This document shows positions 1-43,074 of a stretch of DNA of 43,074 nt, piece by piece. The position numbers and the translations under genes are program-made. How positions within the stretch are numbered: position 1 is the stretch's first letter; the number at the start of each line of letters is the position of its first letter. The notes under the pieces are model-generated. The model saw only the letters and a list, made by a program, of their open reading frames with translations. It was not told where the DNA came from and searched no databases. Origin of the DNA: Candidatus Thalassarchaeaceae archaeon (GTDB lineage: Archaea; Thermoplasmatota; Poseidoniia; Poseidoniales; Thalassarchaeaceae); the NCBI GenBank assembly GCA_029942125.1, contig JAPYUB010000001.1, forward strand, positions 1 through 43,074, written 5' to 3'.

Positions 1-65
1 TGAAATAGGTGTTCAGCCCACTGTTTTATGTGGTTTGACTCAGAGGGTAGGGGCTGCGCAGCGCC

Positions 66-827
66 TCAGTAACTCACTCGCTGAAGTTGCCTATCAATCG
101 CCTCTTCCATCGAGAGTCTGCCAACTGCGACAGCTTGGGCGAGGCGCTGAGAGATGGTCACCTGACCACCAGAGATTCGACGACTCAACCGCTGCACTTC
201 CTTGACCTCACCAGAAGTCGGCACAACCGGTTGCTTGTGCGTGATGGGTGCGCCATCCATCTGTGCAATCTTGGTCGCTGAAGCATGATGCTGATTTCTC
301 GAAAGGCCTCTCGAAGTACGACGCTCATCTACACGCTCTACGCGTAACCCACGTGCAAGGCAGATGTTGACCAAGCGATTGGAAATAGTGCGTGATCCAT
401 CGCCAATTCGTACGACCAAGGAGTTGTGGCCAATCTCGTCAGACACAGCACAGATTCGATCTACAGCCGCATCCACGGATTCGAACTGAGCCGTTCCGAG
501 AACTCTACCGTCTCCCATCCACGCAAGGCCCGGACGTGGACCCGGATCAATACCGAACGTCAAATCTCTGACAATACCACCCTTGGCGACAAACCTCAGA
601 GCGCGATCAATGTCCGATTCGAACGATTCGAGTGTTGCTCCAATCCCCAATGGGTCGGCAGCTGCTTCTACCTCTTCATGAGAAGCAAGCCAAACGAGTG
701 TAGAAGGTGGAAGGGCGGTTCCTTGCTCTAGATGGGCACATCGAACTTGACGTGCTTTCAAACTGGCCAACAAGCGATAGGCCAGACGGAAATCCGCCGT
801 TCGAACAATGACCCTGCTCACGCTCAT
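66..827 (-). CDS. Conserved archaeal protein with RNase H-like (YqgF/RuvC-like) fold
   Basis: 253 aa; GIDPGPRPGLA (first strand plus acidic residue), VRIGDG and VDERRTS motifs typical of YqgF/RuvC-like folds. Confidence 0.65.
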   Translation of the reverse strand: MSVSRVIVRTADFRLAYRLLASLKARQVRCAHLEQGTALPPSTLVWLASHEEVEAAADPLGIGATLESFESDIDRALRFVAKGGIVRDLTFGIDPGPRPGLAWMGDGRVLGTAQFESVDAAVDRICAVSDEIGHNSLVVRIGDGSRTISNRLVNICLARGLRVERVDERRTSRGLSRNQHHASATKIAQMDGAPITHKQPVVPTSGEVKEVQRLSRRISGGQVTISQRLAQAVAVGRLSMEEAIDRQLQRVSY

Positions 828-956
828 GGGTACCTATGTAGATAGTCAAACCTTCGCATTCCATGGGACCGAATTACCCAGTTTGCCAAACAAATCGTGT
901 GAGGTCGCGGGGGTTGAGCGAACACTGTAATAGCCGCGGAAGGGCCGGCTACGCTG

Positions 957-1589
957 ATGGCCTCGTCTTACGAGCGCGAATTAAGGGCGGTGTTGGCTGG
1001 TTCCCCAGCAGGTGTCCGGGCAGTTACGCGCTCATGCACCGAATTGGAACGCGCACGCGCCATGCAAGTCGTTCAGAGGCCATTCTTGGTGGTTCGAGTC
1101 GCAGGCAGCGGGATGGATGGAAGTGGAGATATCATCGCCTTGCGAGGTGACCTCTGCTTTCCGATTGAAGTCAAAACTCGCGCGGATAAAAAGTTGTATT
1201 TCTCTGGACAAACGCAAAATCAACTAAATTCGATGAAAGAAATTGGAGAGAAATGTGGCCTTATGCCATTGTATGCACATCGACTCAAAGGCGTACGTGG
1301 AGATTCTTGGCGGATATTTCGAATCGAAACCTCAACCCTAACGGGGCGCTTGGCCACACTTTCAAAGCGAATTCCAACATTGCCCTTAACCCGCACAGGT
1401 AAACCGCATCTGGATTGGGATCAAGGGCTCCCATTGCATCAATTTCTAGGGGTAGTCTGCCGAGCCTCAGAAGAAAATGGATTGTCAAGACTCGTGGAAG
1501 AAGCGCTATCCATCAAGATGGTGACAGAAACGGTCATCGAACCTGAACCTGAACCATTGCCGGCATGGATGGACAGATTCAGAGCCTAA
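957..1589 (+). CDS. hjc: Archaeal Holliday junction resolvase Hjc family
   Basis: N-terminal YERELR, VVRVAGSG, GDIIALRG...PIEVK (PD-(D/E)xK nuclease core). Confidence 0.85.
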   Translation: MASSYERELRAVLAGSPAGVRAVTRSCTELERARAMQVVQRPFLVVRVAGSGMDGSGDIIALRGDLCFPIEVKTRADKKLYFSGQTQNQLNSMKEIGEKCGLMPLYAHRLKGVRGDSWRIFRIETSTLTGRLATLSKRIPTLPLTRTGKPHLDWDQGLPLHQFLGVVCRASEENGLSRLVEEALSIKMVTETVIEPEPEPLPAWMDRFRA

Positions 1590-1765
1590 ACCTTCTCGCC
1601 AGAAAGAAGCGCCTCAAGTCGTTCGATGGCCACACTTTGTCGACCCACATCGCGCCCCAGTCGTTCATAATCAGCCTGCTCAATCATGCGACGAATGGCA
1701 TCTCTGTCACGTAGCAACGTGTTGACGCGACGTTGAATTCGTCGGACCTCGTCAATGTCGACCAT
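1586..1765 (-). CDS. Small helical/coiled-coil hypothetical protein (59 aa, MVDIDEVRRIQ...)
   Basis: Fills the gap between hjc and the S2P gene with a 4-nt tail overlap; amphipathic helical sequence; ATG at 1765 lies about 25 nt after a TCAAG box like other local starts. Confidence 0.6.
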   Translation of the reverse strand: MVDIDEVRRIQRRVNTLLRDRDAIRRMIEQADYERLGRDVGRQSVAIERLEALLSGEKV

Positions 1766-1804
1766 GCTGCTGAGAGGGGGGGTGTCGTCTTGAGTTCTCT
1801 CCCG

Positions 1805-3334
1805 ATGCTTCAAGAAGAAGCGGGGATAGGCCCGGTCGTGAGCGATACACGGCGAGGGCGCGACAAGCGCGCACTCATCCTGATTTTCATCAGTGCGTTT
1901 CTAGCTGTGCAAGTGCATTGGGGATTTGCTGCTCTGTGTATATGGATTCTCATACTTGGACAACTCGAGCGACGAGGGGTCCTTGATCGATGGAATGCAT
2001 CTCGAGTGATGGGTGGACTGTTGATGCTGCGAACTAAGCGCGGCCAAGATACCATTGAGAAAGTAGCAACACCACGCAAATTCTGGCGCTGGTATGGCGA
2101 GATTTCATTGTGGACTTGTTCCATTGTCATGGTCTTCATCGTCCTATTTCTGTTGTTGTCGTTCTCCTTGGCCCTATTCAAAGGCGTTCCCAACAATGAT
2201 GCACCAGCAAGTCAACTAATTCCATTTCCTGGAATCAGTCCAATCATTCCATTCTGGTGGCCAGCCATCGCTTTCGTCGGTGCGCTGGTGATTCACGAAT
2301 TCGCGCATGCGCTTCAGGCGCGTGCCCACGGTATGCGCGTACGCTCAGTTGGTCTTCTTCTATTGGGTCCATTTCCAGCCGGTGCTTTTGTCGAACCTGA
2401 ATACGAAGAACTGACCAAGGCACCACGCAGAGAACGCGCACGATTGTTTGCTGCTGCACCTGCAACCAATCTCTATGCTGGATTCTTCACTTGGCTACTA
2501 ATCTGTCTGCTGGCGACCCAATTTGCTGTTATTGATCCCGGTGTTCACGCCAGTGGAATTGTGGAAGATTCTGCGGCGGCAGAAGCAGGGCTTGAGCCAT
2601 GGGAAATCATTACTCATTTCAACGGCACTCAAGTTTCTACCGCTACTGAAATGTCAGACCAATTGGATGTACATTCTGCGGGTGATACTGTGAATCTCAT
2701 CGTTCTCAGTCATCCTGATGCGGACGGAGTGCGAGGTGAACGTGTCATCAGTGTCACTCTCACGAGCAAATTGGCTTATCTTGAATCACAAGGTTTGACA
2801 GAAGAAGAGATTGAATTGTTCGATGTCGATGAGAAGAGTGCCTTTCTCGGTGTCTCAGGAATGGATGATGGATTGAGTGGCATCGATCGATTGGCCGGGC
2901 CGATGGCGTGGGAACAGGATGTGCCGTTCTACGTTGATGCATTGGGTGTAGCCATTCAGCCCATCGTCATCATTGATGCACCCATTCAACACGAAGGTCA
3001 GATTATGGATCCCCACGAGATAGATTACATCGAAGCCGATGGTTGGTTGGGAAGTCTCTTGGGAACCACCATTCTGATGGCGCTCATCACGCTTCTCTTC
3101 TGGTTCATTTGGTGGAATGTCGGATTGGGACTGGCGAATCTAATTCCAATCATTCCGTTTGACGGGGGGCATCTGATGAAGGATTTCCTCGGAGTTGTTG
3201 TCGGTGGAATTCATCGATTTTCCAAGAAATCGCATCCGCTCAAGACTGAAGCTATGGTTTCGAAGATTTCATCGTTCAGTAGCCTGTTCCTGTTCATGGG
3301 ACTGCTGATGATTATCATCGCCCAGCGCATCTGA
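1805..3334 (+). CDS. Site-2 protease (peptidase M50) with PDZ domain
   Basis: HEFAH zinc motif, NLIPIIPFDGGH motif, PDZ-like SAAAEAGLEPWEIITHFNG, multiple TM segments; start is ATG 1805 or GTG 1838. Confidence 0.92.
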   Translation: MLQEEAGIGPVVSDTRRGRDKRALILIFISAFLAVQVHWGFAALCIWILILGQLERRGVLDRWNASRVMGGLLMLRTKRGQDTIEKVATPRKFWRWYGEISLWTCSIVMVFIVLFLLLSFSLALFKGVPNNDAPASQLIPFPGISPIIPFWWPAIAFVGALVIHEFAHALQARAHGMRVRSVGLLLLGPFPAGAFVEPEYEELTKAPRRERARLFAAAPATNLYAGFFTWLLICLLATQFAVIDPGVHASGIVEDSAAAEAGLEPWEIITHFNGTQVSTATEMSDQLDVHSAGDTVNLIVLSHPDADGVRGERVISVTLTSKLAYLESQGLTEEEIELFDVDEKSAFLGVSGMDDGLSGIDRLAGPMAWEQDVPFYVDALGVAIQPIVIIDAPIQHEGQIMDPHEIDYIEADGWLGSLLGTTILMALITLLFWFIWWNVGLGLANLIPIIPFDGGHLMKDFLGVVVGGIHRFSKKSHPLKTEAMVSKISSFSSLFLFMGLLMIIIAQRI

Positions 3335-3335
3335 G

Positions 3336-4280
3336 TTACTCTTCCTCAGAAATTGCCTGCTCGACCTCTGGTGCAGTTTCCATTGTGTGGTTAGCTACGC
3401 GTTCCCACAGGGCAGGAATCGCGAGTAGAATAAAGGCTGAAATAACCAATTTCGTCCATGTTGAACCCGGAACGAAAGCACTGTTATCCGACAATCCCAG
3501 TTTGATTGCACCTACCCAAGGAATCTCGCCTCCAGCTACACCTACTAGCCAATCATCGCGAACTGCGCCAACCGCCTCCCCGTTCTCATCGGTCAATCCT
3601 CTCCAAGTGTGAGTAGTTTCTCCAACTGCAGCGTACTGATCGACGTTACATCCGTTGGTAACAATATTATCGCCTGAAGTCAGGTAACCAGCATGACCGG
3701 GGTCCCAGTTGCTAACTGTCAACTTCTGCCCATTGTTGCACTGATAATCTAATTCAAGGCTAATCGAAGTCGCATTGTTCACATTGGTGCCGGGTACACT
3801 CCAAGTGAGTATGCAAGTTCCAGCCTGCCCATCGGCATCGATTGTGATAGGGTCCCAACTTCCGTCATTCCCAATGCAAGGATGTTCCGCACCACGCTCC
3901 GGTGTTGCAGTTTCATCGGCAACCGCACGCATGAGCGCACGGTGGATGACGGGTGTCATCGTGCCGCCGTTCTTTCGATAAATGATGACGTCACCGGGCA
4001 TGCCGTGATTCTCGTAGCCTTCGTAGGGGCCACCATCCTCAATCGCCTCAGCATAGGTGATGATGTTCTTGCGATCTTCTGACATGACGAGGACGAGGTC
4101 ACCTGGGTCAATCGCGCCAACGTTTCCCTCATCCTCATGCATCATCGAACCAGATTCGATGACGACCATAGGCGGCCATGAACCTGTCATCAGGAAAAGG
4201 ACGGCGATGAGGGTGGCAATGAGGCCACTGGCAAGCAAGGCCTCCCTCGCCCAGGCCCAAGCCTCACCCATCGGCCTCAC
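3336..4280 (-). CDS. Signal peptidase I, archaeal Sec11/S26B type, with extracellular insertion
   Basis: N-terminal TM, IESGSM (catalytic Ser), IDPGDLV, PVIHRA (His), SGDN, C-terminal TM; alternative ATG at 4271. Confidence 0.88.
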   Translation of the reverse strand: MRPMGEAWAWAREALLASGLIATLIAVLFLMTGSWPPMVVIESGSMMHEDEGNVGAIDPGDLVLVMSEDRKNIITYAEAIEDGGPYEGYENHGMPGDVIIYRKNGGTMTPVIHRALMRAVADETATPERGAEHPCIGNDGSWDPITIDADGQAGTCILTWSVPGTNVNNATSISLELDYQCNNGQKLTVSNWDPGHAGYLTSGDNIVTNGCNVDQYAAVGETTHTWRGLTDENGEAVGAVRDDWLVGVAGGEIPWVGAIKLGLSDNSAFVPGSTWTKLVISAFILLAIPALWERVANHTMETAPEVEQAISEEE

Positions 4281-5080
4281 TCCTCTTCCATTCGAGTTTC
4301 CGTGGTTTCAAATTCTGGACGTTCGCCCGATGCAGGGAAGGAAGCCCAGAGTAGGAACACGGAGACTAGAAGCACAAACCAACCCGATATGTCATCAAAA
4401 TACGGTGCTGGGACAGAGTCGATTCGCTCCCCCTTCAACCAATCCCAAATGACGAGGGTGTTGATGCGCTCCTCAGCCGCATTGCGAACAATTCCAAACG
4501 ACATGTTGCAAAGTTGGAGAATTGTCATTAAAAATCCAACAAAACCAAACGAACGGTTCAACCAAGGTTCACGAAGAAATTCCACATCAAGCATTCGTGA
4601 AAAACGTGAATCATCGGTTCGCCACCAATTGATGAGAATATCTTCGGGCACGCTCTCTAGATCTTCAATCGGTGTAACTCGACCTTTGGTGAGGCCATGT
4701 TCGATGAAATGCGCTTTCAAGCGAGCGCTCCAAACTGAACCTAGCAGGGTTGCAGCCTCTTCGGCTTCCTTGCGTTGCCTACCCAATTCTGGACGTGACG
4801 AAGAACTCATCACTTCCATCAAAAAACTCCAGCGACCCTGATAATGGATGAATTCAGGTCCCACGAAGATGAGTACAGTGAATCCGATGAATAGGCCAGC
4901 CCAAGTTCCATTTCTGAGATGCTCCAAATCGGGATCTTGTGCACCACCCAAGAAGAAGAAGTATACAATCGACCACATAACCACACTGAATGCAAGAAAT
5001 GAAACTGTTCCCAAGATGAACATATGGCGATCTCTTTTGCTTTCCCACCAACGCTTGAGTGGAGTGAAAATTCCGGTCAT
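4277..5080 (-). CDS. Hypothetical membrane protein (about 4 TM)
   Basis: 267 aa with four hydrophobic segments; GTGA overlap with the signal peptidase gene suggests coupling. Confidence 0.75.
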   Translation of the reverse strand: MTGIFTPLKRWWESKRDRHMFILGTVSFLAFSVVMWSIVYFFFLGGAQDPDLEHLRNGTWAGLFIGFTVLIFVGPEFIHYQGRWSFLMEVMSSSSRPELGRQRKEAEEAATLLGSVWSARLKAHFIEHGLTKGRVTPIEDLESVPEDILINWWRTDDSRFSRMLDVEFLREPWLNRSFGFVGFLMTILQLCNMSFGIVRNAAEERINTLVIWDWLKGERIDSVPAPYFDDISGWFVLLVSVFLLWASFPASGERPEFETTETRMEEE

Positions 5081-5243
5081 TATGATTCAATATCCTGCCC
5101 GATACTACTTCAGGCCAAAATCGGCGAAACTATTGGCACTGTTGAGTGTTCGCCTCTATCGGACCCTAACGGGCCCGGAATAGATTGAAAGCCGAGGGCG
5201 CCGGGTGTCGGCATAGCCGACATGGCGGAAAGGCGGAGAAGAT

Positions 5244-8200
5244 ATGAAAAAAATTGCCATCTCCATCCTTGTAATTCTACTCTTTTCCACTGCATTGCCA
5301 TTGGCATCCGCAGTCACAGAAACTCAATTTTCCGATGGATCCTCGACCTTCACTCATGTCTTCACTACGGCTGGAGATGCGGCCACACAGGGTGTAACAC
5401 TGCCTTTTGGAGCTGAAGTGGGTGATGTTGAATTTGAAATTGAAGGTTCATCATCAACACAAAGTTGGTTCAATCGGACCAGCAATGCCGACTTCGGTGG
5501 ACAAGGAACGACCGGATCAAGTCAATGGGGATGGTCAATCAACCAGAATGGATGGAACTACGGTTATCGGCAAAATGTCAAGATTGACAATGGTCAACTG
5601 GAATTGCGCCCAACAGAGGATACCACCTATTGGTCGATGAGCAATACGAATCAGGCTGCATCATCCACTGGTGGCAGTATGAACACGACGGGGCAATACT
5701 TCTCAACCGCTGAAGCCGGTTACAACGGAATGAGTGATGTCAGCACAAAAAGTGTATCCGGTGGCACTTGGAATTACATGGGTCCAGTCGTCAAGCAAGG
5801 GGATGAGGTCCATGTTGTTCGATATTCTTCGATTGGTTCCTACGGCGGTTACCAATTGAGTGCAATCAATCGATACAATGCAACGACTGGTGTTTCCATT
5901 GGAACGGCGAGCATACAATACAACAACTGTTCTTCTAACAACGTATACTACATTACTGACGCAACAAGCGATGGTGATGGAACTGTTTGGATGACGTCCT
6001 TCTACACGAGTGGAACCCAAGGCGCGATATCAAAGTGGTCTGTAACTTACACAACCGGCTCTTCTGGTCAAGTTATTTCCACTTACAAATGTGAGAGGGC
6101 TTGGACGGTACTCGAAGTAGGTGGCATTTCCATCGATCCAATAACTGACAAAATGTATGTCGTACAACGGGTTCGAGTGAACAACCAATACCTCATCGAT
6201 TTGTGGGAAGTCAGTCGTAGTACTCCGAATATTGCTATACAAACTTGGAGCCTAGGAATTATTTCTCCCACTGGTATTCAAACGGGTCTCAATTCCTATA
6301 CCAGACCTGCTGGATTGGATGTTCAGATGCCCAGAATTTCGGTGAACGTATACTGTTACTATTACGCAAACCCCAACTACTGCGATGGGAATCGTGTGTC
6401 GTGGATGAACGTCTATCATCAGCGTTCCAACTGGCCTGAATTGCAAGGTGAATTCCCCAGTTCTTACGCAATCATGGGCATCGAGAATATCGATGGAGAA
6501 TTGGCGACAACCTGTATGTATGGGTCGGTTTCATCCTATTGCCCTAGTGCCAGCACAATGCGGAAAATCACAATGCGAGGGGGTGGTTCATCCGATTGGA
6601 TGGGTACTCCGGCATCAAACAATGCCACGATTACATCGAGTATGCAGACACTCGCTCGTTCGGTTAGCGAACTATCGATTGGAGTTGCGATTACATGGGA
6701 ACCAACGGGTACCTCGGTTGATTTCGAAGTAACCAATGATGGCGGAACCACCTGGAAGCGAGCCAATAGTGCGGGTCAAACAATTACATTCACAAATGCA
6801 GGCAACCAATTGGGTTGGCGGGCTTGGCTAAACGGAACTGCTTCTGCAGCACCACTCCTAGATACCGTGGGCCTCACCTATGCCGCTACCTTTGCATCGA
6901 GTGGACAATGGAGATCATACCGAGTTACATCTGGGTCATTCCCTGATGCTGCAATGGTTTGGTGGAATGCCTCAACACCTGGTGGAAGTGCACTGGATGT
7001 TTACTTCAGAGCATCATCCCAGTGTTCAAGTGGAACCAGAGTAAATATCCCAAGTTCGGGGTCGACTATGACTTTCTCTCAACTATCTGGAAGTTACTTG
7101 TCTCTCTGCATTGACTTAGATGCTGGAACTTCCAATCAGTATACGCCGACTCTATACGACATCAGTATCGCACTTTTCGAAAATGCTCCTCAAGATGTTA
7201 AAATTGACATATATGATACAGATTCGACCACCGCAAAAAATTGCCCCATCCCTGAATATGAATGGGAACATGAGGGTACGCTCTTGGGTACAACTACCGC
7301 ACAATCCTCAAGTGGCAATTCTGATTTGGAAGACGCCTTCAACTGCATCGTTCCACAGTCGGGTTCTGGAACTGAAGTTGTAGGAGTGAAGGTTCACTCA
7401 TCCACCCCAGGGAAAGTCAAAATCAAATCAATGCGAATTGAATACACGATGGTGACGGTCAATCTCGACATCAACTTCGATGAAAATATGGTTCTTCACG
7501 AACGAGTAAACCCCTACGAAATCGTCACGAGACACGTAATCGGTGATGAGGCGTTGAGTATCACCGATGCCGAGTTGACATTCCTCGCATCGCCGAATGC
7601 AGATGCACCTAAATTATCTTGGGCTCAAGATGGAACACTGGTTGATGATGACCCCGAGGATTGGATTGTCCCAGATCAGAGTGCGACATGGACGAATCTA
7701 TCCAACGGTATATTTGAGATACACTGGATGTTCCGTGTGACAGATGATTTCCCCGAGCAGAATAATGTCGGATGGAGAGTTTCTTGTACCGATGACAACG
7801 GATTCTCGCCGGGAACCCTTTCCACTGATACCTCTTCCATTGTGGTCAACCAGTCGTATGGACTGGGTTGGTTCACCATCCATGATGTAGAAGGGGAAGT
7901 AGTCAACGATAATGTCCAGAATGGTGATTGGATAGTTGCTGGTGAAACCATTCACTTTCAGGGCCAAGTCTGGTTCGTGGGAACACAAGATGCACCTCTC
8001 AACTCAGTATTTGACATCAGAATCGCCCGCAAGGACAGCCAGGGTGATTTCGTCTCTTCCACTTGGAAGGATAATTCAAATCCAAATGGAACGTTCTTCA
8101 TCTCAGTCGCTATTCCAGACATGGATATTCCCGAAGGCGTGACATTCGAAATACAGGCCTATAATCTGCGTGATCCGACCAAGGTCATGCCTACGGACGA

Positions 8201-10400
8201 TTCATGGAGGAGAACGTTGCGAATCGATGATTCAACCCCCGAAATCATCGATTCTTGGCCTGCTGATGGTGACTATGAAGCCAGTTCAGTCGACAAACAG
8301 GTCGTTGTAACCATCGAAGATGCAATTGGACATCCAGAAGAACTCACGCTCAATTATTGGGTCGAAGCTGACCATGACACCAACCGAAATGGGGAGGCGG
8401 ATGCTGATGAATATGTCATGCAAACAATGACCAATTTAACAGAGGAAGAAGAGAAGAACTTCTTTGGATATATCGATGATTCACGCAACCCAAACATGGC
8501 TAGAGTGTCCTATTTCGTCACTGGCAATGACCCTGCGGGAAATCTGCTATTAGGAAATGATGGACCAGGGTTTGCTTACGATTTATCCACCTATCTAACA
8601 CGACAAGACATGGCTTCAGTGTTTACTGGGTTGGTATGGCATGATCATGCCGATGGAACCGATGTGTTCAGCGGAACGGATCAATCAATCTCCATCGGTC
8701 TTGTCGATGCTAACGGCATCATCGATTTCGAATATATCTCAATCATCTACGACTTTGAGGGGCCTGATCCCGAAAGAGACCAACAGAAAATTTCCTACAA
8801 TGGACGAACCGACGTCTGGACTTCGGAAAGTGACTTCATCACCTTGCAGCCGAGCAGCTCTGCTGAAGTAACCACGAACGACACTGGTCTTCCATGGGTT
8901 CAGGTTACATTTGATTTCCAATTCTCCTGGGATTGGCCTGACGAGGACATTTCTGACCTCGCGCTTGAGTACAAAGAACTGGGTTCGCCAACACCCACTA
9001 GAATAGAGTTCATTGATCACACCTTCAGTGTCGAAAATGATCTGGTACTCGACGCATCGACCTATGTTGTCGAAGACGTGGCAGAACCTCGAACCGGCCC
9101 TCTTGATGATGCGACACCAGTAAGGCCGGACGATCGTCTACGGTGGTCGGGGCGAGTCGTGTATGAGAGCAGTAGTGTCCCTGCTCCAAATGATCTGGGC
9201 ATCACCGTCGAGGTCTTCGATGGGGTTCAGTATTGGTCCGATGGAAGTCTAACCGATAATGGCGCCTTCAGCATTGAAGTGCCACTTTCGGCAGCCACAA
9301 CATTGCAGAGTGCAGAAACTCGTACTTTCCTTACCGGCGTGCGTAACGTGCCTGGACGAGGCGAGGACATGACCCGCGATACTGTGGCGACAACTTTGCA
9401 ACTGCAGGTCGATCACACGCCACCTCGAGTTCACTATCGCCTTGCGCCTGTCGACGTCATCGACATCTCGGCCGCATCTGATTTGACATCGATTCCTGTT
9501 CGATTCTCCGGCTGGGAGGAATGTGTATTGCTTGAGGGTGATGACCGATGTGCCGCATTCAGCCAATCACCACAATGGGTGAATTGGGTTATGCGTGACG
9601 ACGCGCGAACTATTGCTGCAGGACAATCTCAACTGGCGATGCAATTGAACAACACAACCCTAGAATGGATTGGTGAAGTGGATTTGACCAGTGACGGCTT
9701 GGTCACCCCTCGAAGTGGATACAAAATTGGATTCTGGGTGACTGGTCACGATGCAGCAGGGAATGAATTCCCAATGGCGGGAAACACTGAGAGCGATCCG
9801 GTTAGGGAACATGAAGACCTAGATGGTGACCAAAACCTCGCATGGGTTCGACTTGGAGCGACTGTAGCAGAACTCATCGTCAAGAGCGTGACACTGGACC
9901 AAGACACCGTCAGCGAAGGAACGGAAATTGAAGTCGTTACCATCATTGCAAATACTGGTGGTGTGACTGAATCCTCTTTCTCTGTGCATTTCGTTACCGA
10001 TGAAGGTGTGATTGACACCGAGCGAATCACCGGTCTACCCAGTGGTGGTGAACATCGAATCACGACTACGTGGACCGCAAAAGAGGGGATTGATCGCATC
10101 ACTGTGATTGTCGATGCTGAAAATGAAGTCGTCGAGGTTGACGAAGAAGGCAATTCGATGTCCGCGGGAGTTTCTGTAGAGTATTCATGGGGCCTTGGAT
10201 GGGTCGATAGTTGGAGGCAGAATCCGCTCACTGTCATCGGCATATTATTCACATTGATTCTATTACCAATCATTGCCAGGATCACGTGGAAAACTTCGCT
10301 CTCAGGTTCAACCAGTCTCTATGATGAAGAACTCATGTATGAAGACGAAGATGATGATGAATGGGAAGATGATGACGACGATGATGACGGTTGGGAGTAA
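5244..10400 (+). CDS. Giant cell-surface protein (signal peptide, beta-rich/Ig-like repeats, CARDB-like domain, C-terminal TM anchor, acidic tail)
   Basis: 1718 aa; MKKIAISILVILLFSTALPLASA signal peptide; S/T/G/N-rich; CARDB-like IANTGG...FSVHF...VDAENEVVEVDEEGN; TM VIGILFTLILLPIIA; D/E tail. Confidence 0.85.
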   Translation: MKKIAISILVILLFSTALPLASAVTETQFSDGSSTFTHVFTTAGDAATQGVTLPFGAEVGDVEFEIEGSSSTQSWFNRTSNADFGGQGTTGSSQWGWSINQNGWNYGYRQNVKIDNGQLELRPTEDTTYWSMSNTNQAASSTGGSMNTTGQYFSTAEAGYNGMSDVSTKSVSGGTWNYMGPVVKQGDEVHVVRYSSIGSYGGYQLSAINRYNATTGVSIGTASIQYNNCSSNNVYYITDATSDGDGTVWMTSFYTSGTQGAISKWSVTYTTGSSGQVISTYKCERAWTVLEVGGISIDPITDKMYVVQRVRVNNQYLIDLWEVSRSTPNIAIQTWSLGIISPTGIQTGLNSYTRPAGLDVQMPRISVNVYCYYYANPNYCDGNRVSWMNVYHQRSNWPELQGEFPSSYAIMGIENIDGELATTCMYGSVSSYCPSASTMRKITMRGGGSSDWMGTPASNNATITSSMQTLARSVSELSIGVAITWEPTGTSVDFEVTNDGGTTWKRANSAGQTITFTNAGNQLGWRAWLNGTASAAPLLDTVGLTYAATFASSGQWRSYRVTSGSFPDAAMVWWNASTPGGSALDVYFRASSQCSSGTRVNIPSSGSTMTFSQLSGSYLSLCIDLDAGTSNQYTPTLYDISIALFENAPQDVKIDIYDTDSTTAKNCPIPEYEWEHEGTLLGTTTAQSSSGNSDLEDAFNCIVPQSGSGTEVVGVKVHSSTPGKVKIKSMRIEYTMVTVNLDINFDENMVLHERVNPYEIVTRHVIGDEALSITDAELTFLASPNADAPKLSWAQDGTLVDDDPEDWIVPDQSATWTNLSNGIFEIHWMFRVTDDFPEQNNVGWRVSCTDDNGFSPGTLSTDTSSIVVNQSYGLGWFTIHDVEGEVVNDNVQNGDWIVAGETIHFQGQVWFVGTQDAPLNSVFDIRIARKDSQGDFVSSTWKDNSNPNGTFFISVAIPDMDIPEGVTFEIQAYNLRDPTKVMPTDDSWRRTLRIDDSTPEIIDSWPADGDYEASSVDKQVVVTIEDAIGHPEELTLNYWVEADHDTNRNGEADADEYVMQTMTNLTEEEEKNFFGYIDDSRNPNMARVSYFVTGNDPAGNLLLGNDGPGFAYDLSTYLTRQDMASVFTGLVWHDHADGTDVFSGTDQSISIGLVDANGIIDFEYISIIYDFEGPDPERDQQKISYNGRTDVWTSESDFITLQPSSSAEVTTNDTGLPWVQVTFDFQFSWDWPDEDISDLALEYKELGSPTPTRIEFIDHTFSVENDLVLDASTYVVEDVAEPRTGPLDDATPVRPDDRLRWSGRVVYESSSVPAPNDLGITVEVFDGVQYWSDGSLTDNGAFSIEVPLSAATTLQSAETRTFLTGVRNVPGRGEDMTRDTVATTLQLQVDHTPPRVHYRLAPVDVIDISAASDLTSIPVRFSGWEECVLLEGDDRCAAFSQSPQWVNWVMRDDARTIAAGQSQLAMQLNNTTLEWIGEVDLTSDGLVTPRSGYKIGFWVTGHDAAGNEFPMAGNTESDPVREHEDLDGDQNLAWVRLGATVAELIVKSVTLDQDTVSEGTEIEVVTIIANTGGVTESSFSVHFVTDEGVIDTERITGLPSGGEHRITTTWTAKEGIDRITVIVDAENEVVEVDEEGNSMSAGVSVEYSWGLGWVDSWRQNPLTVIGILFTLILLPIIARITWKTSLSGSTSLYDEELMYEDEDDDEWEDDDDDDDGWE

Positions 10401-10481
10401 TCCCCATCATCATTCGGCGGTTTTACTCTACGCTTCTTGAGTTAGGAAGCCTCATGGACGGCGAGGGCAGACCTTGCTCTG

Positions 10482-11030
10482 ATGTGGTTCGGACTGACTG
10501 GGAGAAATGCATCGGGTAAAACCACAGTTGTCGATTGGTTAGTAGAGAATGGATACGATGCAGCCTCTTGCTCAGATTCAATTCGGACACATCTCAGAAA
10601 CCAAGGAATGGATATCAATCGGGATAATCTCATCGCTGGTGGACGTGAGTTGCGAGCCGCACACGGTCCTGGAATTCTTGCAGAGATGTTGCGTGACTCC
10701 CATCATGATGCTCCGAATCTTGTCATCGATTCAATTCGGACACCAGCCGAAGTCGAAGTGTTACGTCAAAGACCTGATTTTCGATTGATTGAAATCCGCG
10801 CATCTCGAGAAGTCCGGTGGACGAGACTTCAATCTCGAGGTCGTGACGGGGACCCACTCAATTTGGAGACATTTGTAGCCCAAGAAGAAGCGGAACTCGT
10901 CGCTGCAGACGACAGTGGGCAAGCGTTGGAAGCAACAGCGGAACTTGCTGATATCGTCATTATCAACGATGATGATGCTGAAACCCTACGGGATGCACTA
11001 GAATTGCTGCTCAGGCCTGCCGAATCGTAA
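10482..11030 (+). CDS. P-loop nucleotide-kinase-like protein (CoaE/UPF0200-like)
   Basis: Walker A GRNASGKTT, VIDSIR, RxxRGRDGD lid motif. Confidence 0.8.
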   Translation: MWFGLTGRNASGKTTVVDWLVENGYDAASCSDSIRTHLRNQGMDINRDNLIAGGRELRAAHGPGILAEMLRDSHHDAPNLVIDSIRTPAEVEVLRQRPDFRLIEIRASREVRWTRLQSRGRDGDPLNLETFVAQEEAELVAADDSGQALEATAELADIVIINDDDAETLRDALELLLRPAES

Positions 11031-11460
11031 GGCCTGCCTCTGCTAACATTTCTGTTGACATCTCAAAGTCAGACATCCAACGTTCGGGGACTTCACTGTT
11101 GGCTGGATAGACTACTTCGATGACGCCGGCTTGTATGAGAGAACGAGCACAGCGCGTACATGGTGGCCATGTTACATAGGCCGTGCAGCCCTTCAACGAT
11201 AATCCAATCCGAGCTGCATGCATGATTGCATTTTCTTCAGCGTGACAGATAAGGGGGTATTTCTTTTCACGATCAGAAAGGCGTTCAAAATCATCAGCTA
11301 TTCCACGAGGAAAACCGTTGAATCCTGTGCTGCGAATTTCGCGGTCTTCTCCAACGACCACGCATCCAACCTTCGTCGAGGGATCTTTGGACCATCCCGA
11401 AATGTGATCAGCAAGGTTGAGGAATCTCTGGTCCCACTTGGCACTCATACGTTCACCCAT
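11011..11460 (-). CDS. dCMP deaminase (ComEB/deoxycytidylate deaminase family)
   Basis: SKDPSTKVGC, TGFNGFPRG, HAEENAI and PCTRC zinc motifs; alternative start 11448. Confidence 0.92.
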   Translation of the reverse strand: MGERMSAKWDQRFLNLADHISGWSKDPSTKVGCVVVGEDREIRSTGFNGFPRGIADDFERLSDREKKYPLICHAEENAIMHAARIGLSLKGCTAYVTWPPCTRCARSLIQAGVIEVVYPANSEVPERWMSDFEMSTEMLAEAGLTIRQA

Positions 11461-11492
11461 CCAACCCTAACGGCCTCAGTGTTTGAGACTTC

Positions 11493-12869
11493 TCACCCAA
11501 TCGGGTCGACCCCGTCTACTCCTTTCGGGGGAATGAAAGTATTCTGAAAATTCTTTTCTGCATCGACATCGATGATGGGTAGCACCTCACCTATGAGGTA
11601 AATGCTGCCGATACAAAGTATGGGTTGTGGAAGATCAGAATCCAACTCAATCGCTTTCTCTTTAGCTACTGAAATCGCATCTGAAATAGAACGAACGGCA
11701 ATAATCGATGCATCGGTTCCTTGCTCTTCAAGGATGCTTGCGAGTTCTTCGCAATCGACAGCAATTTTGCGACCATCAGGAGGTTGGGTCGCAATGACGT
11801 GACCAATTTGTCCTTCGACAATGAGTTCAACGAGGGGCTGTAGGAATATTCCAAGATCATTCTGAGTCGTACATCCAAGTACAATCACACCCGGCATTGG
11901 TGACATATCGCGTGTCTTCTGAAAACGAATTTGATCACAGGCTCTGGCCATGCCACTTGGATTGTGCGCACAATCGAGAAGGACTGGGATGCCATCGACA
12001 TCAAGCCACTGCATCCGACCTGGCCAATTTGTATGCCTCACCGCTAGTTCTACTTCGTCGTACGCATAGAAATTCCTCATGGCACCTAACGCCGATTTAG
12101 CCAACATCGCCGCTTCCTCTTGATATGGCATCCAGCCATCGTACCAAGTCTTGCTAGATAACGGCCTGAATGCTTTGACCGCTTCTGAGAATGGAAAGGC
12201 ATCACGACGATCGCCACGCCACCACCAAGCTTTGTCGTGGTCTCGAACAGCACGTTCAATCACCTTGCGCGCCGAACTGTCGTATGGCCAAACAGCAACG
12301 AAGGGGCGACCTTGACGAACGATGGCAACTTTCTCTTCAGCAATCTCGGAGAGCGTTTCTCCAAGGAATTCAGTATGTTCAAGTGAGATTTCGGTCAAGA
12401 TACAGCAATCGGCATCAACCAATCTTGTTGCATCCAATCGACCACCCAAACCAGTCTCAATCACAGCCCTCTCCACACCTTGATCACGGAAGGCAAGCAT
12501 GGCAACCAAGAATGTCGCCTCATAGAATGTTGGTAATATCTTGGGCACTATTTTGGAGGCCTCTTGAATCTGCTTCAAGCAGTCCTCAAACAGAACGTCT
12601 GCGATTGGAGAACCATCGATGCGAATACGCTCGTTAACCGAAATCAAATGGGGAGATGTGAACAGACCCGTGCACTTGCCTGAAAGGGTGAATGCATTGG
12701 CCATAATGGCACAACATGTACCCTTCCCGTTGCTTCCAGCAACATGTACGGCAGGGAAGGCTTGCTGCGGCATATCAAGGCGGTTGAGAAGAGTAGCAGT
12801 ATTGTCAAGCGAAGGATTGTATCCGGATGCTTTTAGCGATTCCAGCCACGACCAAACATCATCGTTCAT
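11493..12869 (-). CDS. folC: Folylpolyglutamate synthase / dihydrofolate synthase
   Basis: HVAGSNGKGT, FTSPHL, ETGLGGRLDAT, WPGRMQ, LDCAHNP, GSIYLIGE. Confidence 0.92.
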   Translation of the reverse strand: MNDDVWSWLESLKASGYNPSLDNTATLLNRLDMPQQAFPAVHVAGSNGKGTCCAIMANAFTLSGKCTGLFTSPHLISVNERIRIDGSPIADVLFEDCLKQIQEASKIVPKILPTFYEATFLVAMLAFRDQGVERAVIETGLGGRLDATRLVDADCCILTEISLEHTEFLGETLSEIAEEKVAIVRQGRPFVAVWPYDSSARKVIERAVRDHDKAWWWRGDRRDAFPFSEAVKAFRPLSSKTWYDGWMPYQEEAAMLAKSALGAMRNFYAYDEVELAVRHTNWPGRMQWLDVDGIPVLLDCAHNPSGMARACDQIRFQKTRDMSPMPGVIVLGCTTQNDLGIFLQPLVELIVEGQIGHVIATQPPDGRKIAVDCEELASILEEQGTDASIIAVRSISDAISVAKEKAIELDSDLPQPILCIGSIYLIGEVLPIIDVDAEKNFQNTFIPPKGVDGVDPIG

Positions 12870-12932
12870 CCAACCGCCCCGCACCTCCGGTTAACGGTCG
12901 CCTTGAAATGGCCTTTGTGAGTCGCCTGAGAC

Positions 12933-15041
12933 ATGTCGGGTGACGGATTCGCCGCAAAGCGGCGTTCTGAGAAGGTCGCAGATACCCCCACTGAACAAAA
13001 TCAAAGGTCTTTGCTGCAGGAACTGAAAGGCCAGGCAGGTTCCATGGCTGGAATGGCAGGGATGTTCATCATCACCATCTGCCTAGCAATGAAAATCCAA
13101 CCGTTCTACGATCATGATGAATTGCGAGCCTTTGGTGCAGAGGGGGCAACCAAAGCTGGATTTATCCTGCTCGAACTTGTGTTCATTCTCATATTCACTG
13201 CCCTCATCATCTATCTAGCTAGGAAGAATATGCAACAATTCATCCGCTGGGGCGTCCTTGGTGTTCTTTGGATTGCCATGATGTACACACTTTTCCCGTT
13301 GGTTGCGATGATGCTTGTACCAGAGGCTCCATCCTTCACAGAGGATACTAGTGACACCTCTGAAGCATACATCATTTCAGTCGAAGAGGGGGGTGCGAAT
13401 TTCTTCTACATGGATGACCCCTATTCAGGCAATGGAACACTTCGATATGGGGCGAACTCAGGCGAAATAGAGTATTGGAATCATACCGTAGAACCCGAGA
13501 ATGAAAATTATACTTCAGGGATGGTCCAACTCTCACGAACTGCAGACGGAATCATCATCTGCGAAGGAACACAATGGGTTCTTCTCGATGCTGAAGATGG
13601 CAGTGTTCTCGATGACCACGGGAAGAACTGTGACCTCGGATTGAGGTACGAATTCACCACCAATGCCATGGATAAGACTTGTGATAATAAGGATACTCAA
13701 CAACATCAAGATTGGGCAATTAATGGTGATGAATTTGAACCGATACCGGTATTCAGGGATGGTGACGATCCCGGGTTCATCGACTGCAGTGGCTGGGAGC
13801 GGTTTTTCCCTACACCGTTTAATGGAGCAAAAATTCTCTTTGTGCAGGAGATTGGAACGGAGCATTTCCTCATTGTTTCAGAGCAATGGGCAGGAATGGT
13901 AGAATATCCTACTGAACCGCATGGTATGACGTTTGGAACTGAGGTAGTTACGACTTGGAACATGTCACTATCAGGTGGAGAAGTATTCACTGGTTCCACA
14001 TTTGGTGCCGCACCTGGATTGAATGTCACTGGACAGGATTCGTTGATTCTTGGGACTTCAGCAGGGCAAATCACAAGTTGGGAAATCAGTGATGATGGAA
14101 CTGTTCAAGAGGGAATTTCAATGCATCTCTCCGAACCTGTTCGCGGATTGTTGCTTGCGGATTGTTGCTCTGGTGGAAGCAATGATCTCTGGGTGATTGA
14201 AGGAGACAATCTACGCATCTTCATGGGCAGCAGTTTGGTAGAAATGCCACGAAGCCTTGAGATTGGAGGAGATGATTCTCAAATTCCAATGGCGCTCCAC
14301 AATGTCGAAAACAATGAAACCGTTCTTGATGATGGAATTCTCATGATGGAGCAAGATGGAGTTTGGTCATCGATGCGCTACACTGTCTATCAAGCGGACT
14401 ATTCCATGACGACCATTGTGGCCCTCGTCATCTCAATTGCTCTACTAATCATCTTGATTGTGCAACCGGAATGGTATGTCATCAACACAGTTGGCATCCT
14501 TGTGGGTGCGGGTACGATTACGATGCTGGGTGTCTCCTTCGTTCCTTGGATTATCATTCTCTTCATGGTACTCGCTGCAGCGTATGATGCTTGGGCGGTG
14601 TACAAGTCCAAACACATGCTTGAATTGGCAGATACAATGGTCAACTTGGAACTGCCAGTGATGCTTGTCGCTCCACAGAGGCCGATGAGAGGAAAACTAC
14701 GACCTGTTGATCCAAATAATCCAAGGCCAAAGAAAGGCTTGGATGAAACCATGTTAATGGGTTTGGGCGATGTCATCTTCCCTGGTCTATTGTGCATCTC
14801 TGCGATGTCGTGGTTGCCTGATGTTGAAGGTCCGATGGGGTGGTCAGCACCTGTATTGGTGGCCATTGGAACGATGATTGGCAGTTTGGTTGGTTATTGT
14901 GTACTGATGACGTACGTCGCACGAGGCAAGCCACAAGCAGGGCTTCCATTACTCAATGGTGGAGCCATACTTGGATACTTCATCTCTGCAGCCATCTTCA
15001 TTGGCAGTTCTGCCTTTGTTTTCGACGTCAGCCTGTTCTGA
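12933..15041 (+). CDS. Presenilin/PSH-family intramembrane aspartyl protease (A22) with large soluble insertion
   Basis: AAYDAWAVY (YD), MGLGD (GxGD), QAGLPLLN (PAL-equivalent); 702 aa including about 360 hydrophilic aa between TM3 and TM4. Confidence 0.9.
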   Translation: MSGDGFAAKRRSEKVADTPTEQNQRSLLQELKGQAGSMAGMAGMFIITICLAMKIQPFYDHDELRAFGAEGATKAGFILLELVFILIFTALIIYLARKNMQQFIRWGVLGVLWIAMMYTLFPLVAMMLVPEAPSFTEDTSDTSEAYIISVEEGGANFFYMDDPYSGNGTLRYGANSGEIEYWNHTVEPENENYTSGMVQLSRTADGIIICEGTQWVLLDAEDGSVLDDHGKNCDLGLRYEFTTNAMDKTCDNKDTQQHQDWAINGDEFEPIPVFRDGDDPGFIDCSGWERFFPTPFNGAKILFVQEIGTEHFLIVSEQWAGMVEYPTEPHGMTFGTEVVTTWNMSLSGGEVFTGSTFGAAPGLNVTGQDSLILGTSAGQITSWEISDDGTVQEGISMHLSEPVRGLLLADCCSGGSNDLWVIEGDNLRIFMGSSLVEMPRSLEIGGDDSQIPMALHNVENNETVLDDGILMMEQDGVWSSMRYTVYQADYSMTTIVALVISIALLIILIVQPEWYVINTVGILVGAGTITMLGVSFVPWIIILFMVLAAAYDAWAVYKSKHMLELADTMVNLELPVMLVAPQRPMRGKLRPVDPNNPRPKKGLDETMLMGLGDVIFPGLLCISAMSWLPDVEGPMGWSAPVLVAIGTMIGSLVGYCVLMTYVARGKPQAGLPLLNGGAILGYFISAAIFIGSSAFVFDVSLF

Positions 15042-15094
15042 TTATCCGTCGCTTTCAAGCATGAAGGGCGGTTCCGTAGGAACCGGAGAAGCCC

Positions 15095-16378
15095 ATGCTG
15101 GACATTCGGATGTTCCGCGAACACGCTGATGTGATTCGCGCAGACCACGACAGACGTGGCCTTTCTCACGATAATATTGATGAGGTTATTCGACTGGATG
15201 AAGCGTGGCGAAAAGCCCGATATGATACCGACCAACTTCGCAGAAAACGCAACGAGGCAGCGCGTGGAATTGCGGCTGCCAAGAAGGCGGGGGATGATGC
15301 GGAATTCCAGAAAATCCGAGTGGAAGTTGACAGTATTGCTGAAGAGATTGAAGCATTGAGTGAAGTTGCTGACGAACACGAGACTGAACGCGATAGAATT
15401 CGCATGTCGATCCCAAACATACTTCATGCCGATGTACCAATCGGTGAGGATGAAGGAGGCAATACCCAACACAGCGTCCATGGTGAAAAACCGGCCTTCG
15501 ATTTTGAGCCGAAAACACACAACGATCTGATTGAGATGAATCGTTGGGTGGACCTACCAAGAGCAGCGAAGATTGCTGGAAGTCGCTTCTACTTCCTCAA
15601 GGGTGATCTCGCACGAATGGAGTTGGCATTGCAGCAATACGCTGTTGATTTCATCGCAGCGAGAGGGTATACATTCGTTCAACCTCCACTTATGATGAAT
15701 CGAGAAGCCTATGAAGGAGTCACCGATCTTGCAGACTTTGAATCCGTGATGTACAACATCCAACCCGATGGATATTACACAATCGCGACAAGTGAACATC
15801 CACTGACAGCGATGTTCATGGATGAGGTGATTGAACCGAGCTTACTTCCCATTAAGATAGTAGGTGTCTCTCCCTGTTTCCGACGTGAAGTCGGAGCGCA
15901 TGGCCAAGGGGACAAAGGCATATGGCGCGTTCATCAGTTCACCAAGATTGAACAGATCATCATCTCGCATCCAGACCATTCATGGGATGCACACGAAGAA
16001 TTGCTGACCAACTGTATCGATCTGTGGGATGGTCTCGGACTCCACTACGAGGTCGTCAACATCTGTACGGGTGACATGGGTACGGTTGCAGCGAAGAAGT
16101 ATGATCTCGAAGCATGGTTGCCGGGACGTGGGGAATACAAAGAAATCGTCTCTTGTTCGAATTGTACAGACTACCAAGCCAATCGATTGAGGATGCGATA
16201 CAGAACCACGGATGGTAATGCTACAGTACACACACTCAACTCAACTGCGGTCGCCACAAGTCGAGCGTTGGTGGCCATTATGGAGCAAAATCAGCTCGCA
16301 GATGGGCGGGTTCGAATCCCCAATGTCTTACAACCCTACATGGGTGGGCAGGAAATGTTGGAATCCTGCAATTGGTAA
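15095..16378 (+). CDS. serS: Serine--tRNA ligase
   Basis: MLDI N-terminus with coiled-coil arm, TSEHP, FRREVG, RVHQFTKIE, EIVSCSNCTDYQA, HTLNSTA. Confidence 0.97.
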   Translation: MLDIRMFREHADVIRADHDRRGLSHDNIDEVIRLDEAWRKARYDTDQLRRKRNEAARGIAAAKKAGDDAEFQKIRVEVDSIAEEIEALSEVADEHETERDRIRMSIPNILHADVPIGEDEGGNTQHSVHGEKPAFDFEPKTHNDLIEMNRWVDLPRAAKIAGSRFYFLKGDLARMELALQQYAVDFIAARGYTFVQPPLMMNREAYEGVTDLADFESVMYNIQPDGYYTIATSEHPLTAMFMDEVIEPSLLPIKIVGVSPCFRREVGAHGQGDKGIWRVHQFTKIEQIIISHPDHSWDAHEELLTNCIDLWDGLGLHYEVVNICTGDMGTVAAKKYDLEAWLPGRGEYKEIVSCSNCTDYQANRLRMRYRTTDGNATVHTLNSTAVATSRALVAIMEQNQLADGRVRIPNVLQPYMGGQEMLESCNW

Positions 16379-16387
16379 ATCGATTTT

Positions 16388-16864
16388 TCAATTGGATAAT
16401 TCGATTTCTTCGATATCGATTAAGATAGCGCCTGCATCGACTTGTTCGCCAACTTCATGATGAATCGCCACAATGGTCCCAGGGCCATTAGCAGCAATTC
16501 GGTGTTCCATCTTCATGGCTTCCATGACTATGAGAATCTGACCCTCCTCGACTTCCTCACCAATGCTACAGAGGATCTCTAGAACCTTGCCCGGCATAGG
16601 GGCGGCCATTCCACCTGCATCTGAAGAACCTCCAGCCCCTTGCTCATCGATGGTTAGAACATGGATTCGTCCATCGAGATGAATCCACCAATTATCACCT
16701 ACTTTCACCGTATGAGCCAACTGCCCGTCCACCCACAATCGATTGGGGCGTGCATCAATCTCAAACGAATGCTCGTTGGGGACAACCTCATCGTCGCAGA
16801 TGGCATCCGCTGAACCAATGGTGATCTGCCAACTACGGCCGCTCGAATCTCTCAGATCAACCAT
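16388..16864 (-). CDS. Biotin carboxyl carrier protein of acyl-CoA carboxylase
   Basis: APMPGKV...MEAMKMEH biotinylation motif. Confidence 0.92.
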   Translation of the reverse strand: MVDLRDSSGRSWQITIGSADAICDDEVVPNEHSFEIDARPNRLWVDGQLAHTVKVGDNWWIHLDGRIHVLTIDEQGAGGSSDAGGMAAPMPGKVLEILCSIGEEVEEGQILIVMEAMKMEHRIAANGPGTIVAIHHEVGEQVDAGAILIDIEEIELSN

Positions 16865-16873
16865 AAACGCACC

Positions 16874-18415
16874 TCACGGGAAAGACCTCCGAAGCAATAA
16901 GAATGGATTGAATGGACTACCACGACCCTCATTAGATTCAACGGTCATCGTCATTCGAGATAGACCGTAGTGTTCAGCCGCAGCAGCGACAAATGGAGTC
17001 ACATCGGATGATTGTACAGACCATCCATCTGGCCAATTAACCTCGATGAAATCAGTAGTCGTCGCCCCTGAATGAAATGCGGGGTGACCCATTATGTCGG
17101 CAAGGAAACCCATATTGGTCGTCACGCCTAGCAATATGAAATCCTCACACGCGCGCTTCATTCGACGAATTGCGGACTCGCGCTCAGGTGCATGCACAAC
17201 CAATTTGGCCAACATGGGATCAAAATCAATGCTTACTTCATCACCTTCACGCACACCAGTATCAAATCGAATGCCTGGGCCAGTTGGCGGACGGAACATG
17301 GCCATGGGTCCAATTGCTGGAAGGAAATCATTGGCTGGATCTTCAGCATATATTCGAACTTCAATCGCGTGGCCCCGAATTGAAAGGTCCGATTGGGCAA
17401 AAGGCAAGGGCAATCCCGCCGCAACTCGTATTTGTTCAACAACCAAATCTACACCACTGATACATTCCGTTATCGGATGCTCAACTTGGAGACGAGTGTT
17501 CATTTCCAAGAAATGAAAATCTCCGTCTTCAGAGAGGAGGAATTCAACAGTTCCTGCGCCTTCATAATCAACAGCTCTGGCAGCATTCACAGCTGCTTCA
17601 CCCATCCGACTTCGAGTTGATTCATCGAGTACAGGGGAGGGGGCCTCCTCGACAACCTTCTGATGTCGGCGCTGAATACTGCATTCACGTTCAAACAGAT
17701 GAACTGCATTTCCAAGCGTGTCAGTTAGAATTTGAATCTCTACATGCCGCGATTTCTCAAGAAGACGCTCGACATAGACGGTGCCATCTCCGAATGATGT
17801 GGTGGCTTCGCGACTTGCAGCGGCGTACTCTCTCTGAAGGTTGCGAGGCTCACGAACCACACGCATGCCCTTGCCTCCACCACCTGCACTGGCCTTCAGC
17901 AACAATGGGTATCCCACTCGAGTTGCAGCACGAACGAGTTCATCCACTATTTCATCGGGATTTTCAAGAGCTAATTCTTCACCAGGAATAACTGGTACCC
18001 CAGCAGCAACCATGGCTCGTCGAGCACTGATTTTGTCTCCCATTTCATCGATGGCATGACCCGAAGGTCCAATCCAAACTAGGCCCGCGTCTTTGACCGC
18101 ATTAGCAAAGGAACTGCGCTCTGAAAGAAAGCCATATCCCGGATGTATAGCATCTGCACCCGTCTCTTCCGCCGCAGCCAATATTGCCTCGATATTGAGG
18201 TAGGTTTCTGAAAGATTATCTCCCGGCAGGAATACGGATTCATCTGCTGTTTGTTGATGTAATGAACCTCGATCCGCTTCTGAATAAATAGCCACCGAGC
18301 CCAAACCTAATTCAGCGCATGAACGAAATATCCGACAAGCAATTTCACCGCGATTGGCGACCAGAATCTTGGACAACGGACTGGGTGCGCCCTCCATCCA
18401 GTCTGGTCCACCCAT
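16874..18415 (-). CDS. Biotin carboxylase subunit (3-methylcrotonyl-CoA carboxylase alpha-like)
   Basis: KILVANRGEIA, HPGYGFLSE, GGGGKGMR, RECSIQRRHQK, EMNTRLQVEH; start trimmed to ATG 18415 to avoid overlapping the upstream gene. Confidence 0.93.
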   Translation of the reverse strand: MGGPDWMEGAPSPLSKILVANRGEIACRIFRSCAELGLGSVAIYSEADRGSLHQQTADESVFLPGDNLSETYLNIEAILAAAEETGADAIHPGYGFLSERSSFANAVKDAGLVWIGPSGHAIDEMGDKISARRAMVAAGVPVIPGEELALENPDEIVDELVRAATRVGYPLLLKASAGGGGKGMRVVREPRNLQREYAAASREATTSFGDGTVYVERLLEKSRHVEIQILTDTLGNAVHLFERECSIQRRHQKVVEEAPSPVLDESTRSRMGEAAVNAARAVDYEGAGTVEFLLSEDGDFHFLEMNTRLQVEHPITECISGVDLVVEQIRVAAGLPLPFAQSDLSIRGHAIEVRIYAEDPANDFLPAIGPMAMFRPPTGPGIRFDTGVREGDEVSIDFDPMLAKLVVHAPERESAIRRMKRACEDFILLGVTTNMGFLADIMGHPAFHSGATTTDFIEVNWPDGWSVQSSDVTPFVAAAAEHYGLSRMTMTVESNEGRGSPFNPFLLLRRSFP

Positions 18416-18422
18416 GTGGAAT

Positions 18423-19280
18423 TCACTCCTCTTTCCAATTGGGGTGACGCTTCTCAAGGAACGAGGACAAGCCCTCTTGCCCTTCTTCAGAACCTCGCAT
18501 CGCACTGGTCTTGTCGAGTGTCCATATTCGTAGTTCTTCGTCAGTTCCCGTCCAGCGATCAAAGATGAGGGTGAGTTTCTTTGCTTCTGCAACCGCCATT
18601 GGGCCTGTTGTGAGAACCTCATCAATTACAGAGGTTTCAGCGCCTTCTAGGGAATTCGATATCTGGTTCACAAGTCCAATCCGAAGTGCTTCTTCCGCTC
18701 CTATTCGTCCAGCCAACATAGCAAGCCTACGAAACTGTGCACTGCCAACCTTGCGATACACGTAGGGGCCGATGACAGCCGGGAGAATACCCAATTTTCC
18801 TTCCGACAGAGCGATTCTAGCGCTGGAATCGAGGATGACATGGTCTAGACAGGAGATGAGGCCAGCTCCACCTCCGAGGGCGACACCCTGAATCTTGCCA
18901 ATGGTGAAACAAGGATGGGACCAGAGACTGTTGAACAAACGATTGAGACGTTCAGAATCCTGCCTATTTTCCTCAGAACTTTTCGCACCTGCATCCCGCA
19001 TCATGTTGATGTCGGCGCCAGCGCAGAAATGCTTTCCAGCGCCAGATAGGACCAGAATCCTAAGGTAAGGCGCTCCTGTAGAATCCTCAAGAGTACCTCG
19101 CTCACCGACTGAGCGATCACGCGTCCAATCGAGTACTGAAATTATTTCACTGATGAGTTCGATGTTCAGCGCATTGTACACATCCTCTCGAGTCAAGGTC
19201 AGATGGGCTAATGAACCCTCGATATTGAGTGAACATAGGTTGGTTTCTGGCTTTAAATCTTCAATTGCATAATTTGACAT
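18423..19280 (-). CDS. Enoyl-CoA hydratase/crotonase, probable methylglutaconyl-CoA hydratase (LiuC-like)
   Basis: FCAGADI, ALGGGAGL, SEGKLGILPAVIGPYV, EGQEGLSSFLEKR; between MCC subunit genes; SD AAAGGAG before ATG 19280. Confidence 0.88.
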   Translation of the reverse strand: MSNYAIEDLKPETNLCSLNIEGSLAHLTLTREDVYNALNIELISEIISVLDWTRDRSVGERGTLEDSTGAPYLRILVLSGAGKHFCAGADINMMRDAGAKSSEENRQDSERLNRLFNSLWSHPCFTIGKIQGVALGGGAGLISCLDHVILDSSARIALSEGKLGILPAVIGPYVYRKVGSAQFRRLAMLAGRIGAEEALRIGLVNQISNSLEGAETSVIDEVLTTGPMAVAEAKKLTLIFDRWTGTDEELRIWTLDKTSAMRGSEEGQEGLSSFLEKRHPNWKEE

Positions 19281-19294
19281 TCCAATTGCTCCTT

Positions 19295-20905
19295 TCACAT
19301 TCTAAATATTCCGAAATTCGTATCTGGCATCGGCGCGTTGAGACTAGCACTAATCGCCAGGCCTAGAACATCGCGAGTATCTCGAGGATCGATGATGCCA
19401 TCGTCCCATAATCGCGCTGTCGAATAGTATGGTGAACCCTCGGCCTCATATTTCTCTAGTATTGGGGCTTGGAAATCCCCCCATTCCTCATCTGTCATTG
19501 GATCAAGGCCCTCTCGAACCCGCTGGTCCTGCTTCACGGTGGCAAGAACGTCAGCTGCTTGTGGCCCACCCATGACTGATATACGGCTGTTCGGCCACAT
19601 GAAGAGGAAACGAGGGTCAAATGCCCGACCACACATCCCGTAATTACCTGCACCATGGCTACCACCGATGATGACTGTGAACTTTGGTACGGGGACACAC
19701 GATACAGCTGTCACGAGTTTTGCACCATCCTTGGCGATGCCACCGGCTTCGTAGTCCCGACCGACCATGAAGCCCGTAATGTTCTGCAAAAAGACAAGAG
19801 GTGTTCCACGTTGTCCACAGAGTTCAACGAAGTGCGCACCTTTGAGAGATGATTCTGAGAACAGGATACCATTGTTCGCAATAATACCAACAGGATATCC
19901 ATGAATCCGAGCAAAGCCACAAATCAGCGTTGGTCCATATCTTGCCTTGAATTCATGAAAACGACTCCCGTCGACGATTCTTGCAATCACCTCCCGAACA
20001 TCAAACGGTGTTCGATTGTCTTCAGGGATGATTCCGAGGATCTCATCAGCAGAGTAGGTTGGATCCTCGGGTGCTTGAACCTCCAACTTCGTTTTCGGCC
20101 CTGTGTTGAGGTTCTCAACGATGTTGCGAACCATGCGCAGTGCACTTGGTTCATCCTCGGCGTAATGATCTGCCACACCAGATTGTGCAGTATGGACATC
20201 GGCCCCACCCAAATCTTCGGCAGAGACCTCTTCCCCCGTTGCGGCCTTCACCAACGGTGGACCTGCTAGGAAAATTGTACCGTTGCCTTTGACGATTATG
20301 GATTCATCAGACATCGCTGGAACATACGCCCCTCCAGCAGTGCAGGAACCACACACTGCAGCAATCTGCGGGATGCCCTTTCCACTCATGATGGCTTGAT
20401 TGCGGAAAATTCTACCGAAGTGCCCTTTGTCTGGAAATACCTCGTCTTGCATCGGTAGAAAAGCACCACCAGAATCGACCAGATAGATACAGGGAAGATG
20501 ATTGGCATTCGCAACTTCTTGAGCCCGAATATGTTTCTTGACGGTAATCGGATAGTACGAACCGCCCTTGACTGTGGCATCATTGGCCACGAATAGGCAT
20601 TCCTTTCCATGAACAACACCGATTCCGGTAATCATGCCGGCACTGGCGGCTTTGCCGTCATAGAGATCGTATGCGGCAAGTGGTGACAATTCGAGGAAGG
20701 GTGTGCCGGGGTCACAGATTGCAGAAATTCGTTCACGCGGCAATGCCTTGCCTCGACTACGATGCTTCTCGACATATTTTCCCCCCCCTCCTTGTTGAAC
20801 TCCGTCAAGTCGTTCCCGAAGTGTAGCGAGGAGGGTACTATTGTGTTCATGATTCGACTTGAATGCCGCATCCGAGGAATTGACTCTGGTTTGAAGTCGG
20901 TCCAT
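19295..20905 (-). CDS. mccB: 3-methylcrotonyl-CoA carboxylase beta (carboxyltransferase) subunit
   Basis: [51 protein letters not shown]-terminal FGIFRM. Confidence 0.92.
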
Positions 20906-20906
20906 G

Positions 20907-20926
20907 CGCACCCCTTAGGGGGTGCG
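20907..20926. promoter_or_regulatory. Perfect GC-rich inverted repeat immediately upstream of the mccB start
   Basis: CGCACCCC-TTAG-GGGGTGCG (8-bp stem, 4-nt loop); function unknown. Confidence 0.5.
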
Positions 20927-20958
20927 AATACGGGCTTGGCCTTGAACACTCGCCCGTT

Positions 20959-22275
20959 TCAAACGCCTAGAGTCATTCGTAGAACATCTCGCAATCCGGG
21001 CGCTAAACCGACAACGAGAAGACAAAGAATCACCAATAAACGCAAGTGACGGTGACGGTGTTCGAATCGAGCCGAGGCGAAAAGCCACCAGATTAATCCT
21101 GCAAGTCCAAACTTCAGAATGCCAAAGCCCCAAGCGGTTTCAGCAAATTCGATGACTTTCTGTGAAAGAACATGCTTTTCGCCATATCCATAATACTCCA
21201 ATCCAACACTAGTAGCAAGGCCGTCAATCATCTGGCCGTACATCGCTAGAAGAATGATTGGAAGCCCAAGTATGGCACGTGGTGTTAGTGCTTCCATGCG
21301 TTCCCAAGTGGACGAATGTTGGCGATCCCAATCATCCAAAGATATCCCAACCGGAACGATGCCTGGTTCCAAACCCATGTGATGTAATTCTGAACGTGCC
21401 TTTTGTCCTGAAAACCAAAGCAAAATGCAGAGCAGAAGTGGACCACATACAATCAAGGCGAATGGGGTCAATGAGATGGGGATTCGTCCGTTCAATGGCT
21501 CGGTGTAAAGCATTAGCCAACCCGAGAGATGCATGAAACAACCACCGATGCCCACTTGGATGAGACCTTGCTCGATGGCTGTGCAACACTCAAGGAATGG
21601 ATGGAGGAAGATAATCAACAGAAGTCCACCAAATGGAGCTAGGAATAGAGGGGAGATGAGGAATGAGATCTGATCTTGCTCCCAATGCTGGCTAATTTGT
21701 GGCATGAAGAGTACAATCTGAAAAAGAATCAAAATGACTGCCAATTGAGTGATAGCAACGCGATTCTCTGAGCCCACCCTTCGAGATACGTTATGACACA
21801 TCCAACCGGTAAGAATCACCCACGCGGCGACATGGAAATGAATCAGTGGTGAAACGAATAATCCACCCATACCCTCTAGGTCAAAAAGTTGACCATCTTC
21901 ATTCACCTCACCGAGAGCCGCCCAAATAACCCATGGAACAAGGGCGAGAATGGAACTGTCTCTGGCGGGGATGCCAATTCTACGGAGCCAAGCGGATAGG
22001 ACGATGACAAAGGAGACCAGCAGTAGTGAGTAAACCACAGTATCCACGGGATTGTAACCTGCATCTCCTGTGGTTGAATCCAATGAATGAGGTTCGATGA
22101 AATAGGATTCGTACCCTTCTGAAAGGATGTTTCCAGGTGCGATATCTTGTCCGACAATTGCACCCAATACTAGAATTACGATTGTGACAATAAATGTGGC
22201 TGCACTTCGTTCCATTAGAGAGAATTGATGGTCGGGAAATGGTACCTCTGAGAGGACCGAACTCTCGTCTGCCAT
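20959..22275 (-). CDS. DUF63-family archaeal polytopic membrane protein
   Basis: GYNPVDTVVY and DGLATSVG...YGYGEKH motifs; about 11 TM segments. Confidence 0.75.
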   Translation of the reverse strand: MADESSVLSEVPFPDHQFSLMERSAATFIVTIVILVLGAIVGQDIAPGNILSEGYESYFIEPHSLDSTTGDAGYNPVDTVVYSLLLVSFVIVLSAWLRRIGIPARDSSILALVPWVIWAALGEVNEDGQLFDLEGMGGLFVSPLIHFHVAAWVILTGWMCHNVSRRVGSENRVAITQLAVILILFQIVLFMPQISQHWEQDQISFLISPLFLAPFGGLLLIIFLHPFLECCTAIEQGLIQVGIGGCFMHLSGWLMLYTEPLNGRIPISLTPFALIVCGPLLLCILLWFSGQKARSELHHMGLEPGIVPVGISLDDWDRQHSSTWERMEALTPRAILGLPIILLAMYGQMIDGLATSVGLEYYGYGEKHVLSQKVIEFAETAWGFGILKFGLAGLIWWLFASARFEHRHRHLRLLVILCLLVVGLAPGLRDVLRMTLGV

Positions 22276-22313
22276 GAGAACCCGCTCAGGGTCATCGCTT
22301 CAAAGCGATTGCT

Positions 22314-23036
22314 TCACTCTTCTTCGCTGACTTCGGGGGCTTCGTCGACTTGACGGGCTTCGTGAACTTCGCGGAACACAATTGTCTGTACACCGACGTG
22401 ATCTCGCAACGTTCGAATGAGGCTGAACTTGGTAAAGGCCCAGTTTTGATTGTATCCAACGGACTCAGGGAGTGTGATGGTCACATCATCGCCATCGAAA
22501 GTAACCTCAAATCCATCTAGACCAGTGTTGGTTTCTAAGAGGGTGGATACTTTCTCGGCACGATCTTCGACGACCTTGACGATGCGATATTTGTAACGCA
22601 GCGTACGACCAGCGAGTGGATGGTTGAAGTCGATTCGAGCGCGACCTGCACGAACCATCCGAAGAATACCCTGCTTTCCATTGATTTCTACTGGGCCACC
22701 GATGGCAAGACTGTCGGCGTCACGCACTGAGCGTGCAAGAACATCTTGGCCCATCGTTTCAACCGCGTTGGGATCACGTTCGCCATATGCATCCTCTGGT
22801 GCAATGTCGAATTCATAATCTGTCTCGGCATCAGCTTCGGCCAAGTGTGTCTCAAATCCAGCAATCAAACGACCGTCACCAATGACGGTGATGAGGGGGG
22901 TGTATTTTCGATTCTCATCGAACTGATCTGCTTCCTTTGCAACTTCCTCTCGAGTGGTCTCGATGAGGGTGTCATCATCCACATTGTATAGGTCGTAATC
23001 GATATGGATTATTGAACCGTTCTCCATTTGGGACAC
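22314..23036 (-). CDS. slyD: FKBP-type peptidyl-prolyl isomerase (long archaeal SlyD-like)
   Basis: GRLIAGFE, PEDAYGERD, IDFNHPLAGRTL, archaeal C-terminal extension; alternative ATG at 23027. Confidence 0.9.
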   Translation of the reverse strand: MSQMENGSIIHIDYDLYNVDDDTLIETTREEVAKEADQFDENRKYTPLITVIGDGRLIAGFETHLAEADAETDYEFDIAPEDAYGERDPNAVETMGQDVLARSVRDADSLAIGGPVEINGKQGILRMVRAGRARIDFNHPLAGRTLRYKYRIVKVVEDRAEKVSTLLETNTGLDGFEVTFDGDDVTITLPESVGYNQNWAFTKFSLIRTLRDHVGVQTIVFREVHEARQVDEAPEVSEEE

Positions 23037-23115
23037 CTGCCTAGCATTGTAAGCGGCCCGCCGACCAACTTCCCCTTTATGAGCGTGCGTATGGTATAAG
23101 CCGAGCCCGTAGGGC

Positions 23116-25326
23116 TCATTCTTCCTCTTCTTTTGGAATCGATGGAGTCATAATCCAATTCAATGCGGTTCCAATCAAAATGAGCGACCAACCCATCCAG
23201 ACGAGATGACTGCCAGTCAAATCATAGATGACAACACGAATCCGGTCAACAGAATCGCCTTGCTGCATGAATGATGTTAGATAGAGTTCGTTCGCTTGAC
23301 TTTGATCGAAAATCATCACCAAGTCGCCATGCGGCCGGTGCCAGATATCTGTTTCTGGGCGTGCGGGAATTCCACCCTCATCGAATCGAAGCATTCCGGG
23401 TGTCATCGTTGCAATGATTTCCCCATTAGCCTCTTTCCGAATTTCCACAGTCACGACGATTTTTCCATCGCCAACACCCTCATTCCATACATCATCATCG
23501 GAACTGGTGGCGGTCAATTCAGTAAATGTGTACCAATAATTTCCATGCTCGATAGGGGTGTCTTTTGCGAGCATGACGATGTGACTCGGGTCCCCCCGCT
23601 GAACCAGTGTTGTGGTAAACACATGTCCAACCAACAATAGAAGGATACCCAGATGAGCCACGTGGATGGCCATACGGCGAAGTTGCAACGGTTTCCGACG
23701 AAGTTGGAATTCACCATATCGAGTCCATATCAATCGGGCAATCGGTGGAACGGAGAATAGGAGAAGAGGAAGGGCAAAGCCCGCAATCATACCACGTGTG
23801 AATCCACCAGGATAGAAGAGATGGTCGGCATCACCAGGCAAGGCATCACCGATGATGGCAGCGAACAGGATACTGAATACAATCATACAGCCCAATAGCC
23901 GTGGAATCAAATGTGGTTCGACAACTTTGCGCCAACTGTAGACCATGAGTCCTAAAGCGGCCATACAGAGAAGGGGTAATCCGAAAATTTCGTGCCATGC
24001 AAGATTGGTCCCATCTACCTCAGCGAGCAACAACAACCAGGTGAGTAAGAGGAAGGGGGCACCAATGGCCAAAGGGACCCAGACGACTACGCGTTGCTGC
24101 CAACGTCCATCGGTCCAATCCAATGGTGGGTCTTCCTGATCACCTAACAATAACATCGGTGATAGGAAACCAAGCATTCCAATCACTGCAGGTATCATTT
24201 CTAAGAGGAAGGCCCAGTAACTGAAAAGCATCAACATCACGCCAGCAGTCATCCAGACTACGCGTTCTTTTGCGGTTCTTTGATTCCACAACAGGAATGC
24301 GAATACCCCGGTCAGGATTCCAACCTCCAATGTGCCCATCCAGGACCCTAAAAGTGAACCAGCGAGGATGGCCAAAGGAGTCCATTCCTGTTCCTCAGTA
24401 TTTGCAAAATGCCGTGTCACCAACCACATCAAACCCACAAGAATGAGTAGATAGAGATGAACTTCGATGCCCGCAGGATCATCAAAACCAAGTTCCAAAA
24501 TCCGTTGAATGGGGCCCATTGATGGATCTATTTCACCTTCGGCGACAAAGGCATGGACACTATTCCAGACTCCATTGGCGCGAGTGACTAGTGTTGCATG
24601 AATTGCAAAGAATGCGGGCACAATTCCCAATCCTACGAACCATTGATCTTCATTGGCCATACCCTTGGGCAATCTGAGATGAAGGAGAAGTATTAGGGAA
24701 ATCCATGGTAACAGAGAACCTGTCTCTACCGGATCCCATGCCCAGTAGCCACCCCAATCCAATACAGTGTAAGCCCACAGCCCCCCAAGGCCAACGCCAA
24801 GTGTCCCTACCAACAATGCGGGTCGTGCAAGGTGAAGAATTCGGTCTCTCGCGGGCGCGCCCGCGAAGAGCATTGCTGAGATAGCATGTACACCGACCCC
24901 CACACAGAGTGTGTAAAATGCAAAGATGACCGGCGGGTGTATTACCATCAAATCGGTCTGTAGCAGAGCGTTTAGGCCCGGACGATTTATCGCATCACTG
25001 GGGGTCGCGCGGAATGGATTCAACATCAGCGCGATGAGGAGAAGTAGAGTTGATAATCCAATCAACAAACGAAGGCGAAACTGGTGTTGATAATCAGTTT
25101 CAGTAGGATATTGTTCACCATCAATTAGGATTAGAGCTCCCAGCATGGCCACCCATAGCAACAAGGGACCTTCACGACCGGCCCATATTGCGCTGATTCG
25201 GTAGAAGAAAGGAAGATCAGAACCGCCATTGTTCCATACATACTCAATGTTTGAAGCATCGATGAGAAACAAGAACAACAGAATCGTAAATGGTAGCATC
25301 AGTAGAATGCCAAGAAGCCTTCTCAT
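23116..25326 (-). CDS. ccmF: Cytochrome c maturation heme lyase CcmF-like protein
   Basis: WAGREGPLLLW, GLNALLQ...IHPP, WGGYWAWDPVETGSLLPW (WWD motif), SVHAF, AHLG; ATG at 25326 follows the GGR stop. Confidence 0.85.
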   Translation of the reverse strand: MRRLLGILLMLPFTILLFLFLIDASNIEYVWNNGGSDLPFFYRISAIWAGREGPLLLWVAMLGALILIDGEQYPTETDYQHQFRLRLLIGLSTLLLLIALMLNPFRATPSDAINRPGLNALLQTDLMVIHPPVIFAFYTLCVGVGVHAISAMLFAGAPARDRILHLARPALLVGTLGVGLGGLWAYTVLDWGGYWAWDPVETGSLLPWISLILLLHLRLPKGMANEDQWFVGLGIVPAFFAIHATLVTRANGVWNSVHAFVAEGEIDPSMGPIQRILELGFDDPAGIEVHLYLLILVGLMWLVTRHFANTEEQEWTPLAILAGSLLGSWMGTLEVGILTGVFAFLLWNQRTAKERVVWMTAGVMLMLFSYWAFLLEMIPAVIGMLGFLSPMLLLGDQEDPPLDWTDGRWQQRVVVWVPLAIGAPFLLLTWLLLLAEVDGTNLAWHEIFGLPLLCMAALGLMVYSWRKVVEPHLIPRLLGCMIVFSILFAAIIGDALPGDADHLFYPGGFTRGMIAGFALPLLLFSVPPIARLIWTRYGEFQLRRKPLQLRRMAIHVAHLGILLLLVGHVFTTTLVQRGDPSHIVMLAKDTPIEHGNYWYTFTELTATSSDDDVWNEGVGDGKIVVTVEIRKEANGEIIATMTPGMLRFDEGGIPARPETDIWHRPHGDLVMIFDQSQANELYLTSFMQQGDSVDRIRVVIYDLTGSHLVWMGWSLILIGTALNWIMTPSIPKEEEE

Positions 25327-25330
25327 CAAC

Positions 25331-26557
25331 TCACCATCCGTAGTACTTGGCACGGCTGTAACCAAAGGCAAGCATCGCGGGAATAATCCGACGGAAATAC
25401 AAACTAGGTTTTCGGACTAACAAACGAAGTCCAACCATCGCTTTCCCGTGTGGTCCCATGGCAGACATTTCTTGAGGGAAACATCGACCCATCAATGACA
25501 TCTCATCATCACTGAGAGCATAGAGAGCAGATTTGCCCTTGAGAATTTTTTCATAGGGTGGAAATTCTCGTTTCCATGCTGCTTGATAGGATGCAAGATT
25601 TGAACCGGAGAGGTCACCGGAATCGATGGCCTTCACGGCAGTTTTCGCTGCGAAAACAGCGGATTTGAGAGCCAAATGTGAGCCGCCCTCGAAAAGAGGA
25701 GAGGTGAATCCCGCGGCGTCACCAACCAGCATCAATCCATCAGAATATGTCCATTCATGCGGACCTGAAATGGGAATTGTTCCTCCAAATCCACGAATTG
25801 AAACAGAATCATCCCGCCAAGGAGGGTTGGTGATTTCAAGATCTGAGAAATGGGTGATATCGATGAAGGCATCCAAGTCTTTCACAAGGCCCTTCTTGTT
25901 CTCGCTAACCAAACCCACATTTGCACGTCCATCACACTTTGGAATCATCCATAGATATCCTTTCTTGGCATATTCTGGCCATATGTAAAAGTCAAGATAA
26001 CCATCTGTTGGAACATCGTGCATTTCGTATTGAATTCCGGCAATCACTTTGGGTCGTTCGTTGAGTTTGGTCAGTTTTGAGCAAACCCCCGCAACGCCAG
26101 ATGCATCGATGAGAATTTTGGCTGTGATTGGGAAGGTGTCTCCTTTACCTTCACACATCCAACCTTCGAATTTACCATCAGATTCTATACGAGTCATTCC
26201 AGTCAATTTGTGACTTAAATTGAGGTTCGCCCCCTCTGAGACTGCTTCATCGGCAATCCACTGTTCAAACAAGTGCTTTTCGAGGACATATCCTGGCTCA
26301 GAAAGTAGTTTCTTCGTGCCATCTGGAAAGATAACGCGAATGCCGTCAACATGTAAGCTAATCACAGAATCTGGAAGTTCCAGTTCAAGGTTGGCAACGG
26401 CGAGATCTGACAAACATTCACCACAATGTACAGGGGTGCCAATTTCAGAGTGATCTTCGATGAGAATAACCGACAATCCGGCCCTTGCAGCATGGAGGGC
26501 TGCAGCGCCTCCACCGGGGCCTGCTCCGATGACGAGGACATCACACTCGGCTGCCAT
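25331..26557 (-). CDS. Geranylgeranyl reductase family flavoprotein
   Basis: DVLVIGAGPGG, CGECLS, GYLWMIPK, VGDAAG...PLFEGG; start trimmed to ATG 26557. Confidence 0.88.
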   Translation of the reverse strand: MAAECDVLVIGAGPGGGAAALHAARAGLSVILIEDHSEIGTPVHCGECLSDLAVANLELELPDSVISLHVDGIRVIFPDGTKKLLSEPGYVLEKHLFEQWIADEAVSEGANLNLSHKLTGMTRIESDGKFEGWMCEGKGDTFPITAKILIDASGVAGVCSKLTKLNERPKVIAGIQYEMHDVPTDGYLDFYIWPEYAKKGYLWMIPKCDGRANVGLVSENKKGLVKDLDAFIDITHFSDLEITNPPWRDDSVSIRGFGGTIPISGPHEWTYSDGLMLVGDAAGFTSPLFEGGSHLALKSAVFAAKTAVKAIDSGDLSGSNLASYQAAWKREFPPYEKILKGKSALYALSDDEMSLMGRCFPQEMSAMGPHGKAMVGLRLLVRKPSLYFRRIIPAMLAFGYSRAKYYGW

Positions 26558-26655
26558 TGGAAGGGTTTGCAGTGAATACGGGCCTTGAATCAGTCGGTGC
26601 CGTAGGCACCGGCGTACATCCGCTGGATTTGATAGGAAGAACGTTTCCGGCGACC

Positions 26656-28497
26656 ATGGGATGGCGCCGACTCGATCGTTACCTCCGCTCATTGGAGGAC
26701 AAAGGAGATTTGATTCGAGTCAAACATCCTGTCGATTGTTATCTTGAGGCTGGGTGTATTGCCGACAAGCTCGTGAAGAACGGTGGTCCTGCGGTCATTT
26801 TTGAACAACCAAGACTCGCAGATGGAACCATTTCAAAATTTCCATTGGCGATGAATCTCTATGGGACTCGGAGGCGCACCAATCAGGCATTGCGGGTTGA
26901 AATGCCCAGTGAGATTGGAGAGAGATTGACGGACTTGATGAAACCAGATATCGGTGCCTTTGCCAAGCGACCGTGGAAGGCATGGTCTCTGGCCAAGAAA
27001 GCACTGTCTCTCCCACCAAAGAAAATCCGAAAGGGGGCGTGCCAACAGGTTCGAATGGATGAACCCGATCTGACAAAATTGCCAATTCCAACCACTTGGC
27101 CAATGGATGCTGGGCCGTTCATCACGTTACCTTTGGTTGTAACCAAAGACCCAGCCAGCGATGAATACAATCTGGGCATGTATCGAGGACAAGTGTACGG
27201 GCCAAAGGAGGTGGGACTTCATTGGCAGATGCACAAACATGGCGCTGAACATGCAGATGCTAACAATGGAAAAATGCCCGTCGCAATTTGTCTTGGAGGC
27301 CCCCCCGAAGTTATGTTCAGTGCGATTGCGCCACTACCTGACAATCTCGAAGAATATATGTTCGCAGGATTGTTGGCAAAAGAGCGACTACGAATCACAA
27401 AATGTCTAACTCAAGATTTGTGGGTTCCTGCCGAAGCAGATGTTGTCATCGAAGGATACACCATTCCAGGGGAGACCCGAAAGGAGGGGCCATTTGGAGA
27501 TCACTTTGGTCATTATTCTCTAGAAGGTGAATTCCCTGTTCTACATGTGACTGCAATCACACACCGGAAGAATGCGATCGTGCCAATGACTATTGTCGGC
27601 AAACCACCAATGGAAGATGGTTATCTGGGCGAAGCGATCAGTGATGCCTTCATGCCCGTATTACGATTCCAGCATCGTGATGTTCGCGATGTCTTCTTGC
27701 CATTAGAAACCGGCTTTCACAATCTCGCAATCGTATCATCCAAACAGCGGTATCCTGCACAAGCACGGAAAACTGCACTTGGACTGTGGGGTGCTGGCCA
27801 GATGATGTTCCTCAAGACCATTGTCGCGACCGGGCCAGAACATGAGGTGAAGAATCTTGACGCGTTACTCGATGTGTTGGATCAAAATGTCTCAATCCCT
27901 GATGATTTGGTGGTTTTAGATGGAATGGTTGCTGATCAATTGGCACATGCAGCACCATACGAAGGTGTTCATTCCAAGCTTCTCATCGATGCCTCGACCA
28001 AGCGAGAACAAAGTGCCCCTGACATTTTACTGGATGGAATCGATGGTATCACTCAACATCGCTGGATTCGACCCTCCATGTTGGTAATTACCACTCGAAT
28101 CGATGGTGGGCCATCTGAATCGGAAAATACTGAAGTGGTCGACGAAGAAGCGAGTCACAAACAAAGAGAACAAATTTCTCAATTGATGAATTCAATTTGG
28201 CAATTAGAAAAATCAGAAAATATGCGCTGGTTATTCATCACAGATGACAGTGTCGATCTGAATGCAGATGATGCGATGAGGACCCTGTTATGGCAACTGT
28301 TTTGCAGATTCGAGGTGAGTCGAGATTTACACCATTCACCCGAGGGGGGGAGAATCTGCTGGGATGCAACTGCACCCATTCCATCTGAAGAAGGGGGAAT
28401 GCCAGTACGAAGATGGCCAGCTGTTTGTCTGCACGATCCTGATATTCAGCAGATAGTCGACGAGTGGTATGAGCAAGAGGTGCGAACATGGGCGTGA
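26656..28497 (+). CDS. ubiD: UbiD-family prenyl-FMN decarboxylase (MqnL-like)
   Basis: YNLGMYR, HWQMHKHG, EGPFGDHFGHY, GKPPMED, LWGAGQMMFLK; start trimmed to ATG 26656. Confidence 0.9.
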   Translation: MGWRRLDRYLRSLEDKGDLIRVKHPVDCYLEAGCIADKLVKNGGPAVIFEQPRLADGTISKFPLAMNLYGTRRRTNQALRVEMPSEIGERLTDLMKPDIGAFAKRPWKAWSLAKKALSLPPKKIRKGACQQVRMDEPDLTKLPIPTTWPMDAGPFITLPLVVTKDPASDEYNLGMYRGQVYGPKEVGLHWQMHKHGAEHADANNGKMPVAICLGGPPEVMFSAIAPLPDNLEEYMFAGLLAKERLRITKCLTQDLWVPAEADVVIEGYTIPGETRKEGPFGDHFGHYSLEGEFPVLHVTAITHRKNAIVPMTIVGKPPMEDGYLGEAISDAFMPVLRFQHRDVRDVFLPLETGFHNLAIVSSKQRYPAQARKTALGLWGAGQMMFLKTIVATGPEHEVKNLDALLDVLDQNVSIPDDLVVLDGMVADQLAHAAPYEGVHSKLLIDASTKREQSAPDILLDGIDGITQHRWIRPSMLVITTRIDGGPSESENTEVVDEEASHKQREQISQLMNSIWQLEKSENMRWLFITDDSVDLNADDAMRTLLWQLFCRFEVSRDLHHSPEGGRICWDATAPIPSEEGGMPVRRWPAVCLHDPDIQQIVDEWYEQEVRTWA

Positions 28498-29339
28498 AAG
28501 ATATTCTTGATTTTGTCAAGATAGAACACACTCTCTTCTCCCTACCCTTTGTTTTCATTGGGGCATGGATTGCAGGCAATCCTACCACACTTCAGTTAAC
28601 GTGGATCCTCATTGCTGCAGTTGGGGCAAGAGGTTTGGCCATGAGTCTGAATCGAATAATTGATCGCAACGTTGATGCGGACAATCCCCGAACTTCTGGT
28701 CGGCATCTGGTTGAAGGTACCATGTCATTGAATACAGCATGGGGATTGTGTGCAATCTTCCTGTTAATGTTGCTCATCGGAGCATGGCAATTGAATATAG
28801 TGGCTCTTGCAATGAGTTGGTTACCTGTGCTTGCGTTCATCGTTTATCCTTATACGAAGAGGGTGACATGGACGTGTCACCTTTGGCTCGGCCTGTGTTT
28901 GGCACTGGCCCCTGCTGGAGCCTGGCTTGGAATCGTTGGAGGGGATTTAGGGTGGGATGCAATTACCGAATTGCATTGGTACCCAACCATTTTCTGGATT
29001 TGTCTCGGTGTCATGTTCTGGATAGCAGCATTCGATATGAATTATGCATTGATGGATATCGAAAGTGATCGTCAACAAGGAATCCAATCATTTCCAGCAA
29101 GATTCGGCGAACATCACACTATGCGAACCAGTGTTCAATTCACTCTCTTGTGGTTCGCTTGCTTTGCAATCTCAAATCCTGTCGATGAAATTACATTTCT
29201 AGGAGCAGCTCTCTTGATGTGTGTCATCAATGCGGGCGTGATCATTGCTCGGAATAGATTGAGTGATTTCCAGAAGACCTTCTACTACACCAGTGTCGTC
29301 ACCGGTTGGGTTCTACTGGGAGGATTGATGGCGACATGA
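28488..29339 (+). CDS. ubiA: UbiA-family aromatic prenyltransferase (MqnP-like)
   Basis: KIEHTLFSLPF, NRIIDRNVDADNPRT, YPYTKR, FDMNYALMDIESD. Confidence 0.9.
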   Translation: MGVKDILDFVKIEHTLFSLPFVFIGAWIAGNPTTLQLTWILIAAVGARGLAMSLNRIIDRNVDADNPRTSGRHLVEGTMSLNTAWGLCAIFLLMLLIGAWQLNIVALAMSWLPVLAFIVYPYTKRVTWTCHLWLGLCLALAPAGAWLGIVGGDLGWDAITELHWYPTIFWICLGVMFWIAAFDMNYALMDIESDRQQGIQSFPARFGEHHTMRTSVQFTLLWFACFAISNPVDEITFLGAALLMCVINAGVIIARNRLSDFQKTFYYTSVVTGWVLLGGLMAT

Positions 29340-31642
29340 GTGAAGATGCGGATCCATTCGATCTCTCAAAAGCTTTGGAAGGGGCGGCGAAAACCCATCT
29401 CGACCCATCCATCGCAAAATTTCGGCTACAGGCCGAATACGAACCGGCAGGGGACCAAGAATCAGCAATTGAAAAAACGCTTTCTCAATTGAGAAAATCT
29501 CAATCAAGATGTGTAATGCTTGGCGTGACAGGGTCCGGCAAAACCTTTGCCATGGCCAACATCATTGAAGCTCTGAACATCCCTACACTAATCCTCTCCC
29601 ACAACAAGACATTATCACGACAACTCTGGCAAGAGATGTCTGGATTATTCCCCGAAAATGCCGTCGAATATTTCGTTTCACACTACGATTACTACCAACC
29701 CGAAGCTTACCTGCCAAAGAGAGATTTATACATAGAAAAAGAACTCTCGATGAATGAACGAATCGAACAAGAACGTTTCTCAACAGTCGCTTCATTGGTT
29801 TCTCGACCGGATGTATTGGCCGTCGCTACAGTTTCAGCAATCTACGGCCTTAATCCCCCTGAGACATTTCTGCAACAACATGTCAGATTACACGTGGGAC
29901 AACAAGTCGAGCCGCAAGATGTTGTCAGCGAATTAGTAGGATTACAATACCGTAGAGTCACCGGGGAGATTACGCGTGGAGAATTGCGCTTGAGAGGAGA
30001 GGTTCTAGATTTGTGGATGCCCAGTAGAGACGATCCGTTGCGCATTCGATTCGATCTAGACGGAATCACCAGAATCCAAGTTTGTGAGGCAGTGTCATGG
30101 GAATCAATCGATGAAATCGAGGAAGTGTGGATTCATCCAAAGGAATTCTTCATGACTAGACCAGATAGATTTGAAAAAGCACTGGAGGATATTGAATTGG
30201 AACTACAGCAACGAATCGATTTCTTCGATAAGGCGGGGAAAGAATTGGAATCGCATCGACTTGAATCCAAGACCCAATACGATTTGGATTTACTGAGAGA
30301 AATCGGGCATTGTCGTAGTATAGAGAATTATTCCATGCACTTTGATGGCCGCACATTTGGAGAACGCCCATACTGTCTACTCGACTTCTTTGCTGCCTGT
30401 GCACAAACCTTCCATGGTTCCAAGGAGAAATTTCTCGTGATAATGGATGAGAGTCATGTTACATTGCCGCAATTGGGAGGCATGTATCACGGCGACAAAG
30501 CGAGAAAAGAGAATCTGATTGAACATGGGTTCAGATTGCCATCGGCCGCGGATAACCGGCCTTTAATGGGGCATGAATTCCAATCTTTAGTTCCTCAGAT
30601 ACTCTATGTGAGTGCGACGCCAGGTGAACGTGAATTGCGACAACTGTGTGAAATCACTGGACAGCCTGTACCTGAAGTTGACCCAAAGGAAAAAAGAAAA
30701 CCACTGATGAAAGATGCGCTGGGTGAAATTCAAGGAATCTCTCGAATGGAAATTCGGCCAACGGGTTTGTTGGATCCAGCCATCGAAGTACGACCTACGG
30801 AAGGGCAAGTTCAAGATCTGCTCGATGAGATCACATCTTGCGCACAGAATAATGAACGTGTTTTGGTCACTGTCATGACAATCAAATTCGCTGAGGAAGT
30901 GGCCGATTATCTTCAGCGTATGGGCGTGAAGGCACACTATCTCCATTCTGAGATTGACACTTTGGAACGGAGTGAAATCATCAAAGCGCTAAGGATTGGC
31001 CACATTGATGTCATCGTTGGAATCAATCTCTTACGAGAGGGCCTTGATATTCCCGAAGTTAGTCTTGTGGCAATCTTCGATGCTGACAAGGAAGGATTCC
31101 TTCGCAATGAACGAAGTCTATTGCAAACCATTGGACGGGCTTCGCGAAATCAAAATGGCCGAGTCATCCTATACGCCAACACCATGGGCAGAGCTATGGA
31201 ATCCGCAATTTCACAAACTATTGAACGGAGACAGAAACAAATTGAGCATAATGAACGGCATGGTATCACACCAAAAACCATCGAAAAGCCGCTTCCGGTA
31301 ATGGGTATTGAGGCCAATGAACTGCTTGCAGGAATCGCAGGTAAAGGCATCACTGGAGGAAAGAGATTCGTCGGCGGGTTTACCGGGAAAACTGGGAAGA
31401 AAGGGGATGAGGATTTGGTCAAGAAATTCGATCTCGGTGCAGGCTCTTGGAGTGATGATATCGTCGCCAATATATCCCAACCCACATCAGACAATGTACC
31501 AGATGATTTGGGCGGTTCTGAATTCCGATTAATAGACCGACTGAGGAAGGAGATGAATCAATCTGCAGCGAGACTTGACTTTGAGAAAGCAGCAAAATTA
31601 AGAGATAGGATATTCCAATTAGAAAACTTAAATTCTAATTGA
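29336..31642 (+). CDS. uvrB: Excinuclease ABC subunit B
   Basis: GVTGSGKT, YDYYQPEAY, DESH, VSATPG, GINLLREGLD, QTIGRA, C-terminal UVR domain FEKAAKLRD; ATGA overlap with ubiA. Confidence 0.96.
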   Translation: MSEDADPFDLSKALEGAAKTHLDPSIAKFRLQAEYEPAGDQESAIEKTLSQLRKSQSRCVMLGVTGSGKTFAMANIIEALNIPTLILSHNKTLSRQLWQEMSGLFPENAVEYFVSHYDYYQPEAYLPKRDLYIEKELSMNERIEQERFSTVASLVSRPDVLAVATVSAIYGLNPPETFLQQHVRLHVGQQVEPQDVVSELVGLQYRRVTGEITRGELRLRGEVLDLWMPSRDDPLRIRFDLDGITRIQVCEAVSWESIDEIEEVWIHPKEFFMTRPDRFEKALEDIELELQQRIDFFDKAGKELESHRLESKTQYDLDLLREIGHCRSIENYSMHFDGRTFGERPYCLLDFFAACAQTFHGSKEKFLVIMDESHVTLPQLGGMYHGDKARKENLIEHGFRLPSAADNRPLMGHEFQSLVPQILYVSATPGERELRQLCEITGQPVPEVDPKEKRKPLMKDALGEIQGISRMEIRPTGLLDPAIEVRPTEGQVQDLLDEITSCAQNNERVLVTVMTIKFAEEVADYLQRMGVKAHYLHSEIDTLERSEIIKALRIGHIDVIVGINLLREGLDIPEVSLVAIFDADKEGFLRNERSLLQTIGRASRNQNGRVILYANTMGRAMESAISQTIERRQKQIEHNERHGITPKTIEKPLPVMGIEANELLAGIAGKGITGGKRFVGGFTGKTGKKGDEDLVKKFDLGAGSWSDDIVANISQPTSDNVPDDLGGSEFRLIDRLRKEMNQSAARLDFEKAAKLRDRIFQLENLNSN

Positions 31643-31694
31643 TAATTTTAACCCGCCAGTTCAAGTGAAGGTGACGGGTCGCCAATCCGTCCCC

Positions 31695-32672
31695 ATGCCG
31701 ATTAACCGCGATGATTTCGATGTCCCTGTCGAAGACTATGATTTCAGTCAAATTAGTGATGTGACCTCGTTAATTGACCAAATGGCCAGCGCAGGGGGGT
31801 TTACTGCAACCAAACTCGCCCACGCCAGAGATGTTCTGAGAACATCAATCGATAAATCACAAACCGATGGTGTTCTGAATTGGCTTTCATTTCCAGCATG
31901 TCTTTTTGCGACGGGAACTCGAGGATTTTTCGTCGAAGCGATCAAACGCAAGGCATTCAATGTCATCATCACCACTTGTGGAACGCTGGACCATGATATT
32001 GCGCGAACCTACCATGATTACTATCATGGATCCTTTGAATTGGATGATGTTGAACTCGGCGAACAAGGATTGAATCGTCTAGGCAACGTCATTGTACCGA
32101 ACGAATGTTATGGAGAGATTTTGGAAAAATCAGTACTTCCTTGGATTCAAGAAATAGAAGATGAACGGCGAAAGATGAATCCTGAAAATCCTTGGAGGGG
32201 ATTTGGAAGTATCGAATTGTGCTGGGCATTCGGAGATCGGATTGATGACGAAAGCAGTTTGCTGCATTGGGCGGCAAAGCACAGAATTCCCATCGTAGTC
32301 CCAGGCCTATCGGATGGCTCGGTAGGTGCGCAGTTGTTTATGCACAGACAGCGAAGTCCTGATTTCATGATTGATTTTCTTGCCGACGAACAGATCCTTT
32401 CGGATCTCACATGGACATGTGAAGAAAGTCATGCTTTGATGGTGGGCGGGGGTATCTCAAAACATCACGTCATCTGGTGGAATCAATATAGAGATGGATT
32501 AGATTCCGCCGTTGCAATAACCACTGCCCCTGAGCATGATGGAAGCCTATCGGGTGCTCGATTACGAGAAGCGATTTCATGGGGGAAAATTCACCCAGAA
32601 GCACCTCATGTGACCGTAGAAGGTGATGCAAGCGTTCTGCTTCCGTTGCTCGGTTCAGATCTGTTCAGTTGA
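31695..32672 (+). CDS. dys: Deoxyhypusine synthase
   Basis: GLNRLGN, SDGSVG, GGGISKHH, DGSLSGARLREAISWGKI (catalytic Lys). Confidence 0.93.
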   Translation: MPINRDDFDVPVEDYDFSQISDVTSLIDQMASAGGFTATKLAHARDVLRTSIDKSQTDGVLNWLSFPACLFATGTRGFFVEAIKRKAFNVIITTCGTLDHDIARTYHDYYHGSFELDDVELGEQGLNRLGNVIVPNECYGEILEKSVLPWIQEIEDERRKMNPENPWRGFGSIELCWAFGDRIDDESSLLHWAAKHRIPIVVPGLSDGSVGAQLFMHRQRSPDFMIDFLADEQILSDLTWTCEESHALMVGGGISKHHVIWWNQYRDGLDSAVAITTAPEHDGSLSGARLREAISWGKIHPEAPHVTVEGDASVLLPLLGSDLFS

Positions 32673-33146
32673 GTGGGCGATGCATTCCATCAGCCCCACG
32701 CGCATGGCCGTCATCGGCCTCCATCCATCCGTTCCACATGCGACCAATGTATCATGCAAAGGGCCCAAATTCGGACGGCGACGTTCGCCACTATATCTTA
32801 CCGCAGCTGGAGATGGGACATCGCTGAGAGATTGTGATGTGTGAGAATGTTTAACGGCGTTCTGAAATCTAGACCATAGCCCCTTTATTTCGTCCACAAC
32901 CATCTGCTGTGTCCATGCCCTGCGGCCACATAGTTCAAAGGTTCCAGTCACATCATGTTCGGTGAGAATTCGTTTTGCAATCTCTGCATCACGAAGATGA
33001 ACCCAATGATAGATTTTGTCGTCATTTTGGGGTTCATTTCCTGCCAATATTGTAGAGACCCAGTGATTAATCGGGCCGTCTCCATCTGGAGAATATACAT
33101 CGATGAAATGAATATTGAGGAGTTCGGACATCCGATACACTTCCAC
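32655..33146 (-). CDS. Hypothetical protein resembling the C-terminal half of an extended SDR/epimerase
   Basis: DVYSP, WVHLRDA, GWRP...RVGL recall the NVYGP / FVHVRD / LGWxP motifs; no GxxGxxG; TAGTG overlap with the upstream gene. Confidence 0.55.
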   Translation of the reverse strand: MEVYRMSELLNIHFIDVYSPDGDGPINHWVSTILAGNEPQNDDKIYHWVHLRDAEIAKRILTEHDVTGTFELCGRRAWTQQMVVDEIKGLWSRFQNAVKHSHTSQSLSDVPSPAAVRYSGERRRPNLGPLHDTLVACGTDGWRPMTAMRVGLMECIAHSTEQI

Positions 33147-34666
33147 TAATCGTCACGGTTTGCGTCGTGGATGATGAAGGCTTTTCGAATTGTGTTGACA
33201 ATCAAATCAATCTCTGCCGAAGTGATGGCAAAGTGCGGGGTGAAACGCAAGGCGTTCATTCCACCATGGATAATTCCAAGGCCAATTTTCCGACAGGTTT
33301 CTTCGACTTGCCCGAAACCGACAACAGGGTGCGTTTCTGGATTTAATTCAGCACTACACAGCAAACCTGTACCCTGGACCTTGACAATCACATCGGGAAA
33401 CTCTGCAGCCAATTGTTCGAGTTTTTCTACCAACTCAACACCTCGTTCACGGATATTTTGCCTCAGTTCAGGGGTGATTTGATCAAGAACCGCTATGGCC
33501 GTCTCAAGCGCTCGAGGATTCGTTGTCATCGTGTTGCCATAAATTCCAACCACGTAGAGTTCCGAGGCTCTCTGACTCAACCCCAGTACTGAAAGTGGAT
33601 ATTGGCCAGCGTTCAGTGCCTTTGACCATGTTTCCAAATCTGGGGCTTCACATGTCTCAAATCCAGGGTAATCTATGATTGAAAGAGCCCCCTGACCACG
33701 CAATCCTGCTTGAATCGAGTCAACTAGGAACATACTGCCATGTTCTAGCGTCAATCGACGAGCCTCATCATAGAATTCTCGTGTCACACACTGTCCTGGG
33801 TTCCCCTCTCCCTGAACTGGTTCAATCGCCATCAACTCGATAAAAAATTCTTCAGTTTCTGCACGAGAAAATACAGCCCGTAGGGCTTCAACATCATTCA
33901 AAGGAACCAACAACAAATTGTCTCTGTCTCTGAAAGAGGCTAGGTTACGATCGTATCCCTCCATACAGGAGTGTGAAATCTGAGCCGGTCTATCTGTACG
34001 CCCATGGAATGCATGTTCAACAGCAAGCAGTTTGATGAGTTTACCTTCGTGTCTACCACCAACACTGGTATGTTGGTTTGCATTAACATCAGCGATTCTC
34101 AAACCAACCGTTACGGATTCTGAACCACTATTCATACAGATGAATTTGGTAAATGGACAATTACCACGAGTGTGACCCAATTCGATTCGAAGACGATCTG
34201 AAAGACGTTTTTGACTGAACGAGGGTGTCATTACATTGGCCATAACCCAATTATTTGACATCGAATCGATGACTACATCGGGGCCATGTCCACCACCCAG
34301 CATACCATAGGAACCATTGTCATGAAGCACAGCTCCTTTTGAGGTGATAATCCAGGGCCCACGCGCAGCAATTGCAACATATGGATTGATGGTTGCTGCG
34401 GAATAGAAATTGATGTAATTGGATTGAATCGAAGAAATAAGAGTGGCTTCATCTTGAGCTAAATATTCTAGGCCTACTTCTTCAACCAAGCCGGCAAAAG
34501 TAACAGATGCTTCATCAATTGCTCGGATCAATTGTGGATTAAGGGTGCAAAATCTCTCGATGACGTCATCTGAAAGGCCTTGGGTTTGGGCAGCGGTACC
34601 GTCGGCAAGGCGACGAATCTCCATCAGTCGCTCGAGCATATTCGAATCGAATCGGAGGGCACCCAT
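33146..34666 (-). CDS. Class III PLP aminotransferase (lysine 6-aminotransferase-like)
   Basis: NSGSES, FHGRT, EPVQGEG, DSIQAG, WSKALNAG (PLP Lys), GTGLL, LRFTP; start trimmed to ATG 34666 after a GGAGA SD. Confidence 0.85.
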   Translation of the reverse strand: MGALRFDSNMLERLMEIRRLADGTAAQTQGLSDDVIERFCTLNPQLIRAIDEASVTFAGLVEEVGLEYLAQDEATLISSIQSNYINFYSAATINPYVAIAARGPWIITSKGAVLHDNGSYGMLGGGHGPDVVIDSMSNNWVMANVMTPSFSQKRLSDRLRIELGHTRGNCPFTKFICMNSGSESVTVGLRIADVNANQHTSVGGRHEGKLIKLLAVEHAFHGRTDRPAQISHSCMEGYDRNLASFRDRDNLLLVPLNDVEALRAVFSRAETEEFFIELMAIEPVQGEGNPGQCVTREFYDEARRLTLEHGSMFLVDSIQAGLRGQGALSIIDYPGFETCEAPDLETWSKALNAGQYPLSVLGLSQRASELYVVGIYGNTMTTNPRALETAIAVLDQITPELRQNIRERGVELVEKLEQLAAEFPDVIVKVQGTGLLCSAELNPETHPVVGFGQVEETCRKIGLGIIHGGMNALRFTPHFAITSAEIDLIVNTIRKAFIIHDANRDD

Positions 34667-34714
34667 CAATGTTCTCCGTAAGAATGGTCTATCTATTGGC
34701 AATATTTACATTAT

Positions 34715-34893
34715 TTATCAAATAATTTTCAATTGATTAACATAATTTTATTGTCTATCGGAGTCAATTTTTATATTGGCTGATAATGTATTGTTATCAG
34801 CCTTTTTCAATTGAAAATGAACAAATGAACATTTGGGCGTATTATCGAATGTTCAATTGAAAACTATAGGATTATCAGCCTTTTTCAATTGAA
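34715..34893. repeat. AT-rich divergent intergenic island with direct and inverted repeats
   Basis: TTATCAGCCTTTTTCAATTGAA exact at 34794-34815 and 34872-34893; degenerate copies at 34715 and 34842; GGCTGATAA-N7-TTATCAGCC at 34778-34802. Confidence 0.85.
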
Positions 34894-34964
34894 CAACTGA
34901 TTCTATTTGTAAAGGGTATGGTTTAATAGCCCAATGGGCCCGTGGGTCAACAAGGCAGAATGGG

Positions 34965-35576
34965 ATGCTACAACAGGAGATGAAAATAATGGGAGACGAC
35001 AATTACAGAATACAGGAACTTCTTCAACGAGAAGTATACGTTGGAAACAACCTCGTTGGAATTATTGTAGGGGAACGATATCACCCTAACGAAGATCGCG
35101 TACGCTCGATGCGACTATTGGTTCAACCAAACGTGGCGGAAACGTATATGCGAAAACCAGCGGAATACGGACCGCTATCGAAAGAATTGATTCATTCAAT
35201 TCAAGATGATGGTTCAGTCAAACTTTCAAAATCAATGAGAGAACTGCAGAGACGGTGGCGAGATACAGTTCGAATCGAAGAACAACTTTACGCACCAGAT
35301 GAACTTCTGGATCGGGCTGTTCTCGATGATGATGGGTTAGAACTCGGAGTCGTCATTGCCCTCGTGAAGGTCAAGCGAACATACAGAGGGATTACCGTCA
35401 AACTACGTTCAGCGGTTCGTCGGAAATTTGCGCTAGATGAGACCATCGATATTCCGGTGACCGCCCTGGCACGAACGCGTGCTCGTTTGGATGAGATTGT
35501 ACTCTCTCGTACATACGAAAAACTGCGCTCTCTGCCCAGTTATATCCAGATTAACGATGGCATTCAAGAGGATTGA
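34965..35576 (+). CDS. Tandem PRC-barrel domain protein
   Basis: Two similar halves, IQELLQREVYVGNNLVGII and PDELLDRAVLDDDGLELGVV, match the PRC-barrel pattern; alternative ATG at 34989. Confidence 0.65.
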   Translation: MLQQEMKIMGDDNYRIQELLQREVYVGNNLVGIIVGERYHPNEDRVRSMRLLVQPNVAETYMRKPAEYGPLSKELIHSIQDDGSVKLSKSMRELQRRWRDTVRIEEQLYAPDELLDRAVLDDDGLELGVVIALVKVKRTYRGITVKLRSAVRRKFALDETIDIPVTALARTRARLDEIVLSRTYEKLRSLPSYIQINDGIQED

Positions 35577-35624
35577 ATCGAACCGTCATCGTTAATTCGG
35601 TGACATCTGTCGCCGGGTTGTTCT

Positions 35625-35699
35625 GGACGGGTAGCTTAGGTTGGCTGGAGCACCCGGCTGATAACCGGGAGGTCGCAGGTTCAAATCCTGCCTCGTCCA
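35625..35699 (+). tRNA. tRNA-Ile(GAU), no intron, CCA not encoded
   Basis: Acceptor GGACGGG/CTCGTCC, anticodon arm CCCGG-CTGATAA-CCGGG, T arm GCAGG-TTCAAAT-CCTGC, discriminator A, followed by a T-run. Confidence 0.96.
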
Positions 35700-35776
35700 C
35701 TTTTCATTCTACCATAGTGGTCCCTAGACGTGTCTAGATGGGAAACAACATGAACAACCGGCTCTAGCGAGAGAAC

Positions 35777-36715
35777 ATGGCCGTCGTGTCCGGGAGCAAC
35801 GCTGCAGAATTGGCGGCTTCTCTTGCCAATGAATTGGGTTGGGAACATCATCCCCTCGAAGTAAGGCGGTTTCCTGACTCAGAAGGTTACGTTCGAGTAC
35901 CCCATGAAAGTATAGAGGCAATACGTCGTGAACCGGTAGTACTGGTTGCAACAACATTTCCCGACTCCGGTATTGTCGAAGCCTTGCTGATGCTAGAATC
36001 CATTCATGATGTACGTCGTGGAAACATGAGCAATCTGAAAGGTGAGGGAGACGATGATTTAGGAGATGTAGGGCCCGGAATTTTTCTAGCGGTACCATAC
36101 TTTGGATACTCAAGACAGGACAAACGATTCCAACGTGGTGAAGTTGTCTCAGCCAAACTTCTAGCTCGCCTCTTGACCAGACGTTGTGATGGAATGGTCG
36201 TGTTGGATCTTCATGCACCCGCGGTATTGGAAGATCTTGAGGTTCCAGTCTCATTCGTCTCCTCAATGCCAGAAATTGCAATTCATCTACAGGAGAACGT
36301 AAGACCCGATTTCGTACTCAGCCCCGATAAGGGGGCTATTGAACGAGCAAGTCATGTAGCCAATGCAATTGGATGTAATTTCTCTTATCTTGAGAAAACG
36401 AGAATTGATGCACATACAATCGAACACAAAGCAAAGGATTTGGAAGTTGACGGAGCCATTGTCGCAATTGTTGACGACATGATTTCGACCGGCGGCACCA
36501 TTTGCAAGGCCAGCGATGCCTTGCGTCGCCAGGGTGCTGTTGCAATCCATGCTGCGTGTACCCACGGTCTATTCACAGGGAGTGCTATCACACGCTTGGC
36601 AGAACATGTTGATGGGGTGCATGCAACCGATTCTCTACCCAATCCTCGTTCCGTTGTGAGTGGGGCTCCCGCCATCGCCCGAGGGGTTCGGGACTTGATT
36701 AAACGCGTCCTCTGA
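35777..36715 (+). CDS. prs: Ribose-phosphate pyrophosphokinase
   Basis: FPDSEGYVR, PYFGYSRQDK, DLHA, SPDKGA, IVDDMISTGGT, THG. Confidence 0.95.
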   Translation: MAVVSGSNAAELAASLANELGWEHHPLEVRRFPDSEGYVRVPHESIEAIRREPVVLVATTFPDSGIVEALLMLESIHDVRRGNMSNLKGEGDDDLGDVGPGIFLAVPYFGYSRQDKRFQRGEVVSAKLLARLLTRRCDGMVVLDLHAPAVLEDLEVPVSFVSSMPEIAIHLQENVRPDFVLSPDKGAIERASHVANAIGCNFSYLEKTRIDAHTIEHKAKDLEVDGAIVAIVDDMISTGGTICKASDALRRQGAVAIHAACTHGLFTGSAITRLAEHVDGVHATDSLPNPRSVVSGAPAIARGVRDLIKRVL

Positions 36716-36780
36716 GACCCGGAAGGCCCCTGGTGGCTTGCGCTGCGTTTATACGAGGCACGCCGTCCGGCGGCTTACCG

Positions 36781-36806
36781 ACATGAGGAGATAATCCAAT
36801 GACTGT
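36781..36806 (+). promoter_or_regulatory. Kink-turn over the SD and start codon of rpl7ae (putative autoregulatory element)
   Basis: ACA-U-GA-GGA / loop GAUAA / UCC-AAU-GA-C-UGU: C-stem, 3-nt bulge, tandem G.A pairs, NC-stem. Confidence 0.75.
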
Positions 36807-37173
36807 ACACATCGCATTTGAAACACCGAAAGACGTCAAAGACCAAGTTTCAGAACTAGTCAAAGTTGTTGCCAGTGGCAATGGACGCCTAAAGAAAGGA
36901 AGCAACGAGGTCACCAAAGCAGCAGAGCGGGGAACCGCGAAGATGATTGTAATGGCTGAGAACGTTAACCCCTCTGAGTTACTAGCACACATCCCCCTTA
37001 TTTGCAAGGAGAAGAAGATTCCCTTCATCTATGTCGAAGATCAAGGATTTTTGGCGGGCGATGCAGGCATGGGCGATAATGCAAAGACCGCAGCAATTGC
37101 TTTGATGGAATATACCAAGCCCGCAGAAGATGCTTTCAATGCCGTCAAGGCTCATTGTGACGCGCTGAACTGA
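36799..37173 (+). CDS. rpl7ae: Ribosomal protein L7Ae (eL8)
   Basis: KKGSNEVTKAAERG, VMAENVNP, LCKEK-like ICKEKKIPFIYV. Confidence 0.96.
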   Translation: MTVHIAFETPKDVKDQVSELVKVVASGNGRLKKGSNEVTKAAERGTAKMIVMAENVNPSELLAHIPLICKEKKIPFIYVEDQGFLAGDAGMGDNAKTAAIALMEYTKPAEDAFNAVKAHCDALN

Positions 37174-37203
37174 AACTGAGGCTGCTTAAACGGAGGAATC
37201 TGA

Positions 37204-37422
37204 ATGACTCAGGAAGGCTGGCCAGCAGAGGTTGTCGAAGTCGTCGGACGTACGGGCATGACTGGTGAAGCAACCCAGGTTAAGGTCCGAGTCAATGACG
37301 CGCCCAATCCTCGTGACGTTGGGCGAATCATTACACGCAACGTCCTCGGACCAATTCGAATTGGTGATATTCTGATGTTAAGAGATACGGGCCGTGAAGC
37401 TCGAAAACTCAATTTCCGCTGA
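37204..37422 (+). CDS. rps28e: Ribosomal protein S28e
   Basis: [34 protein letters not shown]. Confidence 0.96.
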
Positions 37423-37431
37423 GGCGATGAT

Positions 37432-37620
37432 ATGGCTGAACGTCGGATTTGCAACTTCTCTGGAGAAGAGATTGAACCGGGAACTGGGGTCATGTATGTC
37501 AAGCGTGACGGAACAGTACTCTGGTTCAAGGATTCCAAGGCCCGCAAGAACATGAAACTGGGTCGTAACCCACGCAAGGTCAAGTGGACCCGGCACTATG
37601 TCAAAGGCGGGACTCAGTAA
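37432..37620 (+). CDS. rpl24e: Ribosomal protein L24e
   Basis: IEPGTGVMYVKRDG, RNPRKVKWT. Confidence 0.96.
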   Translation: MAERRICNFSGEEIEPGTGVMYVKRDGTVLWFKDSKARKNMKLGRNPRKVKWTRHYVKGGTQ

Positions 37621-37700
37621 TCGTCGATCTTGATTCTTCTATAATCGCCATCTACTACGAGGGCGGCGTGCTGAAATAGGGGAGGCGGGTCGGCCGCCCC

Positions 37701-38123
37701 ATGGTAAACATTCAAACTACATTCATCATGATTAAGCCAGATGGTGTCGAACGTGGTCTTGTTGACGAGATTATAGGACGATTTGAGGGGATTGGTCTGC
37801 GTATGCTGGGCAGGCGAGATCTAACCCCGCCTCTAGAGTTGGCTGAGACACACTACGCAGTGCACAAGGAACGCCCGTTCTATTCCGAGTTGATTGAATT
37901 CATCACATCGGGCCCTGTAGTGGCCATGGCTTGGAAAGGAGAAGGGGCAATAGCGGCCTCTCGCAAACTGATTGGAGCTACAAATTGGGAAGATGCTGAA
38001 CCTGGCACAATCCGAGCGGACTTTGCCCGCAGCATCGACCAAAATATCATTCACGGCTCAGACGGTGAAGATACTGCAGCCTTCGAATTGGGGCTTTGGT
38101 TCACCAATGGACTAGAGGACTGA
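37701..38123 (+). CDS. ndk: Nucleoside diphosphate kinase
   Basis: [27 protein letters not shown]. Confidence 0.97.
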
Positions 38124-38186
38124 AAATAGTGAGGTTATTTCCAATTGAGAGTTTGAAACTTCCAATTGAAAAATTGAGGTGCTATT

Positions 38187-40007
38187 ATGGATGAAAATAA
38201 CCGTCGTCAACCCATTGTGGCTGTTCTAGGGCATGTCGACCATGGCAAAACATCTGTCTTGGACTACATTCGTAGTCTAGGTCAAGATCGACAATCAAGC
38301 GTCATGGCTAGAGAGGCAGGGGGAATTACACAACACATCGGTGCGACAGAGGTACCTGCAAAGCTGTTGAATGAATTCTGTAGTCCACTCATGGGTGGAA
38401 AGGAATTCTTGTCACCGGGTTTACTCTTCATTGACACACCAGGTCACCATTCGTTCTCGACCTTACGTACACGAGGTGGTTCCCTAGCAGATATCGCGAT
38501 TCTAGTCATTGATATGATGGAAGGATGCCAACCACAGACGTTAGAATCGATTCGAATCTTGAAGAATGCAAAGACTCCTTTCGTCGTTTGTGCCAACAAA
38601 GTAGATCGAATCCATGGATGGAGGTCTGTAAACGGACGCTCTGCTGCTGAAGCAATGAAGGATCAAGATTCGTATGCCATGGGCTTGTTTGAACAGAAAT
38701 TTTGGCACCTTGTAGGCCAATTTGGTGAGCAGGGATTCAATCTTGATATGTACAACAAAATTTCTGATTTCACTCAAAATATACCCTTAGTACCTTGTTC
38801 TGCAAAAGAGGGGGAAGGGATGCAAGATCTGCTCGCAACCACCATAGGTCTGGCTGAAAAATTCCTTGATGAACAACTCTCTGACGTCGATGGATATTCA
38901 GAGGGAACTGTACTCGAAATGAAAGAAGAACGTGGACTTGGAAAAACGTTGGATGTAATCATGTATCGTGGTCAAATTTCCAAAGGCGATGAAATTGTCG
39001 TCGCAACTAATCAGGGCCCTATGGTCACCAGAGTAAGAGGGCTATTCAGACCTCGAGGCATGGCAGAAATGCGTGATGCTGGAGATCGTTGGGATGCGAT
39101 TGAAACCGTTGAGGCGGCTGCCGGATTGAAATTGGCGGCTCCAGATCTAGATGGGGTTCTTGCAGGCACGACACTCCGGGTTCTGCCAGAAGATGCTGAA
39201 CTACGACAACAAGTGATTGATGCGGCCGAGGATGAATCTGAGATTAGCATCGAATTAGATGAGGAAGAGGGGATTGTCATCAAGGCCGATACGCTTGGAG
39301 GGCTTGAGGCGCTAGCATTCGAATTACACAACCTCGAAAATCCAATTCCAATTCGAAGTGCAGGAATTGGACCGGTCAATAAGCGTGATTTGCGTGGGGC
39401 AGAAAACGCAGCAAATCCATTACAGAGAGTCATTCTTGCATTTAGTACAAGCGTGCAAACGGAAACTGCTGAAGAACTTGAAAAAGAAGATTGTAAAGTA
39501 GAGTATATTGGTTCTGACATCATCTATCATATTCTAGAACAATTTGAGATTTGGACTGAAAATCGAAAGATTGAGTTGGAAAAGGAAAAAAGAGAGAAAA
39601 TTGTTTACCCTGGAAAAATCATCATTCTCACTGATCACATTTTCCGTCGATCAGGACCTGCGGTTGTTGGTGTTCGAATCCTAGGGGGACGACTACACAT
39701 CGGACAACGTCTTATGACAATCGAAGGAAAGAATGTTGGCCAGATTAAATCCATTCGAACTGGAGATACTTCGCACAAGGAGGCGAAGCAAGGAGAAGAG
39801 GTTGCGATTGCGATTCAAGGAGCAACTATCGGACGCGGAATCGATGAAGAGGATGTCCTGCTCGTAGATGTACCCGCAAATCATATCCGAAGACTTCGGA
39901 AACTAGAACTCACTTCTTCCGAACAAGAGATTCTTGACGAACTTACAGCACTGCATCGTGCAGATGACCACAAGAGATGGAAAGATAAGCAAAATGAAAA
40001 ATTCTGA
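38187..40007 (+). CDS. infB: Translation initiation factor IF-2 / aIF5B
   Basis: GHVDHGKT, EAGGITQHIGAT, DTPGH, NKVD, KADTLGGLEAL. Confidence 0.96.
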   Translation: MDENNRRQPIVAVLGHVDHGKTSVLDYIRSLGQDRQSSVMAREAGGITQHIGATEVPAKLLNEFCSPLMGGKEFLSPGLLFIDTPGHHSFSTLRTRGGSLADIAILVIDMMEGCQPQTLESIRILKNAKTPFVVCANKVDRIHGWRSVNGRSAAEAMKDQDSYAMGLFEQKFWHLVGQFGEQGFNLDMYNKISDFTQNIPLVPCSAKEGEGMQDLLATTIGLAEKFLDEQLSDVDGYSEGTVLEMKEERGLGKTLDVIMYRGQISKGDEIVVATNQGPMVTRVRGLFRPRGMAEMRDAGDRWDAIETVEAAAGLKLAAPDLDGVLAGTTLRVLPEDAELRQQVIDAAEDESEISIELDEEEGIVIKADTLGGLEALAFELHNLENPIPIRSAGIGPVNKRDLRGAENAANPLQRVILAFSTSVQTETAEELEKEDCKVEYIGSDIIYHILEQFEIWTENRKIELEKEKREKIVYPGKIIILTDHIFRRSGPAVVGVRILGGRLHIGQRLMTIEGKNVGQIKSIRTGDTSHKEAKQGEEVAIAIQGATIGRGIDEEDVLLVDVPANHIRRLRKLELTSSEQEILDELTALHRADDHKRWKDKQNEKF

Positions 40008-40252
40008 TGGTTGATTGATGTCTAAAGACTACAACAACTAGGGGGAATTCTTCCGAATAAGAGATTCCCGACGAACTCACTGCACCGCATCGTTAAGAGA
40101 ACTATTATTAGGGGCGTTAAAGGGGCGCAGTATTGCATTTCACCGTTGAGATTGACCATTGATTTGTTCGATGATTCAGTGACCCCAAGACCCCCAACGT
40201 TGAAGTACGAATTGGAATGGTCCTGTAGTGGGTTAGTACCCGAGATGATACC

Positions 40253-41248
40253 ATGTCGGCAGGGATGGCACAAGCAGCAGGCACTGGCCGTACAAAGGAC
40301 CTGATCTCAACTGTCAGTCAAATTTCTCACACACTGATGGGAGAGGTCGCAAAAGTCATTATCGGTAAAGAAGAAAACTTACTTCGTGTAACCGTAGGCA
40401 TTTTGTCCAATGGAAATATGCTCTTGGAAGACTTCCCCGGTCTAGCAAAGACCTTGCTTGCTAATACATTCGCCAAGGCACTTGGCTGCAAATTCAAGCG
40501 TGTACAATTCACGCCTGATTTACTCCCATCTGATATTATGGGGACTTACATGTATGACCAACAAGCTAGTGAATTCAAACTCCGACCTGGCCCTCTGTTC
40601 ACAAACCTACTGCTCGGTGATGAAATCAACCGAGCTCCACCCAAGACTCAAGCCGCACTTCTAGAAGCAATGGAAGAGAAACAAGTAACCATTGAGGGTA
40701 TTACACACAAATTGCCTGCTCCTTTCGTTACAATGGCAACCCAGAACCCAATCGAACAAGAAGGGACCTACCCACTGCCTGAAGCACAGATGGATAGATT
40801 CCTGATGAAGATGTCAATGGGGTATCCAGATCGTGCTGAAGAGAAGGCAATTCTTGCTCGACGTAAGTTGAGAGGAAAGGATGGTCACGATGTCGAACAA
40901 ATTACTTCTCCAAAGAAGGTCGTTGCCATGCAAAAGGCACTGGAAACTGTACACGTGGACCCGGCGATCCTCTCTTACATCGTTGAAGTTGTTCAGCGAT
41001 CTCGTGAGGACCATCGAGTGATTACGGGTGCATCACCTCGAGCCAGTCAATCACTCTTCAAGACCGGGCGCGCATCCGCAGCCATTGATGGTCGCGACTA
41101 TGTAATTCCTGACGATATTAAGCGTGTTGCTCTACAAGTTTGCAGTCATCGTGTATTGCTCAAGCCTGAAGCAAAGATTCGGGGGATTACTGGCATGCAC
41201 ATCATGCGCAAGATTCTCTCTGAAGTACCTGTTCCGGTCATTCAGTAA
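40253..41248 (+). CDS. moxR: MoxR-family AAA+ ATPase
   Basis: PGLAKT, RVQFTPDLLPSD, DEINRAPPKTQAALLEAM, ATQNPIEQEGTYPLPEAQMDRF, GASPR. Confidence 0.94.
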   Translation: MSAGMAQAAGTGRTKDLISTVSQISHTLMGEVAKVIIGKEENLLRVTVGILSNGNMLLEDFPGLAKTLLANTFAKALGCKFKRVQFTPDLLPSDIMGTYMYDQQASEFKLRPGPLFTNLLLGDEINRAPPKTQAALLEAMEEKQVTIEGITHKLPAPFVTMATQNPIEQEGTYPLPEAQMDRFLMKMSMGYPDRAEEKAILARRKLRGKDGHDVEQITSPKKVVAMQKALETVHVDPAILSYIVEVVQRSREDHRVITGASPRASQSLFKTGRASAAIDGRDYVIPDDIKRVALQVCSHRVLLKPEAKIRGITGMHIMRKILSEVPVPVIQ

Positions 41249-41340
41249 TCTTCAGCAAACGATTGGCGAACACTCGATTATGCGAGTGTTTGAAAGAGGG
41301 GCTTGTCTGAGGACGTTGTGTTCTCCCGGAGGTTGTTGAT

Positions 41341-42303
41341 TTGAATCCTTACAATATGGTCATCGCAGTCACCAATCAGAAAGGTGGCTGTGCGAAAACA
41401 ACCACCGCTGTCAATATCGCAACTGCCTTGGCAAAAGGAGACTCGGAGAATGGTTTCCCTCCTGCAAAGGTCTTGCTTGTAGATCTAGATCCTCAGGGAA
41501 ACGCATCAACATCTTTTGGAATTGACAAGAGCAAGTTGGATCGGACTGTGTATAATCTTCTCATGAATGACCTTGGCGAAGAATTGCCAATCCTAGAGGA
41601 CTATCTCCTCGCACCTGAAATGATTACAGATTCGATGCATGATGCGTGGAGGCAATCCAATCCTGACAAGAAAAATGGACCACCGAAAACGATGGGTGTA
41701 AGGAATCTGTGGATTCTACCAAGTAACATCCAATTATCTGGTGCGGAAATAGAGTTGGCCACCCGAATTGGTAGAGAAACACGCCTCAAAGAAGGGTTGA
41801 GTCCTGCCTACGATGAGTTTGATTACATCATCATCGACACACCACCAAGCCTCGGTCTACTCACCATCAATGCCTTGGCTGCAGCTAATTGGGTGTTGAT
41901 TCCGGTACAGACAGAATACTATGCACTTGAGGGTATGAGTCAATTGATGAATTCAATCAAAATGGTTCAAAAAAGAATCAATCCCAATCTCAAGCTATTC
42001 GGAATTGCATTGACAATGTATCAAAAGTCCAAGTTGTGTAATACAGTTGTTGACGAAGTTAGGAAACATTTCACTACACAAGTTTTCAAAACGGTCATTC
42101 CAAGAAATATCGAGGTCGCTGCAGCTCCTTCAGAAGGAGCGCCAATTACTGTCTTGAAGAAACCTACTCGCTCGAACAAAGGTAGTCAGCAATATTGGGC
42201 ACTTGCAAAAGAAGCCCATCGTCGCGTGCTGAAGATTCGTCAAAAATACGGAATCAACGAACCAAACCGACTGAAGCAACATGAACTCCGAACCAAGGAA
42301 TAG
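41341..42303 (+). CDS. parA: ParA/Soj-family ATPase
   Basis: NQKGGCAKTTT deviant Walker A, DLDPQGNAS, IDTPPSLGLLTINAL, PVQTEYYALEG, IPRN; TTG start after GGAGG (alternative ATG at 41356). Confidence 0.92.
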   Translation: MNPYNMVIAVTNQKGGCAKTTTAVNIATALAKGDSENGFPPAKVLLVDLDPQGNASTSFGIDKSKLDRTVYNLLMNDLGEELPILEDYLLAPEMITDSMHDAWRQSNPDKKNGPPKTMGVRNLWILPSNIQLSGAEIELATRIGRETRLKEGLSPAYDEFDYIIIDTPPSLGLLTINALAAANWVLIPVQTEYYALEGMSQLMNSIKMVQKRINPNLKLFGIALTMYQKSKLCNTVVDEVRKHFTTQVFKTVIPRNIEVAAAPSEGAPITVLKKPTRSNKGSQQYWALAKEAHRRVLKIRQKYGINEPNRLKQHELRTKE

Positions 42304-42362
42304 CCTCACAAAAGACCGACACGCTCAAGTTGCTTAGGGCAGGGCTTCGTATCGGTGACAAC

Positions 42363-42605
42363 ATGGGTTCTCCAAACATGACCTCTGTGAGTGTCTCCTT
42401 CGATGTAAGGCGACAACTGAATTCAATGCGAGCAATGGGCAACCACGACAGTGTGGATGAACTCCTAGCACAGGTGCTACAAGAATATCGAATGGCGCAG
42501 CTTCGGGCTGAGGCAGATAAACTACGAAATCGGCTACGAGATATTGGCCAAACAGATATCGAAGCGCTGGTTGAACGATTAGGACATTCTCCTTATGGTG
42601 GTTGA
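42363..42605 (+). CDS. Small putative ribbon-helix-helix DNA-binding protein with coiled-coil tail
   Basis: 80 aa; TSVSVS strand, then FDVRRQLNSMR helix, G turn and SVDELLAQVL helix fit the CopG/RHH pattern. Confidence 0.6.
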   Translation: MGSPNMTSVSVSFDVRRQLNSMRAMGNHDSVDELLAQVLQEYRMAQLRAEADKLRNRLRDIGQTDIEALVERLGHSPYGG

Positions 42606-42855
42606 ATTGAAGGGACAACCTCCAACTTATTCTGTCGATGCGCCCACACTTTTTCGTGGTTTGATGGATGGAGGAAGCAATGCTAGAATTCTTCTTGATC
42701 TGGCTGCGGCAAATGAAATTGAACTTCACGCTGAAGCTAGGGACTGGAATGATCTTTTGTGGCTCATTTCCACTGCATTGAAAGAAACTGGCGGAGCGTA
42801 CTCTGGGGAAGATTATGCTTCACTACGGAACAATATGCCAGTGGTATTTCACTAA
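42595..42855 (+). CDS. Small protein with degenerate PIN-like N-terminal half
   Basis: 86 aa; YSVDAPTLFRGL...ARILLDLAAANEIELH...WNDLL resembles PIN VLDTNVL...A..LL...IEL...EL; overlaps the RHH gene by 11 nt. Confidence 0.5.
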   Translation: MVVELKGQPPTYSVDAPTLFRGLMDGGSNARILLDLAAANEIELHAEARDWNDLLWLISTALKETGGAYSGEDYASLRNNMPVVFH

Positions 42856-43074
42856 TCAGTCCGTGTTTTGTTCAAGCCATTGATGCCCATACCATCGCCA
42901 CTGTTCCATGGTCCAACCCTCTGGGAGGCCACCTGAGGGTAATGGAGGGGCCTCGGCTGGAGGTTCTTGAGTAGAGGGTTGAGGACTAGGCTCAGGAGTG
43001 GCCCCTGAGGCCGTTTCGTCCTCTTCAACCTCTTCAACCTCTTCAACCTCTTCAACCTCTTCAACCTCTTCAAC
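42856..43074 (-). CDS. 3' end of a protein with a (VEE)n/Pro-rich linker and Trp-rich C-terminal motif (partial, runs off the window)
   Basis: Own translation from 43074: (VEE)6 DETASGATPEPSPQPSTQEPPAEAPPLPSGGLPEGWTMEQWRWYGHQWLEQNTD*; TGA at 42856-42858. Confidence 0.8.
   Translation of the reverse strand, partial: VEEVEEVEEVEEVEEVEEDETASGATPEPSPQPSTQEPPAEAPPLPSGGLPEGWTMEQWRWYGHQWLEQNTD
43021..43074. repeat. Perfect 9-bp tandem repeat (CTCTTCAAC) x6, truncated by the window end
   Basis: Directly visible; encodes VEE repeats on the minus strand. Confidence 0.95.

Follow-up and report, generated by a model that had tools for sequence, protein, structure and literature searches.

A ribbon-helix-helix and half-PIN gene pair of likely toxin–antitoxin descent is conserved downstream of a Soj-type parA in Poseidoniales

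A Soj-type ParA ATPase (ParA1) of a Thalassarchaeaceae archaeon is encoded upstream of two small genes, orf2 and orf3, which specify a predicted ribbon-helix-helix (RHH) protein and half of a PIN domain, respectively. It is strongly supported by sequence comparison that orf2 and orf3 descend from a VapBC-type toxin–antitoxin (TA) pair of which the toxin was halved and disarmed. The cassette is a new variation on ParA + RHH systems, and we tentatively favor the reading that the exapted pair now serves as a DNA-binding cargo or adaptor complex of ParA1. To our knowledge the Poseidoniales, including the Thalassarchaeaceae, have no cultured members, and they are very abundant in surface seawater. 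Almost nothing is known about DNA segregation in archaea outside the Sulfolobales and haloarchaea. Under a more specific version of the favored reading, which we consider rather unlikely, the locus would encode a three-part segregation or positioning machine of abundant ocean archaea that operates in parallel to a second ParA system. ParA1, orf2 and orf3 are small proteins that can be expressed without culturing the organism. The locus is also a clean example of how a selfish TA module became a conserved part of the cell, and orf3 may show which parts of the PIN fold can persist as a pure protein-binding unit.

The DNA analysed (the window) was a 43,074-nt stretch of contig JAPYUB010000001.1 from Candidatus Thalassarchaeaceae archaeon assembly GCA_029942125.1. 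Its three open reading frames for a ParA, an RHH-like protein and an overlapping PIN-like protein were found where the initial annotation had placed them (Table 1). A longer form of orf2 (42330–42605, 91 aa) can be read from a TTG codon; the shorter form begins at a conserved ATG at 42363. The orf2 and orf3 genes overlap by 11 nt.

Table 1. Features of the parA1 locus, in positions of the window
Feature	Coordinates	Strand	Basis
moxR, MoxR-type AAA+ ATPase gene	40253..41248	+	Pfam AAA_3 (6e-64), AAA_lid_2
parA1, Soj-type deviant Walker A ATPase, 320 aa, TTG start	41341..42303	+	Pfam AAA_31
parA–orf2 spacer	42304..42362	+	alignment of 23 spacers
orf2, 80-aa ribbon-helix-helix (RHH) protein (predicted)	42363..42605	+	AF2, structure searches, hhalign
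orf3, 86-aa 'half-PIN' (predicted)	42595..42855	+	AF2, structure searches, hhalign

The upstream same-strand neighbor of parA1 was moxR; the two genes were adjacent in all 41 loci that were fetched, and also in genomes without orf2 and orf3. They are separated by 92 nt, at the end of which a GGAGGT sequence is situated 8 nt ahead of the TTG start, and they are probably part of one transcription unit. The start of orf2 is 59 nt downstream of parA1 on the same strand. Alignment of 23 parA–orf2 spacers revealed conservation of the block ACCGACACGCTCAAGTTGCT. A GGTGA Shine-Dalgarno (SD)-like motif, with an invariant GGT portion, is located 5 nt ahead of the orf2 ATG; spacer length in this alignment was 63–64 nt in 19 of 20 loci of the genus and 69 nt in the remaining one. 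An AT-rich TATA-like stretch was not seen in the spacer, nor was a promoter evident there. We read this short, SD-led spacer as suggesting co-transcription of parA1 with orf2. Only small shares of the window were detected in six RNA runs. Portions of parA, orf2 and orf3 were covered by contigs from four runs. The orf2–orf3 junction was spanned by a single RNA-library contig, although carry-over of DNA could account for it; no contig of the four runs spanned the parA–orf2 junction, which does not constitute evidence for separate transcripts. The context is core chromosome without mobility genes, as originally described: Pfam identified MoxR, NDK, L7Ae, PRPP synthetase and deoxyhypusine synthase among the neighbors, and the 606-aa open reading frame at 38187–40007 can be read, on its sequence alone, as an aIF5B-like GTPase.

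Conservation of the cassette was examined in the 41 fetched loci, which represent 36 distinct genomes from three families of the order (orf3 of locus L024 was counted from open reading frame inspection). The gene order MoxR–ParA–orf2–orf3 and the common strand were retained in 36 of 36 genomes, and this arrangement persisted at identities as low as 40% (orf2) and about 32% (orf3). Profile searches of 41 relatives' genomes identified orf2 in 39 and orf3 in 38; orf3 of one further genome (G025) was missed by the search and was present on open reading frame inspection. Among the genomes without a match, the contigs of one from the genus (G004) and one from a sister genus (G135) stop inside parA. 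The entire locus was absent from one genome of the genus (G005). Comparison of 20 genomes of the genus yielded dN/dS values of 0.042 for orf2, 0.049 for orf3 and 0.042 for ParA1, which are approximate because dS was near saturation (median 1.1–1.5). From these sequence data we conclude that orf2 and orf3 are real genes under strong purifying selection. Their vertical, syntenic inheritance differs from the patchy, mobile distribution of type II TA systems. Outside this group of genomes, ParA1 was encoded beside moxR without orf2 or orf3 in 7 of 7 genomes examined from five sister genera (g10–g14), and a whole-genome profile search of 10 genomes sampled from these genera did not find orf2. As these genomes keep ParA1 without the pair, ParA1 can do without orf2 and orf3.

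The description of ParA1 as Soj-like held. Pfam matched it to AAA_31 (1.6e-56) and CbiA (2.6e-22), and in a PDB sequence search its nearest solved relatives were bacterial chromosomal ParA/Soj proteins (8ray, 2.5e-62; Thermus Soj 1wcv, 1.6e-46), with only 5.5e-16 for SegA (7dut). The Walker A motif KGGCAKTT was invariant in 17 of 17 ParA sequences, as expected for the ParA/Soj group (deviant Walker A, SIMIBI). The insertion that had been noted around WRQSNPDKKNGPPK was apparent as about 31 extra alignment columns relative to ParA2, a paralog from the same genome; it extends over about residues 75–106, and the PDB matches are divided between two stretches. A basic C-terminal extension of about 20 aa, also noted previously, was seen in the alignment. 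Of 9 divergent genomes with orf2 and orf3, 8 encode a ParA1 with this long tail, which is missing from all 5 genomes in the alignment that lack the pair; the ParA match ended near residue 300 in two further genomes without orf2 and orf3. The tail and the two genes may have been lost in one deletion, in which case their co-occurrence would not be evidence of a functional link. Pfam did not identify a domain on ParA1 beyond its ATPase matches, and a C-terminal sensor domain was absent. We also modeled a complex of two orf2 chains, two orf3 chains and ParA1 as the scored partner (score 0.00, mark 0.32), a five-chain assembly unlike those used for calibration of the tool; the result is neutral with respect to binding.

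Fold searches agreed with the RHH-like assignment of orf2, albeit with modest statistics. In the AF2 model (pLDDT 79.5) residues 6–12 are extended and are followed by helices at 13–26 and 31–62, such that the predicted N-terminal strand, two helices and a G-x-x-S-type turn before helix 2 conform to the RHH (Arc/MetJ/CopG) fold. Beyond the long second helix, orf2 has a third helix and ends in a C-terminal tail of about 9 residues that is specific to the lineage. Invariant residues of the family are MTS.SVS..RR.LN and S30, and the orf2 protein of the window has Gly at position 26. The top Foldseek rows were RHH proteins (rmsd 1.1–2.1 Å over 35–42 residues), with E values of at least 1.2; RHH proteins also led the VIA search, in which Z scores were 5–6.2. 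Sequence-based searches were less informative: Pfam and NCBIfam returned nothing significant for orf2, Pfam RHH_1 matched only 2 of 23 family members (best E 0.027), and a PDB sequence search gave only chance-level rows. The conserved strand is preceded by just five residues, and in some members of the family the Met immediately before it is the start, indicating that orf2 is devoid of a flexible N-terminal ParA-stimulating tail.

VapC and other PIN chains dominated both structure searches with orf3, consistent with the PIN-like designation. Its AF2 model (pLDDT 90.3) contains three strands, and the structural matches always covered just the first 70–80 or so residues of the VapC/PIN chains. 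The best Foldseek E value was 0.07 and VIA Z scores ranged from 6.4 to 3.1; for both orf2 and orf3 the fold matches were statistically weak, i.e. no Foldseek E was ≤0.001 and every Z was below 8. A direct Pfam match was not obtained for orf3, nothing was significant in NCBIfam, and PDB sequence searching gave chance-level rows only. Homology to the PIN family was instead apparent from hhalign comparison with proteins that match PIN_2. The homologous region corresponds to PIN_2 residues 4–73 (strand-helix-helix-strand-helix-helix-strand), and the end of orf3 aligns at PIN residue ~73 of ~137, after the third strand of what would be a complete five-stranded fold. As the profile homology reaches only residues 4–73, orf3 is half a PIN. 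It is indeed too short for a full active site, since it ends before the positions equivalent to PIN D94 and D112. The statement that orf3 keeps the first Asp was correct for the protein of the window (D15, equivalent to PIN D7) and not for the family, in which 10 of 16 aligned members have Asp at this position; the equivalent of PIN E45 is D53, which is acidic in 6 of 16. Thus, orf3 has no conserved catalytic residue, and conservation is gone at all four acidic positions. The half-length protein was the sole form observed: 42 family members were found at E ≤1e-3 in 1.84 billion representatives, nearly all of 48–98 aa; full-length members are 81–89 aa, and the C-terminal PIN half is missing in every one. 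We also searched the organism's own genome (86% complete) for a split gene with a full-length PIN profile. No match was found; this negative is not a strong one, because the full PIN profile is too distant to detect even orf3. Family members have a conserved basic N-terminal peptide, K/R-x-P-P.

The idea of a domesticated TA pair, raised in the initial annotation, gained strong support from loci outside the order. We examined 12 such loci from ten other families of the phylum, each of which encodes a 66–70-aa orf2 homolog. In 11 of the 12 the next gene encodes a 133–146-aa protein, mostly with a 4-nt overlap, and all 11 of these proteins match Pfam PIN_2, PIN_3 and PIN and keep D7, E45, D94 and D112. 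Among the 12 orf2 homologs, RHH_1 was matched in 3 and VAPB_antitox in 4. A ParA gene was not present within about 4 kb at any of the 12 loci. Comparison by hhalign of orf3 with the full-length PIN_2 proteins gave a probability of 97.3 (E 1.8e-11), and that of orf2 with the antitoxin-position proteins a probability of 98.5 (E 3.3e-15). Homology to RHH + PIN_2 pairs, truncation of orf3, loss of its catalytic residues, conserved gene order and selection are all features of the sequences themselves. The likeness to VapBC/FitAB encompasses gene order, gene overlap, profile homology of both proteins and the RHH and PIN folds. The differences are that here the PIN is cut after the third strand with none of the four acidic positions conserved, that orf2 carries its extra C-terminal tail, which the TA homologs do not have, and that strong purifying selection acts on a vertically transmitted pair situated with parA in a core operon.

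The cassette also resembles type Ib partition systems (ParF–ParG of TP228 and delta–omega of pSM19035) and HpaAB in that the gene for a small ParA, which has no DNA-binding domain at its N-terminus, is followed by one for a small RHH protein on the same strand. ParG has a flexible N-terminal tail that stimulates its ParA. In contrast to type Ib systems and HpaAB, there is a third gene here (the half-PIN), repeats are not found beside the genes, and orf2 is of VapB-type descent; of the type Ib features, the downstream RHH gene is present, and the N-terminal tail and adjacent repeats are not. HpaAB (PMC13722703) and SegAB (PMC8682754) are, in the portions of those papers available, ParA + RHH adaptor pairs that function in archaeal DNA positioning. 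According to the same part of PMC13722703, HpaB of Haloferax volcanii is a centromere-binding RHH protein encoded downstream of a ParA of bacterial origin, and its N-terminus contacts HpaA; orf2 is unlike HpaB in lacking a flexible N-terminal tail. Like SegAB of the Sulfolobales, the locus would combine an archaeal chromosomal ParA-like ATPase with a small site-specific DNA-binding protein, but ParA1, which matched bacterial Soj at 1e-46 to 1e-62 and SegA at 5.5e-16, is far nearer to the former. The proposal of a SegAB-analogous segregation system is disfavored by three observations: ParA1 occurs without the pair in five sister genera, repeats do not flank the genes, and a second ParA (ParA2) has a partner with a ParB-like N-terminal peptide. 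Nor did orf2 qualify as a SegB, as it does not contain the C-terminal SegB signature described in the accessible text of bioRxiv 10.1101/2025.04.15.649018, which places SegB homologs only in Thermoproteota and a few Euryarchaeota. A third neighboring gene product, SegC, is proposed to participate with SegAB (PMC11381335, as far as its available text goes); SegC is a ThDP-fold NTPase, whereas orf3 is PIN-derived. A segregation role for ParA1–orf2–orf3 is therefore putative. A literature search did not find a paper on the cassette, a weak negative because unrelated matches swamped the results.

Absence of a ParB, another point of the initial annotation, was upheld as regards ParB_N proteins. ParB_N (PF02195) was not matched in the organism's own genome (86% complete). 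This profile was above the cut-off in 6 of 70 genomes of the order and in neither of 2 others of its own genus, and it matched in 10 of 14 known genomes used as a control. Thus, a ParB_N protein with or near parA, as in bacterial chromosomal ParABS, was not found. A further locus touches on the refuting condition named in the initial annotation, the existence of a cognate parB elsewhere. A second Soj-type ParA (ParA2) is encoded some 30–60 kb from ParA1, and the adjacent, overlapping gene specifies a 147-aa protein with a ParB-like N-terminal peptide, i.e. an N-terminus that we take to resemble the ParA-activating peptide of bacterial ParB. ParA2 and this partner were conserved in 37 of 41 relatives; the 147-aa protein has no ParB_N or other Pfam domain and no PDB relative. 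For chromosome segregation, ParA2 with its partner is no weaker a candidate than the ParA1 locus and may be a better one, and these genomes may run two ParA systems in parallel.

As products of a disarmed TA pair, orf2 and orf3 may be the DNA-binding helpers of ParA1. In the history that we tentatively prefer, an orphan Soj-type parA would have gained RHH antitoxin and PIN_2 toxin genes on its downstream side, where they became fixed; the most parsimonious timing is ahead of the split of the order into its three families. The toxin would then have been reduced to its N-terminal half with loss of the active site, and both genes would since have been held under strong purifying selection. The three genes, probably together with moxR, would be co-transcribed. 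An orf2 dimer would bind DNA via its RHH sheet, by analogy with VapB antitoxins, ParG, omega, SegB and HpaB, and the half-PIN would retain only the protein–protein functions of VapC, binding the C-terminal region of orf2 and pairing with itself. Because it would bind both orf2 and itself, we propose that the half-PIN could cross-link RHH dimers into a higher-order DNA-bound complex. ParA1 would position the orf2–orf3–DNA complex on the nucleoid as its cargo or adaptor, much as type Ib systems do, and this complex probably represses its own operon as well. A more specific version, which we consider rather unlikely, regards the disarmed TA pair as the basis of a new class of partition adaptor, in which the RHH dimer would mark a chromosomal site and the half-PIN, with only the antitoxin-binding and dimerising surfaces of VapC left, would multimerise the complex, dock on the C-terminal tail of ParA1 and control the ATPase; docking would occur via the K/R-x-P-P peptide of the half-PIN or jointly with the new C-terminal tail of orf2.

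A plausible alternative, although on balance we doubt it, is that the exapted TA module is solely a transcription regulator. RHH antitoxins of type II TA systems are autorepressors. In this scheme orf2 would be the repressor and the half-PIN its co-repressor, with conditional cooperativity as in VapBC and with the operon itself or other genes as targets; ParA1 would be untouched and the position of the genes historical. TA-like autoregulatory DNA binding would suffice to explain the conservation of orf2 without any link to ParA. This alternative fits the absence of a ParA neighbor at all 12 ancestral-type loci, the finding that 7 of 7 genomes from five genera keep ParA1 although they lack the pair, the missing N-terminal tail of orf2, and the conserved non-coding block just upstream of orf2, which could be an operator. 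It is less easily reconciled with a gene order and strand that are the same in 36 of 36 distinct genomes despite protein divergence of up to 60%, with the short, SD-led parA–orf2 spacer that has no evident promoter of its own, or with the co-occurrence of the ParA1 tail and the pair. As known type Ib adaptors also autorepress, regulation and an adaptor role are not mutually exclusive. It is improbable in our view that the true partner of ParA1 is the 147-aa protein, with orf2 and orf3 being accessory or unrelated. ParA1 and ParA2 are both Soj-type, the 147-aa protein is widespread (37 of 41 relatives) with an N-terminus presumably like the activating peptide of ParB, and 8ray, the nearest solved relative of ParA1, features in a paper that, in its available part, deals with ParB activating ParA. 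Nevertheless, gene adjacency and overlap assign this protein to ParA2, and it has neither ParB_N, another Pfam domain nor a PDB relative.

The accessible text of Li, Burroughs and Aravind (bioRxiv 10.64898/2026.10.19.760177) describes ParA–TA ternary conflict systems, in which a type II TA pair and a ParA that bears a C-terminal sensor domain are encoded by three genes, and lists six classes of active toxins, PIN not among them. The present locus is similar in combining ParA with a TA-type pair and, as judged from that text, differs in having no sensor and a disarmed toxin. An immunity function, in which ParA1 would be the switch for release of an antitoxin-bound toxin once an invader is sensed, would fit this three-gene precedent and the adjacent MoxR ATPase, a family that also occurs in conflict systems (same source and portion). 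We regard it as very improbable: ParA1 ends in a tail of only ~20 aa, the would-be toxin is without half its fold and without conserved catalytic residues, PADLOC did not match ParA1, orf2, orf3, MoxR or one of the TA pairs from outside the order, and order-wide core-chromosome synteny under purifying selection is unlike patchy, fast-evolving defence islands. We give the least credence of all to a still-active VapBC pair that merely lies beside parA, with orf3 as a small RNase and orf2 as its antitoxin. The overlapping RHH and PIN-like genes, their homology to VapBC-like pairs, and the acidic residues at two of four positions in the orf3 protein of the window (D15 and D53) are what such a pair would show. 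Against it, every family member lacks the C-terminal half, to which two of the catalytic Asp residues belong, the full PIN profile found no match in the 86% complete genome, D15 and D53 are conserved in only 10 of 16 and 6 of 16 members, and the distribution is vertical and syntenic.

We also inspected the surrounding DNA for candidate sites. Direct or inverted repeat arrays were absent from 41200–42900, apart from coding-sequence repeats downstream. In three genomes of one family (f3), Orc1/Cdc6 genes and the locus were 119–152 kb apart, and they were about 0.6–0.65 Mb from ParA1 in a genome without orf2 and orf3 (G210), if its single contig of ~1.6 Mb is circular; these distances were too loose, and proximity to the origin was rejected as evidence on the locus. 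CAATTG arrays had been put forward as candidate centromere sites. The count of this palindrome was 36 vs 22.9 ± 4.9 expected, with a cluster at 34728–34893 of the window. The genome has 12 exact TTCAATTGAA sites, of which three are at 34806–34893. Among 23 genomes of the genus searched, 10 had a matching paired palindrome, which in 9 was on the contig of orf2, 7.4–8.5 kb away; in the tenth the two were on different contigs. The arrays are therefore real and conserved in the genus, but they occur at other loci too, and no link between them and orf2 was seen. As the same paired palindrome was present on other contigs, we rejected the arrays as evidence for a centromere and retained them as a lead.

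The 41341-42855 region contains three ORFs on one strand, encoding a Soj-type ParA (ParA1), a candidate ribbon-helix-helix (RHH) protein (orf2) and a short PIN-like protein (orf3, the half-PIN). The initial annotation had placed them among core genes, and Pfam matches to MoxR, NDK, L7Ae, PRPP synthetase and deoxyhypusine synthase in the neighbourhood bear this out; a 606-aa ORF (38187-40007) also reads like an aIF5B-type GTPase. A TTG at 42330, upstream of the orf2 ATG, was not conserved as a start.

Features of the ParA1-orf2-orf3 locus
Feature	Position	Strand	Description
ParA1	41341-42303	+	320 aa, TTG start; GGAGGT 8 nt upstream; N-terminus MNPY(K/N)M kept in relatives
orf2	42363-42605	+	80 aa counted from conserved ATG
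orf3	42595-42855	+	86 aa; 11-nt overlap with orf2

The parA-orf2 spacer was 63-64 nt long in 19 of 20 loci of the genus and 69 nt in the other, and contained a conserved block and a GGTGA motif ahead of the orf2 ATG. Because this spacer is short, is led by an SD-like motif and showed no AT-rich promoter-like stretch in the genus alignment, we infer that parA and orf2 are co-transcribed. One RNA-library contig bridged the orf2/orf3 junction; none was found across the parA-orf2 junction, a gap that proves nothing. Across the genus, the spacer block ACCGACACGCTCAAGTTGCT (42304-42362) varied less than the synonymous sites around it, and it was partly kept in other genera; base pairing is possible between its TCAAGTTGCTT segment and AAGCAACATGA at the parA 3' end (42274-42284). 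The block may serve as an operator or form an RNA element. A 131-aa antisense ORF spanning orf2 and orf3 (42334-42729, minus strand) is most likely spurious because the sense frames are conserved with low dN/dS. The convergent gene at 42856-43074 (minus strand) runs on to ~45446 in the parent contig and encodes a secreted-looking protein of ~864 aa, with Glu/Val-rich repeats in its C-terminal part that derive from a 9-nt tandem repeat (43006-43068). A large convergent protein (~800-865 aa) followed orf3 in most loci read from two families (f1 and f3).

ParA1 matched the Pfam families AAA_31 (1.6e-56) and CbiA, and alignment confirmed the insertion and basic C-terminal tail previously ascribed to it. 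Its nearest solved structures were bacterial chromosomal ParA/Soj proteins (8ray, 2.5e-62; Thermus Soj, 1.6e-46; Helicobacter Soj, 3.7e-42), compared with only 5.5e-16 for Sulfolobus SegA (7dut). The work tied to 8RAY reportedly deals with activation of ParA by bacterial ParB.

Neither orf2 nor orf3 had a significant match in Pfam or NCBIfam. The AF2 model of orf3 (pLDDT 90.3) had the order strand-helix-helix-strand-helix-helix-strand, and that of orf2 (pLDDT 79.5) opened with an extended N-terminus, followed by a short helix, a long one and then a third. Foldseek placed VapC/PIN toxins on top for orf3 (best E 0.07, none <= 0.001), and in exhaustive VIA-align searches PcrIIC1 came first (Z 6.4), most of the next rows being VapC/PIN chains (Z 5.3-3.1); each matching chain aligned over only the first ~70-80 residues. 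The best Foldseek rows for orf2 were the RHH proteins ParD, NikR, CopG, MatP and MazE (rmsd 1.1-2.1 A over 35-42 residues, E >= 1.2), with VIA-align Z of 5-6.2 against RHH proteins. By themselves these scores lie below a safe level for a fold match, and the decisive evidence on identity, as we read the sequences, is comparative genomics.

An orf2 profile matched 41 of 201 genomes of the phylum, 15 of them outside the order (E 4.5e-13 to 1e-3). All 12 out-of-order loci fetched encoded an orf2-like protein of 66-70 aa, followed in 11 of them, mostly with a 4-nt overlap, by a protein of 133-146 aa; no such ORF was seen in the remaining locus. All 11 downstream proteins matched Pfam PIN_2 (best 1.5e-16), PIN_3 and PIN and retained four acidic residues (D7, E45, D94 and D112), while their partners matched RHH_1 in 3/12 cases (best 4.3e-7) and VAPB_antitox in 4/12. 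No ParA was found within about 4 kb of any of the 12. Profile-profile comparison aligned orf2 with these antitoxins (prob 98.5, E 3.3e-15) and orf3 with residues 4-73 of the full-length PINs (prob 97.3, E 1.8e-11). From these alignments we conclude that orf3 is a PIN_2 toxin reduced to its N-terminal half; it stops directly after a conserved L-P-V-x-W/F stretch, so that D94 and D112 fall past its end. PIN D7 aligns with D15 of orf3, a position at which just 10 of the 16 members have Asp; the initial annotation was right about the first Asp in this orf3 and about the incomplete active site, although that Asp is not a family-wide feature. PIN E45 corresponds to D53, acidic in 6/16, and none of the invariant residues (A37, E43, W51, N52, L77 and P82) is catalytic. 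A search of 1.84 billion representatives gave the orf3 family 42 members at E <= 1e-3, with lengths almost always between 48 and 98 aa. Compared with their toxin-antitoxin (TA) counterparts, orf2 has ~9 extra C-terminal residues, and orf3 an extra N-terminal peptide of ~10 residues in which a basic residue and prolines are conserved. The profile homology to antitoxin and full-length PIN_2 pairs, the truncation and the unconserved catalytic positions uphold the earlier proposal of a domesticated TA pair, and an exapted VapBC module is the best-supported reading of orf2/orf3.

We sampled 41 genomes (40 relatives and the window's own) from seven genera and three families. orf2 was present in 39/41 and orf3 in 38/41, in every genus and family sampled, and the missing matches are artefacts: orf3 is present and divergent in one genome, the contig ends within parA in G004 and likewise in G135 of a sister genus, and G005 lacks the entire locus. 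G135 (contig C71) and G004 (C54) are independent assemblies whose contigs both stop within the 3' portion of parA; in some populations, assembly beyond this point may be difficult. The order and strand MoxR-ParA-orf2-orf3 were the same in 41/41 fetched orf2 loci (36 distinct genomes; orf3 of L024 from ORF reading), despite identity down to ~40% for orf2 and ~32% for orf3. Median dN/dS over 20 genus genomes was 0.042 for ParA, 0.042 for orf2 and 0.049 for orf3, approximate values because dS (1.1-1.5) was near saturation. The small genes are thus conserved beside parA, as the initial proposal required, and are under purifying selection.

We tentatively favour an exapted VapBC module whose orf2/half-PIN complex works with ParA1. 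Judging from its family, orf2 would bind DNA as a dimer through the RHH sheet, and the half-PIN would bind both orf2 and itself in the VapC-like manner of VapBC and FitAB assemblies, giving a multivalent DNA-bound complex. Gene order and precedent suggest that this complex could be cargo or adaptor of ParA1, and it probably autoregulates the operon. Type Ib partition systems provide a precedent for a ParA with an RHH adaptor. HpaAB (PMC13722703) and SegAB (PMC8682754) are precedents for a ParA working with a small DNA-binding partner. What counts for the link in the sequences is the invariant gene order, the short spacer and a long C-terminal tail of ParA1 present in 8/9 divergent genomes with orf2/orf3 and in 0/5 aligned genomes without them; the ParA1 match also ended near residue 300 in G122 and G174. 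A somewhat less probable possibility is that orf2/orf3 act as a regulator only. In five sister genera of the same family (g10-g14), whose genomes measure 1.3-1.6 Mb and are over 90% complete, ParA1 still lay beside moxR with unrelated genes immediately after it (convergent in 4/5 loci read), and the orf2 profile had no match in ten genomes sampled. This retention of ParA1 without the pair counts against the link, as do the absence from orf2 of the N-terminal tail through which HpaB contacts HpaA (PMC13722703), and the lack of repeats found flanking the three genes. A single deletion from the parA 3' end through orf3 would explain both the lost tail and the lost genes. A ParA-TA conflict system is very unlikely; ParA1 does adjoin TA-derived genes, but the conflict systems surveyed in bioRxiv 10.64898/2026.10.19.760177 have sensor-fused ParA and other toxin classes. 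A live TA pair, which the D15 of this orf3 might recall, is less credible still given the lost active-site conservation.

Pairing of ParA1 instead with a 147-aa protein bearing a ParB-like peptide is improbable. This protein is encoded beside a second Soj-type ParA (ParA2, contig C60; PDB 1wcv, 4.8e-51), whose stop codon overlaps its ORF; it occurs in 37/41 relatives and, where contigs are long, is separated by 30-60 kb from the ParA1 locus. Its N-terminal peptide, rich in Gly, Arg and Leu, is similar to the one with which bacterial ParB activates ParA. The protein had no match in Pfam (including ParB_N) or PDB, and may, on sequence grounds, be a minimal ParB substitute. Canonical ParB_N exceeded the cut-off in only 6/70 genomes of the order; the 147-aa protein bears on the possibility, raised at the outset, of a cognate parB elsewhere. 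ParA2 and the ORF of this protein occupy L065:1327-2690; ParA2 is 313 aa long and has ~55 aa of extension at its N-terminus. ParA2 of G210, a genome from a sister genus that is streamlined, is followed by an ORF (L059:487-1473, minus strand) that starts with a similar ParB-like peptide and runs on into an EamA transporter domain (Pfam 5.6e-19). This ORF might represent the fusion of a peptide that binds ParA to a membrane protein, or else be an artefact of calling it from an upstream TTG.

Among known systems, type Ib or HpaAB-style ParA-RHH pairs are nearest in working, yet the locus differs in three tested features (N-terminal tail, adjacent repeats and two-gene layout). It shares its descent with VapBC but lacks what defines a PIN nuclease or a mobile TA module. 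It is no SegAB system, ParA1 being Soj-type and orf2 lacking the SegB signature given in bioRxiv 10.1101/2025.04.15.649018. A coarse literature search, whose reach stopped short of preprint supplements, returned no description of a disarmed half-PIN as a core gene beside parA.

CAATTG palindromes, proposed earlier as a centromere, occurred 36 times in the window against 22.9 +/- 4.9 expected (0/100 shuffles reached 36). Four lie in the AT-rich intergenic region at 34728-34893, between a class-III aminotransferase gene and a 203-aa gene; three of them are exact TTCAATTGAA, of which the 1.83-Mb assembly has 12 exact sites, and the region also holds two copies of TTATCAGCCTTTTTCAATTGAA. The palindromes were kept, with variable spacers, in 10/23 genus genomes, 7.4-8.5 kb from orf2 in 9 of those 10. 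The arrays are therefore real, enriched and retained, but the paired palindrome is present at other loci too, which weakens the centromere assignment; CAATTG may represent a motif of wide occurrence, either an operator or an element associated with terminators. Pairs ~20 nt apart were at 16369/16389, 19262/19283, 29466/29486 and 38142/38163, three at gene boundaries and one within an ORF.
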